Shown here: piece after piece, positions 1 through 64,000 of the stretch
Numbering within the stretch: position 1 is the stretch's first letter
Layout: each line of letters begins with the position of its first letter
NCBI GenBank assembly: GCA_965218975.1
Contig: OZ244717.1
Coordinates: 1,536,001-1,600,000 of the forward strand
DNA length: 64,000 nucleotides
Direction: 5' to 3'
Source: Candidatus Oxydemutatoraceae bacterium
GTDB taxonomy: Bacteria; Pseudomonadota; Gammaproteobacteria; Poriferisulfidales; Oxydemutatoraceae
Notes under the pieces: generated by a model
The model's input: only the letters and a program-made list of their open reading frames with translations
The model's database searches: none
What the model was told of the DNA's origin: nothing
Program-made: the position numbers and the translations under genes

Positions 1-1436
1 GCTGTGGCAAACTTCTGCGGTAGTTCCTCAATAAACTCAAGCGCATAAGCGTCCTTAGCTGCTTTCCGGATTTGCGCTTCCGATGCGTCGCTGCCATACG
101 CAATATTGTCTGCGATCGTCCCGCGCATTGAAATATTGAATTGTCCGGCATAGGCAATCTGCGCACGCAACTGTTGTAAATTCCATAGCTCAGTATCTTG
201 CTGATCAATTTCAATGCATCCGGAAGTTGGCTCATAAAGGCGCGGAATAAGGCTGATTAAAGTACTTTTGCCTGAACCGGATTGTCCGACCAGCGCGATA
301 GTCTCCCCGGCCGATATATTCAAGTGAATATGAGACAATGCATCCGTATCGGTATTGGCATAACGAAATGTAACATCCTTAAAACAAATATCTCCGCGGA
401 TACGCTTTTCAATCGGTTTGGCAATATTTTGCTCAATGGGTTCGTCCAACATATCAAACACGCTCTCTGCCGCAACGATACCCGTTTGAATTACTTGGTT
501 TAAAGTGGTTAGATTTCGAATTGGGCGAAACAATAGCATAATAGTAACAAGCATTGAAACAAAAGTTCCGACAGTGATCGTGTTTCCGATCGCTCCGATA
601 TTAGCTGCTTGGATAATGCCGACAAAACTTAGCCCGGCTATCAACATGACAATAGGTACATTGGTCGCTCGGGTTCGTAAAACGCGCATTTTCTGGCGCC
701 TGATTTCCTCATTGCTATTTGCAAAACTCGTACTTTCGTAACACTGCGCACCCGATACTTTAATCATCGCGTTATTCTCAATCGCTTGCTGAATATCAGC
801 GGTAGCAATTCCGTAAGCATCCTGAACCTTGCGACTAATTTTACGGAAACGGCGGCTAGCGAAACGTACAATAAAAACGATTGGAATGATCAAAATTGCG
901 AGACAAAGGGTAAGTATCCAATTTAAATACAGCATCCAGAATATCAAACCAATTATGCTAAATGTATCGCGCACGATTACGACCAATGCCCGCGATGCCG
1001 CAACAGCGGTTTGTTCAACATTGTAGGTCAGTTTTGAAACGACAGTCCCCTTGGGGTACTGGTCAAAATATGATATCGGTAAATGTAACAAGTGTTCAAA
1101 CATATCCGTACGCAGATTGCGTACAACCATCTGACCGATGTAGCCGATATAGTAGACTGACAAATAGTTTCCTAAACCGCGCAACAGAAAAATTCCGATA
1201 ACCCCCGCCGAAAGCCACCAGCCGGAAGATTGTGCCGTTTGCGAAAAAAGACTCTCATCCAACAAAGGCTTGATCAAAACGGCAAGCCCGATATCTCCGA
1301 AAGAATACAGAAGCATTCCGACAATTGAAATAAGTAAAAATTGCCAATGTGGTTTCGTGTATCGCAGGAGACGATGATAAATATTGGGCAATTTTATTCG
1401 CAGTTTTTTCGGAAACATCGGCTTTGCTTGCGTCAT
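1..1436 (-). CDS. msbA: Lipid A export ABC transporter MsbA (3' end outside window)
   Basis: Manual translation from ATG 1436: MTQAKPMFPKKLRIKLPNIYHRLLRYTKPHWQFLLISIVGM..., TM helices, then Walker A GQSGSGKSTL near 260-290. Lies downstream of comEC in the conserved lolD-comEC-msbA order. Missing from the ORF track because it has no stop inside the window. Confidence 0.9.
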   Translation of the reverse strand, partial: MTQAKPMFPKKLRIKLPNIYHRLLRYTKPHWQFLLISIVGMLLYSFGDIGLAVLIKPLLDESLFSQTAQSSGWWLSAGVIGIFLLRGLGNYLSVYYIGYIGQMVVRNLRTDMFEHLLHLPISYFDQYPKGTVVSKLTYNVEQTAVAASRALVVIVRDTFSIIGLIFWMLYLNWILTLCLAILIIPIVFIVRFASRRFRKISRKVQDAYGIATADIQQAIENNAMIKVSGAQCYESTSFANSNEEIRRQKMRVLRTRATNVPIVMLIAGLSFVGIIQAANIGAIGNTITVGTFVSMLVTIMLLFRPIRNLTTLNQVIQTGIVAAESVFDMLDEPIEQNIAKPIEKRIRGDICFKDVTFRYANTDTDALSHIHLNISAGETIALVGQSGSGKSTLISLIPRLYEPTSGCIEIDQQDTELWNLQQLRAQIAYAGQFNISMRGTIADNIAYGSDASEAQIRKAAKDAYALEFIEELPQKFAT

Positions 1437-1483
1437 CTTTTGTTATGCACGAGCGTGTATATTAACCGAATAATTATTTGCTT

Positions 1484-3838
1484 TTATACACAGTCCGGAT
1501 GATTTTCTTGAGTAATCTTATGGGTTTGCCAATAATGTTTTTGGACGGCACGGTGTGATGTAACTTGAATTTCATCATTTAATAAGGCATCGGTAGCCGA
1601 CCCTGCCAAAGAATCGGGCGGAAAATAAAGGCGGATGGCACCGCTTTCGGCAGTATTGTATACACTAACACAGTGATCGCGATATCTTTGCACCACCGAT
1701 GCGGCGGGGAAATCGAATCGGTTGCGAAAGCCGCTGGATACAATGGCAATTTTTGGTCTGACTGCTTTTATAAAAGATACTCCGGACGAAGTTTTGCTTC
1801 CATGATGGGGCACCGATACCGCATCAACATTTAATTGTATGCTATAACGCCTTAGCAATTGATTCTCCGCTGATTTTTCTATGTCGCCTGTTAATAGCAA
1901 TTGATGATCGTTATTGGATATTCGTAATACGCACGAAGCGTCATTTTCCGACAATCTTTCCGATAATAATTCCGAAGATGGGTGGAGAAAAGTAAAATAC
2001 ACGTCATCCCAAACCCACTGTATGCCGTCATGGCACCTTTCAAACTCGGAAAAAACATAATTTCGCTCACTGCGCCCGCCGATATACTTTTTTCTTACGT
2101 CGAATCGGCTAAGAATCACGTCGGCGCCCCCGGCATGGTCTTTATCGCTATGCGACAATACCAACGCATCCAAATGAGTAATATTGCTGCCGAGTAAAAA
2201 CGGCAATATAACTGCAGAGCCTAAATCGAAACCTGATGGATATTTAGCGCCCGCATCAAATAATAAAGTATGTGTGCGGGTGCGAATCACTACCGCAAGC
2301 CCTTGCCCGACATCTAAAAACACACTTTCAAAAGCGCCTTTAGGAATGGAAGGCGGCGGAATCAATGATAAAGTGCAAAGAAATAAAACACCGGCGACCC
2401 TATAATAAAAATTACACGTCGCAATAATCAATATCGCTCCAAGCATCGCACTGAAATAACACCACCACAACGGCTTATGGAACCATTGAAACAGCCGAAT
2501 ATTTTTTATGAATTCCGCTGCATACCAGAAACCATCAAGCAATAAATCAGCGGCCCACACCAAACTTGCTGCTATTGGTTCATTAATAATGGAAAATAAT
2601 GTCGCCAATAATACACATGGCAGTACCAAAAAACTTGCGTAAGGAACCGCAAACAAATTGGCAATCGGAGCCAGCAAAGCACCTTGGTTAAAGAACCATA
2701 AACTAAGCGGCAATAAAATGATCGGCAAGTACAAATGCAATCCTATCCATCGCACCGGTTTTATCGAAGTTTTTGTCGCTTGAATAAAAACGACGATGCC
2801 GCCGACTGCCGAGAATGAAAACCAAAACGACGCGGATAAAGTGCTGAAAGGGTCAAGACACAATACCACTAGCAAAGCCAATGATAACGAGTTGATAAGT
2901 GAGGTTTGCCGCACTACTATCCGAGCAAACAAAACACATCCGAGCATAATTAATGCTCGTTGCGTAGGCAATGAAAAACCTGCGAGCCAAGCATAAGTGA
3001 AAGCAAATAGGAATGCGACTCCTCCCGCCATTGACGGTGTGGCAATATAACAACGGGATAAAAAGTATTTTCGCCACAGATAGAAAACGCATTGGTAAAT
3101 TAGAACGAAAAATAATGCAATATGAAGACCGGAGATAGCAAACAAATGTCCGACTCCGGATGCTGTTAACAATTGCCACTGATGTCGAGTCATGTATCTA
3201 CGTTCGCCTAATGTCAATGCCAACACCGCGCCGATATTATCTGTGGCGCTTAACTGAGCAAACAGTTTGTCATAAACGTATTGGCGAAACTTTTGTGCAA
3301 GATTTGGCGCCGCATTGGGAACATACGACCAACTACGGATATAACCGGTCGCCCCGATACCATGAGCAAATAAAAACCGCTCGTAATCAAATGTATGCGG
3401 ATTGCTGTAGCCGTGCAAAGGTTTTAGCCGTACTCCGGCATGAATAGTTTCGCCTAGTTTCAACTGCGGGTCTTCACCATACAAACCTAAGCGCAATTTA
3501 TCCGGGACCGACAAACCACCTGCGGAAACTTCATGGTCACGAACGACTACCGCATCCAAACGAGTATAAAAATTTTGATAGCTCGGAATAGATACAATCC
3601 GTAAATTTAATTCGGCCTCTCCTCCGTCAAAACCTTGCATTCCATCTAATCGTATAAAAGCCGCATACCATACCCAACAAAAACCTAATACAAAGACACC
3701 AACAAAACGTGCAATCGAATAGCGAATAAATATGCCGGCAACCAAAGGAGTGATCGCCAACCAGCCGATGTTGGGCAATAGCGGCAGTTGTTGAAATAAT
3801 ACATTTCCAAGCAAAAAAGCGATCGCATGGGTAAACAT
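1484..3838 (-). CDS. comEC: DNA internalization competence protein ComEC/Rec2
   Basis: HLFAISGLH competence-domain motif, many TM segments, C-terminal metallo-beta-lactamase motifs (DVGQG, SHSDKDHAGG, LTGDIE, PHHGSKTS). Confidence 0.95.
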   Translation of the reverse strand: MFTHAIAFLLGNVLFQQLPLLPNIGWLAITPLVAGIFIRYSIARFVGVFVLGFCWVWYAAFIRLDGMQGFDGGEAELNLRIVSIPSYQNFYTRLDAVVVRDHEVSAGGLSVPDKLRLGLYGEDPQLKLGETIHAGVRLKPLHGYSNPHTFDYERFLFAHGIGATGYIRSWSYVPNAAPNLAQKFRQYVYDKLFAQLSATDNIGAVLALTLGERRYMTRHQWQLLTASGVGHLFAISGLHIALFFVLIYQCVFYLWRKYFLSRCYIATPSMAGGVAFLFAFTYAWLAGFSLPTQRALIMLGCVLFARIVVRQTSLINSLSLALLVVLCLDPFSTLSASFWFSFSAVGGIVVFIQATKTSIKPVRWIGLHLYLPIILLPLSLWFFNQGALLAPIANLFAVPYASFLVLPCVLLATLFSIINEPIAASLVWAADLLLDGFWYAAEFIKNIRLFQWFHKPLWWCYFSAMLGAILIIATCNFYYRVAGVLFLCTLSLIPPPSIPKGAFESVFLDVGQGLAVVIRTRTHTLLFDAGAKYPSGFDLGSAVILPFLLGSNITHLDALVLSHSDKDHAGGADVILSRFDVRKKYIGGRSERNYVFSEFERCHDGIQWVWDDVYFTFLHPSSELLSERLSENDASCVLRISNNDHQLLLTGDIEKSAENQLLRRYSIQLNVDAVSVPHHGSKTSSGVSFIKAVRPKIAIVSSGFRNRFDFPAASVVQRYRDHCVSVYNTAESGAIRLYFPPDSLAGSATDALLNDEIQVTSHRAVQKHYWQTHKITQENHPDCV

Positions 3839-4294
3839 GATTGATTGCTTACCACAAAATATTGAAGGGAACCCAGCTATTACGACGGACGGCGTCCGAT
3901 TATCGGATGAACGCTATTTTTGCCGTAGGGGAATATCTAAAGCAGTTAAGCAGTCCGCACTGCTTTAAACATCAGCGGTTTACGAAATTTAACAATAATA
4001 GTGAGCCGGCGAAATCGCTAAATAAAGACCGGCTGGGAATCAATAATGCTGAGTGGTATATTCCTAGGAGGTAATTGAGGTCGCACAAATAACCTCAGTC
4101 CGGCGGCATTATTAAATTGCAAATACTTCCAGCAAAGCTTTGCTTCTACTAGCTTCCGGAGGATATAGCTTATATGCTTATCACAGACTGTACTTAAAAT
4201 TATGCTCTATTAGCTCGCCTAGATTCAAAGCGAGTTTAGCTCGGATATGTTCCCTGCTCTGCTTACTTCAGGCTAGCAAAAAAGCATAAATTCT

Positions 4295-5263
4295 TTAAAA
4301 AAGATACTTCATGTTTAAACTGACACCAAGAAATTCCATGTCATCAATCTCGAACTTGCCGGACACCGGTTCGCTTCCGTCTCTCCGTATATTTGGTACG
4401 TGGCTACGTAGCGGGTCCCAAACTATACCGTCGTCACGGAAGGAATCAAATCTAACCCAGCGTCCTTTGAGACCTAGAGACATCGCTTCCGTAAACGCAT
4501 AATCCACGCCAAACAACACTTGAAACCCAAAGAGCGTGTCGCTGAGGGAAGTTTGCGCAACACTGACCGTTTTGGCTAAGTTCTGTCGGATCATATCGGC
4601 ATTGGGTAATCCTTCACCGGTCGTAATCCTATCCGGATCGTCGTTTCTCGCCCAAACGCTACCATATTCCACATCGGTAAATCCAATACCGCCACCGACT
4701 CCGATATAAGGTGTAAACCGGCTAGTGTTGACAAAGTCGTAATACAAGTTTCCGAACAAGTTATGCGAAGTGATACTATCTATACGGTCTATCGCTTGCA
4801 CAATTTCTTGCATAAGCTTATCCCCACTCTCACCCGATGCGCCGGGAATGTCGCTGGTCTCATCATATTCCGATTGCCGATAAAAATATTCTATCTCAAT
4901 GCGGAAACCGTCCACCGGACTGTTCGAATATCTATTTGAAAAACTGTAGCCTAGTGCTGCTCCTGCCAAAATACCCGTTGCGTTGTCAAATTTATTTTCC
5001 CAGCCGCCGGTTGCACCGCGATTAGGGCCTGTGCAGTTTACATTTTCGTATCCTGAAGTCTGCATGACTGTAGCGAAATTCGGATTAATAAACTCATCGC
5101 ATACGCTAGCTCGATCGTTGCTAGATCCGGCAGTATCCACTCCCTCGGCGAAATTAACCCCGAGATCACCACTGATATAAAATCCCGAATCCGCTTGCGT
5201 CCAACTAGGCACAACTAACAACGCAGCAATGGCAATCGCTAAGATTTGAATTGTAAATTTCAT
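4295..5263 (-). CDS. Outer-membrane beta-barrel protein, opacity/Msp4-like surface antigen type
   Basis: Signal peptide, GFYISGDLG first strand, GFRIEIEY, NLYYDF...FTPYIGVGGG, C-terminal aromatic barrel signal (MKYLF). Confidence 0.75.
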   Translation of the reverse strand: MKFTIQILAIAIAALLVVPSWTQADSGFYISGDLGVNFAEGVDTAGSSNDRASVCDEFINPNFATVMQTSGYENVNCTGPNRGATGGWENKFDNATGILAGAALGYSFSNRYSNSPVDGFRIEIEYFYRQSEYDETSDIPGASGESGDKLMQEIVQAIDRIDSITSHNLFGNLYYDFVNTSRFTPYIGVGGGIGFTDVEYGSVWARNDDPDRITTGEGLPNADMIRQNLAKTVSVAQTSLSDTLFGFQVLFGVDYAFTEAMSLGLKGRWVRFDSFRDDGIVWDPLRSHVPNIRRDGSEPVSGKFEIDDMEFLGVSLNMKYLF

Positions 5264-5394
5264 TATTTTTTAAGTTTTTAGAAAAGTAAGCAAGTCTTTG
5301 TTAAACTAGTATAAGTTTATAGTCCATTGGGTCAATAATTGTTCGAAACTATATAGATAGATAACTTGACAAAAACGCCCTACCTTCCGAACTC

Positions 5395-6204
5395 ATGATG
5401 AGAAAACCACAAATGAATCCGGATTTCATTCTAGAAAGATATATCCCAGATTTGGATGCTTGGCACCGGATTATTAAATCCGGTCTTTCTCCTCGTTCCC
5501 CCGGTGAGGCGGAAGCCATAAAACGTGAAATGCAATTCCTGAGAAAGTCCTTTTATGCTGAAATTCATCAGCTCGAAACATGGTACTGGGATGCAGAAAG
5601 AATTGAAGAAGCCATGTCTATTCCTATTGATAAACCTCAAGGGAAAGATATTGCACTACCACAAAATGTTGGGATTGGATTTCATTTGTTTAGAAAAACA
5701 GACAAGAAGGGAAAGGAAGTTGACGTGCTCTATGCAGATGTGAAAGACGGCAGCAGTTCGATTTTACCTATGGCAATAATTATTAGGACAGATAAAGTCC
5801 AAGCTTTTCACAACCTAGAAGATGGTTCCGTAGATTTGGCTCATGTTCCGAAAGGTGACCTATGGTTTATGCTCGCCGCCAGAATGACATGCTTTCTGAA
5901 CCAGAAACTCACCGATGTCAAAAAGGTCAAAGCATTGACTCGACAAGAGCGGAGACGCATCGGCATGGAATCACCTGAAAGTCAAACCGAAATCAATCTT
6001 GTGAGGTGGAGAAAGATAAGGTATGAATCTAATGGGACAGAGAAAATATTACGTGATAAGTGCTGGCCGGTTATGGGACATGTCCGTTGGCAATGGTATC
6101 CGAGCGATATGGTTCACAAACCTATTTGGATAGAGACACATATACGCGGTAATCCGAACGCACCATTGCATGTAAGAACTAGAATCAATTCGGTTGTCAA
6201 CTAA
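5395..6204 (+). CDS. Hypothetical protein with C-terminal W-x-V-x-GH-x-R-x-QWYPS motif (phage-like)
   Basis: Intact 269-aa ORF; C-terminal CWPVMGHVRWQWYPSDMVHKPIWIETHIRGNP resembles a motif I recall from uncharacterised phage proteins. Confidence 0.6.
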   Translation: MMRKPQMNPDFILERYIPDLDAWHRIIKSGLSPRSPGEAEAIKREMQFLRKSFYAEIHQLETWYWDAERIEEAMSIPIDKPQGKDIALPQNVGIGFHLFRKTDKKGKEVDVLYADVKDGSSSILPMAIIIRTDKVQAFHNLEDGSVDLAHVPKGDLWFMLAARMTCFLNQKLTDVKKVKALTRQERRRIGMESPESQTEINLVRWRKIRYESNGTEKILRDKCWPVMGHVRWQWYPSDMVHKPIWIETHIRGNPNAPLHVRTRINSVVN

Positions 6205-6273
6205 TCTATAAATCCATCCCACGGATTATTGAATAACCAAGTTTAGAGTCATGGAATAAGTTTCTTTGCTTTA

Positions 6274-6480
6274 CTACTTTTGTTTGTGCCGGCTGCGTTT
6301 CTTCAAGGTGTCACCTAATTCACGATTTTTACTCGTCTGCATAGCCTGCAGATTTCGAAGATTATCTGATCCACCTTTATTTGTCGGCTTGATATGATCA
6401 GTTTCCCAACCATACAAACCATCATTACCGTATTGATCCTTTTTAATTGGGTTCCCATAAGGATCTTGTCGGACTTTAGC
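6274..6480 (-). pseudogene. HNH endonuclease, 5'-truncated by an IS481 remnant
   Basis: DPYGNPIKKDQYG...GWETDHIKPTNKGGSDNLRNLQAMQTSKN HNH core; upstream of ~6480 the sequence switches abruptly to GC-rich transposase DNA. Confidence 0.75.
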
Positions 6481-7637
6481 CTGCGATGCATTCAAAGTCG
6501 GTTGCCGCACCTTGATTGGTGCGGCAAACCTTGAAGGAAAGCGGATACAACGCAGTGGCATTGGCGCCACACCGCCGCCGCCAAGCACACCGTCCGCCCG
6601 GTTTGGTGCAAGCAATCCGTTGTCTGCGCGAGCAATATCTGAACTTAGGCAAACAGCCGGTGCAGAAGTTGCTTGAGCTGTGGGGCGAACGCTACGGCCT
6701 GGCTACACCCAGCGTCTCGACTAGCAGGCGCATCATTGCCGCGGCCCCAGACAAGATGCGCCGTATCCCGCAGCGCCTTGATGCCCGCGGCAGACGCCGT
6801 CCGTACCGCTGGACCAACAGGTTACGTCGCCCGCGCCACCCATGCACTGCGTCGTTGGAATAGTTTGCTTGTGATACGGTGGAACGGGGGCGCGACGGTA
6901 TCCGCCGCTACGTGTTCATCTTCATGGCCCCGTGCTCGCGCGTTGCGGGTGTACAGGCTTCCGTTACCCGCAGCAGCCAGCGCAGCGCGAGAGGCGTCGG
7001 CGGATTGTCGGTGGATTTTGCCAGATTATCAGCACAGTGCCTGTCGTCCATGACGAGACTTGGTTCTGTCAACAAGCCCCAGCCCCGACATCCTTGTCGG
7101 GTCGTTCGCCGCTGAAAACCGTTCGGTTTTCCGGGCGCGTCTCACCCTATCGTCCATGACGAGACTTGGTTCTGTCAATAAGCGTCAGCCTCGACGTCCT
7201 TGTCGGGTCGTTCGCCGCTGAAAACCGATCGGTTTTCCGGGTGCGTCTTACCTTGCGGCTGTTGTGCGAACTGGTGCCGAGGCCGATTCGCTATAGCTTG
7301 TCCGACAACGGCTCGGGGTTTATGTCAGAGTTTATGCAGGGCTTCGAGACCGAGTTGAAACGGTGCCGGATCACCCACTGGTGGACCTATCCGAAGTCGC
7401 CAAAGATGAACAGTTGCTGCGAGCGTTTCAATCGCACCTTGCAGGAGTCATTCGCGGACTACCACGAGGATCTTCTGTTCGCCGACGTGGCCTGCTTTAA
7501 CCGGAAATTAGCGCAATGGCTGGTGTTTCACAACGCCCAACGCCTCCATTATTCACTGGCATTCACTGGGGCTACAATCCCCGATACAGCCGCTCCTGAC
7601 GCACCACCCGGAGTGCCAAATGTTATGGACCTATACA
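6481..7637 (+). mobile_element. Decayed IS481-family element (frameshifts, stop, internal insertion); right end retained
   Basis: Fragments ...PSVSTSRRIIAAAPDKMR..., DTVERGRDGIRRYVF, SDNGSGF, WWTYPKSPKMNSCCERFNRTLQESF (rve/DDE core). Ends in TGTTATGGACCTATACA (7621-7637), identical to 10921-10937 and consistent with TGT...ACA IS481 ends. Confidence 0.8.
7044..7252. repeat. Two tandem copies (period 106 bp) of a ~103-bp multi-hairpin repeat
   Basis: 7044-7146 and 7150-7252 align closely; each holds hairpins TCGTC/GACGA, CCCGACA/TGTCGGG and GAAAACC/GGTTTTC. A third copy is at 12259-12361. Confidence 0.9.
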
Positions 7638-7881
7638 TTATCGTGATACAGTCTTTTGATAGTGGTGGGTCTGAAAATTCTCTATGGCGGTGCCTTTTTA
7701 TCAGGATTTATTTTTGCTTGACATGGCTTAAATAAAAATAGGTCTTTCCGGCTTTGAACTGGGCTTTCCCAAATACTTAAAATTAGTTCTTTTTGGCTAT
7801 TGCGCGAGGATAGTTTCCGTTCCGCCAAGTTTTCACTTCGGCTTTTAGTTTTTTTTAGGGAGGAGTTCGTGGTTTGATTTT

Positions 7882-8448
7882 TTATTTATTCAAACAGCAT
7901 TTTTTGTATTTTTTACCATTGCCGCAATAGCACATATCATTTCTACCTATATTTTTTATATCCTTATCGAACTCTTTTACTCCCGCTTCTCCATGTGAGT
8001 ATTCTCCCCAAGGCGGGCTTTTACCATATTGGCTTTTGTAATTTTGCCAAACGAAAAAAGGTAAAACATGAAGTTTAATAAAATCCGATGTAGATAGGGT
8101 GGCATCTCCAAACAATCCCAAACAACAACTCCCATCAGAATTAATATGATTATTAGGTATTTTTTTTATTTTGTTCCCTGTTTCATAAACTTTGTAATTT
8201 AACAAATCAATTTTGATTTCATAGACATCTTGGACAAAAGTTTTTTTATATTCTTTTCTAGCCTGTTCATCAGGGTTATGAATTAGTTTTTCTTCATCAT
8301 AGACAGCACAAACGTTTATTTCCCCTTTAATAAAAGGATTCTCAAAATATAAATTTGGAAATGTTTTTTCAACTTCTAACATTTCATTTTCTATACTCTT
8401 AATGCCATCTATCACAGTACGGTTTATTTGGTCTTGTAGTAAATGCAC
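7882..8448 (-). CDS. Prokaryotic E2 (UBC-like) protein with C-terminal SEC-C motif; CBASS ancillary gene (true start probably GTG 8415 or ATG 8382)
   Basis: HINSDGSCCLG resembles the E2 active site (HxN..G.xCL); PWGEYSHG; C-terminal IGRNDMCYCGNGKKYKKCC SEC-C motif; overlaps the CD-NTase stop. Confidence 0.7.
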   Translation of the reverse strand: MHLLQDQINRTVIDGIKSIENEMLEVEKTFPNLYFENPFIKGEINVCAVYDEEKLIHNPDEQARKEYKKTFVQDVYEIKIDLLNYKVYETGNKIKKIPNNHINSDGSCCLGLFGDATLSTSDFIKLHVLPFFVWQNYKSQYGKSPPWGEYSHGEAGVKEFDKDIKNIGRNDMCYCGNGKKYKKCCLNK

Positions 8449-9328
8449 TGTTCTCTTTCAGCTTTCCAAACTCATCGCCAAAAACTTCTCTCCATTTTCT
8501 CACACTTTCATTATGATCTGTATTGTTAAACGCTTTATTAATTTTATCTGTGTAAAGTTTTATTTTATCTCTAAAGTTAGAATATTTATCTTGGTCCCAA
8601 TGTCTATTAAAGTCTTCATTATCTAATACGGGATTTTTAATTGTTGGCATTGCAGAATGAGTCTGTAAAAAGTCGTTTAAACGATTAAAAATTTCTTTGA
8701 GGGCAATAGGCAAATCGCTAAAATTTTCGATTTTACGAATTTGATTGCCTAAAAGAGTAGTTAATAAAATAGATTTACAACTAAAGTTAGTTTTTATATC
8801 TCTCATGTATTTAAATAGCTTAGTTACTTTTTTTAAGTATCCATGAGAGTCATTGTTTTTTTCTGTTAGCCATTTTTTATATTCTGTTCCATCTGTTTTT
8901 TCAAATTTATTTGTATTTTTGTTACAAATAAATTTTTGGTTATTCGCCTCTATACAAGGCACAATATCTAAATGGAAATCACCAGAATAATCTATTTCGA
9001 TACACCTAGATCTTCTTGAGACAATGGCTTTATAATTTCTATCATCTTTAAATAGGTTATAAATTTCATCTATGTAATCCTTAGGTTTAAAATCATCTTT
9101 GTATTTAATATAAATTATTATATCAGCATCAAAATCTTTATCTTTTGGGGGTTTAATAATAGTCTTCATCCCATAAGAACCTTGATTTTCTCTTTTTTGA
9201 TAATTATCTAACTTATCGTTAAGGTAATCACTAATAGTTTTAACTTTCTTGTCCAAAGTCTCTATCCTATTTTTATTGAGATTGACTTCATTTTCCAAAA
9301 ATTGATTGAAATACTTTGTATGACGCAT
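8399..9328 (-). CDS. CBASS cGAS/DncV-like nucleotidyltransferase (CD-NTase, SMODS domain)
   Basis: QGSYGMKTIIKP...DFDADII (GS...DxD), HLDIVP third acidic residue, KSILLTTL, NPV...EDF; adjacent to a patatin effector. Confidence 0.9.
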   Translation of the reverse strand: MRHTKYFNQFLENEVNLNKNRIETLDKKVKTISDYLNDKLDNYQKRENQGSYGMKTIIKPPKDKDFDADIIIYIKYKDDFKPKDYIDEIYNLFKDDRNYKAIVSRRSRCIEIDYSGDFHLDIVPCIEANNQKFICNKNTNKFEKTDGTEYKKWLTEKNNDSHGYLKKVTKLFKYMRDIKTNFSCKSILLTTLLGNQIRKIENFSDLPIALKEIFNRLNDFLQTHSAMPTIKNPVLDNEDFNRHWDQDKYSNFRDKIKLYTDKINKAFNNTDHNESVRKWREVFGDEFGKLKENSAFTTRPNKPYCDRWH

Positions 9329-9330
9329 TG

Positions 9331-10245
9331 TTAACCTCTCATCTTGTTTAAAAAATTTTCAATTCTACTTTTATTGTCTAAAAAACATCTATTCGCATAA
9401 GATTTCAGATTATCTAAATTACCAATATCGTCTATAGCATAATCTATATCAGAATTTACTCTAAGGTAATTTTCCTTCAAAATTAAATTTGATATATTGG
9501 TAGCGCCGACGGAAGACATGCTCAATAGATATTCTACTAATTTTGAAGAATTCCACCCTGTACAAAATCCCCAGCATTTCTTTTTTTTATCATAAGATAT
9601 TTTATTATTACCAGTTCCAATAGATAAAATAGAAATCTCATTTATATTTTTATTGAATTTGCTTACTGCTTCTGTAAATCCTAGAATAGAAGGATTATTA
9701 GCCCATAATCCCCCATCGCACAGAAAATAACTGTTATCCAGTCTTTGTGGGTCAAAATAAGTAGGGGCAGAACAAGAAGACAAAATAGCTTCGGATAGTT
9801 TTGTTTCTTTATCTCTAGTGTAATGTTCTATTTTAGACAAATAATTTGATTTATGAATATATACATTATTATTTAAAAGATCAGATGATACAATCATCAG
9901 CGGTTTTTCAATCTCTCCTAATTTTATATTCTCAAATTGTTTTTCTAAAACGTTTTTTAATCCTTCCTTTTTGTATTTACTTTGTAATACCCTTGAAGAA
10001 AATTTTCTTTTCTTAAATATCTCTTCCCCTTCCTTTTCGTATAATTCTGATATTCTGCCCATAGAAATATCCACTGCTACAGCACTAGATATTATTGCAC
10101 CTGTGCTTGTCCCTATTAATAAATCAAAAAACTTGTTTAAATCGATACTAAAATTTTCTTCTATTTTTTGTAAGATGATAGAAGTATAAAGTCCTCTTAT
10201 CCCACCACCATCTAAAGCCAGTATTTTAAATTTTTCATCTTTCAT
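9331..10245 (-). CDS. Patatin-like phospholipase, CBASS effector (CapV-like)
   Basis: LALDGGGIRG, GTSTG nucleophile, SAPTYF, DGGLWANNP; 2 bp upstream of the CD-NTase. Confidence 0.92.
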   Translation of the reverse strand: MKDEKFKILALDGGGIRGLYTSIILQKIEENFSIDLNKFFDLLIGTSTGAIISSAVAVDISMGRISELYEKEGEEIFKKRKFSSRVLQSKYKKEGLKNVLEKQFENIKLGEIEKPLMIVSSDLLNNNVYIHKSNYLSKIEHYTRDKETKLSEAILSSCSAPTYFDPQRLDNSYFLCDGGLWANNPSILGFTEAVSKFNKNINEISILSIGTGNNKISYDKKKKCWGFCTGWNSSKLVEYLLSMSSVGATNISNLILKENYLRVNSDIDYAIDDIGNLDNLKSYANRCFLDNKSRIENFLNKMRG

Positions 10246-10248
10246 AGC

Positions 10249-10445
10249 TTATCCCTCTACAACCACCACTTCTTGCCCCAGCATATCAATAATTTTAACC
10301 GCTACTTTGCCTTTGATTGCTACTTGATATTTCCCTTGTGCTAAATCCCTTTTCTTCTTGAGAACATCGCTATAGGCGATATTAAAGACTTTGCCGTTGT
10401 AATCATTGTCTATCAAAACACAATTGATTGTTGCTCTAAAATCTT
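10249..10445 (-). pseudogene. C-terminal remnant of a probable site-specific DNA methyltransferase
   Basis: AT-rich frame ...CVLIDNDYNGKVFNIAYSDV...KVAVKIIDMLGQEVVVV* resembles C-terminal tails of adenine MTases; the 5' part is replaced by IS481 sequence. Confidence 0.55.
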
Positions 10446-10937
10446 TGTATCTCGGGAGCGAAAATGTAGCGGTGCACTCCGTGCTGATAACGCACGATCG
10501 TATCCAGGACGATGCAGTGCCCCGGGTTGCCCCCGGACACTGCACTCGGAAGTAACTTGGCTTGCGCACCCTGGAACAGCGCTTGAACGGTCGTTTTGTT
10601 TGTTTTTTGGCGTTCTCTTTTGGTATTCGGGCCGCTGCGGAATACAGCGCATCTTATAGCGTGTCTTATAACGGATCTTATCCGGCGCAGCCGCGATCAG
10701 ACGCGCAATCGCGCGGACACTTGGGCATGTTTCACCCTGCACCACCCTCATGCCGACAACGAACAGAAAGCGCCGCCCCGAATGTTACTGCCGAACGCTT
10801 TCCTGGGGGCCCTGCAAGAATCCTATTTTAGGGTGGCATCGTACAACCCGACGCCCCATCATTCACTGGGGCTACAATCCTCGATACAATCGCTCCTGAC
10901 TCACCACCCGGAGTGCCAAATGTTATGGACCTATACA
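10446..10937. mobile_element. Scrambled IS481-family remnant (minus-strand middle piece joined to plus-strand 3' end)
   Basis: 10446-10750 minus strand encodes PSVRAIARLIAAAPDK and PGHCIVLDTIVRYQHGVHRYIF. The plus-strand piece from ~10752 ends in CATTCACTGGGGCTACAATCC...TGTTATGGACCTATACA, nearly identical to 7560-7637. Confidence 0.75.
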
Positions 10938-10942
10938 ACTCC

Positions 10943-10973
10943 TTGACAAAAAAACTGCTTTGCCTTATACGAT
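10943..10973 (+). promoter_or_regulatory. Possible sigma70 promoter for the TM-TIR pair
   Basis: Perfect TTGACA at 10943-10948; TATACG at 17-bp spacing or TACGAT at 19-bp spacing; ~35 bp upstream of ATG 11008. Confidence 0.35.
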
Positions 10974-11007
10974 ACGAAAATTGAATCTGGCGTTTAGTAT
11001 AAAAATA

Positions 11008-11433
11008 ATGATGGACCAAGAAGAAAAAATAAAATATTTAGAATTTGTTCAAAACATTGTAACAAGAATGAATAATAACTCATTCCAAATTAAAAACTGG
11101 TGTGTTATTACTGTTTCGGCTATCTTTACAATTTCCATTTCTAAAGAAAATTTCTACATCTTACTTGTTGCATTATTGCCAATCATTTTATTTTGGTTTC
11201 TAGATGCTTATTACTTGACACAAGAAAGAAGATTTAGAGGGCTTTATGATCAAGCTATTAAAAAAGAAAGTAGTTTAGGAGCTTTTGAAATGAACACTTC
11301 GTCTTTTAGACTAGGGCAATATCGTTATTTTAAAGTTTTATCTTCAAAAACCATTTCTAGTTTATACATAACCATGATTATTGTAGTGTTAATTATGTTT
11401 TGTTTAATCCAATATAAAGGAGGCACATTATGA
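11008..11433 (+). CDS. Small ~3-TM membrane protein, candidate TIR-linked effector
   Basis: LEFVQNIVTRMNNNSFQIKNWCVITVSA...LLPIILFWFLDAYYLTQERRFRGLYD with three hydrophobic stretches; stop overlaps the TIR start (ATGA). Confidence 0.75.
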   Translation: MMDQEEKIKYLEFVQNIVTRMNNNSFQIKNWCVITVSAIFTISISKENFYILLVALLPIILFWFLDAYYLTQERRFRGLYDQAIKKESSLGAFEMNTSSFRLGQYRYFKVLSSKTISSLYITMIIVVLIMFCLIQYKGGTL

Positions 11434-11870
11434 GAAGAGTATTTTTTAGTTTTAAGTATAAAAAAGATGTTTCCAGGGCTATGGTTGTTAGAGAGAGTTG
11501 TGTGACGCAAGGTAAAGAAGCGGCAGGATTTATAGACAAAGCAAATTTTGAGAAAATAAAAAGGCAAGGTGATACAGCCATAAAAAGATGGATAGATGAT
11601 CAGATGGAGGGAACATCTGTAACAGTTGTTTTAGTGGGTCAAGAAACTTGTAACAGTCGTTGGGTTAAATATGAAATAAAGGAGAGCAAAGAAAAAGGGA
11701 ATGGTTTATTAGGTGTAGACATTAGTAAAATAAAAGATTTACAAGGCAATACTAGCGAAAGATGTGGACAAATCCCGGAAGGCTACTCATTTTATCTATG
11801 GAAAAATGATGACGGTTATAACAATTTAGGCGATTGGATAGAAGAAGCTGCGCGAAAAGCGGGAAGGTAA
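11430..11870 (+). CDS. ThsB-like (MTH538/DUF1863-type) TIR domain protein
   Basis: RRVFFSF.Y..D..R, IKRWIDDQMEGTSVTVVLVG.ET..SRWVKYEI (catalytic Glu present), GNGLLGV, DGYNNLGDWIE. Confidence 0.85.
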   Translation: MRRVFFSFKYKKDVSRAMVVRESCVTQGKEAAGFIDKANFEKIKRQGDTAIKRWIDDQMEGTSVTVVLVGQETCNSRWVKYEIKESKEKGNGLLGVDISKIKDLQGNTSERCGQIPEGYSFYLWKNDDGYNNLGDWIEEAARKAGR

Positions 11871-12029
11871 AAGGGGCAGGAAACAAAAAAGCCACCCCCC
11901 ATCATTCAACACAAAAGGAGGCGATTAAAGGGAACTACATACTTTAATCCGCAAAGCACGGGTTAGGGCTTCCGCTTTTCCAGCTTTCGTTGCTGCTTTA
12001 ATTCCTTGCCCGTTGGCCTGCGGTCTTCA

Positions 12030-12460
12030 TACTTTGCCCGGCTCATCTGGGAATTACTCATGATTGAGTAGTGGCTGGCCTACCCCAAGTGCCCAAAAAT
12101 GAACGCGCACATCGGGTGCTTCAACTGCACCGTCTGGCGTACGGTCCAAGAAGATTGTATTGATCATGGGAAGACCTGCTATTTACCGATACGCAAGCAT
12201 TCAATGACCGGTTGTGAAACCGTTTTGGCTTGGTAACAGATTATCAGCACAGTGCTTGTCATCCATGACGAGACTTGGTTCCGTCAAAGAGCGCCAGCCC
12301 CGACGTCCTTGTTGGGTCGTTCACCGCTGAAAACCGTTCAGTTTTCCGGGCGCGTCTCACCCGGCAACGGACAGAAAGCGCCGGTCCGAATGTTACTGCC
12401 GAACGTTTCCCTCAAAGCTCTTCAAGAATCCCATTCAGGATGGCATCGTGCAGCGGCTTG
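12030..12460 (+). mobile_element. Third IS481-family remnant containing a copy of the hairpin repeat
   Basis: WLAYPKCPKMNAHIGCFN...EDLLFTDTQAFN transposase fragment; 12362-12450 matches ~10753-10843. Confidence 0.7.
12259..12361. repeat. Third copy of the ~103-bp multi-hairpin repeat
   Basis: Aligns to 7044-7146 and shares the upstream CAGATTATCAGCACAGTGC (12237-12255 = 7022-7040). Confidence 0.9.
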
Positions 12461-12525
12461 AGCGATCCATCGCAGTCGGAAAACGCATCCGATATGTTTT
12501 CGGACACGTACAGGAGATACGGACT

Positions 12526-15500
12526 TTATCGTAACCCACCCAGCATAGCCCTGATATAACTATCCCTGTCTTTTTCCTGAAAAAGGATATTGCTTTTTTG
12601 CATTTCGCTTTTTTCTATTCGCCATAGTCTGCGCATCGTTGCGGACGGAGTGTTTGAAACAATAAATGACTGCAAACATACGTCCCGATTTTTGAGGCGT
12701 TGTTCGATTTCCTTGATGGTCTCGTAGAACCGGATCTTTGGATCGTCCCATCCGAGATTCCGGATTCCCTTGGGATCTATGAAGATAACCCGTTGTTGCT
12801 TATTCTCAAGCAACCACAAGATAAAGTCGGGGTAAAAGTTACCGGCTTCAAAAAAACCCACACCGCGGCCCCTGCTCAGGTTTCGTAACAGATAGAGTTC
12901 ACGGTCTTGAAAGAAGTTTGTATGATTGTCGTGGAACGCCTTTAGATCTTCGACGAATTGGTACTCGCCTTTGTTCAGCGGCGCAGGTTTGATCTCGACA
13001 ACGTTTTTATCCAGATAGAGCAGCGGTTGGTACAAATGTTCCCCGAACCATACGGCCTTCATGCCTTGGAATTCCCAACGCTTCAACTCACCCTTCTGGA
13101 TGATGGCTTTGAGGTCCTCGAGCTTGGCGACGATGTCTTCCCGCGACTTGTTGATCAGGATCCGGTAGTAGCCCTCGTCCGGCGAATCCTTCACACCGAG
13201 GAAATTCGGGTCGTCGTCTTCCAGGTAACGGTATTCAAGGTGAGGAAGCTCCCACTCGCGCTTGCGGAAGGTGTAGTAACGCTCGGTGTATTTCTTCAGT
13301 AGCGCAAGCACGATTTCTTCCCATAGGCGTATCTTCTCGTAAGAATCGCCGACCAACTCCTCCGCAGGGATTTGCAAGCGATACCAGCTCTGGTCTCCGA
13401 GCAGGGCCTCGACCCCCTGCCGTGCGAGATTCAGGTTGTACCAGCCGCGCTCGACCTTGAATCGCTCCAGATCGAAGCAAATACGGTCGAGATCGAGGAA
13501 GGCCACATGGCGGGGTGTCAGGTGGGTCTCGTTCGGCGCGGCATCGGCATCGCCGCCAACCAGACCGCCCGACTTCATCGCCTGAATCTTCGGATACCAG
13601 TTAATCACCACTTGATTTTGCCGAAGGTTGTGGTCATCCTGATTGTTCTCAGGGTCCGGTGGCATGAGGGTCGGGACGGGTGCGAGTTTACGAAATGCTT
13701 GACCGAACTCGGTGCTGACACCATTGATCGTCGTCTTGAGCCGGATCGTCTTGAGTCGAATCGTCTTGAGTTTCTGTTTTCCGAGGTTATTGATCACCGG
13801 CAGCACAAACTCAATGTGTCCATCGGGCAAACCTTCTTCGTTAAGAAAATCCCGAAACTGCGCCATGTAATTAGCATGAATGCCGAAGATGCCGAGTGTT
13901 TCGAGTACACCGATGTGTTTCGGCTGCCTGATACTTTCGGGAAGATCAATTTTACTGCTGCGTTTAAGGCTCAGACCGTAACCCTTGAGTCGCACGCCGC
14001 GTCCGAAGAGTTGGATGATCTGCGCGCCTTCCCCTTTGCCCACGTTCATCAGCCCCATTGTCGAGACGCGCCAGCTGCTCCAACCTTCGGTAAACTTCTT
14101 TGAGCCAATCAGCAGATGCACCGTTGATTCCGGCTTGTTGATCTCATGGAAAAGCGACCCCGAAAATTTGCGCTCGCCCGTAGCAAGACCTTTCTCATCA
14201 CACCGCCTTACCAGTTTGGTGTCGTCGCCCACGTTGATGACGCCAAAGGCATCGTTTTCGGCTCCCAGACGCAAGGCTATCTCGCCGGTTGCGCCTTGCA
14301 GGTTTTCAACATAGAGTCGACCGCCGCCCGGGGCGTTGAAGAGCGTCGCAAGCGTCTCATTGAAGACTTGCTCCGGAGAGAGGCCGCAGGTGTTGAGATA
14401 CGCGAAGCGCCCGCAGAACAAGTTCTTGCCCGTGGCGGTGACAAGGCCCTGATTGAGAACCCGGTCGATGCGCTGGATGCTGCCGACGTGGTCCGAGACG
14501 TAGCGCGCCAGGAACCTCAAGATCTCGACGATGTCCGAGGCATCCTGCGCGGCCAAGCCCTTGACGACCCGCCCGCCGACGAAGATCCACAGAGGATTCT
14601 CGATGTTGAACGGCCGGAAGGCGCCGCCTTGCTCGCGGTAGAGCCGTTGCTGTTGGAAGAACGAAAGCAAGGAGGCCACGAGGTACAATTCAAGGTGATC
14701 TCGTTGTGTCCCCTCGTCGAGATTGAGTATCTGGTAATCCTTGCCGAAACCGTCTTTATAAAAATAGCGATACGAGTAGTCGCACAGCGTGTTCTTTGCA
14801 TATTGTTCGGTAAGTCGGAGGTTACCCTTGACCGCTTGCCCAAAGGTCGCCGAGTACTCGAAGGAGAATCCCTTTTCGCACAGCGCATTGCGAAAGCGCA
14901 TCCAAGCGCCTCCTTTTCCTGCGCTCGCGCCGCGGTGCCCTTCATCCACGAGCACCAGATTGTTCCCCTCAAAGGCGTTGATGGCGATGGTCTTGTCGCC
15001 CATCTCGTCCTTAAGCTTGTGGATGTCGAGGATTTCTATCCTCTGCCCGCTAAACAACCCGCGCCCATCCTTGTTGAAGAGCTCCGCGTCGATGCCCGCC
15101 GCCTCAAACTCGCGCAGATGCTGCTGCGAAAGTCCTTCGTTGGGCGTAAGCAGGAGGATGCGGTTCAACTCGCGCCGCCGGCCGTGTTGGGTCAGAGCGT
15201 GCTGGTACTGTAGGATGTTGGCGTGCATCAGCAGCGTCTTACCGCTGCCGGTGGCCATCCAGAAGGCGAGCTTGTTTAGTTGCGGCCAAGCTTCAGCGGC
15301 TTCGTCTAAGGCGGCGATCTGGTCGGCCTCGGGCTTGTCCGCATTGTAGGTTGCCACTTGAGCGTTGATCTCCACCAGCAACGCCTTGGGATCACGGAAA
15401 TAGCGGTCCAGATAGATTTCGGTAAAGAGTAGAGCCAGATACTGAAAATACTTCCAAACGATTGGCTTCTCGCCGTGAGTAATTCGTCTTTCGTTCAGTC

Positions 15501-15762
15501 TTTGGGTGTGCCTGACGATGTTCTGATCGTATTCCAGCAGCAGTTCGGCGGGCAATTCTTTCAAATCGAAATGATGTTCCTTGAGCACAAGGTGGAAGCG
15601 ATGAATGTTGTTCTCGTCCAGTCCTTCCAGTTTCTCGTCGCGCAGATGTTCGGCCAGTTTTGCGAAATGTTGTACATTGAAAAGCGACAGCAGCCACCGG
15701 TTAAGTACCAGCTTATGAGCGAACGGTACTTGCGGCCGGTTCTTTGCGCGGCGTACCATCAC
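12526..15762 (-). CDS. Type III restriction endonuclease Res subunit
   Basis: [27 protein letters not shown] helicase motifs; C-terminal FYPDFILW...IDPKG PD-(D/E)xK nuclease; overlaps the mod stop. Confidence 0.9.
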
Positions 15763-18700
15763 AGGTCCTCAATTTCAAACATCAGGCGATGGAAGTCTTC
15801 CTCGATAAGCCGCGTCTTCCACAAATCGTTGGGGGTTTTGAGGTTTTCGAGATTGTTGCTGCCGTTGACGTAAATGAGATCGAGCTCATTATCCTTTGCG
15901 AGGTAACCTCGCTTGGTGAACCATTCGTCAAGCACAAGATTGTCTTGTTCCGGGTTTCCGGTAAGCTTGCGCCAGATGATGAGCGTTCGACGACCGTCCG
16001 GCGTGGTTCCTGTAACCGTGCGAAACCAGTACGGGCCGTTCGCATCTTTCTTGAGGCGGCCTTTCATCCGAAGGCGAAGGCGTTTCTCGCTGTCGCGCCG
16101 GAACGTGGCGCTGAAAGCCTGCGGCGCGGCGATGTGCCGAACCGTTAAGCCGATCAGCCAATTGAACGTCTCCAGAAGATCAGCGTTGACCATGCGGCTC
16201 TCATCCGACCCCGGACGCTTGACTTTGAGCTTGTACGCCGTGGGGTCGGCAAAGGCTTGCACATTGAGCAACGACTGACTGCCGCGCGTCTCAACGTTGA
16301 GCATATAGCGGAGAATGTACTGTTCTCTAAGTCCTTCCGCACCTTGTGCCTCAGCAGAGGTAAGTAAATCGGCCTGTCTGTCGGTTCGGTGTGTCTCAAG
16401 GTTGTTGAGCGCGTCTTCGTAGGATTCAAGCCGGACGACCTTGACGATGCGTGGGCTGCGCTCGGCTTCCTCGGGTGTGGCGAGGCGCTTGGGTTTGCCG
16501 TCTTTCCATGCCGGCGTGAAAGTAACCTTTTTGATGCGTGGCAGCAGCACTGTGTCGAAGTAGTCGCCCATCTCGACGAGGATGAAGCGCATTGGCACTC
16601 CAGTCGTGCGAACTATCTCCAGGATACTCTGCGCTGTAGTGCCTGACCCTGCGAAGTAGTCGAGAACAGTAGAGCCTGGCGCGCTTGCAAACGACAGCAG
16701 CCTACGCAGAAGCTGCGGCGGCTTGGGATTCTCAAAAAAATCACCATTGCGACCGAACTGCGATTGCAGTGAATATGCACCAAGACGCCCATCAAGATCC
16801 AACACGCTTCGGAACGAATCCTTGTAGTCACTGAGGTATAGCTTGATCTGAACGATGCGGTTTTCGTCTGGACCGTAAATGAGACGTCCCTTGTCAATGA
16901 AGTCGTGTCTCATCGTGCCTTCTGGGAACCTGTACCCATTTGCGGGCAATCGCATGGGTTTCCCCGTACGTGGATGCAAAATCTCGTACTCGTGGCCTCC
17001 CGGGTGGGGGTTGTGGACACTTTGGGAGCCCGTATAGACGCCGTCGCTGTCGACAAACTTATACCGGTCCACCTCACCGAGAACTGCGGCGTTGTCTCTG
17101 ATAAAGTTTCTCAAGTTAGATTGGATTGCCCTCAGCGTAGCGCCCTGCTCCTTCAGGCGTTCATATTCCTGGAGCAACAGCTCTTTCGCATCCGCGAAAT
17201 CATTCTTCCAAACGGGTGCCGCTGTGCCGATGTCTCTGACGTGGCACTGCACGTATTCGTGTTCGATGGCGATGCGAGTCGGATTGTTGTCACGAGCATT
17301 CCGCCAGACGACGGTGCCGGCGTCGTTGGTGGCTCCGAACGTCTCGTCCAGAAGCCAGCTGAGTTGACGGAACTCGTTGCCATCGATTGAGGAAAGAAAG
17401 GCTGCATCCTGTCGCAGGAGGGACGCGGACGACAAAACTCGGTCCTGCATCATCGAGAGCCATGAGGCACTTTGGTAGCCGTCCTTGTACGGGAACGCGT
17501 CCTTGCGGGTGTTATACGGCGGGTCGATGTATATACACTTCACCTTCTCGCGATACTGTGCCTGCATCAGGTTTAGTGCCTGAAAATTCTCGCTATGAAA
17601 TAGAACGCCATCCGTCTGCTCATCTATATCACTCATCGCTTCAAGTAGGCGCGCAGTAAACCTTTCATCAAAATGCCGCGTGTCTACCACCAGGGTTGAA
17701 TGCGCTTTTAGGAACTCGGGTTTGAGTTTTTTGCCGTAACCGGGCGTAGCCAAATCGCCCTTAATCTCGTCTATGGCAAACAGCTGCACCCACTCCTTGC
17801 GCTGAGTTTGATTTGCAGCGATTTCAGCATAGAATTTTTCCGGGATACACCCCGTCCGGATACACCAAGAGGTGCCCACGACGAACTTCTTCTTCAGCCA
17901 CAGCTTTTTCTGGAAGTCTTCAAGCTGCGCGAGGAAGTCAATGATCTTGCCCGCAATTTTTCGGATAACCTTGACCGTCGAGAGATACTGCTCAACGCGA
18001 GGCGCGGATTCGTTCTCTATATCGTCGAGATGCATGACTTCGTTCTTAATGTAAAAATCCAACTCCCGACGGAGGAAGGGCCCGAGATCCTTGTGGATGA
18101 AGTAGTCAAAGGTGTTGCGTGCGGTGTAGCGGTTCAGATGCGCTTCCAGGCGGCTGTACTCGGCTTGCTTGCCGTTAGTCATAGTATGCGGCTTTTTTAG
18201 CTCTGCAATCCATTCCGCCAATGCCGCGTCGGTTATGGTCTTTATGCGCTTGACGGCGAGCGTGATCAAATATTTTTGAACAGGTGGTTTATTTTTTCCG
18301 TTACGTTCGTCTTCGGGCCAATCGCTAAGCGTCGCCGGGCGGTATTCAAAGCGGATGACGAGCTCCTTGCCTTGCTCACCGTCTTCCTCGGTTATAAAGT
18401 CACGGTCCGAGCTTCCCGGCGCTGCCGGAAGAAACACACGGTTGTTTTCTTCACGCGCTTTGACGTTGCCATGCTCGCCTTCGGCAACGTCCGCCAGCCG
18501 AAAGTGCACGCGCATAGGTTTCTTTTTGTCGTCAGGCCGCAGGCGAAATGCGTAATCGCACAGGTACTCGCTCGTTTTAATGTAGTACTGATCCTTGTTG
18601 GCCCAATGAAGCATGACTTCCTCGCCTTCATAGGGGACGGCATAAACGCCCGGCTTGTAAACGCGTTTTGCGAGAAAGTCGCCTTCGGAGTAGTAGCGGC

Positions 18701-19055
18701 GAAAGAAACCATACAGGCGATCGTATACTTCGCTCTCCAATGCGTTGATATCGACGGCATCGTCTCGGAGCCGGGCGCGTAGTTCTTTGACCTTGGGCGA
18801 GTCGTCCGGATTCATTCCGGCCGTCTTAATACCCGCGATCACCTCGGACAGTTCCTCCTCGATCCTTACTTTGTCGACGGTTCTGTACTGCCCAAAGGCT
18901 GTCTGCACCTGCGGCAGCAGGTCATCGTCGAGAAACTGTGATACTTCAGCACTCTTGGCGTGCATTATTCGGTAAAGACCGAAATCCAGATCGGGCCGGT
19001 CGAGCTGGAACAGCTCTTTCAGCAGTATTTTCAGCTTTTCGTACTTTTTGTTCAT
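15759..19055 (-). CDS. Type III N6-adenine methyltransferase Mod subunit (long form, 1098 aa)
   Basis: IYIDPPYNT catalytic motif, then TRD, then NPKP...[12 protein letters not shown] motif (beta class); long N-terminal extension. Confidence 0.92.
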
Positions 19056-19067
19056 GCAGTCTCTTCT

Positions 19068-20855
19068 TTATCGCCGGCGTTTATGCGCAGGCAAGCGCTC
19101 GAGTATTCCTTTGACAACCGACTGAAGATCATCAAAGTGCTTAAAATGCTCTCGGGTTCCTTCTTTATGAATGTACTCGGCAAATTTTCTCTTGCCGTTC
19201 CTAAATGTGTTTTTACCAGAGTCTAAATATGGTCTTAGCGCATCCTCATCATACATGTTTTCAATACCCCTCGAGGCGATTGAGTTCTCACGTTTTGGAA
19301 ATGAAAACGCTGTTACATTTTGAGGGTTGCCTGCGTTGTCTTTAAAATTTTCGGCTGTCTCTTTGGCATCACAATCCCACACGATAAGAATATGCGAGTT
19401 TGTCTTTACCCTTGAAAGCAACTGACCGTAAACCTTTAGCTGGGAAGCACCCGTTATATCTCGAAGATTGTCAAGTATTGCCACTTCTTGCGGAAAATAC
19501 AGACTCGCCCACCTTTCCAGATGATGCGCATTATTGCCTTCAGTCAAAATTGTGATCGGAGCGGCATCAGATATTGCAATTTTTAGTCCTTTTTCAATGG
19601 TTGCGAGGCCCTCGGACAGTTCTTCTATTGCCTCGGACTTTGTTACACGACCGATCTTGAAATTGTTTTGGCTTCGGACAAGTCGAAAAATCTCATCTTC
19701 CTCACAAACAGCAACGGTCGTCACCGAATGAGTCGCCATGATCACCCGCATTCCGTCAAAACTTTTGAGGCCGGAAATCAAAGCGGAAATCATTGACGGA
19801 TGAAGCACGCAATCAACTTCATCAAGAAGCAAAAGCCTGGGTTGACAACACCCAATGCTTCTATTAAACGAAGTCAACAAAAGTGTCATCATAATTGTCT
19901 CCCCGGATGAAAGGGTTTCGGCAGAGTAGCTTTCGCCTGTTGCTCTATTTGTCAGCTTTGTGGCAAACGAATATGGGCCACGACGGAAAAAAGTGAGTTT
20001 GTCTTCTTCCGGATCAGAAAATTCAAAATTGAATAGCTCAGGATCACCGGAAGCTTCTCGCATTTGTTCTAGCTTCCTTCTTAAAACAATCCAGGGCGGT
20101 TGTGTCTCCTTTCGGTATCGAGCCATTAGCTGTTGAATACTCTCCTGACTTGTTTCTCCTTGTGTATGAGCCCAAGCGTGTTGTCCAACTTTATATCGCG
20201 TAAATATTTCATTTAGGCCATTAGCAATGGTTTCTCCGTCGTAACAATCGGCCCGCAGAATATCATCGCGGTTGATTTCGTGTGGGAACTTCCCGCTCAA
20301 TTGAATAGACAAAACGATCAGAGAAGCCGGGTCGTCTCTTGCAGAATTAGATTGCCGATTTTTTAGCGGCCGAATAACCCATTCATTTATTTGCTTAAAG
20401 TAAGTGGATAGCGCCTCGTTGCTGTGCTCTTGGGCATACTGGCTTGAGCCCCTGGGAATTCTAATCTCATTCTTTAGATTTTCCTCAAATTCGCGGCGCT
20501 CATCGGAGCCGTCTTTTAAGTCGAAATCTTTCAAAGTCTGCGCAAAAATATTCTTGGCGGATTCTACAAGCGGTAAACCACTACTTGGCGCAAGATATTT
20601 TTCTATTGCTCTCGCAGCAAAGGAAGGTCTCGCCCCGTCTACTTTGGGGGAGTCGTGTAATTTGAATGAATTAAGATTGTACAATTCAATTTCCGGATAG
20701 GTAATACCGGACACTGATATAAAACCTTTTTCTATTGCTTGAAGCAGCTGTGTTTTGCCAATGCCGTTGCGGCCAATCAGCAACGAGAAATCCGGTAAAT
20801 CAGCCCCGGCGAGGTTCTTTATAGAAAGATATTTGCGCTTGAATTCAAGCTGCAT
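19068..20855 (-). CDS. ABC-type ATPase fused to a TOPRIM domain (OLD / fused-PARIS-like nuclease)
   Basis: GRNGIGKT Walker A, LSSGE signature, LLLLDE Walker B, ATHS H-loop; C-terminal ILTEGNN, VWDCD and IENMY TOPRIM-type motifs. Confidence 0.75.
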   Translation of the reverse strand: MQLEFKRKYLSIKNLAGADLPDFSLLIGRNGIGKTQLLQAIEKGFISVSGITYPEIELYNLNSFKLHDSPKVDGARPSFAARAIEKYLAPSSGLPLVESAKNIFAQTLKDFDLKDGSDERREFEENLKNEIRIPRGSSQYAQEHSNEALSTYFKQINEWVIRPLKNRQSNSARDDPASLIVLSIQLSGKFPHEINRDDILRADCYDGETIANGLNEIFTRYKVGQHAWAHTQGETSQESIQQLMARYRKETQPPWIVLRRKLEQMREASGDPELFNFEFSDPEEDKLTFFRRGPYSFATKLTNRATGESYSAETLSSGETIMMTLLLTSFNRSIGCCQPRLLLLDEVDCVLHPSMISALISGLKSFDGMRVIMATHSVTTVAVCEEDEIFRLVRSQNNFKIGRVTKSEAIEELSEGLATIEKGLKIAISDAAPITILTEGNNAHHLERWASLYFPQEVAILDNLRDITGASQLKVYGQLLSRVKTNSHILIVWDCDAKETAENFKDNAGNPQNVTAFSFPKRENSIASRGIENMYDEDALRPYLDSGKNTFRNGKRKFAEYIHKEGTREHFKHFDDLQSVVKGILERLPAHKRRR

Positions 20856-20942
20856 TGCGTAACTCCGATAACCCTTTAGTCATTCCGTGCTTTTTGTTAG
20901 ATATGCTAAAAATTAGTTGCATTACGGATGCCGTTTCCCAAC

Positions 20943-21635
20943 TCATTCTTGGCTTTCCGCGTACGCTTGATGAAGCTTTCCGCCTTTCAAATGATAGACG
21001 CGGTCAAAACATTGTGCGAGTTCTAAGTCGTGAGTGGCTGTCAGTAAAGTCGTTCCGTCTTTGCGGTTCAGCTCCAACAAAATATCAGTAACTTTTACGG
21101 CAGTTTTTGCGTCAAGATTTCCGGTCGGTTCATCAGCGAATACATACTGCGGTTTAGCGATAAGCGCACGGCAAATCGCGACACGTTGTTGTTCGCCACC
21201 GGATAATTCGTCGGGTTTATGCTTTAACCGCTTGCCTAAGCCTACAATTTCAAGCAGTTCAATCGCGCGGGTCTCAGTCTGCCTTTGCCGTTCGCCGGCA
21301 ATCCAAATCGGCATCATTACATTTTCCAATAAAGTGAACTCGGCAAGCAAATGATAGAATTGATAAATAAATCCGACTTCTTTGCCGCGCCATCGGCATC
21401 GTGCATCCTCATGCATATCGCTGATAAGCTGTTGATTCGCAATAATTGTACCGGAATCAGGTAAATCTAAACCGGCAAGCAAATGCAGTAGTGTGCTTTT
21501 CCCGCTTCCGGAAGCACCGACAATGGCAAGCGTCTCTCCTCGCTCAACATTGAGATGCAAATCTTTTAATACGCTGATGCTTAGTTCGTCTTTGCCGTAC
21601 GATTTAACAACATTGCGGCACTCTATATATGCCAT
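20943..21635 (-). CDS. lolD: Lipoprotein-releasing ABC transporter ATPase LolD
   Basis: GASGSGKST, GFIYQFYHLL LolD motif, LSGGEQQR, ADEPTGNLD. Confidence 0.95.
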   Translation of the reverse strand: MAYIECRNVVKSYGKDELSISVLKDLHLNVERGETLAIVGASGSGKSTLLHLLAGLDLPDSGTIIANQQLISDMHEDARCRWRGKEVGFIYQFYHLLAEFTLLENVMMPIWIAGERQRQTETRAIELLEIVGLGKRLKHKPDELSGGEQQRVAICRALIAKPQYVFADEPTGNLDAKTAVKVTDILLELNRKDGTTLLTATHDLELAQCFDRVYHLKGGKLHQAYAESQE

Positions 21636-21636
21636 T

Positions 21637-22881
21637 CTATTCGTGCCTTAACGCTTCGGAAGGACGAATATTAGCGGCGTGCAGCGATGGATATAATGTC
21701 GCCAATGCGGTTAAAAGAAATGCTAAAGTAGCGGTAACGACGACATCGCCAAACAACAATTGCGACGGCACTTCGGTAATCGGGTACACATCCTGCGATA
21801 GAAATTTATGTCCGGTAATTCGTTCAATTCCGGCGACGATATTTTCAATGTTCAATGCCAGCGCAATGCCGCCGATTATGCCAAAACCAACACCGCCGAA
21901 ACCAATCAAACACCCTTGCGTCACGAAAATTCTCACGATGCGTGATGCAGTCATTCCCATCGTCTTAAGCACAGCAATATCAGCTTGTTTTTCAACAACT
22001 AGCATGATTAAGCTTGATACAATATTAAATGCTGCGACCGCAATAATTAAAGTCATAATAATCAGTAACAGTAGTTTCTCCATCTCCAGTGCGCGAAAAA
22101 AATTCTGATGACGTTTCGTCCAATCGCCGACCCAATAATCCATCCCAAGATTTTTTTGCAATTCACGACTAATTTCAGGGGCTTGAAACAAGTCTCTATA
22201 ACGTAATTGCACACCGCTGACCGCCTCACCAAGTCGAGAAATCTTTTGCGCGGAATTGATATGAAGCAATGCGATATTGCTATCATATTGCGGCATCCCC
22301 AGTTCAAAAATACCGCTGACAACCATCCGCTTAATCCTTGGCACCACACCTGCCGGAGTTTGCAAGACCTGCGAACTTAGTAATGTTACCTTATCGCCGA
22401 CTTGAACGCCCAAGCTACGCGCCAATGAGCGACCCAGAATCATTTGCCACTGACCGGCGCGTAAATCGTTCAATGAACCTTTGATCATATGTTGATTAAT
22501 TTGTGAAACTTCGGTTTCCAATTCGGGCTGTACCCCCCGTAAATAGGCGCCGTGGACTTTGCCTTCATGGGTCAGCATCGCTTGCGATTCAACGTACGGC
22601 GCATAAGCAATAATTTCAGTCTGCGCGTCAAACGACGTCTGCAAGCTTTGCCAGTTTCGTAAGTTTCCATCCAGCGCCTTTACCGTTCCATGGGCAGTGA
22701 AATCAAGAATCTTTGTTTGAATCTCATGCTTAAAACCATTCATCACGGATAGCACGGTGATAATAACAGTCACCCCCAGAGCGATGCCGATCATTGAAAT
22801 TAAAGTGATAAACGAAATAAAGTGATTACGCTTTTTTGCGCGTATATAGCGTAAACCGATACTGTATTCAATCCATTGCAT
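21637..22881 (-). CDS. lolE: Lipoprotein-releasing ABC transporter permease LolC/E
   Basis: IGLRYIRAKKRNHFISFI, VLSVMNGF, ATLYPS...P.EALRHE; only one permease gene present. Confidence 0.9.
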   Translation of the reverse strand: MQWIEYSIGLRYIRAKKRNHFISFITLISMIGIALGVTVIITVLSVMNGFKHEIQTKILDFTAHGTVKALDGNLRNWQSLQTSFDAQTEIIAYAPYVESQAMLTHEGKVHGAYLRGVQPELETEVSQINQHMIKGSLNDLRAGQWQMILGRSLARSLGVQVGDKVTLLSSQVLQTPAGVVPRIKRMVVSGIFELGMPQYDSNIALLHINSAQKISRLGEAVSGVQLRYRDLFQAPEISRELQKNLGMDYWVGDWTKRHQNFFRALEMEKLLLLIIMTLIIAVAAFNIVSSLIMLVVEKQADIAVLKTMGMTASRIVRIFVTQGCLIGFGGVGFGIIGGIALALNIENIVAGIERITGHKFLSQDVYPITEVPSQLLFGDVVVTATLAFLLTALATLYPSLHAANIRPSEALRHE

Positions 22882-22889
22882 TTTATATT

Positions 22890-24131
22890 TTACTGCTTCA
22901 CAATCTCCGTGATACGCACTGTCACAGGAATTACCTGCTGCGTATCTGTCAGCGATATGGCCCCGCTGCGTCCAACCAAATCCCCCGGTTGCTGTTTTGC
23001 TTGCCCCGATTTAGATACCCGCGCAAAAACTTGAACTTGCGGGAAGCTGCTTAATAACATATTAGGAAGCATTGCATCGGCATCGCTGAAAGTGAAAGTA
23101 TGCGGCAAGTCGGCAACTATCAGCCGCTTTACCGCAAGCGGCATCGGCGGTCCGTCTACAGCGCGCGCATAAACGAATACGCTGTCCTGATCCACGGCTT
23201 GTTTGACGATTTTCGGATCAAGGTTAACGCTAATTTCAAGTACAGGATTGGTAATACCGTTCGTTGTTTGTTCTGCCTTTTGCAGTAAGCTTTGCTTTGC
23301 TGCGGAAGCAGTAGTTGCGGACAGCTTATCCGCATGTTCTTTTGCTCGCTCAATCATACTCAGCAATTCGTTGCGCCATTTACCCTGCATTTCATCGCCC
23401 GCAAGCGCATATAAGGTTTCCCAACGCTTGATTGCCGCCTGATAAGTTCCTTGATTAAATTCCAGCGTTCCATATAAAAACAATGCAATTCTGTTATCGG
23501 GTGAATTCAGTATGATTCTTTCCAATAACGAACGCGCTTTTTCAGGATTGCTGTCCGCAAGAAGCAATGTTTCAACATACTCAATTAACTGATCGTCGGT
23601 GCGTAGCACATTGAGGCGCTCCAATTCGGCATAAGCCTTTACCGCTTCATCGTGCTGATTAAGCGCTTTATACGCTTCAACCAATAGCATCCAGGCGGTT
23701 ACGTCATCGGGATTTTGTTCTAATTCAAGCTTGCTTTGCGTAATAGTATTGTGGAGGCTTTCAACACCTTTTTGTATTTCTTGCATGGTGATCATCATCT
23801 CGTAACCGTTTGACCGTGCAAGATAAGCGCCGATACTGGCAGCGACAACGAAGATAGTGATCATAAAAGCGCCGATAAGATGTCGTTTGACGGACGGCGG
23901 CGAAAGATCATCCGAAAATTTTTGCACTGTACTTAGCGCCTGCTTCGCTTGCATGTATTCCTGCTCGCTGATAAGCTGCAAATTCCTTTCCTGGCTCAAC
24001 TCTAATAAATAATAATCATATAACTTATCAGATCTGCCTTTTTGCGGATGCGCTTTACCTAGCGATAATAACGGACGTGCCAATAGATAAATAACCGGGA
24101 AAAACAACAATGCCGTAATAAGCCAAAACAT
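22890..24131 (-). CDS. ccmI: Cytochrome c biogenesis protein CcmI/CycH
   Basis: Two N-terminal TM segments, TPR region, C-terminal GPPMPLAV...ARVSKSG..QPGDL domain; last gene of the ccm operon. Confidence 0.85.
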   Translation of the reverse strand: MFWLITALLFFPVIYLLARPLLSLGKAHPQKGRSDKLYDYYLLELSQERNLQLISEQEYMQAKQALSTVQKFSDDLSPPSVKRHLIGAFMITIFVVAASIGAYLARSNGYEMMITMQEIQKGVESLHNTITQSKLELEQNPDDVTAWMLLVEAYKALNQHDEAVKAYAELERLNVLRTDDQLIEYVETLLLADSNPEKARSLLERIILNSPDNRIALFLYGTLEFNQGTYQAAIKRWETLYALAGDEMQGKWRNELLSMIERAKEHADKLSATTASAAKQSLLQKAEQTTNGITNPVLEISVNLDPKIVKQAVDQDSVFVYARAVDGPPMPLAVKRLIVADLPHTFTFSDADAMLPNMLLSSFPQVQVFARVSKSGQAKQQPGDLVGRSGAISLTDTQQVIPVTVRITEIVKQ

Positions 24132-24527
24132 TTATTTGCTATCCCGATTGAATCTCCGAAGATATAAAAATACTCCGCTCAAAATAGCGAATAATGTCAG
24201 AAAAGGTGCAAACCAAAGTAAAGCGGTAGTTAATTTTAACGGCGGGCGATAACGCACAAAGTCACCATAACGGTCGGTTAAAAACATGTAAATTTCCTTG
24301 TCAGGGGTGTTGGCACGCACCATTTTTAACACGACTGTACGTAAATCACCGGCAAGTTCCGCATTGGAATCCGCCAACGATTGATTTTGACAGACTAAAC
24401 AACGCAATTCCTTGAGCAGGGTTTGATAACGCATCAATTGTTCCGGACTTAAGTCTTGCGGCGCAAAATTGGCATGGCTAACGCTTAAAATGCTAACGAT
24501 TAGAACCAATGCTATTTTTTTAACCAC
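24132..24527 (-). CDS. ccmH: Cytochrome c biogenesis protein CcmH
   Basis: LRCLVCQNQSLADSNA, RYGDFVRYRPP. Confidence 0.95.
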   Translation of the reverse strand: MVKKIALVLIVSILSVSHANFAPQDLSPEQLMRYQTLLKELRCLVCQNQSLADSNAELAGDLRTVVLKMVRANTPDKEIYMFLTDRYGDFVRYRPPLKLTTALLWFAPFLTLFAILSGVFLYLRRFNRDSK

Positions 24528-25065
24528 TACCCTGCCCCTGCAGTTTTCGAATCAACGGTAAGATTACCGTGTCAATGTCTTCAGGGGTAATCGGTCCGAT
24601 ATGTTTGTATTGAATGATTCCCCGCGCATCCAACACATACGTTTCAGGAACGCCATACACCCCCCAATCAATTCCAATCTCTCCGCTAAGATCATGCACA
24701 ATGCTCTGATACGGACTCCCTTCGTTTATCAGCCACTTTATCGCATCTTCCCGTTCATCTTTATAATTAATCGCATGCAATGGAAATTGTTCAAGTTCGG
24801 CCAAACGCATCAATAACGGATGTTCATCCAAACATGCGATGCACCAGCTCGCCCAAATATTAACCAACCCCGGCGTTCCGACCCAATCCAAGTGTCTGAT
24901 CGTCTGTTCAGGTTCAATCAATGCCAACCCGGCAAAGCTCGGCATCGGCTTGCCGATCAAAGGAGATTTAATCTGTTCAGGATTGAGATTTAAACCGATT
25001 GCCAAGAAAATTGATAACGCGACAAAAATTAAAAATGGCGATAAAAAACGCATAGCATTTTGCAA
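24520..25065 (-). CDS. ccmG: Thiol:disulfide interchange protein CcmG/DsbE
   Basis: SPLIGKP, WASWCIAC, GVYGVPET. Confidence 0.95.
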   Translation of the reverse strand: MQNAMRFLSPFLIFVALSIFLAIGLNLNPEQIKSPLIGKPMPSFAGLALIEPEQTIRHLDWVGTPGLVNIWASWCIACLDEHPLLMRLAELEQFPLHAINYKDEREDAIKWLINEGSPYQSIVHDLSGEIGIDWGVYGVPETYVLDARGIIQYKHIGPITPEDIDTVILPLIRKLQGQGSG

Positions 25066-25073
25066 CCGTCGGA

Positions 25074-27020
25074 TTATTTTGCCAAAGCAGCTCGAATCAG
25101 CTCGCGGCGTCGCGCCCGCAAGCGATAGCGCCGGTCAAAAGCCGCCGAAATACCTCCTATCGCCATGAGTAACGCGCCTAGCCAAATCCATCGTACCATC
25201 GGGCGATAATAAACCCGCATCCCCCACATGCCATTGGGAACCTTCTCTCCCAACGCGACATACAGATCGCGTAGAAAATGAATATCAATTGCCACCTCAG
25301 TCATCGGGTTTGTTTGCACTTGATATACACGTTTCTGCGGATGCAAAACTGCAATCTGATTACCATCCTTCAGCACTTCGATCATTGCCTGTTCCGCCGA
25401 ATAATTGGCGTCTTCTACTGTTTCAACTCCTTTAAAGATAAAGTCATATCCTCTAACTGTTACTTGCACGCCTTCTTCCATTAAAACTTCGCGCTCAACG
25501 CTATAAACACTGGTCAGCGTAACGCCTAAAGTAAAAACTCCGATTCCAATATGGGCAAATGTCATACCGATAAAACCGCCGGTCAAGCTCTGTGCTGCTG
25601 TCATCCGTCGAATCAGATGGACAAGGCTAACAAGAATCACCCAGCTGCCGGCGGTGATACCGACTGTTGCGATAAGGCTCCACTGACCATAGCCTAACAG
25701 CGGCACAAGGATGCCTATAGCCAATGCAACCGGAAGAATGCCCCGAATCATCCGGCTGATTCTCTCCGTTGTCGCTTGTTGCCATTGTAAAAACGGCCCG
25801 AGACCCGCTAAAAAAACTAGCGGCAAAGTAAGCGGCACAAATACCGTGTTGAAGTACGGAGGACCGACAGAAATTTTTCCCAAATCCAATACTTCCATAA
25901 ACAACGGGTAGAGCGTCGCAATTAAAATTGATAAAGCGCTGGTTAATAAAATGACGTTATTAATTAATAAAAAACTCTCGCGCGAGAAAATGCCGAATCT
26001 GTTTTGGCTGTGTATCATCGGTGCACGCCAAGCATACAGTATCAACGAAATGCCGGTTACAATACCTAGAAATAGTAGGATGAAAACTCCGCGAGCGGGG
26101 TCGGAGGCAAATGCGTGTACTGATATTAGCACTCCCGAACGCACTAAAAACGTGCCGAGCAAGCTCAAAGAAAAAGTGAGCAATGCAAGCAAAACCGCCC
26201 AACTTTTGAATGCATTACGCTTTTCCGCAATGATTAGCGAATGAATCAATGCAGTTCCGACTAACCACGGCATAAACGAAGCATTCTCGACGGGGTCCCA
26301 AAACCACCATCCCCCCCAGCCTAGTTCGTGATATGCCCACCAGCTGCCTAATGCAATTCCGGCGGTCAAGAAAGTCCATGCCATCAATGTCCATGGGCGC
26401 GAACGACGTGCCCACAGCATATCAAGCCGCCCGCTGATCAACGAAGCGACAGCAAAAGCAAATGCGACTGAAAAACCGACATAGCCGATGTACAACAATG
26501 GCGGATGAATGATGAGCCCGAAATCTTGCAGTAACGGATTCAAATCGCGACCATCAAACGGGATTGGGAAAACTCGATCAAACGGATTGGAAGTTATGAT
26601 AGTAAATAGTAAAAAACCGGCACTGATAAAACCCATGACCGCAATGACTCGGGCGCTAAATTGTGCCGGCAAATCAGTATTGAAAATGGTGACCGCCAGC
26701 GTCCATGCTGCAAGAATCAATATCCATAATAGCAAGGAGCCTTCATGCGCGCCCCAAACAGCCGACAATTTATAGTATAGCGGCAATGCCGAATTAGAAT
26801 TAGCCGCTACATAGCGAACACTGAAATCATCGGTGACAAATGCGTAACTAAGACAAGCGTATGCGACCAGCACAAGTAACGCTTGTGCTTGCGCGGCTGC
26901 CGGCGCGAAGCGTAACAAACTGCCGATGTGCATTTGCGCACCGATTAACGGGAGAACGGTTTGCAGTATCGTCACCATTAGCGCGCTCACTAATGCAAAA
27001 TGTCCTAATTCAACGATCAT
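25074..27020 (-). CDS. ccmF: Heme lyase CcmF
   Basis: WGAHEGS, HPPLLY, WGGWWFWDPVENASF, SVHAFA. Confidence 0.97.
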   Translation of the reverse strand: MIVELGHFALVSALMVTILQTVLPLIGAQMHIGSLLRFAPAAAQAQALLVLVAYACLSYAFVTDDFSVRYVAANSNSALPLYYKLSAVWGAHEGSLLLWILILAAWTLAVTIFNTDLPAQFSARVIAVMGFISAGFLLFTIITSNPFDRVFPIPFDGRDLNPLLQDFGLIIHPPLLYIGYVGFSVAFAFAVASLISGRLDMLWARRSRPWTLMAWTFLTAGIALGSWWAYHELGWGGWWFWDPVENASFMPWLVGTALIHSLIIAEKRNAFKSWAVLLALLTFSLSLLGTFLVRSGVLISVHAFASDPARGVFILLFLGIVTGISLILYAWRAPMIHSQNRFGIFSRESFLLINNVILLTSALSILIATLYPLFMEVLDLGKISVGPPYFNTVFVPLTLPLVFLAGLGPFLQWQQATTERISRMIRGILPVALAIGILVPLLGYGQWSLIATVGITAGSWVILVSLVHLIRRMTAAQSLTGGFIGMTFAHIGIGVFTLGVTLTSVYSVEREVLMEEGVQVTVRGYDFIFKGVETVEDANYSAEQAMIEVLKDGNQIAVLHPQKRVYQVQTNPMTEVAIDIHFLRDLYVALGEKVPNGMWGMRVYYRPMVRWIWLGALLMAIGGISAAFDRRYRLRARRRELIRAALAK

Positions 27021-27469
27021 GGCGTGCGTTTGATACCGATCGGTTGCATTGGAGTTCCTGTCTGCCGTAACGCTTCGGCAACCTCAGGGGGCATGTAATT
27101 TTCATCGTGTTTTGCCAATACCCGCTTAGCAACGAATACTCTGGCATCATTCATCGTGCCGGTGGCGATAATCCCCTGTCCTTCATGAAACAAATCAGGC
27201 AATAAACCCTTGTAGTCAATCGAAATCGTATTCATGGTATCGGTAATATCAAACTGCACTCGTGTTCCTTCATATTGAACACTGCCGACAACAACTATAC
27301 CGCCAATATTAAAATCACGCCGAATGGGATTATTCTCCGTCACCTGACTGGGAGTGTAAAAATATAGCAAATTCTGCTCGAATGAATATAAGATCAAAGC
27401 AGTCGCGCTACCGAATGCAACCACCAATAATGCGACAAACATCAAGCGTTGTTTACGTCGTCGTATCAT
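27017..27469 (-). CDS. ccmE: Heme chaperone CcmE
   Basis: LPDLFHEGQG, VLAKHDENYMPPE. Confidence 0.96.
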   Translation of the reverse strand: MIRRRKQRLMFVALLVVAFGSATALILYSFEQNLLYFYTPSQVTENNPIRRDFNIGGIVVVGSVQYEGTRVQFDITDTMNTISIDYKGLLPDLFHEGQGIIATGTMNDARVFVAKRVLAKHDENYMPPEVAEALRQTGTPMQPIGIKRTP

Positions 27470-27475
27470 AATGAA

Positions 27476-27619
27476 TCAACCGTCAAGTATTCCATATTGA
27501 TTTGCCTGCCGACGATGTCGGCGCAAAGGTATCCAAATATTGAGCAACAGCACTAACACTCCCAACGCATAGGATAACCAAACATAAACGCCATAGCCTC
27601 CCATTGCCAACCATTCCAT
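27476..27619 (-). CDS. ccmD: Heme exporter protein CcmD (47 aa, below ORF-track cutoff)
   Basis: Manual translation MEWLAMGGYGVYVWLSYALGVLVLLLNIWIPLRRHRRQANQYGILDG*; MGGYxxYVW motif; TGATG coupling to ccmC. Confidence 0.9.
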   Translation of the reverse strand: MEWLAMGGYGVYVWLSYALGVLVLLLNIWIPLRRHRRQANQYGILDG

Positions 27620-28347
27620 CATTGCATTTTTCTCAACCAAAGACGGTCTTTTTCACGAATCAAGATGGCACCGCATAATCGCGCTAGAAATGCCGTCAGG
27701 TAATGCAGAATAAAAACCACCGACATAAATAACAACGGAAACAACATGCTCGGATGTGCCGCCGGTGCATCAAAACGCGTCACTGTCGGTCCCTGGTGTA
27801 ACGTGCTCCACCATTCGACCGAATAATGAATAATCGGCACATTTACAACGCCCACTATACTTAGCAATGCTGCGGCACGTGCCGCCTTGTGCGGGTCAGG
27901 AATGGATGCATGTAATGCAATTACTCCAAAATATAAGAACAACAAAATCAATTCCGAAGTCAAACGCGCATCCCATACCCAATATGTTCCCCACATCGGT
28001 TTCCCCCACAGCATCCCGGTAACCAAAGCAAGCGCAGCAAACGATGCGCCTATAGGAGCGCTTTCCACACAAATCAACTCAGAAACTTTAGTCCGCCAAA
28101 CTAATGCGATTGCGCCGCTGACCGCCATTGTGACGTAGATAAGTAATGACATCCACGCTGCCGGCACATGAATATAGATAATTCGGTAGGCCTCACCTTG
28201 CTGATAATCAGGCGGGGCGATAACTAGTCCCCAAACAATACCGATGCTTACTCCTAGCACAGTCAGCCCAATGAGCCATGGCAGAGCCTTAACCGACCGC
28301 TTGTAACATTTCTCTAAGGACAAAAATTCCTTAATTATTAATAGCAT
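27619..28347 (-). CDS. ccmC: Heme exporter CcmC
   Basis: IYIHVPAAW, WGKPMWGTYWVWDARLT, WWSTLHQ. Confidence 0.96.
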   Translation of the reverse strand: MLLIIKEFLSLEKCYKRSVKALPWLIGLTVLGVSIGIVWGLVIAPPDYQQGEAYRIIYIHVPAAWMSLLIYVTMAVSGAIALVWRTKVSELICVESAPIGASFAALALVTGMLWGKPMWGTYWVWDARLTSELILLFLYFGVIALHASIPDPHKAARAAALLSIVGVVNVPIIHYSVEWWSTLHQGPTVTRFDAPAAHPSMLFPLLFMSVVFILHYLTAFLARLCGAILIREKDRLWLRKMQ

Positions 28348-28377
28348 GACTAATATAACTTAAAATTAGATTAAAGT

Positions 28378-29046
28378 TTAATCCAAGACGACTCTTAAAG
28401 CGGCAGCGGCACAAATCGGCGCCAGAACCGATGCTAATATTAGCATAGCGCCTAACAAAGCGAAGTACCCGGAAATTGGCAACCCAAGGACCGCTGCCTC
28501 GCTTAATTGCGTGCCAAAAATCAACGGCGGCAAGTATAGCGGTAGCACCAATAACCCGGTCAGCATGCTTCCCTGCCGTAATGGCACGGTTAAAGCCGCA
28601 CCGATTGCTCCAATCAACGTGATAGTGAGTGTCCCCATCAGCAAAGCCAATATCAATACGGGAATTGCGGTCGACGGCAAAAATAAGAGTCCCGCATATA
28701 AACCGGCAACAATGGCTAAAGGTACACCGTTGATCAACCAATGCGAAATTACTTTGGCAAATAACAGCAGCCCTAACGGTTGTGGCACTAATAGCAGCTG
28801 TTCAAGCGAACCATTTTCATAGTCAGGGTGTAAAAATCGTTCTAACGACAAAAAGCCCGATAATAAAGTGGCAATCCAGACTACGCTCGGACCGAATTGA
28901 AGAATTTTTTGCGGGTCTGCTGCCATTGATAGCGGAAACAAAATAGTGACCACTGTGAAAAATAGCAAAGGCTCAATCCAACCGCTGCGTCGATGCAACA
29001 CACCGGCAGCATCACGCCTTATGATCGCTGCAATTGATTGAAACAT
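28378..29046 (-). CDS. ccmB: Heme exporter CcmB
   Basis: DYENGSLEQLLL, LLVLPLYLPPLIFG. Confidence 0.95.
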   Translation of the reverse strand: MFQSIAAIIRRDAAGVLHRRSGWIEPLLFFTVVTILFPLSMAADPQKILQFGPSVVWIATLLSGFLSLERFLHPDYENGSLEQLLLVPQPLGLLLFAKVISHWLINGVPLAIVAGLYAGLLFLPSTAIPVLILALLMGTLTITLIGAIGAALTVPLRQGSMLTGLLVLPLYLPPLIFGTQLSEAAVLGLPISGYFALLGAMLILASVLAPICAAAALRVVLD

Positions 29047-29723
29047 TATGAGGTCATAGGCAACATCAAGCGTTTGGCCGACACTTCCGCCGGAGCGAGC
29101 CGACGATGAGTTGACACTACTACTACTCCGCCTTGTTTCAAATGACGGCTTAACAAATCTTCCAATAAGCCGATTCCGCTTTGATCCAGCGCTACTCCGG
29201 GCTCATCCAGCAACCACAATGCACTAGGTTCAATTAGCAAACGCGACAATCCCACACGTTGAATTTGCCCTTTGGATAAGCAATAGCATGGGACGTCGGC
29301 AAATGCCTCCATCGCAAAATAGCTCAGTGCGATCTCAATTCGCCGATTAATATTTTTATTCTGTTTCGCAGAGTCGCCGGAGCTTGTCTTTGGGCGGCAT
29401 TTTAGCCGGTAATAAAACCTCAGATTCTCATTCGGTGTAAGTTGGGAATGCAGGCCGGTCTGGTGTCCAAGATAACTCATTGCACTGCTATATTCCTCTT
29501 TTGCCTGCGGCAAAGCATGTTGGTTCCAAATGATGCTGCCGTTTTGAGGAGTCGTTAAACCGGCAATGACTCGAAGTAATGAGGTTTTTCCCGCTCCGTT
29601 ATCCCCAGAAATTTCAAGCATGTCACCATTCGATAGCTGCGCATCAAGTTCACTGCAAATTTGCTTCGCCCCGCGCCTCAGATACAGATTTCTAATTTGC
29701 AGCTTATGGAATTCTATCGCCAT
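29046..29723 (-). CDS. ccmA: Heme ABC exporter ATPase CcmA
   Basis: GDNGAGKT, YLGH, LSKGQ, LWLLDEP; first gene of the ccm operon. Confidence 0.93.
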   Translation of the reverse strand: MAIEFHKLQIRNLYLRRGAKQICSELDAQLSNGDMLEISGDNGAGKTSLLRVIAGLTTPQNGSIIWNQHALPQAKEEYSSAMSYLGHQTGLHSQLTPNENLRFYYRLKCRPKTSSGDSAKQNKNINRRIEIALSYFAMEAFADVPCYCLSKGQIQRVGLSRLLIEPSALWLLDEPGVALDQSGIGLLEDLLSRHLKQGGVVVVSTHRRLAPAEVSAKRLMLPMTS

Positions 29724-29784
29724 CGCCTTGTATTATATGATATCATTTGAATCTGCCGGTTATCCATCAATACCTTTAATTCCA

Positions 29785-30339
29785 ATGGTGAAAATCTCCC
29801 TTGCCTTAAGCGCAATTGCTCTATTTCTGGCAGGTGTTGTCATTGCCAACAGTTTTTCAATCGGACTGGAAACAACCAATACTACTGAATTTTGCACTTC
29901 GTGCCACTCCATGCAATGGGTTAAAGAAGAATGGCAAAAATCGCTTCATTTCAAAAATGCATACGGTATCCGTGCGGAATGTCATAACTGTCATGTTCCG
30001 CATCAAACTATGCCTAAATTACACGCCAAACTGATGGCCGCCAAAGATGTCTGGCACGAAATCTTAGGTACGATCGATAATAAAGAGAAATTTGAAGAAC
30101 ATCGCTGGCGTATGGCAAATCATGTATGGAAAAAAATGCTGGCAAGCGATTCCCGTGAGTGCCGTAGCTGTCATACATCTCAAGCAATGGACCTTGCCCT
30201 GCAAGAGCGCAATGCGCGAAAAAAGCACCAACGTGCCGAAAAAGAAGGCCGCACTTGTATCGAATGTCACAAGGGGGTCGCCCATGAGGAACCGCTGGAA
30301 CCCGACGACTGGAACGAAACCGCATCCTTAATAAAATAA
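29785..30339 (+). CDS. NapC/NirT-family tetraheme cytochrome c
   Basis: N-terminal TM, TNTTEFCTSCH, CHNCH, CRSCH, CIECHKGVAH; start placed at ATG 29785 to avoid overlap with ccmA. Confidence 0.92.
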   Translation: MVKISLALSAIALFLAGVVIANSFSIGLETTNTTEFCTSCHSMQWVKEEWQKSLHFKNAYGIRAECHNCHVPHQTMPKLHAKLMAAKDVWHEILGTIDNKEKFEEHRWRMANHVWKKMLASDSRECRSCHTSQAMDLALQERNARKKHQRAEKEGRTCIECHKGVAHEEPLEPDDWNETASLIK

Positions 30340-30488
30340 CTATATAGGTCTCCCCTCCGTAAGAAGATTTAATTCGCTTATTTACAAAATGTTATCTTGC
30401 TTACAATTCATCCGTGTTATACTTTTCTCAGAATATGCTTTTGCTTTTCATTCTTAAATGTAGGAGGCTTAGATTGTCCCAATCCGAT

Positions 30489-31157
30489 ATGCGGGTACGC
30501 ATGATGATGGCCGTGAGCTTATTCCTGATTGCGACTGCAATCACAACCGCACAAGCGGATTCCGATGGTCAAATGGCGAGTAAAGCAATGCTAAGCCAAA
30601 CTTGCGTCGGCTGTCACGGCATTGATGGTCACAGTAGCGGTCCCGCCTCCCCTTCGATTGGCGGACAAACAAAAAATTACTTAATCTCCATATTGCTAGG
30701 CTATAAATTTCATGGCGATGATGACGGGTTGGATGCGGCGATGGAAAAATACAAATCACTCGAAGATTTAGAAATATATACACGTTATAGCACCATTATG
30801 GGAAAGATTATGCAAGGGTATACGGTCGAAGAGATTATTCAGATTGCGGATTATTATTCTTCTTATCAATGGAAAAATGCTTCACAGCCTGCTACCGATT
30901 CGAACATGATGAAGAATGGGAAGAAATATCACAAGAAATACTGTGAAAAATGTCATGAGGAAGGAGGAACGTCGGATGCCGACGATGTAGGCATTCTCGC
31001 CGGCCAATGGTTGCCATACTTGGAACACAGCCTAAGCGATTATGCTGCGAAACGAAACAATATGCCCAAAAAAATGAAAAGTAAACTCGAAGATATGATT
31101 GAAGCACATGGCAAAGCAAGCTTAGGCGAGATATCTAACTTCTATGCCGATCAATAA
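30489..31157 (+). CDS. fccA: Diheme cytochrome subunit of flavocytochrome c sulfide dehydrogenase
   Basis: Signal peptide, CVGCHG..G.S.GPASPSI, STIMGKI..GY, CEKCH; directly upstream of the flavoprotein. Confidence 0.85.
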   Translation: MRVRMMMAVSLFLIATAITTAQADSDGQMASKAMLSQTCVGCHGIDGHSSGPASPSIGGQTKNYLISILLGYKFHGDDDGLDAAMEKYKSLEDLEIYTRYSTIMGKIMQGYTVEEIIQIADYYSSYQWKNASQPATDSNMMKNGKKYHKKYCEKCHEEGGTSDADDVGILAGQWLPYLEHSLSDYAAKRNNMPKKMKSKLEDMIEAHGKASLGEISNFYADQ

Positions 31158-31169
31158 GACCAGAGGGTC

Positions 31170-32459
31170 ATGATGAAACTAAACAGACGCGATTTTTTGA
31201 AAGCAACCGGCGGCTCGGCAGTTACGGGAGCGACTTATGGGTTTGTTTTTCCCAATATTGTATCCGCGGCCGACAAGAAAGCGGTCGTCATCGGCGCCGG
31301 CGCCGGCGGGACAATTGCGGCGAAGTACATTAAAACCGCGGATAATTCCATTGATGTTACTTTAATAGAAAGAGAAAATCACCACCACACTTGCTTTATG
31401 AGTAACGAAGTGCTCGGCGGCGAACGTGATATTGACACAATAAAGTTCGGCTATGAAGGACTTCGCAAACATGGCATTAACGTAGTACATGAACAAGCAA
31501 CTGATGTTGATCCGAAGAAAAAAACGGTGACAACCGGCAGCGGCAAAAACTTCAGCTACAACCGTTTAGTTCTGTCCCCGGGGATTGATTTTGAATGGGG
31601 GGCGATTGAGAATTACGATGAAGCTGCTAGCGAAAAAATGCCACATGCCTACAAGGCAGGCCGCCAAACTATGCTGCTATATAAACAATTGATGGGGATG
31701 CCGAATGGCGGCACTGTCATTATTGCTCCGCCGGGTAATCCCTATCGATGCCCTCCCGGCCCTTACGAACGGGCTTGCCAAATTGCTCATTTTCTTAAAA
31801 CCAATAAGCCGAAATCAAAAGTTTTAGTGATTGATGCGAAGGATAAATTCTCTAAACAAGGCCTATTTACCAAAGCATGGAAAGAGATTTACGGTGATAT
31901 GATTGAATGGATGTCCGGTTCGGATAGCGGAGGGAAAGGAGTGGTTGCTGTGGACATAAAAGATATGGTCGTATCCACCGAATTGGAAGACTTCAAAGCT
32001 GACGTCATAAATATTATCCCGCCCCAAAAAGCCGGACACATCGCCCACGTTGCCGGTGTAACCGATGAATCGGGGTGGTGTCCGGTACATTTGGATACAT
32101 TTGAATCTACCAAACATGCGGGGATTCATATTATCGGCGATGCCAGCATCGCGACAGGTTTGCCTAAGTCCGGTTACGCCGCAAACTCAGAAGCAAAAGT
32201 CTGCGCCGCAGCGGTTGTTGCTTTAATGGCGGGGAACAAACCCGGAATACCTTCTTATGTCAACACATGTTATAGCATTGCGGCACCGAATTACGGAATA
32301 TCCGTCGCCGCAGTTTATCGTTTGTCAGATGATAAAAGCTCGATCAAGAAAATTTCGGGAGGATTGTCACCCGCAGATGCTTCCGATGAAATTAAGGCGC
32401 GAGAAGCGCAATATGCTTACAGTTGGTTTGAAAATATCACTCAAGATATGTTTGCATAA
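31170..32459 (+). CDS. fccB: Flavocytochrome c sulfide dehydrogenase flavoprotein subunit
   Basis: Tat signal [46 protein letters not shown]. Confidence 0.93.
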
Positions 32460-32723
32460 AATTAGCGGCAGACAAACATATCCTTCTTCAGTTGCAAACT
32501 TGGGGTATGGAAATTCTTGATGCTCTATAAACCACCATTAAAATTCGCTATGCTGATACGCTACATAAAATCATTAATTAAACGGTGGGTAAATAAATTT
32601 ATTGCCCGAATGACACGGATGTAACAAATTGATTCGCCGCCAGATTAATTCAATTGGCGAAATGGCCTTTAAACAACCCACTATATTGCCTGAATAGAGA
32701 ATACTACTACGGCGATTATTGCT

Positions 32724-35700
32724 TTGTTGCTGCGACAAAAATTACCTATACCTAGCCACACCAACTCGTCGGTTTACTGGGACCGCTTATATGGCTGCGC
32801 TCAAGCGGATGCTGTCATACGCTCAATCGAAAATAATTTCGCTTTGCTTATCGTTGAAAATATATCGGAAGCATTGCGCTGGGAAAGCGAATTACGCTTC
32901 TTCGCTGACAGCCGCTTACCTATTCATTTATTTCAAGATTGGGAAACACTCCCCTATGACATTTTTTCTCCCCACCAAAGCATCACTGCCACGAGGCTTA
33001 GCATCCTATCGCAAATACAAAAACATCCGTATGGGATCATTATCATCGCCGCCGATACTTTAATGCAAAGACTGCCGCCGGTTGATTTTGTATTGTCACG
33101 TAGTTTTTCGCTCACAACCGGGGAAGAATTTGATCTTGGCAAATTTCGCCGTTATCTCGATGCTAGCGGTTACCAAGCGGTGTCACAAGTTGTGGGACAT
33201 GGCGAATATACGGTACGCGGTTCAATTTTTGACATCTTTGCTCCGGGCAGTACGGAAGCGATTCGTATTGATTTACTAGATAACACAATCGATAGTCTGC
33301 GTTGGTTTGATCCTGAAACGCAGATAAGCACAAACACCGTTGATTCCATAGCTATTTTACCCGCGCGCGAATTCCCAACCGATGAAGAGAGTATTAAGCG
33401 ATTTCGTCGGCGGTTTCGCGAATTAATAGACAGCGCTCCGGAAGAATCTCTTATCTATCGCGATGCAAGCATAGGAAATTCACCCGCGGGCATTGAATAT
33501 TATTTTCCACTCTTCTTCAAGAACACTGCAAGCTTTTTTGATTATTTACCTGATTCCGCCACTTTATTCATGTCCGATAGCATCGTAGATTGTTATATAA
33601 AACATTGGCGCAACATTCAACAACGTTACACCCAAACTCGGTCGAATGTCGAATACCCGCCACTGGACCCTGATTTTCTATTTTTAAATCCTAACGAATT
33701 GCAAAAACTCAAAACAAAGTTCCCTCAGGTAGTAATCAGTAGCTTCAAAAATACTCAAGAACAAGCGTACCACGGCAATACCCACCTGTTACCAGCGTTA
33801 TTTTTACAAAAAGGCGTAGAAAATCCTGCGGCAAATCTGAAAAAACTGCTTAAGCAAGTTCATGGGCGCGCTTTGATTGTCGCAGAGACTGCCGGTTATC
33901 GTGAACAGATAATCGAAACATTAACAAAACAAAACATTTATCTCAAAGTTATCAATGATTGGCAAAGTTTCTTACAGGTACAGTCGGGTCCTTGTATTTG
34001 CATTGGCGAGCTACATACCGGCGCGTTGTTTGAAAAAGAAAATTTTGCAGTGATCTCCGATCATCAAATCCTCGACCGAAATATTAAGCGCAAACATCGG
34101 CGTCATAAGCGGACCAACTCGGCATTGCTATTTGAAAATTTAACCGAACTGGGAATAGATTGCCCGATCGTCCACGAAAAGTATGGCGTCGGACGTTATC
34201 GCGGTCTCGAAACATTGAATTTCGGAGGCAGTCCCGCTGAATTTCTCGTTTTAGAGTATGCAGATAAAGAGAAACTATATGTTCCGATTAGCTCCCTCAA
34301 TCTAATCACACGCTATACCGGAGGTAGTCCCGATACCGCTCCGCTACATGCTTTGAGCGGCAAGCAATGGCATAAAACCAAGCGTAAAGCGGCACAAAAA
34401 GCATTTGATACTGCCGTCGAATTATTGGATGCGCAAACCCGCCGCACAAAGGCACAAGGGTTTCAGCACAAAATCAACACTCAAGACTACCTAAAATTTA
34501 CCGAAGAATTTCCTTTTGAAGAAACACCGGATCAAATTAAAGTCATTGCGGAAATTTTAGACGATATGTGTAGCAGCATACCGATGGATCGTATCGTTTG
34601 CGGTGATGTAGGTTTTGGGAAAACGGAAATTGCTATGCGTGCCGCTTTTACCGCCGCGCAAAATAACCGTCAAACGGTGGTTTTAGTCCCGACAACATTA
34701 CTCGCTAATCAGCATTTTCAAAATTTCCGTGCCAGATTTGCCGATTGGGCAATACAAGTAGAAATACTTTCACGCTTTCTATCCCCGTCCGAGCAAAAGA
34801 AAGTGCGAGAAAAAATCAAAAATGGTGTTGCCGATATTGTCATCGGAACGCACAAGTTACTGTACCGCAACGTTGAATTCAAACGACCGGGATTAATTAT
34901 TATTGATGAGGAACACCGCTTTGGCGTGCGCCATAAGGAGTTGCTGAAATCACGCTATGTTAATTGCGATATCTTGACTCTATCCGCCACCCCCATCCCA
35001 CGCACATTGAATATGTCTCTCAGTGGTTTACGCGACTTATCCATCATCGCAACTCCGCCGCTAGGCAGGCTAGCGATTAAAACATTCGTTCATGAATGGA
35101 ATAATGAATTAATTAAAGAATCATGCCAGCGTGAACTCAAACGTGGCGGTCAAGTTTATTTTTTACACAATAATATTAGCACCATGGATGGTATCGTGAA
35201 AAAACTACACAGACTGCTGCCTCGAAGTAAAATTCTATCGGCGCACGGGAAGATGCCTGAACGTGAATTGGAGAGCGTTATGCTGGATTTCTATCGCAGG
35301 CGAATTAATATCTTAGTGTGTACAACGATCATCGAAAGCGGTTTGGACATTCCAACGGCCAACAGCATTATCATTAATGAGGCCGATCGGCTTGGTTTAT
35401 CGCAATTGCATCAACTGCGCGGAAGAGTCGGACGATCGCATCATCGTGCCTATGCTTATCTGCTACTCAGTAATTCCCGGGTTTATCTTCCGCATGACGC
35501 CGTTAAAAGACTCGAGGCAATCGAATCGCTTGAAGAGTTAGGTGCCGGCTTCGCGATTGCTTCGCAAGACTTAGAGATTCGCGGCGCGGGAGAATTGCTC
35601 GGGGACGGGCAAAGCGGGCACATCCGAGAAGTTGGCTTTACTCTGTACAACGAAATGCTTAAGCATGCGATAAATGCGCTACAGTCGGGGACCATGCCGA

Positions 35701-36170
35701 ACATGGACCGACCGCTCAACACCATCACTGAAGTTAACTTGGGCGAGCCTGCAATTATTCCTCAAGATTACGTACCTGACGTAAATATTCGATTGATTTT
35801 ATATCGCCGTATCGCGGCAGCCAAAGACATTAATCAGCTTGATGAACTACAGCGGGAAATTGTAGATCGATTTGGGAAATTACCGTCCTACTTAAAAAAT
35901 TTATTCACCAATGCGTCTTTGCGACTCGATTGCTTCTCCGTAGGAATTCAAAAGATCGCGGCAGGTTGTGAGAATATCCGTTTGGAGTTTGACCAAAATC
36001 CCAACATCAATTTCACACACCTAATGAACATTATTCAAGAAAGTCCCGAAACGTACCGTCTTGATAGAAACGGCCGATTGTCCATACGGCAAAAGCTTCC
36101 GGAAATGAAAGACCGTTTGGATGCCGTGCAAAATTTGCTTAATGAAATCACTTATATTAAAGCGGCATGA
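32724..36170 (+). CDS. mfd: Transcription-repair coupling factor Mfd
   Basis: WETLPYD.FSPH, CGDVGFGKTE, DEEHRFGV, QLRGRVGRS, DLEIRGAGELLG. Confidence 0.97.
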   Translation: MLLRQKLPIPSHTNSSVYWDRLYGCAQADAVIRSIENNFALLIVENISEALRWESELRFFADSRLPIHLFQDWETLPYDIFSPHQSITATRLSILSQIQKHPYGIIIIAADTLMQRLPPVDFVLSRSFSLTTGEEFDLGKFRRYLDASGYQAVSQVVGHGEYTVRGSIFDIFAPGSTEAIRIDLLDNTIDSLRWFDPETQISTNTVDSIAILPAREFPTDEESIKRFRRRFRELIDSAPEESLIYRDASIGNSPAGIEYYFPLFFKNTASFFDYLPDSATLFMSDSIVDCYIKHWRNIQQRYTQTRSNVEYPPLDPDFLFLNPNELQKLKTKFPQVVISSFKNTQEQAYHGNTHLLPALFLQKGVENPAANLKKLLKQVHGRALIVAETAGYREQIIETLTKQNIYLKVINDWQSFLQVQSGPCICIGELHTGALFEKENFAVISDHQILDRNIKRKHRRHKRTNSALLFENLTELGIDCPIVHEKYGVGRYRGLETLNFGGSPAEFLVLEYADKEKLYVPISSLNLITRYTGGSPDTAPLHALSGKQWHKTKRKAAQKAFDTAVELLDAQTRRTKAQGFQHKINTQDYLKFTEEFPFEETPDQIKVIAEILDDMCSSIPMDRIVCGDVGFGKTEIAMRAAFTAAQNNRQTVVLVPTTLLANQHFQNFRARFADWAIQVEILSRFLSPSEQKKVREKIKNGVADIVIGTHKLLYRNVEFKRPGLIIIDEEHRFGVRHKELLKSRYVNCDILTLSATPIPRTLNMSLSGLRDLSIIATPPLGRLAIKTFVHEWNNELIKESCQRELKRGGQVYFLHNNISTMDGIVKKLHRLLPRSKILSAHGKMPERELESVMLDFYRRRINILVCTTIIESGLDIPTANSIIINEADRLGLSQLHQLRGRVGRSHHRAYAYLLLSNSRVYLPHDAVKRLEAIESLEELGAGFAIASQDLEIRGAGELLGDGQSGHIREVGFTLYNEMLKHAINALQSGTMPNMDRPLNTITEVNLGEPAIIPQDYVPDVNIRLILYRRIAAAKDINQLDELQREIVDRFGKLPSYLKNLFTNASLRLDCFSVGIQKIAAGCENIRLEFDQNPNINFTHLMNIIQESPETYRLDRNGRLSIRQKLPEMKDRLDAVQNLLNEITYIKAA

Positions 36171-36877
36171 AGCGAACAAATATAAAAAATAATTTAGTAT
36201 TATTCTCAATAATACTAGTCCTATCATTGTCGCCTTTATCCGTTAAGGCGCAGCAAAAAGAAAAATACGCGCATATTGAGCTGTTATTTTTTCAACCCAC
36301 CGAAATTGGCAAAGATGTTCTATACCGCTTGTCTGAAATGACGTCAGAAGCTCAGAGCACTCCTGCTTCGGCATTTAATCTGTTTAACACGGCCAAAGCG
36401 CCGGATAATCCCGTAGCACGTTTAAGCCGCAATTATCAGATGCTCGAAGAATATCAACGACTTAACAAGTCGGCGGCTTACAACGTGCTATACCATATCG
36501 CTTGGGTACAATCGCGCTATCCAATCGGACAAGAGATTCCAATTAAATTGCTGCCGCAACGTATCGGCAACTTCATCAATGCAACCGCATATTTAGCCTA
36601 CCACAACTTATATAAATTGAAACTGCTTGTTTCGTATGACGTGTCGATGAATCAGGAAGAAATAAATATCCCGGAAATACACCTGTTGCCGATTCGATTT
36701 GAAAAAGTAATGACTGATGACAAAATTTATCATCTTGATCATGCACTGTTCGGATTACTCGCAAAAATCACCGAATTCGACGTGAAGAAATTAAAAATGG
36801 ATGCCCAAATGACGACGAGTCCTCTTACTCAATCTGAGGGGCAGCTGAAAGAACAGAGCAAGATTCAATTAAATTGA
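36167..36877 (+). CDS. Exported protein, CsiV-like
   Basis: Signal peptide, IELLFF, YNVLYHIAWVQ, YHLDHALFGLL; position downstream of mfd is typical for this family. Confidence 0.6.
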   Translation: MKRTNIKNNLVLFSIILVLSLSPLSVKAQQKEKYAHIELLFFQPTEIGKDVLYRLSEMTSEAQSTPASAFNLFNTAKAPDNPVARLSRNYQMLEEYQRLNKSAAYNVLYHIAWVQSRYPIGQEIPIKLLPQRIGNFINATAYLAYHNLYKLKLLVSYDVSMNQEEINIPEIHLLPIRFEKVMTDDKIYHLDHALFGLLAKITEFDVKKLKMDAQMTTSPLTQSEGQLKEQSKIQLN

Positions 36878-38258
36878 TCATACGATGAAGACGTTCAAGA
36901 CTGCCGGTGTACCCGATCAGCCAAATCGTCGTTATTAGATCGGGGCTTGATGCGCCTCCGGTCAGAGCAAAGCGCACAACCGGGCCTAATTGTTTTAATG
37001 AAATTTTACAATCGCTTAATGCTCGGTCTAAAGCGATTCGAACCGTCTCTTTTGTCCAACCCGGCTCCATGCTCAACTGTCGGTGCAAAGATTTAAGCCA
37101 AGCTTTCTTTTCGGAAGTGAGAGTCTTGACCGAATCCTCGGAAAATTCCGGCATTTCATAAATAAATCCGGCATTTGCTGCCATTTCATGTAAATTATTA
37201 TGCCGCGTACACAGTATCTCAAACGCATTTTTAGTTAATTGCACCTCCTCTGCTATGTAGCCCGCTTGCTTAAGGTGCCGTGTAAACAACGCAATCATTG
37301 ACGCCGGTGCCGCTGCCTGCAAATAATGTCTATTCAACCAATCAAGTTTTTCCGGATTAAGCGAAGCGGGATTTTTTCCAATATGCCGGAAATCAAAATA
37401 GGCGATCATCTCATCGCGGCTAAAAATTTCCTGATCGCCATGCCCCCAACCCAAGCGTACCAAATAATTGCATAACGCCTCGGGCAGGTACCCCTGGTCA
37501 CGGTAATTGATAACCGATACCGCACCTTCTCGTTTCGACAGCCGTTTCCCACTGGCATCCAAAATCATTGGCACATGGGCATACTCCGGTTTCGGAACGG
37601 TGTCGTCAATCGCCCTCCACAAATGAATTTGCCGCGGAGTGTTACTTATATGATCGTCTCCGCGAATAATATGAGTGATGTGCATATCCATATCGTCAAT
37701 GACGACCGAGAAGTGGTAAGTAGGAACTCCATCGGAACGCAACAACACTAAATCATCCAACTCATTATTTTCTACAGTTATTTCACCGTGAATTTGGTCG
37801 GTAAAAGATACGCTGCCTTCTATCGGCGTCTTAAAGCGTAATGTAGGCGTTGTATTGGTATGCGATTTCTTTCGCGTACGGCAGCGCCTATTATAATGCG
37901 GCTTTTCACCGCGCCGAATTTGCTCGTCACGCAACGCTGCCAATTCCGCCTTAGTGCAATAACAGTGGTACGCATGTCCTTGTCGCAGCAGCTGATCGGC
38001 GATTTCATGATATCGCTCCAAACGTTCACTTTGAAAAAAAGGCCCTTCGTCATAATCAATCCCTAGCCATTCAAGAGCTTCTCGAATTGCTTGCACCGAA
38101 ACCTGCGTGGAACGTTGCCTATCGGTATCTTCGATCCGCAGTATAAACTTTCCCCCGTGGTGTCTTGAATAAAGCCATGAAAACAGCGCCGTGCGAGCGC
38201 TGCCGATATGCAAGAACCCGGTCGGACTCGGTGCAAAGCGAGTACGCACTACAGCCAT
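36825..38258 (-). CDS. gltX: Glutamate--tRNA ligase
   Basis: RTRFAPSPTGFLHIG, LRIEDTD, RGDDH, RLSKR. Confidence 0.96.
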   Translation of the reverse strand: MAVVRTRFAPSPTGFLHIGSARTALFSWLYSRHHGGKFILRIEDTDRQRSTQVSVQAIREALEWLGIDYDEGPFFQSERLERYHEIADQLLRQGHAYHCYCTKAELAALRDEQIRRGEKPHYNRRCRTRKKSHTNTTPTLRFKTPIEGSVSFTDQIHGEITVENNELDDLVLLRSDGVPTYHFSVVIDDMDMHITHIIRGDDHISNTPRQIHLWRAIDDTVPKPEYAHVPMILDASGKRLSKREGAVSVINYRDQGYLPEALCNYLVRLGWGHGDQEIFSRDEMIAYFDFRHIGKNPASLNPEKLDWLNRHYLQAAAPASMIALFTRHLKQAGYIAEEVQLTKNAFEILCTRHNNLHEMAANAGFIYEMPEFSEDSVKTLTSEKKAWLKSLHRQLSMEPGWTKETVRIALDRALSDCKISLKQLGPVVRFALTGGASSPDLITTIWLIGYTGSLERLHRMINLIESCSVLSAAPQIE

Positions 38259-38282
38259 CGGTCTACCGCAAAGCAATGAAAT

Positions 38283-38777
38283 TCAAGCAACATCCGCTAA
38301 AAATCCGCTCATAGATAATAACTGCACCCCTATAAAAGTAACGGCACCCGCAACCATATCATCAAGCATGATGCCCAATCCGCCATGGACATGCCGATCA
38401 AATAAACGAATCGGCCAAGGTTTTATCATGTCTAAGAAACGAAACAATACAAAAGCAATCACTAACCAAACCCATCCTGCCGGCAACGCAGTGAGGCCTA
38501 ATAACATTCCCACAACCTCATCAATTACGATAGCGTTCGGGTCCTGCCTTCCGAGTAGTCGCTCGGATCGTTTCGCTGCAAAGATTCCAATCACTGCAAT
38601 TGCCGCTACAATAAGCAAGTACGATAAAACCGATAGACCGCTAAGTAACAAATAAAACGGTATGGCCAATAACGTGCCGAATGTGCCGGGAATTTTCGGT
38701 ATCAATCCGACGCCGAATCCCAACGCGACAAAATGCGCCGGACTAGAAAATAGTGTCTTTAGGTTTAATGCTTGCAT
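38283..38777 (-). CDS. pgpA: Phosphatidylglycerophosphatase A
   Basis: PGTFGT, DP..IVIDEVVG, FRFLDMIKPWPI, GGLGIMLDD. Confidence 0.95.
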   Translation of the reverse strand: MQALNLKTLFSSPAHFVALGFGVGLIPKIPGTFGTLLAIPFYLLLSGLSVLSYLLIVAAIAVIGIFAAKRSERLLGRQDPNAIVIDEVVGMLLGLTALPAGWVWLVIAFVLFRFLDMIKPWPIRLFDRHVHGGLGIMLDDMVAGAVTFIGVQLLSMSGFLADVA

Positions 38778-38922
38778 GATGATTTACGGTATAAAGATAT
38801 GAAGAATCCATCCTGAATCAAGTTTTACGATATAGTTTTCTTGTACGGATAATCAATGCTATATTCAGGTTATGTTTATAAAAGCAAAAATTCATAAAGC
38901 TGACACCGCACACCGTGCACCG

Positions 38923-39891
38923 TTATTTTATTTGTGCGCCAAAGTGATCAAATCCGAGCACTTCCGGCAGTGGCATGGTTTGGCCATGCCGCCGACAATG
39001 CAAACCTAGCTCATTGCAGATATGCCCGACGCGAGTGACCGGAGTTAAAATTCCTTCCTGCCGCAAAGCGATACGTAGATTTGTTTCCGCAGACGGCGGC
39101 ATTGTAAACAAGAGTTCGTAATCGTCCCCCGCCGTGAACGGCAATAGCCAATCCTTTTCCGGCAATAACGGCATTACCGCCGGATGGACCGGCACTGTAT
39201 CAAGATTAAGCTCGGCACCGACCCTGCTTGCTTTTGTTAAGCGTGACAAATCTAATAATACCCCATCGGAAATATCAACTGCCGCCGTCGCGTACATAGC
39301 AATGGTACATCCTTCGTTGATTCTTGGTTCGGGTTTTAATAAACGCTCGCGACAAGGTTTTGCCGCCGGCATGTTCTTTTCTACCAGCTCCGCACAATGC
39401 CAGGCGATTCCGGAACCGCCGACATCACCGGTAATGTAGATTGCATCGCCCGTTTGAGCGCCTGATCTTAGCAAAGGCTTCGTATCGTTATTTAGTCTCC
39501 CGGTAACTTGCACAGTAATCACTAAAGGACCACGTACCAAATCTCCCCCGATTAACGATACATTCCAGTATTTTGCCAGACCCAAAAAGCCTTCGATGAA
39601 ACCGCCAATCCAGGATTCACCAATTTCCGGCGGCAAACTTAGCGAGAGCATTGCCCAACACGGTACACATCCCATCGCTGCCAAATCACTGAGATTAACC
39701 GCCAATGACTTATATCCGACATCAGCAGGATTATCGGTTTTTCTAAAATGCCGTTCAACAACTAACGAATCCAATGACATTACAAAACGCCCTTGTGCGT
39801 CAAGCAATGCGGCATCATCTCCGATTCCCAGCAACACATCCGTACGCGAATCAGTTTTTAAGTATTTCTCTATTAGATCCGTTTCAGTCAT
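38923..39891 (-). CDS. thiL: Thiamine-monophosphate kinase
   Basis: GIGDDAA, NLSDLAAMG, DISDG, GDDYELLFT. Confidence 0.96.
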   Translation of the reverse strand: MTETDLIEKYLKTDSRTDVLLGIGDDAALLDAQGRFVMSLDSLVVERHFRKTDNPADVGYKSLAVNLSDLAAMGCVPCWAMLSLSLPPEIGESWIGGFIEGFLGLAKYWNVSLIGGDLVRGPLVITVQVTGRLNNDTKPLLRSGAQTGDAIYITGDVGGSGIAWHCAELVEKNMPAAKPCRERLLKPEPRINEGCTIAMYATAAVDISDGVLLDLSRLTKASRVGAELNLDTVPVHPAVMPLLPEKDWLLPFTAGDDYELLFTMPPSAETNLRIALRQEGILTPVTRVGHICNELGLHCRRHGQTMPLPEVLGFDHFGAQIK

Positions 39892-40307
39892 GCAAGCTCT
39901 TTTACACGGTCTAAGACACCATTAACAAATCGATAACCTTCTTCTGCTCCAAATTTCTTTGTGAGCCCCACTGCTTCTGAAATTACTACGGCGCTATCAG
40001 TTTCTTTGAAAAACAGCATCTCATAAATCGCACTACGGATAATGACCTGCTCAATCGGATCAACCACGGCGAGCGGATAACCGATTACTCGACTGGCAAT
40101 TTGTTCAATTTCTTTCCGATGCTCCATACAACCTTTGATCAAATACTTAAAGTGTTCGGCGTCGGCATTCTTAAAATATTCTCCATTGCGAAACTCGTCG
40201 GCAATTATGGAAATGTCTTCACCGGTTAAGCACCAGCGATATAATGATTGCATGACCAACTTGCGCGATACGCTCCGCTTACGAATAAAATCGTAATGTT
40301 TATTCAC
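39888..40307 (-). CDS. nusB: Transcription antitermination factor NusB
   Basis: R..SRKLVMQSLY, EAV.L.KKFG...YRFVNGVLD. Confidence 0.93.
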   Translation of the reverse strand: MNKHYDFIRKRSVSRKLVMQSLYRWCLTGEDISIIADEFRNGEYFKNADAEHFKYLIKGCMEHRKEIEQIASRVIGYPLAVVDPIEQVIIRSAIYEMLFFKETDSAVVISEAVGLTKKFGAEEGYRFVNGVLDRVKELA

Positions 40308-40764
40308 TTAACTGACGCATTAAGTTGGCCATTTCCAATGCTGCGTTTGCCGCTTCTTCACCGCGGTTGATTTTACCGCCGCAACGTGCTTCCGCATCAA
40401 CATCATCATGAACTCCGAGAACCGCTTGTGTAATCGGAATGCGGGTGCGCAACGACACTTGCATCAATTGATGGCTGCAATTGCGCACGACACTATCGAA
40501 ATGTGCTGTTTCGCCGCGTATCACACAGCCTAATGCGACGATTGCATTGCATGGATGGGTTTCTAAGACTTGTTGCGCCACCAGCGGTATTTCCAAAGCC
40601 CCGGGCACTCGGATCACTCGAATGTCGCTTTCTTCCACCCCGGCGTCGGACAATACCTGCAATGCTCCATCCAATAAACGATTAACATGACGATCGTTAA
40701 AACGCGATGCGATAATGCAAAGAGACAGCCCTTTACCGTAATGATTGCCTTCAAAGATTTGCAT
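40300..40764 (-). CDS. ribH: 6,7-dimethyl-8-ribityllumazine synthase
   Basis: SRFN, VPGALEIP, GCVIRGETAHF. Confidence 0.95.
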   Translation of the reverse strand: MQIFEGNHYGKGLSLCIIASRFNDRHVNRLLDGALQVLSDAGVEESDIRVIRVPGALEIPLVAQQVLETHPCNAIVALGCVIRGETAHFDSVVRNCSHQLMQVSLRTRIPITQAVLGVHDDVDAEARCGGKINRGEEAANAALEMANLMRQLSE

Positions 40765-40780
40765 AGCGAATTACAATCTA

Positions 40781-41869
40781 CTATGCCGGCTTACGAATAT
40801 ATTCTTCTATTGAAAGACCAAAACCACCCAAGCCATGAAATGATTTTTGTGAACTCATCACCCGCATTTTACCAACCCCTAAATCACGGAGAATTTGTCC
40901 TCCGACACCGACTTGCCAACAATCATAGGATAAAGATTTTTCCGCGCCGCCACCCAATGATTCCACTTGCCGACTTAAATGTTCCGGCAAGTGTAATAAT
41001 ACCAACACCCCTTCATTGACAGAGTCAATATATTTTAATGCGTCAGACAATCTCCAACTGCAATTTTCATTGTGTAAGCCTAATACGTCAGATAAACTAT
41101 TTTCGATATGCACCCTTACCAATGTCGGATGTTGCGAATTTGGCTCGCCGCGCACCAGTGCGATATGTTGCGTTTTATTAACCGTATCGTTATAAACATA
41201 TAAAACAAAATCCCCATAGTCCGTTTTTACCGGCATTTTACGGCTACGATGGATAGTTTTTTCGTCGCGAATGCGATAGCGAATTAAATCCTCGACCGTG
41301 CCAATTTTTAAATGGTGGGTCTGAGAGAATTTACCGATATCTCTGCGCCGTGCCACCGTACCGTCATCATTTAAAATTTCCACAATCACCGCCGCCGGCT
41401 CAAATCGCGCCAACCTTGCCAAATCACAGCCCGTTTCGGTATGTCCGGCGCGAGTCAAAACCCCCCCGGACTGTGCCATTAACGGAAAAATATGCCCGGG
41501 ACGGATGATATCGCTAGGTTTGGCCGACAGCGCAATAGTTTGAAGAATAGTATGTGATCGATCCTGCGCTGAAATACCGGTCGTGATTCCCGAACTTGCA
41601 TCGATTGATACGGTAAAATTCGTTGCGAATCGCGTATCGGTAGTACTCACCATCAATGGTAAATTCAGCTGTTTGCAACGTTCACGCGATAGCGCCAAGC
41701 AAATTAGACCGCGACCATACTTGCTCATAAAATTAATCGCTTGCGGAGTTACACATTCGGCAGCAAGCAACAAGTCACATTCGTTTTCGCGATCTTCATC
41801 ATCGGCGATGATAACCATTTTACCTGCCCGGACATCCGCGATAATTTCAGAGATGGGAGAAATATCCAT
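40781..41869 (-). CDS. ribB: DHBP synthase fused to a degenerate GTP cyclohydrolase II-like domain
   Basis: DDEDRENE, RPGHIFPL, RAGHTE; the C-terminal domain lacks the GCH II Zn-binding cysteine set. Confidence 0.92.
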   Translation of the reverse strand: MDISPISEIIADVRAGKMVIIADDEDRENECDLLLAAECVTPQAINFMSKYGRGLICLALSRERCKQLNLPLMVSTTDTRFATNFTVSIDASSGITTGISAQDRSHTILQTIALSAKPSDIIRPGHIFPLMAQSGGVLTRAGHTETGCDLARLARFEPAAVIVEILNDDGTVARRRDIGKFSQTHHLKIGTVEDLIRYRIRDEKTIHRSRKMPVKTDYGDFVLYVYNDTVNKTQHIALVRGEPNSQHPTLVRVHIENSLSDVLGLHNENCSWRLSDALKYIDSVNEGVLVLLHLPEHLSRQVESLGGGAEKSLSYDCWQVGVGGQILRDLGVGKMRVMSSQKSFHGLGGFGLSIEEYIRKPA

Positions 41870-41877
41870 AATGTTTG

Positions 41878-42468
41878 CTAATCAACCAATTGTCGTGCAA
41901 GATAACGAGCGATCAAATCCGCTTCGAGATTCACAGCCCTGCCTTTTTTATACGATGAAAGTATAGTATTTTCAAGTGTATAAGGAATTATATTCACCTG
42001 AAATATTGTTTTATGAATCGCATTAACAGTCAAGCTGACACCATCGACGCTAATAGAACCTTTCACCGCAATAAGCGGTATAATCGTTTCCGGCGCTTCA
42101 ATTTCAACTCGCATGCTTCCCCCTTCTTGGACACATGAAAAAACCGTACCAACGCCATCAATATGACCACTAACAAAATGTCCGTTGATCATGTCGCCGA
42201 CCCGCAAAGCATGTTCCAAATTTACCGAATCTCCTTCATTGAGCATCCCAAGTGTCGTGCAACGCAAAGTCTCAGCCGAGACGTCCAAAACAAATGTTTT
42301 ATTACGACACTCTTTGACAGTCAAGCATGCGCCGTTAACAGCAACACTGTCGCCGCGCATTAACTCAACGACAAATTGCTTTGAAGCATTAAAATGTATA
42401 CAACAATCTCGCATTTGTCGTTTGTATTGCGAAATGTTTCCGACGGTCTGAATAATTCCGTTGAACAT
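41878..42468 (-). CDS. ribE: Riboflavin synthase alpha chain
   Basis: MFNGII, GDSVAVNGACLT, GHFVSGHIDG, KGSISVDGVSLT. Confidence 0.95.
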   Translation of the reverse strand: MFNGIIQTVGNISQYKRQMRDCCIHFNASKQFVVELMRGDSVAVNGACLTVKECRNKTFVLDVSAETLRCTTLGMLNEGDSVNLEHALRVGDMINGHFVSGHIDGVGTVFSCVQEGGSMRVEIEAPETIIPLIAVKGSISVDGVSLTVNAIHKTIFQVNIIPYTLENTILSSYKKGRAVNLEADLIARYLARQLVD

Positions 42469-42537
42469 TCGGTATCACATCATTAGCACACAGGCGGTTA
42501 TATATACTGCAAAATTTATGGAAAAACATCAATAATG

Positions 42538-43641
42538 TCATGGATTTTCCTTATGCAGTAAAATCCTCAAATCATCATCGATACGGGTTACATTCTGCCA
42601 TATAAAACGGTGCTTTTGCGCCATCGTTGTAATGCTTTCCATCCGCGCGAGCGGACGACCGCTGCCAAATACCGTTGGAGCCACATATAACAACAACTCG
42701 TCACAAAGCTCTTCTTGTAATAAAGCGCCCACTAAGCCGGAACCTGCTTCGACTTGCGCTTCGCAAAACCCTTCGTTGCCGAGTCGACGAAATAATTCCA
42801 CGAGTGGAACACGTTTCGCTGACGGATTAAATTGCCAAACGGCAATATTCTTATCCGTAAATGAAGCGACTGTCGATGGAGCATTATTGCAAGTGGCAAC
42901 GACTGCTTTTTCTTTTCCTTGATAAATTTTTGCGTGCGGGTCTGTACGTAGTTGACTATCTACTACCAAACGCAGAGGTTGGCGTACTTGACCGGAAATA
43001 CCGAGCTCGGCAGAGTTCAAACGTACATTTAGCCTAGGATCGTCAGTCAACACCGTGCCAAATCCCGTTAGCAATACATCGCTTTGTGCACGCCAACGCT
43101 GAACATCTGCCCGTGAAGCTTCTCCTGAAATCCAATTACTTTCTCCGGATTCCAATGAAATCCGCCCGTCAAGAGTAATGGCAGATTTAATCCGAATCCA
43201 TGGTCGTCGCTTCTCTGCTAAGGAAAAAAATCCGGGATTTAGAGCGCGCGCTTTTTCGGATAATACGCGACTTGTAATCCGAATACCTTGCTGTTGTAGT
43301 CGCATCATACTTTGCCCGTTGATTTTTTCAGTCGAATCTTGCGTTGCAATGATAACGCGAGCAACCTTTGCCGCAATCAAAGCATCGCAGCAAGGCGGTG
43401 TTTTACCCCAATGCATGCAGGGTTCAAGAGTGACATAAACATCGGCTCCTTGCGCATGTTCCTTTGCTTGTCTGAGTGCCATGGCTTCCGCATGATCATC
43501 ACCGGCACGTTCATGCCAACCCTCGCCGACGATTCGCCCGTCTTTTACAATCACGCAACCAACGCGCGGATTGGGCAATGTCGTATATACTCCTTTTGTA
43601 GCAAGCTTTAATGCGTGCTCCATGTAAGCAATATCATCCAT
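42538..43641 (-). CDS. ribD: Bifunctional deaminase/reductase RibD
   Basis: PNPRVGCV, HAE, TLEPC.H.GKTPPC, DDPRLNVR. Confidence 0.95.
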   Translation of the reverse strand: MDDIAYMEHALKLATKGVYTTLPNPRVGCVIVKDGRIVGEGWHERAGDDHAEAMALRQAKEHAQGADVYVTLEPCMHWGKTPPCCDALIAAKVARVIIATQDSTEKINGQSMMRLQQQGIRITSRVLSEKARALNPGFFSLAEKRRPWIRIKSAITLDGRISLESGESNWISGEASRADVQRWRAQSDVLLTGFGTVLTDDPRLNVRLNSAELGISGQVRQPLRLVVDSQLRTDPHAKIYQGKEKAVVATCNNAPSTVASFTDKNIAVWQFNPSAKRVPLVELFRRLGNEGFCEAQVEAGSGLVGALLQEELCDELLLYVAPTVFGSGRPLARMESITTMAQKHRFIWQNVTRIDDDLRILLHKENP

Positions 43642-43648
43642 GCGGCAC

Positions 43649-44200
43649 TTAATCTTTATACCTGAACGAAACGTTTGAAACGCCAAAAAAATCTAACTGT
43701 CCGGAGGATGATATTTGATCCTTTTGTTTATTCTTTGTGACAGTAATTCGTTCAACCTCATCTTGAAATGCTCCTACATCCTTAAAGTTTCGATACACTG
43801 ACGCAAATCTGATATAAGCGACTAAATCAAGTTTTCGCAGCTCACGCATGACAACTTGTCCAATTTCTTGCGCGGAGATCTCAACCGGATTCCTTTTGAA
43901 AATTTGTTCGTGGATTCTTTTCTCCAGACCTTCGACTTTATCATTATCAAACGGTCTTTTTGTCAGTGCTAAACACAGACTTTTATGTAATTTTTGTTCA
44001 TCAAAAGCTTCGCTACGTCCATCGCATTTGATGACCAAGGGTAAATCCTTTTCGGGTGTAATCACTTTTTCAAGTGTCTGAAAACGCTCCCCGCATTTCG
44101 CATTGACACATATACGCCGCCGCTTTTTTTTCCGCTGGCTATAGCGAGTATCTATAACGCGTGATTTTGCTCCGCATTTAGGACACTGCACAATGAACAA
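43649..44200 (-). CDS. nrdR: Transcriptional repressor NrdR (start possibly GTG 44191)
   Basis: CPKC...VIDTR...RRR.C...C..RF.T.E, ATP cone, VAYIRFASVY. Confidence 0.93.
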   Translation of the reverse strand: MFIVQCPKCGAKSRVIDTRYSQRKKKRRRICVNAKCGERFQTLEKVITPEKDLPLVIKCDGRSEAFDEQKLHKSLCLALTKRPFDNDKVEGLEKRIHEQIFKRNPVEISAQEIGQVVMRELRKLDLVAYIRFASVYRNFKDVGAFQDEVERITVTKNKQKDQISSSGQLDFFGVSNVSFRYKD

Positions 44201-44235
44201 AAGCCTGCCTACGGAATGGATTTATAAAACCGGCA

Positions 44236-45486
44236 TTACTCATAAACGGGAAACTTCCTACATAGCGCTTTGACTTTGTCACGTACCGTATCAATCACAG
44301 ACTCGTTGCCGATATCATCCAACACATCACAAACCATGTTTGTCAGTGCCATTGTCTCTTCCGTGCCAAAACCGCGCGTAGTAATTGCCGGTGTCCCGAA
44401 ACGCAAGCCGCTTGTAACAAAAGGTGATTGAGGGTCGTTCGGAACACTATTTTTGTTGACAGTGATATGCGCCCGTCCTAGTGCCGCGTCGGCATCTTTT
44501 CCGGTAATATTTTTGTCAATCAGACTCACTAACATCAAATGATTTTTAGTGCCGCCTGAAACAACGTTAAATCCGCGCTGAATCAAGATATCAGCCATAA
44601 GAGACGCATTTTCTTTCACCTGACGAATGTAAGTTTTAAATGCAGGTTCTAACGCTTCCTTAAAAGCAACAGCTTTTGCCGCAATGACATGCATTAATGG
44701 CCCTCCCTGCATCCCGGGAAATACCATTGAATTAATTTTTTTGGTGATGTCGCTATGCTTATGCGCAATAATAAAACCGCTGCGCGGACCGCGTAAGCTT
44801 TTGTGCGTAGTGGAGGTTACCACATCGGCAACCGGCACCGGATTCGGATATTCGCCGACGGCAACCAGTCCCGATACATGGGCCATATCCACCACCAAGT
44901 ATGCTTCCACTTTTTCAGCAATTTCTTTCATTCGCTCCCAATCGACAATTTGCGAATAAGCGGAAAACCCGCCAATCAGTATTTTCGGTTTGTGTTCCAA
45001 CACTAATGCTTCCATCTCGTCATAATCAATAAAACCGTTATCGTCAACACCGTACTGTACCGCTTTATAAATTTTGCCGGAAAAGTTCACTTTTGCGCCA
45101 TGAGTCAAATGTCCGCCATGAGCAAGGCTCATACCCATAATCGTTTCACCGGGCTCACACAAAGCAAGGAAGGCTGCGGCATTGGCCTGTGTCCCGGAAT
45201 GCGGCTGGACATTAGCATAATTGGCGCCATAAAGCTGCTTCAAGCGATCAATCGCCAGTTGTTCGGCAATATCAACATTTTCACAACCACCGTAATAACG
45301 TTTTGCCGGATAACCTTCCGCATATTTATTAGTCAAAACAGAACCTTGCGCTTCCAACACCCGTGGGCTTGCATAGTTCTCGGAAGCAATCAGCTCAATA
45401 TGTCCCTCTTGGCGGCGCCTTTCATTCTTCATCGCTTGCGCGAGTTCAGAATCAAATGATGCGATACTCATATTCCTGGAAAACAT
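44236..45486 (-). CDS. glyA: Serine hydroxymethyltransferase
   Basis: [31 protein letters not shown]. Confidence 0.98.
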
Positions 45487-45731
45487 GACTATATTCTCCC
45501 AATAAGATAGAAATTAAGTGTTAACTTTAAACTCATCCATTATAAGTTAAACTTATCAAAAGGAATAGGATAGTGCGCTTTCTTTATCATAGATATGTCA
45601 GAACAATTTTATTGCCGCGAATGGTCCGCCTGCAAAAGTTCGCTGAAAATTTTCAGTCAAGTATAAAGATGAAAAAAATTTTATTCCCGAGTGAAAAAGC
45701 ATGAATACGGAAAATATCATAGATGACTTGA

Positions 45732-46421
45732 TCACGCCCAAGGATTGGGTTGCAATTTGAAACGGAGAAAACGCACAATTCGATAGCCGAATAGCAGTGA
45801 TAAAATCATTAAATAGACCCAAGCTTTTTCATAGTCTGCACGAACCAACCACCAATAATGCAACAAACCGGCACTGATGGCGGCATATACCAGACGGTGC
45901 AAATTTTTCCATGCTTGCCCCATCCGAGCAACTGCCCAGCGAGTTGATGTTGCCGCTAGCGGCACCAACAAAACAAACGCACTAAATCCGGCAAGAATAA
46001 ACGGGCGTTCTTTAATATCTGCAACAATTTCATACCAACCAAAAAATTGATCGAGCCACAAGTAAGTGATGAAGTGACATACCGCATAAAAAAATGCCTG
46101 CAAACCCACTGCGCGACGGTACGATAGCAATACCGGTAACTTTAGCAGCTGCGCCAAAGGACGTACTGTTAAAGTAATCAACAATAACCGCAAAGTCCAA
46201 TCGCCGCTTTTTCGGGTTAAATATTCAATCGGGTTGGCGCCGGCGGTATCTGATAAAACTTTCCACAAGATAATGCTTAACGGTACCAAGCAAGCAAAGT
46301 GAATTAAAAGTCTAAAGCTAATGGAAAAAATTCGATTGGAAAATAGGGTATTCAAACATTGCCGAGCATTTATGTCCGCAGGCTTGAACACACAGCCCAT
46401 AATCAATATATTTGGTCTCAA
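45732..46421 (-). CDS. msrQ: Methionine sulfoxide reductase heme subunit MsrQ
   Basis: GANPIE, RRAVGL.AFFY..H, WKNLHRLVY, LHYWW. Confidence 0.92.
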   Translation of the reverse strand: MRPNILIMGCVFKPADINARQCLNTLFSNRIFSISFRLLIHFACLVPLSIILWKVLSDTAGANPIEYLTRKSGDWTLRLLLITLTVRPLAQLLKLPVLLSYRRAVGLQAFFYAVCHFITYLWLDQFFGWYEIVADIKERPFILAGFSAFVLLVPLAATSTRWAVARMGQAWKNLHRLVYAAISAGLLHYWWLVRADYEKAWVYLMILSLLFGYRIVRFLRFKLQPNPWA

Positions 46422-46423
46422 AT

Positions 46424-47362
46424 CTAAAAGTTTTTACGTAAATCCATTCCCCCGTAAAGCTCTGCTACTTCGTCATAGCCGTTAAATAAGAACGTCTTTC
46501 GCTTTCTAAACTCGCCGATACGACGCTCACGTTTTTGCGACCACCGCGGATGATGGACATCCGGGTTGACGTTGGAATAAAAACCATATTCGCTGGGGGC
46601 CGAACGTCCCCATGTGGTCGGAGGCATCTGTTCGACAAATTCTATCCGCTTGATTGACTTAATGCTTTTGAAGCCGTACTTCCACGGCACTACTAAACGC
46701 AACGGTGCGCCATTCTGATTCGGAAGTGCTTTTCCGTATAGACCAACAGCTAAAATAGTCAGAGGATGCATTGCTTCATCTATCCTCAACCCTTCGCGAT
46801 ACGGCCAATCTAATACTCGCCGTTTTTGTCCGGGCAAATTTTCCCTATCAAGAATCGATGTGAAAGCGACATATTTCGCTCGTGAGGTGGGGCTCGCCTG
46901 TTGAATTATTTTATTCAGCTCAAAGCCAACCCATGGAATCACCATTGACCAAGCTTCAACGCAGCGTAAACGGTAAATACGATCTTCCAAATGATGTGGT
47001 TGAACAAATTTTTCAATATCGTAAATGCTTGAATTTTCGCAATGGCCGGTAACCTCAATTGCCCAGGGTTCGGTAATCAAATACTTTGCCAATTTGGTGG
47101 GAGCGTACTTATCACTGCTTAATTCATAAAAATTATTATAAGTGGTAACTTTTTCATAAGGGGTTAATTCTTCATTGGTATTGAAACGACTATCAGGTAA
47201 ATCGCTCAAGTCAATTTTTAGTTTGGCAGTAGCAGGCGCCAACAAACCGACTGCTGTTGCTCCTGCGCCTGCCTTTAAAAATTTACGGCGGTTGATATAT
47301 ATATCCTCAGACGTAACTTCGTGCTCTTTTGCTTGCGAACGAATAAATTTACGAATCAACAT
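46424..47362 (-). CDS. msrP: Methionine sulfoxide reductase molybdoenzyme MsrP
   Basis: Tat RRKFLK, YNNFYE, RLRCVEAWSMVIPW, QNGAPLRLVVPWKYGFKSIK. Confidence 0.95.
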   Translation of the reverse strand: MLIRKFIRSQAKEHEVTSEDIYINRRKFLKAGAGATAVGLLAPATAKLKIDLSDLPDSRFNTNEELTPYEKVTTYNNFYELSSDKYAPTKLAKYLITEPWAIEVTGHCENSSIYDIEKFVQPHHLEDRIYRLRCVEAWSMVIPWVGFELNKIIQQASPTSRAKYVAFTSILDRENLPGQKRRVLDWPYREGLRIDEAMHPLTILAVGLYGKALPNQNGAPLRLVVPWKYGFKSIKSIKRIEFVEQMPPTTWGRSAPSEYGFYSNVNPDVHHPRWSQKRERRIGEFRKRKTFLFNGYDEVAELYGGMDLRKNF

Positions 47363-47424
47363 CTCCAATCTCCTTTGAGGTTTCTACCAAGATGCCAACA
47401 TAATAGCAGCTATTGCAAAATAAC

Positions 47425-48006
47425 TCATGAATGTGGAACCTGCCGACGGCTTGCTGCGGCAATTTCTGCAAAATTAACATCTTCGTAGCGAAATACTTGT
47501 TCTTGCATCAAGCTGCCACTATAACTATTTACCCAGTCTCTGTGTAATGCCAAGTCCTTATAAGTCGGTGGTATCACAGTAAAAACAACTGAATACAAAT
47601 CGGAAGTTCCCCCGGGCAAAGAAATATTCCTCGCATAGTGAAAATTATCTATTAAATTAATATGCGGCAACATATCAATGAAAGTGCTTAATCCTGTTTT
47701 TTGATTGGTTATTTTTGCGGTAATACGCAAATAGGGCACAAATCCACCTGCCGGGGCTCCCTTTGGAATGTTACGATCATGAGCCCAATTGACTTGCGCT
47801 TCAATATGAACATGTGTTTCATTCTCTGTCAAGTGTAATGAATCCGGCAATATTTGATCTTTAATCGCTCCCTCAAAGATAAATATAATACCCGGTTGAA
47901 CCCGTTTTTCACCAATAATCAACTCTATCGCGGATACCTCCGATGAACCCGCTAAAATAATTAACAAAAAAGACATTACGCTAAAAATCTTTTTAAATGG
48001 AACCAC
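47425..48006 (-). CDS. Periplasmic P19/Tp34-like iron transporter protein
   Basis: Signal peptide, HVHIEAQV, GGFVPYLRITA, HYARNI resemble the HxEAD...PYL...HYGxN pattern of this family. Confidence 0.65.
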   Translation of the reverse strand: MVPFKKIFSVMSFLLIILAGSSEVSAIELIIGEKRVQPGIIFIFEGAIKDQILPDSLHLTENETHVHIEAQVNWAHDRNIPKGAPAGGFVPYLRITAKITNQKTGLSTFIDMLPHINLIDNFHYARNISLPGGTSDLYSVVFTVIPPTYKDLALHRDWVNSYSGSLMQEQVFRYEDVNFAEIAAASRRQVPHS

Positions 48007-48231
48007 CTTAAAATCCTCGATAAATTGTTAATCAACAAACCGTCGCTGATGCAAGTTGAAAGAATCTTTTTTAATAAAAACTACCATTTAAGGCGTTATT
48101 ATATCAAATAATTTGAATGACTAGAGGAACCAAGAAGTGAAACATGCTCTAAAAGCTTCCTAAAGCGGAAGCTTTCCGGTTTAATTCGTGCCAATTAAAG
48201 TTTTAAGTAGACTCGATTAATCGCCTGGTTT

Positions 48232-48709
48232 CTAATCTCCCCTTCTTGCAAAGCTTCCGGACCTTCGTGGATAATCGCTTCGGCGTTGGAAAATACCGCA
48301 TAGGCGATTCGATGCAATGAATCTGTCGCAGTTGTTATCGAGCCGGTTTTCTTCACGACATATTTCCGAAACCGGACCAAATATAACGATAATACCGACT
48401 GAACCGTGTTCAATCGGTTGTATATCCATTCATCGGTTCGTTGCCGCAACGACTAAAAAACAGACGAACCAATAATGAGTAAAGCTTGCACTGGTCCGGC
48501 AATTGCTTCCGCTTTACCATGCCCATAGCGAAAAAGATTGATCATTGAGGCAAGACCGCGAGAAAAGAATCAACTAGGCTGGAAAGAATTGTGATTGACC
48601 CGGTAATCATAAAGGCAACCGTTTTGACGGCAATCAGAAATGTTGTAACAGGCACCGAAGCATAGGCTGCCGCATGCATTAGTTTTTTGTGATCGTTTAA
48701 TGCCTTCAT
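48232..48709 (-). pseudogene. Cation diffusion facilitator (FieF/YiiP-like) pseudogene
   Basis: From ATG 48709: MKALNDHKKLMHAAAYASV...TGSITILSSLVDS, a frameshift, then RYGHGKAEAIAG and later TGSITTATDSLH; far shorter than an intact CDF. Confidence 0.75.
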
Positions 48710-48872
48710 AAATTGCTTGCATTAGTAAAATGCGCTATAGTCAAGCAGTTTAATACTGCACAAACTGTATCAAGAAGCGTACGGTAAAAGTTTCAAATGC
48801 GAGCTTTCATATATATTTTATCCTAATACTACTTTGAGCAGATAACTTGCCAAGCATCGCACAAGTGTCGCT

Positions 48873-51467
48873 ATGAGAAATAAAATCTTATTTGGTGTCG
48901 GATTATTCGCACTGCTAATCACACTTATAATGGTCGGGCTGCCATTTCTCGTTCCACAAACCACCGCTAAATCATTTTTGAACAATCAGACTCAATCCGC
49001 TATCGGAAGAGAGCTACGTATTAACAGCAATTTTCATTGGCAATTGATTCCGCAAGTTCGGATACGTGCGGAAGATGTACAGCTGGCCAATGCCGATTGG
49101 GCAAAGGAACCTATTATGCTTAGACTCGGGTCGGTCGAATTACACTTGGCATTGTGGTCGTTACTGCAATCTAAAGCGGAAATTGCAAAGTTAACCGTAT
49201 CGGATGCCCAAATCGTATTGGAAACCTCGCAATCGGGACAAAATAACTGGGAGTTTGCAGACAGTCAAACTGAAAGCAATTCCACGGATAGAAGCCGACA
49301 GTCAAGTAGCTTCCAGGGCCTTCTTGCTCAAAATATTGCAATCCGTCGCACGCAAATAATCATTAATGACCAACAGCGAGGAGTGCATAGAAAAATTACC
49401 GATTTTGAATTTGAAATTCCGCGGCTTGACTTTGAATCTCCACTGCAAATCAGCAGCGGATTTATAATTGACGGAAATCATGCGCACCTTGAAGCGAGAG
49501 TTTCTCATCCTAAAGCATTAGTGAATGCCGAAGCCAGCGAAATTGATTTTAATTTGGATATCCCGAATAAAGCTCAAGCAAAGATCGGCGGCAATATAAC
49601 GCTCGGAAAGAGTTGGGCAAAGACTCAAAGCGACCTCACCGCTAATTTGGAAATCCCTTATATTAGCCATGACGTCCGTAAATTTTTGGCAAAATTCATT
49701 CCTGACGGTATGTATAGCACGTTTTCCGCGCATGTTGCACAACTAGAGTCAATTCATTTGCGCGGCCATCTAAAAAAATTAGCATCACAACAAGATTCGA
49801 TCATGCTAGATGCGCAAATCGGCTACCGTGGCCGTACTATCAAAGTAGCTTCCAGTTTCGAAGCTGAAGAAACAAATTTATTTCAGGCAAAAATCAATCT
49901 GCGCAATGAAGAAGCGGAATTGTCTTACACCGGTAAAGCCGGGTTTGAACCGCAATTGCAAGCGGATGGTCAATATCGGATACGTATGACATCCGTACAA
50001 AAATTAGCGGACTACTTCAACTATGCCGACGTGCCGAGGATACCTATGAACGATATAGATATTTCCGGTGATATTCAAATAGTCGACAATATTTTCGCAT
50101 TTTCCTCAAACGGCAGCTTGCGCACAAATAATGAACCAGTCAGATTAAATATTGAGTTGTCTTCGGAAAACGGAATTAACAGCCGCATTAATACGAATAG
50201 CAAGGTGCGTATACCCGGAGCGGAAGCCGAATTCGACGGTACGCTTGAACTCGAACCGTCGCTTATGTTGGACGGGCAAGCGAACGTACAAATAAATTCT
50301 CCGGAGAATATCTTTGCTTGGTTAGATATAACATTACCCGCTTTTACCGAAAAAATTTCCGCACAATCCGAAATCCATTATGCGGATGATGGTGTTCGAC
50401 TGACACAGCTTAAAGTTATACAAGGTGAGCAAACTCTTACCGGAGAATTGAACTTGCTCGGGATAGGCACACAAAATCAACTGAAAGGCAAGTTACTCAC
50501 CACTAATTTCAATTTAGAAAAAATATTAGGGCCTAAAACGGATTCTTCTTCTGCTCAAGCTTCGAAACAAAAACAAGGCTGGGATAATACCCCTATTGAT
50601 CTCTCACCCTTGCGGAAATACGGAGCAGAATTGTCGTTGAGCATGGTGCAAGCTGATTTATACGGGTTAAAGCTTGACCAAGTCACTTTACAGCTACAGG
50701 CAAACAACGGTGATATTTCAATGAAAACCGATCAACTGAAACTGTATGGCGGCAACGGTTCAATTAATGCGAAGCTTGATGCGCGAACCGAACCTTATGT
50801 GATCATAGCCGAAGTAAACCTCTCCGATATTGAAATGCCAGGTCTGTTATCCGGTCTAAGCGGATTATCCAGACTCGAGGGTACACTCAAAATGAACGGC
50901 AAAATGACAATGCGCGGAACCAGTCAGGCTGAATTTGCAAGTTCGCTTGAAAGCAACGGTCGATTTACCGCAAAACACGGTAGCATCCGCGGTATTAACA
51001 TCCCAAACAAATTGCACGGTATCTTAAAAGCCTTGATGGTAGAGAAAGACCCGGCTGAACAAACCGAATACACCGGAATAAAAGCGAGCTGGAAAGCAAG
51101 CAAAGGTATTTTAAAAAATGATGACTTCATCCTTACTAGCTCGATAATGAAAATACCAGGTAGCGGTATAGTTGACATACCTTCGCGCACAATCGATTAT
51201 CAAATACGAGCCCAGCTGGCTTCTCTCTCACCTGACCGCTCAACTATGCCGACAGACGGTAAATTCGCCATTCCGATTCGCATATCGGGGCCTTGGAACG
51301 ATCCGTCAATCCGGCCTGATCTAAGTGCGATGCATCCCGATTTACTCAATCTTCTTGACAAAAAATATATTCAAGGCACAACGCGTACATTGCACAAAAT
51401 TTCGAAGAAAATCAAGGAACAATTGGATTCGGCGCTAGATAGTTTATTGCCGGACTTAGGCAGATAA
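48873..51467 (+). CDS. AsmA family protein
   Basis: N-terminal anchor, IGRELRI, GQNNW, LYGG.G, GSG.VDI...IDY, PIRISGPW.DP. Confidence 0.85.
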   Translation: MRNKILFGVGLFALLITLIMVGLPFLVPQTTAKSFLNNQTQSAIGRELRINSNFHWQLIPQVRIRAEDVQLANADWAKEPIMLRLGSVELHLALWSLLQSKAEIAKLTVSDAQIVLETSQSGQNNWEFADSQTESNSTDRSRQSSSFQGLLAQNIAIRRTQIIINDQQRGVHRKITDFEFEIPRLDFESPLQISSGFIIDGNHAHLEARVSHPKALVNAEASEIDFNLDIPNKAQAKIGGNITLGKSWAKTQSDLTANLEIPYISHDVRKFLAKFIPDGMYSTFSAHVAQLESIHLRGHLKKLASQQDSIMLDAQIGYRGRTIKVASSFEAEETNLFQAKINLRNEEAELSYTGKAGFEPQLQADGQYRIRMTSVQKLADYFNYADVPRIPMNDIDISGDIQIVDNIFAFSSNGSLRTNNEPVRLNIELSSENGINSRINTNSKVRIPGAEAEFDGTLELEPSLMLDGQANVQINSPENIFAWLDITLPAFTEKISAQSEIHYADDGVRLTQLKVIQGEQTLTGELNLLGIGTQNQLKGKLLTTNFNLEKILGPKTDSSSAQASKQKQGWDNTPIDLSPLRKYGAELSLSMVQADLYGLKLDQVTLQLQANNGDISMKTDQLKLYGGNGSINAKLDARTEPYVIIAEVNLSDIEMPGLLSGLSGLSRLEGTLKMNGKMTMRGTSQAEFASSLESNGRFTAKHGSIRGINIPNKLHGILKALMVEKDPAEQTEYTGIKASWKASKGILKNDDFILTSSIMKIPGSGIVDIPSRTIDYQIRAQLASLSPDRSTMPTDGKFAIPIRISGPWNDPSIRPDLSAMHPDLLNLLDKKYIQGTTRTLHKISKKIKEQLDSALDSLLPDLGR

Positions 51468-51533
51468 TTAAAATTGACCAAGAAGAAAATAAAGCGACCA
51501 ACCCTAGATAGCTCTTAAGGATTTACAGGAAAA

Positions 51534-54500
51534 TTAGCTTCCCGAGACCCAGTCATACGCATTGCAGAACAGCTTGAGCCACGGCCCTGACTCCCCCCAT
51601 CTGTCATCGCGCCATGAATATTGGATACTGCGGAATAAACGTTCCGGGTGTGGCATCATAATCAGCACACGCCCATCCTCACTGCAAACACCGGTAATGC
51701 CGCTCAGGCTACCATTCGGATTTGCCGGATACTGCTCCGTTACCTGCCCGGTGCCATCAATGTAACGTACGCCGACATATTGTTCAATATTCATCTCTTG
51801 GCAAACCGCTCGCCCTTCAGCATGTGCAACCACAACGGGTAAACGCGACCCGATCATATCCTTTAGTAAAAGCGTCGGCGAAGGCACTACTTCAACCATA
51901 CACAGCCTTGCTTCAAATTGGTCCGAACGATTACGTTCGAATTTTGGGAAATGTGTTGCGCCTGGAATAATTTCTTTCAATTGTGACAACATTTGACAAC
52001 CGTTACAAATACCTAAGGATAAGGTATCGTCGCGGTTAAAAAAATTAATGAATTGCTCGCGTAATTTTTTATTAAACAATACGGATGCCGCCCAACCACG
52101 TCCCGCTCCTAATACATCGCCATACGAAAACCCACCACAAGCGGCAAGTACTTGAAATGATTCCAATGATGCTTGCCCGCTCAATAAATCACTCATATGC
52201 ACATCAACCGCATTAAACCCGGCATGATAAAATGCCGCTGCCATTTCTAAATGTCCGTTCACACCTTGCTCACGCAAAACGGCAACTTTCGGGTGCGTTT
52301 TCAGCATCGCCGACGGTTTTAACGCGCTCAAATCAAAGCTTAATTCGGCGAATAAATGCAATTTATTACATCGGACCGATGCAAACTCTTCCTCGGCGCA
52401 CGCCGGATTGTCGCGCAGCATCTGCATCTGATAACTTGTCTGCCACCAATCTCTTTTGAGTGTTTCCATATCCCACTCATATACATGATCTTCACCTTGA
52501 TAAATTGTTAATTTAGGCGCCGTTTGCACTATTGCAATTTTGCGACAGCAGTCCGTCAGACCCAATCGGTTTGCCTGTCGTTCAACTTCAACCACCGCAC
52601 TTTTTTCGACCTGTATCACTACGCCCACTTCTTCCGCAAATAATCCGCCAAGCAAATGATTCCCGAGTGTATCGGCAGATAAACGGATACCGCAATTCCC
52701 GGCAAACATCATTTCACACAATGTTGTAAATAAGCCGCCATCAGAACGATCATGATAAGAAAGCACTTTTCCATTGACATGTAACCAATTAATTAATTTA
52801 GAAAAAGAAATCAGGTATTCAGGCCTATCAAGATCGGGGCACGGCAAATGCAAATACTTTTTCGTCGGCATTGTTTGTAGTAAAGCCGAACCGCCAAGAC
52901 GATATTTGCCTGCGGAAAAATCAAACAACAACAAGCAACTGTCTTTCTTCGGCTGTAACTGCGGCGTTAAGCAGAAACGGACATCCATTACCGGAGCAAA
53001 CGCGGATACGATTAAAGATAACGGCGAAATAACAGAAAAACTGTCTTTTTTGTTTTGCCCGCGCACACTCATTGACAATGAATCCTTGCCGACCGGAATC
53101 GCGATCCCTAATGCCGGACACAACTCTTCTCCCACCTCGCGCACTGCTTCAAATAAAGCCGCATCTTCGTTTGGGTCGCCACATGCTGCCATCCAATTTG
53201 CTGACAAGCAAATATCTGGTAGTCGCTGAATACCTGCCGACAAAATATTAGTGATCGCCTCAGAAACGGCAATCCGTGCCGACGCTTTGGCATTGATTAT
53301 TCCAAGCGGAGTGCGCTCGCCTATCGCCATCGCTTCGCCGGTATAGTGAATGAAATCAGTCGCGCATACGGCACAATCAGCAACCGGTATTTGCCAAGGC
53401 CCGACCATTTGATCGCGCACTGTAAGCCCTCCCACAGTCCGATCGCCGATCGTAATAAGAAAATTTTTAGCGGCGACCGCGGGAAGCCTCAGCACTTGTT
53501 TTGCAGCGGACGCCAAGTCAACATCCGGAACGGATGAATATTGATTATTCCTTTCAGTCAATCGGATGCTCTTTTGCAAACGCGGCGGTTGGTCCAATAA
53601 TATATTCATCGGCATATCAATTGGCGGTGTTTGAGACACGTTATAATCTTCCAACAGCAATTGTCGCTGTGTTTGAGCATGACCAATAATTGCCATCGGG
53701 CAGCGTTCGCGGCGACAAATTGATTCAAACACGGATAAAGCTTGCGGGTCCAATGCAATCACGTAACGCTCTTGTGCTTCATTGCACCAAATTTCCATTG
53801 GCGACATCCCACTATCAGCGTTGGGAATATCACGTAATTGAATCCTCCCTCCGAGCTTTGCGCCGTGCAGTAATTCCGGAACTGCATTAGACAGACCTCC
53901 GGCCCCGACATCATGAATCGATAAAATCGGATTGTCCTCGCCTAATGCCATGCATTGCTCAATCACTTCCTGACAGCGCCTCTGCATTTCCGCGTTATCG
54001 CGTTGCACCGAAGCAAAATCCAAATCAGCGTCACTGCTGCCGCTGCTTTGCGAAGATGCCGCTCCACCGCCTAAACCAATCAACATTGCGGGGTTACCTA
54101 GTACTACAATCGGCGTGCCGGCAAAGAAAGCTTGCTTTTGAATATGCTGGGGGCGTAAATTGCCGAAACCGCCGGCAATCATAATCGGTTTGTGATATCC
54201 GTAATGACTATGATCATTTTGTTGTTCAAAAGTGCGGAAATAACCGCTCAAGCATGGGCGACCGAATTCATTGTTAAATGCTGCTGTTCCCAGCGGCGCT
54301 TCTAGCATTATCTGCAGCGGTGAAGCTAATTGTGTCGGATATTCGCTGTCAATTTCCCATTCATGAGTGAAATTGGGAATATGTAGATGGGAAACGGTAT
54401 AACCACATAATCCCCCTTTTGGTCTGCCGCCACAGCCGGTTGCCGCTTCATCCCGAATTTCGCCGCCCGATCCGGTTGCTGCGCCCGGGAAAGGAGAAAT

Positions 54501-55412
54501 TGCAGTCGGGTGATTATGAGTTTCCACTTTCATCAATATCGGCATAGCTTCTTTAACATACTCATATTCACGTGTCACAGGGTTACATTGCCAACGCATG
54601 CCATATTCTGCTCCTTGCATCACTGCGGAATTATCATGGTAGGCAAGCAGTACTCTCTCGGGACAACATTCATAAGTGTTACGAATCATTGCAAACAAGC
54701 TACGCGGATAGGTTTTACCATTTACTTCCCATACCGCATTGAAAATCTTATGTCTGCAATGCTCCGAGTTGGCTTGAGCAAACATAACCAACTCAGCATC
54801 CGTCGGTGTACGCTGCAACTGTTGATAGAACTTTGACAGATAAACAATCTCATCCGAGGATAAATTCAAGCCTAAACGCCTGCTTTCATTCGACAGTGTG
54901 GCAGGTTCGCTATCCGGCGAAATTATTTGTAAAGGTCGTGACGACGCATGGTTAAACAGATCATTTATCTCCGCTTTGAATCTCGCAATACGTTCGGTCA
55001 TCTTGTCATGCAAAATATCCGCAACTTGGGAACGCTGACTCGCATTCGATGCAGTGCCTGTCAATACATACAAACGACCATGTTCAATCCGTCCGACGGC
55101 AGAAAACCCCGCTAATTGAAGAATATCGGTTGCTTTACTCGACCACGCTGAAATAGTTCCTGAACGAGGTATAACCCAAAATCGTTCACCTGTTATCGTA
55201 GGAGACGGAATACACCCACCCAAAAGATCTTGCAGACACGCTAAATCATCGGCTGTCAAAGCATTCTTATTTTCCAGAAAATACAATGCATGGTTACGCA
55301 GGATCGAAATGGATGCATCAACAGCATATAACCGTTGATTCAGCCTATTACAAGCCGTTTCAGAGTGAACTTGGAAACCGGTCAGAATCTGCATTTTAGA
55401 AACTGCTATCAT
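51534..55412 (-). CDS. purL: Phosphoribosylformylglycinamidine synthase (large type)
   Basis: [41 protein letters not shown]. Confidence 0.98.
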
Positions 55413-55456
55413 AGCCGAATTACTCCGATGAAGGTATAATTAACTAATTATTCCAT

Positions 55457-55825
55457 GGGGGCGATTTTGGTTTCGACGGAAATTGCAAAACTGGAGGTGC
55501 ATGCCGAGCCGTCAGGGAAACTCGTAAAACTGGTCTGAAAAACTATAGTTGCCAACGAAGACAACTACGCACTGGCGGCCTAAACAACCGACCATGCCTC
55601 TTATGAATGCGGTGCTTGTGCCCATTCAATAAGGGTCATACACACAAGATCGCAGCGAGATATTCCGCGTCTTTGCTGTTAAAGCTTGGTGACAGGTAGC
55701 GGAATCGCCAGTAGCAACTCCCGTTTAGTCGGAAGTTACTGGTAAAATAATTAGACTAAACTAAGCATGTAGTACCAAAAGCAGAGGATTTGCGGACGCG
55801 GGTTCGATTCCCGCCGCCTCCACCA
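55457..55825 (+). ncRNA. ssrA: tmRNA
   Basis: 5' GGGGGCG pairs with CGCCTCC-ACCA (G3.U wobble); T-arm GCGGGTTCGATTCCCGC; tag frame 55551-55583 encodes ANEDNYALAA*. Confidence 0.97.
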
Positions 55826-55938
55826 CCACTGGACTTCCTATAAAGTCCGATAGCGTCTAAATATTCTTTATAAACTAATCTATTAAGGTGCTTCATTGTC
55901 TTATAGTGTATAAAGTTATGTTGTAAAATCCAGCAGCT

Positions 55939-55991
55939 TTAGTAATACTCTTAGTAATACGATACATATTTCCTGAGGAGCGTATTACTAA
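55939..55991. promoter_or_regulatory. Probable integrase arm-type binding sites
   Basis: TTAGTAATAC direct repeats at 55939-55948 and 55951-55960, plus an inverted copy GTATTACTAA at 55982-55991 just before the integrase ATG. Confidence 0.7.
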
Positions 55992-55992
55992 A

Positions 55993-57180
55993 ATGCCACG
56001 GATAACCAAACCTCTCAGTGAAACAGAGATCAAACATGCCAAACCCAAAGACAAAACTTATAGCCTAGCAGACGGGAAAGGCTTATATCTCAAAATCAAG
56101 CCTAGCGGCTATAAAGTTTGAGTCTTCAACTATTACAGGCCATACACCAAAAAGCGTGTTGCTGACACCCTTGGCGAATACCCAGTTATTACTCTCGCCA
56201 AGGCACGTTCCAAACGTAATGAATACTTAAAGCTGCTTGCGGATGACATTGATCCGATTGAATATAAGCTTGAAAAGAAGAGGCTTCATAAAGCAGCCGA
56301 GTATCCAAATCACATGCAGAGGATATCTATAGATCATTAGAACTTCATATTTTCTCACACTCGGCAAACTGCCTATCCATAAAATCAGAGCAAAGCATGT
56401 CATTGAAGTACTAGACCCGATAGCGGCAGAAGGCTCCCTAGAAACTGTTAAACGCCTAACCCAGAGGTTGAACGAGATCATGGTCTACGCCGTGAACACC
56501 GACTTGGTAGCTGCAAACTATCTCTCAGGAGTCAGTAAAGCGTTTGCTTCACCGAAAAAAAACCACATGCCTACCCTAGCCCCAGAGCAGCTGCCTGAAT
56601 TAATGCGCACCATTGCTGATGCCAGCATCAAAAAGACTACTCGATGCCTGATTGAGTGGCAGCTGCACACAATGACCCGACCAGGCGAAGCAGCTGGAAC
56701 AAGATGGGAAGAGATAGATTTGGAGAAAAGATTTTGGGCTATTCCTGCCATGCGCATGAAAAAGAAACACCCTCATAAAGTTCCCCTCTCGCCGCAAATG
56801 CTGGCTCTGCTCAAAGTAATGAGGCCAATTAGCGCAAACAGGGAATATGTGTTTCCAGCGGACAGGAATCCTAGAGCCCACACTCATCCAGCAACAGCCA
56901 ACATGGCGCTTAAACGAATGGGGTATGGCGGCTTGTTGGTAGCACACGGTCTAAGGGCTCTGACCAGCACTACACTAAATGAGCAAGGCTTTAACCCTGA
57001 CATTATCGAGTCGGCATTAGCCCATACAGATAAAAATGATGTCAGGGGTGCATATAACCATGCTGAATATCTGGAGCGAAGAAAAGTCATGATGTGTTGG
57101 TGGTCTGCGACCATATAGAAGCTGCTGCAGATGGCAACCTAAGCCTTTCAGGTACAAAACAATTGAGGGCCGTCAACTAA
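55993..57180 (+). pseudogene. P4-like tyrosine integrase pseudogene
   Basis: MPRITKPLSETEIKHAKPKDKTYSLADGKGLYL arm-binding domain; in-frame TGA at 56119-56121; frameshift/deletion near 56300; catalytic TRPGE, HGLR, LAH, AYN in 56468-57118; frameshift near the C-terminus. Confidence 0.9.
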
Positions 57181-57194
57181 CCCCGCTCTTAGCC

Positions 57195-57377
57195 TCATGC
57201 TTGTTGTCTGGACTCAATCCACTGAATGACTGCGCTTTCATGCCAGCCGAGCGAGCGGGCCCCGGTCAGTTTAATCTGTTTCGAGAAATTGCCCCTGGCA
57301 ATCTCCGCGTAAATGGTTGAGCGTGATAGTCCTGTTATACGTTGGACGTCCTTTAGCCTCAAAATCCTGAAACTCAT
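57195..57377 (-). CDS. alpA: AlpA family regulator / recombination directionality factor
   Basis: ILRLKDVQRITGLSRSTIY..I..G.F.KQIKL...GW.ES.V.QWI. Confidence 0.92.
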   Translation of the reverse strand: MSFRILRLKDVQRITGLSRSTIYAEIARGNFSKQIKLTGARSLGWHESAVIQWIESRQQA

Positions 57378-57573
57378 TCATACCTCTTTTTTTCTACATG
57401 GCGCTCCTATGTTATGCAGAAAAAATAGAGAAACAATAGAAAATCGATACACGCGTTGTTTCGGTTTTTCGTATATTCTTTAATCGTTTTGCCCCCGAGA
57501 CGCACTGATTACGTTAGCGCTTTACGGAAAATCGGTAAAAACCGCGACAGTTCTTGTGACGGGTTTCTATAGA

Positions 57574-58108
57574 CCCCTGATTTATGACTGTGCTGTACTA
57601 GCTTTAATGATCTGTGGCGACTGCATGACCTAGTCGCAACAAGTCCTTTACTGGTATTCCAGTAAAGGCACACAGGTCCCGGTGGGGCTTGTGGCAAATG
57701 GCACTTCCGGGATTATTGCAATCCTGCGAGCACCATCTAATCAACGTTTAGCTGTAACCAAAAGGAGGTGTATCACCCGTGAAAATAAACGGCGAGCCGA
57801 ACGCAACCCGTCTCTGTGAAATCTTTACACAGAGACGGGTACGCAGTAGCCACGCTACCGCTCGTCAAATCAAGATATTGGCAACATGACCGCCGATACA
57901 AAAGCCGACCAACGCTCCGGTGCGGCCCTTCATCCGAAAGGCATTGAAGGGTACAGCACGCAACCCGCAGAGACTTACCTGTTCAGGCGTGCCAGGCATC
58001 AGGGGCTTGTCATTGTCCATACTGTCCCCAACGGACAGTCGCAGGCTGGGCGAACCAGCAAGGCGCGACCGGCGCTCAACCCGGTTTAACACTTACCAGA
58101 ATCAGGGG
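57574..58108 (+). ncRNA. Candidate large structured non-coding RNA (or structured ssDNA element) upstream of a recombinase-like gene
   Basis: About a dozen stems read by eye, including 10-bp (57645-57668) and 13-bp (57806-57840) perfect hairpins, two three-way junctions, a GAAA tetraloop and a 9-bp end-to-end pairing; no credible ORF. Confidence 0.55.
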
Positions 58109-58113
58109 GATAT

Positions 58114-58503
58114 ATGGGCAAAGTTGGCGGCAACCGGAATTACGGCTACGGCAAGAAGCTGGCCTGGACCGGCAGGAATGCCCTGGCGAACCGGTATGGC
58201 GAGGGTCATTTCAGCACCCGAGCCACGCATGAGGAACGCTGAAATCAGTTTGCTAGTTTCCTGAAACAGGAAGGCATCAACGATGCCATAAAGATCAACC
58301 GGGACGTTATCCAGCGCTATGCAGAGTATCTGAGTACACTGGTGCACAGTGAAGACATGAAAGTAGCTTATGCGCAAAACCTGCTCTCCACTGTGAATGT
58401 CGTGCTGAAAACCATGCGCAAGGACAAGGTCCTGACCATCAGGCCTGCACAGTGCGTAGGACACCGTTCCAATGTCGAACTTCTCGATTGTATTTATTTA
58501 TAG
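58114..58503 (+). pseudogene. N-terminal half of an integrase-domain (tyrosine-recombinase-like) protein; internal stop and 3' truncation
   Basis: Manual translation MGKVGGNRNYGYGKKLAWTGRNALANRYGEGHFSTRATHEER*NQFASFLKQEGI...YAQNLLSTVNVVL...RSNV; RBS AGGGGGA; TGA at 58240-58242. Family call rests on recalled resemblance, not a search. Confidence 0.65.
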
Positions 58504-58709
58504 CCTGCTTTTGCTTATTCTGAATTTGGCGATTTTGACTCTGAACTTGAGACAATGATATTTTCTTAACCATAACCTGAGTTCCTTTCTTTTAATCTGC
58601 TACATACCATTAGAATAAAAAACACACCATCTAATCTCTCTTTTGCCATCTCCTAGTTCGGTAACATAAACTGAAAACAGTGGCCAACATTGCTCTATCT
58701 TAACCCGTG

Positions 58710-61418
58710 TTACACCGAGTAAGTGTTACTCAGAAAATCCTTCAACGATCTGTTTTCCAAAACTTCATCATGAGGGATTAACAGATAGTGCCAAGGTTTT
58801 TCGCCTTGGGTTTGGAGGTATTTACTTGCGTTGCTACACCATTCTTTTGCAGATTCTGCTTTAGCTAGCACCGCTGCATCTTCTATATCTGCACGAGCCT
58901 TGGTTTCTACCATCAACACACAATCATCTAGCTCTGCAACGAAGTCAGGGACATACTCTTTATGCTCAACACCCAACTTATACACAATCTGAAACTGACC
59001 ATTGACAGGTTTAAACCATTTTAACGCGTCACGTTCCAGTATTATTGAAAAGCGGCGCTCTGTATCGGTGTCAAATTTTTGCAACGGATAAAGACACTTT
59101 TCAAAGCCACCAAATAACATCTGTTTGATCTTTCCTACCTCTTCTAATGTCTCGCGGTAGTTCTGCACTGGTTGATTGGTTGCCTTGGTATAGACCACTT
59201 CTTTTAATGGAGTAAAGCCTGCTCTAACCGTTACTTCATAGCCACTAGCTGTTTCCCAGAAATGTTCAGCCATTTGCACGTGAATGTTATCGGCAATTAA
59301 TTTACCGTAGCCAAAGAAAATATTATGCAACTCGCCTTCAGAGTATTCTTTAACATCGCTGAAATAGGCAACTGCCTGACCAGCTAGATTGTAAATCAAG
59401 TCAGCGTGTTCGTCGTAGGAGATATCGTCCTTGTCTACCAAATGCTCAACAATATAGTCCTCAAGCCGCTGATACTTCTTTTGAGGCTGCGCCGATATTG
59501 AAATCTGTTGATTGGTTTGCAGGCTTTGGGAAATCAGTTCCCGGTCTGATGGCTGTAGATTCAGGTTCCCCAGATCCAATGTGAATGGATGATAGCCATA
59601 ACTGACTTCGCCTTTAGGCACCATTACAATACGCGGAATATCAATAGTCTGCTCAACCATCAATTGCGTTGCCTTAGTTACAACAGCTGCTAAATCAGCT
59701 TTTTCTTCTTTCAACAGGGCTAGTTGATCACCGGTAAGGTGCTCGGAGACTCGTTGCACAATCGCTTTTTGTATTTTCGTCGATAAAAGCTCTTTGGAAG
59801 TTGGCACTTCAACCGGATTATGCTGAAAACCCTTGATTACTTGCCATGCGGCATCGGCAACTTGGCGTTCGCGATCCGTTCCAAAGATCAATGTTTCAGC
59901 TTTGCCCGGATACTCGAGCTTTTTGCTTGATGCCGCGTCGGCGCTGGTCAATATCGTCTCTAGGTTAGGCTTAATGGCAACACTTTCCTTGGGTGTGTCC
60001 TTTTCATCTGAATCCAAAATAATCTGCTTTATGCGCAATGGATTTTCAGGATTATTGGCCTCATCAACGATTTCTTGAAAGCGGTCGTGAGCGATAATAC
60101 TGAGTTGATCAACTGCATCAACATCAGTTCGTTTACCATATGGCAGGCGCAAACCCCGGCCGATGGACTGTTCGATTAAAGTACGAGCATTGGCGGCTCG
60201 TAATGGCACAATAGTATATAGGTTAGTGACGTCCCAGCCTTCCTTGAGCATATTCACATGAATGACAACTTCCGTTGGTTCATTGAAACTTTCTACTTCT
60301 AACAAACGGGTAACCATTTCCTCTTCTGCAGACCCACTGCGACTACTGTCTACCTGAATAACCTTTCCTTTATAGCGACCATCAAATAATTGATTTTCAA
60401 GTAAATCCAGTAATTGCGCTGCGTGTGTCGTATCACGGGCGATCACCAGCATAAAGGGTTTAACTAGTGTTACCCCGTGCTGTTTAGCATATGTGAGCAG
60501 CTCCACCTTAGTACTTTCGTGTAGCCTGATACCGTCTTCCAGCTTGATGCGCTCTAACTGTTCAGCATTGTACTGAGAGACATTAAAATTTCGCTGAGTA
60601 ACAACAGCAGGTTCTTTTACGAAGCCATCGTCCATAGCTTGCGCCAATGGGTAATCTACTATCACATTCTTAAATGACACTGGCCCGCGGTTGCTTTCAG
60701 TGAAGGGCGTTGCCGTTAGTTCGAGACCCAACAATGGATTCAGTTCATTAAGTGAGCGTACTCCTGCACTAGCGCGGTAACGATGGGACTCATCCATTAA
60801 CATCACCAAATCCGGAAGACTGGCCAGGTAATTAAAATAACTGTCACCTATAGTTTCACGCAAGCGTTTAATACGCGGCGCCTTTCCGCCACGTACTTCA
60901 GAATTGATTTTGGAAATATTAAAAATGTTAATGGAAACGGGCGAAAGGATATCGCTAGTCCCTGTCGACTCATAGTTATCACCGGTGACAATTGGTGGCG
61001 GATAGGTAGTAAACTCTGCAATACCTTTAAATACGTATTTCGCAGTATTGGGAGTAAAGTCGGTAATTAGCTTATCGTAAATAGTAAGGTTGGGGGCAAG
61101 CACAAAAAAGTTCTTGATGTCATGTGCTAAATGTAAATAGCTGACAAATGCCCCCATCAAGCGCGTTTTACCCACACCGGTAGCCAATGCAAAGCATAGG
61201 GATGGGAACTCCCGTTCAAAATCGGTGAGTATTGGGAATTCAGCAGACAACATTTTCAATAGTGAATCCAGGTCTCGTTGTTTTCCCAACATAGCAGGCG
61301 CAATATCCAGTGCAACAGCCAGGGAGCGAAGTGACTCTTTCTGAGGAGCGCGGAGACTCAGTCGACTAGTAATGTAATTAATAATCCTGAGGTCCATGTT
61401 ACCGACTCTTCTCATCAA
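58710..61418 (-). CDS. Type III restriction endonuclease Res subunit
   Basis: LSLR.PQ, LATGVGKT, MDESH, LTATP, EQSIGRGLR, YVPDFVAE...VETK. Confidence 0.92.
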   Translation of the reverse strand: MMRRVGNMDLRIINYITSRLSLRAPQKESLRSLAVALDIAPAMLGKQRDLDSLLKMLSAEFPILTDFEREFPSLCFALATGVGKTRLMGAFVSYLHLAHDIKNFFVLAPNLTIYDKLITDFTPNTAKYVFKGIAEFTTYPPPIVTGDNYESTGTSDILSPVSINIFNISKINSEVRGGKAPRIKRLRETIGDSYFNYLASLPDLVMLMDESHRYRASAGVRSLNELNPLLGLELTATPFTESNRGPVSFKNVIVDYPLAQAMDDGFVKEPAVVTQRNFNVSQYNAEQLERIKLEDGIRLHESTKVELLTYAKQHGVTLVKPFMLVIARDTTHAAQLLDLLENQLFDGRYKGKVIQVDSSRSGSAEEEMVTRLLEVESFNEPTEVVIHVNMLKEGWDVTNLYTIVPLRAANARTLIEQSIGRGLRLPYGKRTDVDAVDQLSIIAHDRFQEIVDEANNPENPLRIKQIILDSDEKDTPKESVAIKPNLETILTSADAASSKKLEYPGKAETLIFGTDRERQVADAAWQVIKGFQHNPVEVPTSKELLSTKIQKAIVQRVSEHLTGDQLALLKEEKADLAAVVTKATQLMVEQTIDIPRIVMVPKGEVSYGYHPFTLDLGNLNLQPSDRELISQSLQTNQQISISAQPQKKYQRLEDYIVEHLVDKDDISYDEHADLIYNLAGQAVAYFSDVKEYSEGELHNIFFGYGKLIADNIHVQMAEHFWETASGYEVTVRAGFTPLKEVVYTKATNQPVQNYRETLEEVGKIKQMLFGGFEKCLYPLQKFDTDTERRFSIILERDALKWFKPVNGQFQIVYKLGVEHKEYVPDFVAELDDCVLMVETKARADIEDAAVLAKAESAKEWCSNASKYLQTQGEKPWHYLLIPHDEVLENRSLKDFLSNTYSV

Positions 61419-63123
61419 ACAACTCTACCTGTTCTGGTTTTTGCTCAGTCTCAAGTTGGGGTAGATTCGCTACATTCAGGCTGTAGTCGTCATGACCCCA
61501 CTCATAGCGATTGAGAACCATCTTGGGAATTTTCTTCAGAGTTAAATTTTCAAAGCGGTTGACCTTGCAGCGGAATGCACTGCAACATACTAAAAGCGTT
61601 CTGTCTTTGCCCACTTCGTCAGACAATACCTGCAGCTGCTCTAACGAAAGATTTTGTGTTGTGACATAAATAAAATCACTCTCGGTAGAATATCCCTGCT
61701 GCCAGAACACTGAATCTGAAGGCTCATAGGTAAAACCCTGCAGCTTGCAAATAGCTTCCGCCAGCATTTCCGGGTTGTAGTCTTTATTCACTACCCAGCG
61801 GCCCCAGCGGTCCTGCGCCAGTAGTGAAGGTGCAACCTTGTAATATCGAAAACCACCACCACCCTGCCAGTTTACAGGTTTGGAAATACCGCCTTGATCT
61901 TCACCATCAATCACTTTTTGCAGACGGGGAATAATATGAGTATGACAGTGCTCGCCTAGTTCTACCATAATCCAGCGGCGGCCTACTTTCTGGGCTACTG
62001 CACCAGTGGTACCAGAACCTGCAAAGGAGTCAAGCACTATATCTCCTTTATTTGAAAAGTGCTTTAGTATTATTTCGATAAGCTTTTCCGGTTTTTTTCC
62101 GCTTCGAAACTCTACTCTGCCTTCAAGGCGACAATTCCCGAAACTACTTGCGAGGTCATGAAAATTTTCTATAGGGCTCGTTTGGGTTGTAACTCTTTCT
62201 TCTAGCTGTTTAACAGGTACGCCCTGATAATATTTTCCTTTAGTTGCTCCTTCTCGCTTAGGGCCAGTGAAATATCTATAGTCAAATTTGTCATCTCCTA
62301 TTCCATATACTTTGTACAGAACACCTAGACCGTCCTTTTCGTATCTACCACTAAGATAATCTCTAAAAAAACGACCTGATGAATTACCATCTAGAATAGA
62401 GCCAGTAGCCCATATTTCTTTAAGGCCATCCTTAGAGCCTTCCATTTTTTCAATCGAATAAGTTCCTTTATTGAAGACAACAACGGTTTTTCCACCAAAC
62501 TTCAATTCCTTGCCGTCTTTTTTTTCTTTTACATAAAAACAAAACTTTTCAAAACTCTTTTTTTTCACATTCAAGTTTGGTTGACTTCCCCATGCTTTTC
62601 GATATATATGAACTTGTTCGATTTGTTTGTGAAAACTCATATCCTGTTTTAACGTTTTGTCTGCATACCTGACTCGAACATACATCGTACTTAAGTAATT
62701 TTCCCTCCCGAAAATCTCATCCATTAGAACTTTAAGGTAATGCCCTTCCGAATCGTCTATGTGACAGCAAATAAACCCGTCAATACTAAGCAAGGATCGA
62801 AGTGTTGCTAATCGGTCTCTCATTAGAGACAACCATGTTGAATGCTCTAAACCATCATCGTAATACTCAAAAGCATTTCCAGTGTTATATGGGGGATCAA
62901 TATAAATGCACTTTACCTTGCCAGCAAATTCCTGCTCTAGTGCCTTTAACGCTAACAAGTTGTCACCAAAAATCAGTTTGTTATCGAAAATGTCGTTATC
63001 GGTTACCCGATACTTGGCATGGTATGACTTATCTGGTTCTTCCAGCAAAATACGCGGCTCCAGCTTAGGGCGTTTGTCTTTGCCAATCCATGTGAGTTCA
63101 AGTTTGGTTTTTTGTTTAGTCAT
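61399..63123 (-). CDS. Type III N6-adenine methyltransferase Mod subunit
   Basis: [52 protein letters not shown]. Confidence 0.93.
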   Translation of the reverse strand: MTKQKTKLELTWIGKDKRPKLEPRILLEEPDKSYHAKYRVTDNDIFDNKLIFGDNLLALKALEQEFAGKVKCIYIDPPYNTGNAFEYYDDGLEHSTWLSLMRDRLATLRSLLSIDGFICCHIDDSEGHYLKVLMDEIFGRENYLSTMYVRVRYADKTLKQDMSFHKQIEQVHIYRKAWGSQPNLNVKKKSFEKFCFYVKEKKDGKELKFGGKTVVVFNKGTYSIEKMEGSKDGLKEIWATGSILDGNSSGRFFRDYLSGRYEKDGLGVLYKVYGIGDDKFDYRYFTGPKREGATKGKYYQGVPVKQLEERVTTQTSPIENFHDLASSFGNCRLEGRVEFRSGKKPEKLIEIILKHFSNKGDIVLDSFAGSGTTGAVAQKVGRRWIMVELGEHCHTHIIPRLQKVIDGEDQGGISKPVNWQGGGGFRYYKVAPSLLAQDRWGRWVVNKDYNPEMLAEAICKLQGFTYEPSDSVFWQQGYSTESDFIYVTTQNLSLEQLQVLSDEVGKDRTLLVCCSAFRCKVNRFENLTLKKIPKMVLNRYEWGHDDYSLNVANLPQLETEQKPEQVELFDEKSR

Positions 63124-63143
63124 ATAAGCTTAAATACTTTGAA

Positions 63144-64000
63144 TTACTTGGGTTGATGCATGGGGTGCATTTGTGTTTTCTTGCAACTGCATTCCCAGTA
63201 GCTACCCGATTTTTCGCTAGTGGGCAGACTACCGCAGTGTTGGCAAATCAGAGTATCTGCAAGTTCAAGTGCTAGATCAGCCATTTCTCGAACATTCTGG
63301 TCAGCCAGTTCTCCCGCCCGTTGATTAAAATGACAACCTACCAAATTGCGCACATTTATAGCCTCACTGAGCTTGTTGTAAATTGGAGCCAGTTCAATTT
63401 CTGAAACTCCATTCTCATTTCTTACTATTTTGAGCACTTTTTTTAATGCCTTATTAGGTGCACAGGCCAATTCATCAAGAGTAAAACGTGGCTCAATTAA
63501 GTGTGGAACCTTGCAACGGTAAGTGCGGCTGATAAACTCAAGCAGGCTTTCGAATAGGTGTCCCGTTTTAGATGCAATGACATCTCGATGAAAGTCATCT
63601 TCGTTCAGTTGCTGTCGCAGTTCTTGGGCATAACCGTGTGTTTTCCCTGTTCTGATGCCCTGATCAAAATTCCATGGTTTTAATTCTAATAATTGAACAG
63701 GAGTTGATGGACTTCGTGCAAAGCGGAATTGATCCCGTAATGGCCGGTAATGTGTAGTGATAAACAGCTGGGAAAAACTACCCGCTTCTGCAAGCAGCAT
63801 ATCCAATGTGCGTTTCAGGTGTTGCTGGTCGACGGAGCCCAAAACATCATCTAATACCACAACTGTTCGGACCGCGTTGTTTCGCTTAGCCAGCGCTAAA
63901 AAGATACATAGCCCGAGTGAGTCGAGATGGGATTCACTGTAATAGGGCTGAGGCTGAATATCCTGCAACTCGCCAAACGCGACGCCATAGATTAACGAAC
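63144..64000 (-). CDS. C-terminal part of an SMC/Rad50-like ABC ATPase with putative HEPN motif and Zn ribbon (5' end outside window)
   Basis: Frame is open to the window edge; YSESH signature, VVLDDVLGSVD Walker B/D-loop, ITTH H-loop, RNLVGCH (Rx5H), CQHC...CSC. Confidence 0.7.
   Translation of the reverse strand, partial: SLIYGVAFGELQDIQPQPYYSESHLDSLGLCIFLALAKRNNAVRTVVVLDDVLGSVDQQHLKRTLDMLLAEAGSFSQLFITTHYRPLRDQFRFARSPSTPVQLLELKPWNFDQGIRTGKTHGYAQELRQQLNEDDFHRDVIASKTGHLFESLLEFISRTYRCKVPHLIEPRFTLDELACAPNKALKKVLKIVRNENGVSEIELAPIYNKLSEAINVRNLVGCHFNQRAGELADQNVREMADLALELADTLICQHCGSLPTSEKSGSYWECSCKKTQMHPMHQPK

Follow-up and report, generated by a model that had tools for sequence, protein, structure and literature searches.

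The closest described system is the mobilization region of SGI1, in which the P5 promoter, ORF S022, oriT (125 bp), sgm-sRNA, mpsA and mpsB follow each other in this order, according to the available parts of PMC6414798 and PMC9299015. MpsA is a tyrosine-recombinase-like, atypical relaxase (MOB_M). Its relaxase activity is still termed suspected in the accessible text of PMC13635750, and such activity was shown for distant relatives only, like MobK (PMC8152469, accessible part). The oriT is located 304-428 bp upstream of mpsA, and between the two lies the core of an essential RNA, sgm-sRNA, at ~12-290 bp upstream and read towards mpsA (PMC6414798, PMC9299015). The primary RNA is 650-700 nt long, runs in the same direction, and its start precedes a Shine-Dalgarno (SD)-led ORF overlapping oriT (PMC6414798, PMC9299015). 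The minimal oriT of 125 bp excludes the sRNA core, which is a diffusible factor: the RNA complements in trans, and the expression of MpsAB is independent of it (PMC9299015). It is the one RNA factor known for MOB_M relaxases, and only single sequences underlie its predicted fold.

MobK of pIGRK and TcpM of pCW3 are also tyrosine-recombinase-like relaxases (PMC8152469). As in the locus described here, a long intergenic region with inverted repeats lies 5' of the relaxase-like gene of pIGRK (456 bp), where it holds the oriT (minimal oriT 186 bp); in contrast to the putative RNA proposed here, no RNA factor is reported for pIGRK in the available text of PMC8152469. MobK itself was absent from our homologue searches, being too distant.

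The window analysed here is a stretch of 64,000 nt from Candidatus Oxydemutatoraceae bacterium (contig OZ244717.1). At 57574-58108, it contains a decayed version of the non-coding DNA that lies 5' of the gene for an unusual DNA-transfer enzyme in mobile genomic islands. Upstream of it, the tmRNA gene and the P4-type integrase fragments (55457..57118) are the integration end of the island, followed by an alpA-like gene:

55457-55825, + strand: tmRNA gene (Rfam RF00023, 195.2 bits)
55993-56121 and 56468-57118, + strand: P4-type integrase fragments, two ORF fragments matched by PF13356 and PF00589
57195-57377, - strand: alpA-like gene, divergent from the element (PF05930, E 8.5e-16)

An alpA-like gene also adjoins the element in loci L007, L009 and L010. 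The cargo of this P4-integrase/alpA island at the tmRNA gene is restriction-modification, and no traG, traN or sgaC gene was found in the part of the island visible in the window. A sigma-70 scan of 57150-58300 returned no promoter-like site. With 57400-58500 as the query, blastn gave no match in the E. coli genomes and PLSDB plasmids, and the DNA of the window element was present in none of 40 related genomes.

The original prediction placed a broken, second recombinase-like gene 5 nt after the end of the structured region. This spacing is correct, with the ATG at 58114:

58114-58476, + strand: remnant of an MpsA-like (PF12835, MOB_M-type) pseudogene, identified by translation and by homology to intact relatives

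The gene is indeed broken. It carries an in-frame TGA at 58240-58242, and its homology to intact relatives ends at 58476, at about codon 121 of ~317; the blastn homology of the remnant to L010 stops at the same position. When the stop is read through, the remnant shows 85-88% identity over 121 aa to PF12835 proteins of full length (315-317 aa). Among the homologues listed, PF12835 was present in 118 of 120, and all four relatives that were rescanned scored 29-44 bits (cut-off 23). This Pfam family is the signature used by Bioteau et al. for MpsA-like 'INT_DTR_like' proteins (PMC10484663, available part). Residues R162, H257, R260 and Y312 are invariant in the family alignment of 23 intact relatives; the corresponding list given for SGI1 MpsA is R162, H247, R250, H251 and Y319 (PMC9299015). 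The window fragment comprises the N-terminal domain only (PF13102, 22.2 bits, just below the cut-off) and has lost the entire catalytic domain (R, HxxR and the C-terminal Y), so that it is a member of the family by descent, not by function. The gene is better called a relaxase-like mobilization gene (PF12835) than a second recombinase.

In the relatives, an ORF of at least 70 aa is found at the stop of the MpsA-like gene in 65 of 68 loci, 44 of which have the family motif in this ORF. The partner protein has no Pfam or PDB sequence match, and a PDB sequence search with the family profiles of the MpsA-like and MpsB-like proteins yielded nothing usable. Its predicted structure (pLDDT 84.8) most resembles the integrase N-terminal domains of XerA, 3nrw, XerH and Cre, all at E>0.1; an integrase N-terminal-like fold has been reported for MpsB too (PMC6414798). 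The mpsB-like gene is absent from the window. With a nonsense codon, two thirds of the relaxase-like gene lost and the partner gene missing, the module is dead here, and the window copy is a fossil that carries no functional weight. Candidate hosts of an intact module are Exilibacterium tricleocarpae R142, with two copies (L016 and L019), and Pseudomonas fragi pPFL.

Conservation upstream of homologous genes is extensive. A sequence profile (nhmmer) finds the element 5' of 56 of the 74 homologous genes. In 82 sources, the covariance model R1 has 47 matches at E<=0.01, every one of them on the strand of the gene; 45 of the 74 loci are matched, and in 35 of these 45 the match ends 11-16 nt before the gene. 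These loci were gathered through peptide patterns, and an HMM-based search would be less biased. Among 150 genomes of the class that were sampled without bias, one new R1 match was obtained, 14 nt 5' of a 52%-identical homologue and with the inverted repeat described below ~100 nt further upstream. R1 matches two of 12 family D loci and none of the five plasmid relatives; with nhmmer, the 3' half is detected in each of the 12 family D loci. Small plasmids with PF12835 genes share the layout of pIGRK, in which a long intergenic region with inverted repeats precedes the gene.

In the window copy, the + strand of 57574-58108 folds with a minimum free energy of -212.1 kcal/mol, compared to -166.3 +/- 7.1 for shuffled sequences (z -6.47; 0/100 shuffles as good). 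The - strand also beats its shuffles (z -4.10). All the stems listed in the original prediction are there when the sequence is read directly, and a repeat search recovers the 13/16-nt inverted repeat at 57806-57840, the 10-bp hairpin at 57645-57668 and an end-to-end pair, 57568-82/58100-14. Their fate in the relatives is uneven. Both proposed three-way junctions and the closing helix lack conservation: the junction stem 57609-16/57671-78 is 57.6% paired without any double change, the GTAGC/GCTAC stem is 29% paired, and the end-to-end closure 57574-82/58100-08 beats shuffles in the window copy alone (0/15 relatives at the 5% level). Stems 57791-97/57860-66 (68% paired) and 57677-82/57707-12 (64%) are present here and are weakly supported in the relatives. 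The conserved helices belong to the parts described below, the first of which is the 5' section:

57537-57570, + strand: inverted repeat of the A5CC...GGT5 type at the 5' boundary of the conserved element, where the profile alignment starts
57617-57637 and 57645-57668, + strand: two conserved hairpins of a lineage-specific 5' domain, recognized by covariation in alignment A5
57762-57889, + strand: the motif AGGAGGTG (57762-57769), then a short ORF from GTG 57779 to TGA 57889 (36 aa)

This 5' domain is recognized in families A and B alone (18 full-length sequences). Of the 15-16 family A/B rows that extend into the 5' part, most have AAAAACC...GGTTTTT at its boundary; a terminator-like site was predicted at 57561-57576, and inverted repeat I1 was found too. 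The 57537-57570 repeat looks like a terminator hairpin and may be comparable to the terminator-like inverted repeat near the P5 start site of SGI1 (PMC9299015). In A5, a structure-blind MAFFT alignment of 17 sequences, each of the two hairpins has three pairs changed on both sides, and the stems 57617-37 and 57645-68 are kept, with 100% and 95.8% of cells paired. The string GGAGGTG is found in 19/19 family A/B rows, and families C and D have no SD. In eight of the 17 sequences scanned, a start codon lies 3-13 nt 3' of a AGGAGGTG-type motif, and the resulting peptides, of 4-107 aa, share no common frame. The short ORF of the window is non-conserved and passes through the inverted repeat. Its position resembles that of ORF S022 in SGI1, an ORF that overlaps oriT and is preceded by an ideal SD (PMC6414798, PMC9299015).

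The first main part is an inverted repeat:

57806-57840, no strand assigned: near-invariant inverted repeat ACCCGTCTCTGTG-N9-CACAGAGACGGGT, a candidate for the core hairpin of oriT

In the window, it is located 274-308 nt 5' of the ATG. The pattern GTCT[CT]TG..CA[GA]AGAC occurs 250-560 nt upstream of the gene in 47 of 68 eligible loci, with three other occurrences in 548 kb, and 44 of these 47 loci have a single copy. Four of the five small plasmids have the repeat as well, with proteins that are 34-42% identical. A second pattern match in the genome that contains the window, at C1:1276785, was treated as chance, since neither the single PF12835 remnant nor any match of the element profile is near it and its surroundings read by eye like ordinary coding DNA. 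In the 53 sequences compared, stem lengths of 12-15 bp prevail, the loop measures 2-22 nt and often contains an inner hairpin, and the outer stem covaries. The perfect 13-bp stem that had been predicted is present, and its sequence is invariant, as befits a site of recognition and not an RNA helix maintained by covariation. Hairpins recognized by a protein on one strand, with a conserved stem and a variable loop, are known from relaxase-bound oriT inverted repeats, from integron attC sites and from the attP of CTX phage. Those systems are not known to have an adjacent covarying multi-helix domain of ~200 nt, unlike the loci studied here. By analogy with SGI1 and pIGRK, the MpsA-like enzyme would cut at an oriT whose recognition core is, most likely, the 57806-57840 hairpin.

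The two 13-bp inverted arms, next to a protein family with the tyrosine-recombinase catalytic set, are also reminiscent of loxP and dif core sites, which are built of two inverted arms. The PF12835 protein would then use the double-stranded repeat as the core site of a site-specific recombination (e.g., multimer resolution), and everything else would be accessory. This is highly improbable: a spacer varying between 2 and 22 nt, often with its own hairpin, does not fit two monomers bound at a fixed distance, nearly all loci have one site only, and the islands already have a separate integrase.

The second main part lies between the repeat and the gene:

57903-58100, + strand: 3' structured domain, defined by covariance model R1 and by covariation
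58086-58099, + strand: single-stranded tail TTAACACTTACCAG between the last hairpin and the ribosome-binding site, near-invariant in alignments of 47-50 sequences

A multi-branch stem (57907-58011) holds the hairpins 57926-51 and 57956-92 and is followed by three more hairpins at 58021-39, 58045-59 and 58068-85. Four of these hairpins (57926-51 and the last three) had been predicted from the window and are kept in the relatives, being 70-100% paired. In alignment A4, 85.9% of the cells are paired, a figure inflated by the fitting of A4 to the model, versus 31-36% when the partners are slid. Of the 49 pairs, 45 are changed on both sides, and none of 500 shuffles reaches the observed values. Independent folds of four subfamilies give the same architecture. 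MAFFT on all 50 sequences misplaces the variable hairpins, so that RNAalifold recovers few pairs; the subfamily folds and the covariance model were therefore used in its place. The RNA structure available for SGI1 is an mFold prediction only (PMC9299015), whereas the structure here rests on covariation. Strings like ACTTACC or ACTCACC, resembling the tail, are found upstream of the four folded plasmid genes too. No Rfam family matches the element: the tmRNA alone reaches its gathering score in the scan of the window, and at E<=10 over 57100-58700 the sole match is a chance-level snR70 (16.5 bits, E 3.1). Together, this points to a family-level structured RNA motif without an Rfam family. We propose the 3' domain as the counterpart of the sgm-sRNA core.

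The conservation could also be coding. The product would be a small protein of ~100 aa in L007, L009, L010 and L011, and of 67 aa in the window (57886-58089); indeed, ORFs of 102-107 aa with shared strings follow AGGAGGTG in those four loci. In the lower-GC loci (L014, L016-L020, L052, L053, L032 and L036), no frame on either strand is open beyond ~30-75 aa over 420 nt. The length differences of the hairpin loops are not multiples of three, substitutions compensate each other across helices, and families C and D have no SD. With no consistently open frame across the relatives, we rejected this explanation, the least probable of all those considered.

An RNA acting on the + strand had been predicted from the G.U pairs. 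This bias is clear in the five best helices (89 G.U versus 23 A.C) but drops to 125 versus 90 when all 49 pairs are counted. A G.U pair is invariant at 58067/58086 (47/47) and near-invariant at 57967/57982 (41/47). G.T wobbles also form in single-stranded DNA, and hence these data do not separate an RNA from a transferred DNA strand, to which a strand bias is equally suited. The helices might accordingly matter in the transferred strand only, as an extended oriT fold, an ssi priming site or a single-strand promoter, with no functional RNA; a sequence-invariant repeat with a flexible loop is what a protein-recognized DNA hairpin would look like. We consider this unlikely. Invariant G.U pairs at helix ends, such as those found here, are more typical of RNA. 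Moreover, the minimal oriT of SGI1 leaves the diffusible sRNA core outside (PMC9299015).

Equally unlikely is a purely cis-acting role, in which the structure would be the 5' UTR of the mpsA/mpsB-like operon and control its translation or stability, without any function in trans. The domain does abut the ribosome-binding site, as the 11-16 nt left between most R1 matches and the start codon illustrate, and in the window copy the SD region is a possible pairing partner of the 5' end (z -3.5). However, sequestration of the SD is not conserved, since no relative among the 15 folds better than its shuffles at the 5% level, and the trans complementation and RNA-independent MpsAB expression of SGI1 (PMC9299015) speak against a leader.

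The layout of the PF12835 loci corresponds to that of SGI1 in several respects. Both have a PF12835/MpsA-type gene followed by a small gene, whose product in the present loci may resemble an integrase N-terminal domain as in SGI1, and preceded, on the same strand, by a non-coding stretch of ~570-700 nt. In both, inverted repeats are found ~300 nt before the start codon, ~260-280 nt of structured sequence separates them from the gene, an SD-led, dispensable-looking small ORF overlaps the repeat region, and a hairpin stands beside the start codon. Unlike SGI1, the host of the window copy is a P4-integrase/alpA island at a tmRNA gene, and this copy is non-functional. The proposed link to SGI1 is drawn from the Pfam family, published statements and this matching layout; the texts of the SGI1 papers contain no matching string.

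Conservation, position, strand bias, covariation and the gene family are observed in the loci themselves; the oriT function, the transcription and the role of the RNA are inferred from SGI1 and pIGRK. On this basis, the region is probably the non-coding part of an MpsA/MpsB-type (MOB_M) mobilization module, with an oriT hairpin and an sgm-sRNA-like RNA as its working parts. The module would belong to an integrative mobilizable element inserted beside the tmRNA gene. When single-stranded, the repeat 57806-57840 forms a hairpin, at which the MpsA-like enzyme would cut oriT. The multi-helix domain of ~200-260 nt (57842/57903-58100, + strand) would most likely function as an RNA that corresponds to the sgm-sRNA core, a transfer factor working in trans together with MpsA and MpsB. 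A 5' extension (57537-57800) with the two hairpins and the SD-led short ORF is an additional feature of families A and B. The original prediction offered a non-coding RNA partner of the protein or a single-strand origin as alternatives. Both point in the right direction, and probably both hold. The check that it had suggested, for conservation and covariation upstream of homologues, gave a positive result.

As the arrangement is already published for SGI1, it is not new in kind. Structured non-coding RNAs are also located immediately upstream of recombinase-type genes in IS110 (bridge RNA) and IS1111 (seekRNA). The present loci differ from these by another enzyme family, by the lack of visible variable loops complementary to target or donor and by having no evident programmable pairing. 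Loops complementary to att or target sites, raised in the original prediction, were not seen, and the conserved single-stranded motifs have no complementary site in the window at <=2 mismatches.

More tentatively, the relaxosome could be a ribonucleoprotein with the 3' domain as its RNA subunit, and MOB_M relaxases of the MpsA/MpsB type would then depend on such an RNA partner well beyond SGI1. The RNA might bind these proteins or bridge them to the coupling protein of a helper, with the invariant hairpin and a repeated AACCCG motif as recognition elements shared by DNA and RNA. This is less likely than not.

The window element belongs to a known kind of mobilization module, as a new member that is dead, and is a conserved element, not a one-off. 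According to a 2026 preprint (10.64898/2026.01.13.699239), no relaxases are more common than MOB_M in the chromosomes that it surveyed. A fold supported by covariation in distant PF12835 loci, together with an invariant hairpin marking the likely oriT and a short conserved tail motif, would make the question of how these relaxases work testable outside one island family. The combination of fold, hairpin and tail would also provide a DNA/RNA signature for mobilizable islands and small plasmids that are now typed as non-mobilizable.

The non-coding region at 57574-58108 is located between a divergent alpA-like gene and a short ORF beginning at 58114. A tmRNA gene and fragments of a P4-type integrase lie upstream, so the region sits at a genomic island's integration end.

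Genes surrounding the region in the window
55457-55825, + strand: tmRNA gene (Rfam, 195.2 bits), upstream of the element
55993-56121 and 56468-57118, + strand: P4-type integrase fragments, upstream of the element
57195-57377, - strand: alpA-like gene (PF05930, E 8.5e-16), divergent from the element
58710-61418, - strand: ResIII gene (type III restriction-modification)
61399-63123, - strand: N6_N4 methylase gene (type III restriction-modification)

The ORF at 58114 contains an in-frame TGA (58240-58242). Read through, it gives 121 residues with 85-88% identity to full-length proteins of 315-317 aa. Among 195 candidates, 139 proteins are homologous at E<=0.001. PF12835 is carried by 118 of the 120 listed homologues (in a rescan of four relatives it scores 29-44 bits, the cut-off being 23); it is the 'INT_DTR_like' signature of Bioteau et al., centred on MpsA, the atypical relaxase of Salmonella Genomic Island 1 (SGI1; PMC10484663). 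This relaxase class was named MOB_M by a 2026 preprint, in whose dataset it is the most common class in chromosomes and 96% of its members adjoin an integrase (10.64898/2026.01.13.699239). MpsAB was still only a 'suspected' relaxase as of October 2026 (PMC13635750). MobK, a distant member from pIGRK, acts as a site-specific nuclease; the oriT of that plasmid lies within a 456-bp region before the MobK gene (PMC8152469). R162, H257, R260 and Y312 are invariant in an alignment of 23 relatives; the catalytic residues of SGI1 MpsA are R162, H247, R250, H251 and Y319 (PMC9299015).

As shown by Kiss et al. 2019 (PMC6414798), transfer of SGI1 requires mpsA, the small mpsB gene that immediately follows it, and an oriT of 125 bp. 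A partner ORF of at least 70 aa is found at or overlapping the stop codon of the PF12835 gene in 65 of the 68 loci with enough downstream DNA, and 44 of these 65 match a simple family motif. For a predicted model of the partner protein, built from 19 ORFs (pLDDT 84.8), the best Foldseek matches (all at E>0.1) were XerA, 3nrw (an integrase N-terminal domain; TM 0.61/0.66), XerH and Cre. These matches of a predicted fold are consistent, but weakly so, with the published description of MpsB.

The blastn homology between the window and the closest related locus, L010, ends at 58476, about codon 121. The window gene is therefore without its catalytic domain and without what came after that domain, and the mpsB-like partner gene is lost. 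At 55993-57118, the P4-type integrase is broken in two, an arm-binding piece of 42 aa and a catalytic piece of 216 aa, so the integration module is degraded as well. The genome holds a single PF12835 remnant, at this locus, and two more element fragments without the gene. The window copy of the module is a fossil. Beyond 58476, an AT-rich stretch is followed by the type III restriction-modification pair on the - strand; in the related locus L009, a ResIII-type gene occupies the equivalent place, behind the mpsB-like gene. In L010, an IS-type transposase gene (rve_3/HTH, 2098-3183) separates the alpA-like gene from the conserved element.

The element is conserved upstream of homologous genes. 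With only the window sequence as query, nhmmer detected it upstream of 34 of 74 related loci taken from species-representative genomes, and after three profile rounds upstream of 56. Counting the window, 18 sequences of families A and B have the element at full length (about 575 nt), and about 30 further sequences have its 3' part (about 310 nt). It begins near 57537 and stops a few bases 5' of the start codon. The profile alignment of relatives thus agrees with the 3' boundary of the original prediction (58108) and moves its 5' boundary about 40 nt further out. No described Rfam family matches the region: only the tmRNA reached the gathering score in the whole window, and the sole match at E<=10 over 57100-58700 was a chance-level snR70. 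The accessible portions of the literature on sgm-sRNA, PF12835 and tyrosine-recombinase relaxases with noncoding RNA yielded no description of such a motif outside SGI1.

The 3' domain lies between an inverted repeat and the start codon. Four subfamilies, aligned and folded separately, share one helix order with differing sequences. A covariance model of this domain (R1, 57903-58100) was constructed from 19 family A/B sequences, with a structure specified for it. A search of both strands of 82 sources (672 kb) at E<=0.01 gave 47 matches, every one on the strand of the gene: the window itself, another decayed copy of the same genome (L002) and 45 of the 74 loci, 35 of these 45 matches ending 11-16 nt before the gene. 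In the R1-derived alignment, which is fitted to R1 so that pairing and covariation values lean towards the structure, standard pairs fill 85.9% of 1958 cells versus 31-36% with partners slid 1-3 columns, 45 of 49 pairs show double-sided changes, the covariation score is 0.387 versus about 0.06, and none of 500 shuffles reached any observed measure; the margin is large nonetheless. Covariation upstream of homologues, the check set by the original prediction, is present.

Best-supported helices of the 3' domain (R1-derived alignment)
57917-23/57996-58003, + strand: helix
57956-61/57987-92, + strand: helix
57967-70/57979-82, + strand: helix
58021-27/58033-39, + strand: helix
58045-49/58055-59, + strand: helix
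58068-72/58081-85, + strand: helix

Among 150 evenly drawn genomes of the class, R1 matched one new genome; this match is 14 nt upstream of a 52%-identical homologue, and the inverted repeat precedes it by about 100 nt. R1 had no match in 5 of 5 plasmid relatives nor in 10 of 12 family D loci; nhmmer finds the 3' half of the element in all 12 of the latter. The two decayed fragments elsewhere in the window's genome, at G000:C1:147540-147677 (L003) and 152387-152693 (L002/L088), have no PF12835 gene behind them; the copy at ~152.4 kb has lost profile positions about 130-346, including the inverted repeat, and still scores 83 bits with R1.

The inverted repeat at 57806-57840 had been listed as a 13-bp stem. 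As a covarying helix it does not hold, its sequence being nearly invariant. The motif GTCT[CT]TG...CA[GA]AGAC is found 250-560 nt upstream in 47 of the 68 loci with enough upstream DNA, with 3 other occurrences in 548 kb; variants with TGTCTCTTTG occur in three loci (L054, L056 and L083). The motif likewise occurs in 4 of the 5 small plasmids inspected, whose proteins share just 34-42% identity with the query. In a set of 53 sequences, stem length is mostly 12-15 bp and the unpaired centre measures 2-22 nt, often with an inner hairpin. The outer stem shows compensatory substitutions (e.g., ACCC/GGGT, CGCCC/GGGCG, CCAGCC/GGCTGG), and one arm position reads U.G (+ strand) in 17 of 47 sequences, another reading C.A in 5. 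A double-stranded core site binding two monomers is argued against by this free loop length combined with a fixed stem sequence, which argues instead for a hairpin recognised on one strand. In the window, the repeat is located 274-308 nt before the ATG. The SGI1 oriT, which contains inverted repeats and spans 18016-18140, is adjacent in position: with the mpsA start at 17712, it is located 304-428 bp upstream (PMC6414798).

Three loci (L012, L014, L017) carry a second GTCTCTG...CAGAGAC repeat about 420 nt upstream of the main one. The motif (G/T)CAACCCG occurs three times in the window: in the left flank of the inverted repeat (57801-57810), in a conserved 3'-domain internal loop between two helices (57958-57967) and in the last hairpin loop (58074-58083); among relatives, the internal loop's AACCCGC hardly varies. 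Of 100 plasmid records that matched the PF12835 protein by tblastn, MOB-suite typed 84 as non-mobilisable; many of them are plasmids of 4-15 kb in which a gap of about 0.8-1.7 kb precedes the gene, and the inverted repeat of the 4 plasmids mentioned above lies in this gap.

All stems of the original prediction are present at their stated coordinates when the sequence is read directly, three of them also in an inverted-repeat search, and the region folds better than chance: -212.1 kcal/mol on the + strand versus -166.3 +/- 7.1 for 100 dinucleotide shuffles, none as good (z -6.47; - strand, z -4.10). G.U outnumbers A.C by 125 to 90 over all pairs and by 89 to 23 in the five best helices. Pair 58067/58086 is G.U in 47 of 47 sequences, and 57967/57982 is G.U in 41 and A-U in 3 of 47. 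The z-scores favour the + strand in the window and two of four plasmid relatives, the other two being tied. The functional strand is therefore that of the gene. These data fit RNA as well as single-stranded DNA. By analogy with SGI1, RNA is the likelier molecule for the 3' domain. Nagy et al. 2021 (PMC9299015) showed that transfer of SGI1 also requires an RNA transcribed towards mpsA. The primary transcript of this RNA (sgm-sRNA) is 650-700 nt long and starts before ORF S022, and the functional core occupies mob coordinates 1295-1572, between oriT and mpsA. The RNA can complement in trans, and MpsAB expression is independent of it; its mechanism is given as unknown and its structure comes from mFold prediction only (PMC9299015). 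A simple sigma-70 promoter scan of 57150-58300 returned no promoter-like site.

For the 5' domain, pairing was scored after structure-blind alignment of 17 sequences with MAFFT. Two hairpins are kept, 57617-37 (100% paired) and 57645-68 (95.8%), with 3 double-changed pairs each. The helix proposed to close their junction, 57609-16/57671-78, is not (57.6%, no double change); pairing is better for a local hairpin at about 57674-88 (73.5%). In the nhmmer alignment, helices 57791-97/57860-66 and 57677-82/57707-12 are paired in 68% and 64% of cells, and the proposed GTAGC/GCTAC stem falls to 29%. End-to-end closure by 57574-82/58100-08 is significant in the window only (z -3.5); in relatives, 0 of 15 beat shuffles at the 5% level.

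An SD-like motif, GGAGGTG (within AGGAGGTG, 57762-69), occurs in all 19 family A/B rows. A start codon follows 3-13 nt later in 8 of 17 sequences scanned, the peptides having no common frame or length. In the window, a 36-aa ORF (57779-57889) after the motif runs through the inverted repeat; likewise, S022, which has an ideal SD, overlaps oriT in SGI1 (PMC9299015). Conservation of the element as coding sequence was rejected, because no consistently open frame was found across relatives. In L007, L009, L010 and L011, the SD-like motif lies about 330-350 nt upstream of the gene, and behind it begins an open frame of 102-107 aa, which covers the whole 3' domain, stops at the TAA of the conserved tail and is not shared by the other relatives.

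The original proposal of a large ncRNA or structured origin for the recombinase-like gene probably stands as an oriT-like hairpin plus a probably transcribed 3' domain, without the 13-bp stem as a covarying helix. We consider it likely that the region forms the cis and RNA portion of a mobilisation module of the MpsA/MpsB type. The oriT-like hairpin would be one component, and the 3' domain would provide a structured, + strand and probably transcribed one in the position of the sgm-sRNA core, a likeness of position to SGI1 as known here from its published layout. In families A and B, a 5' extension is added.
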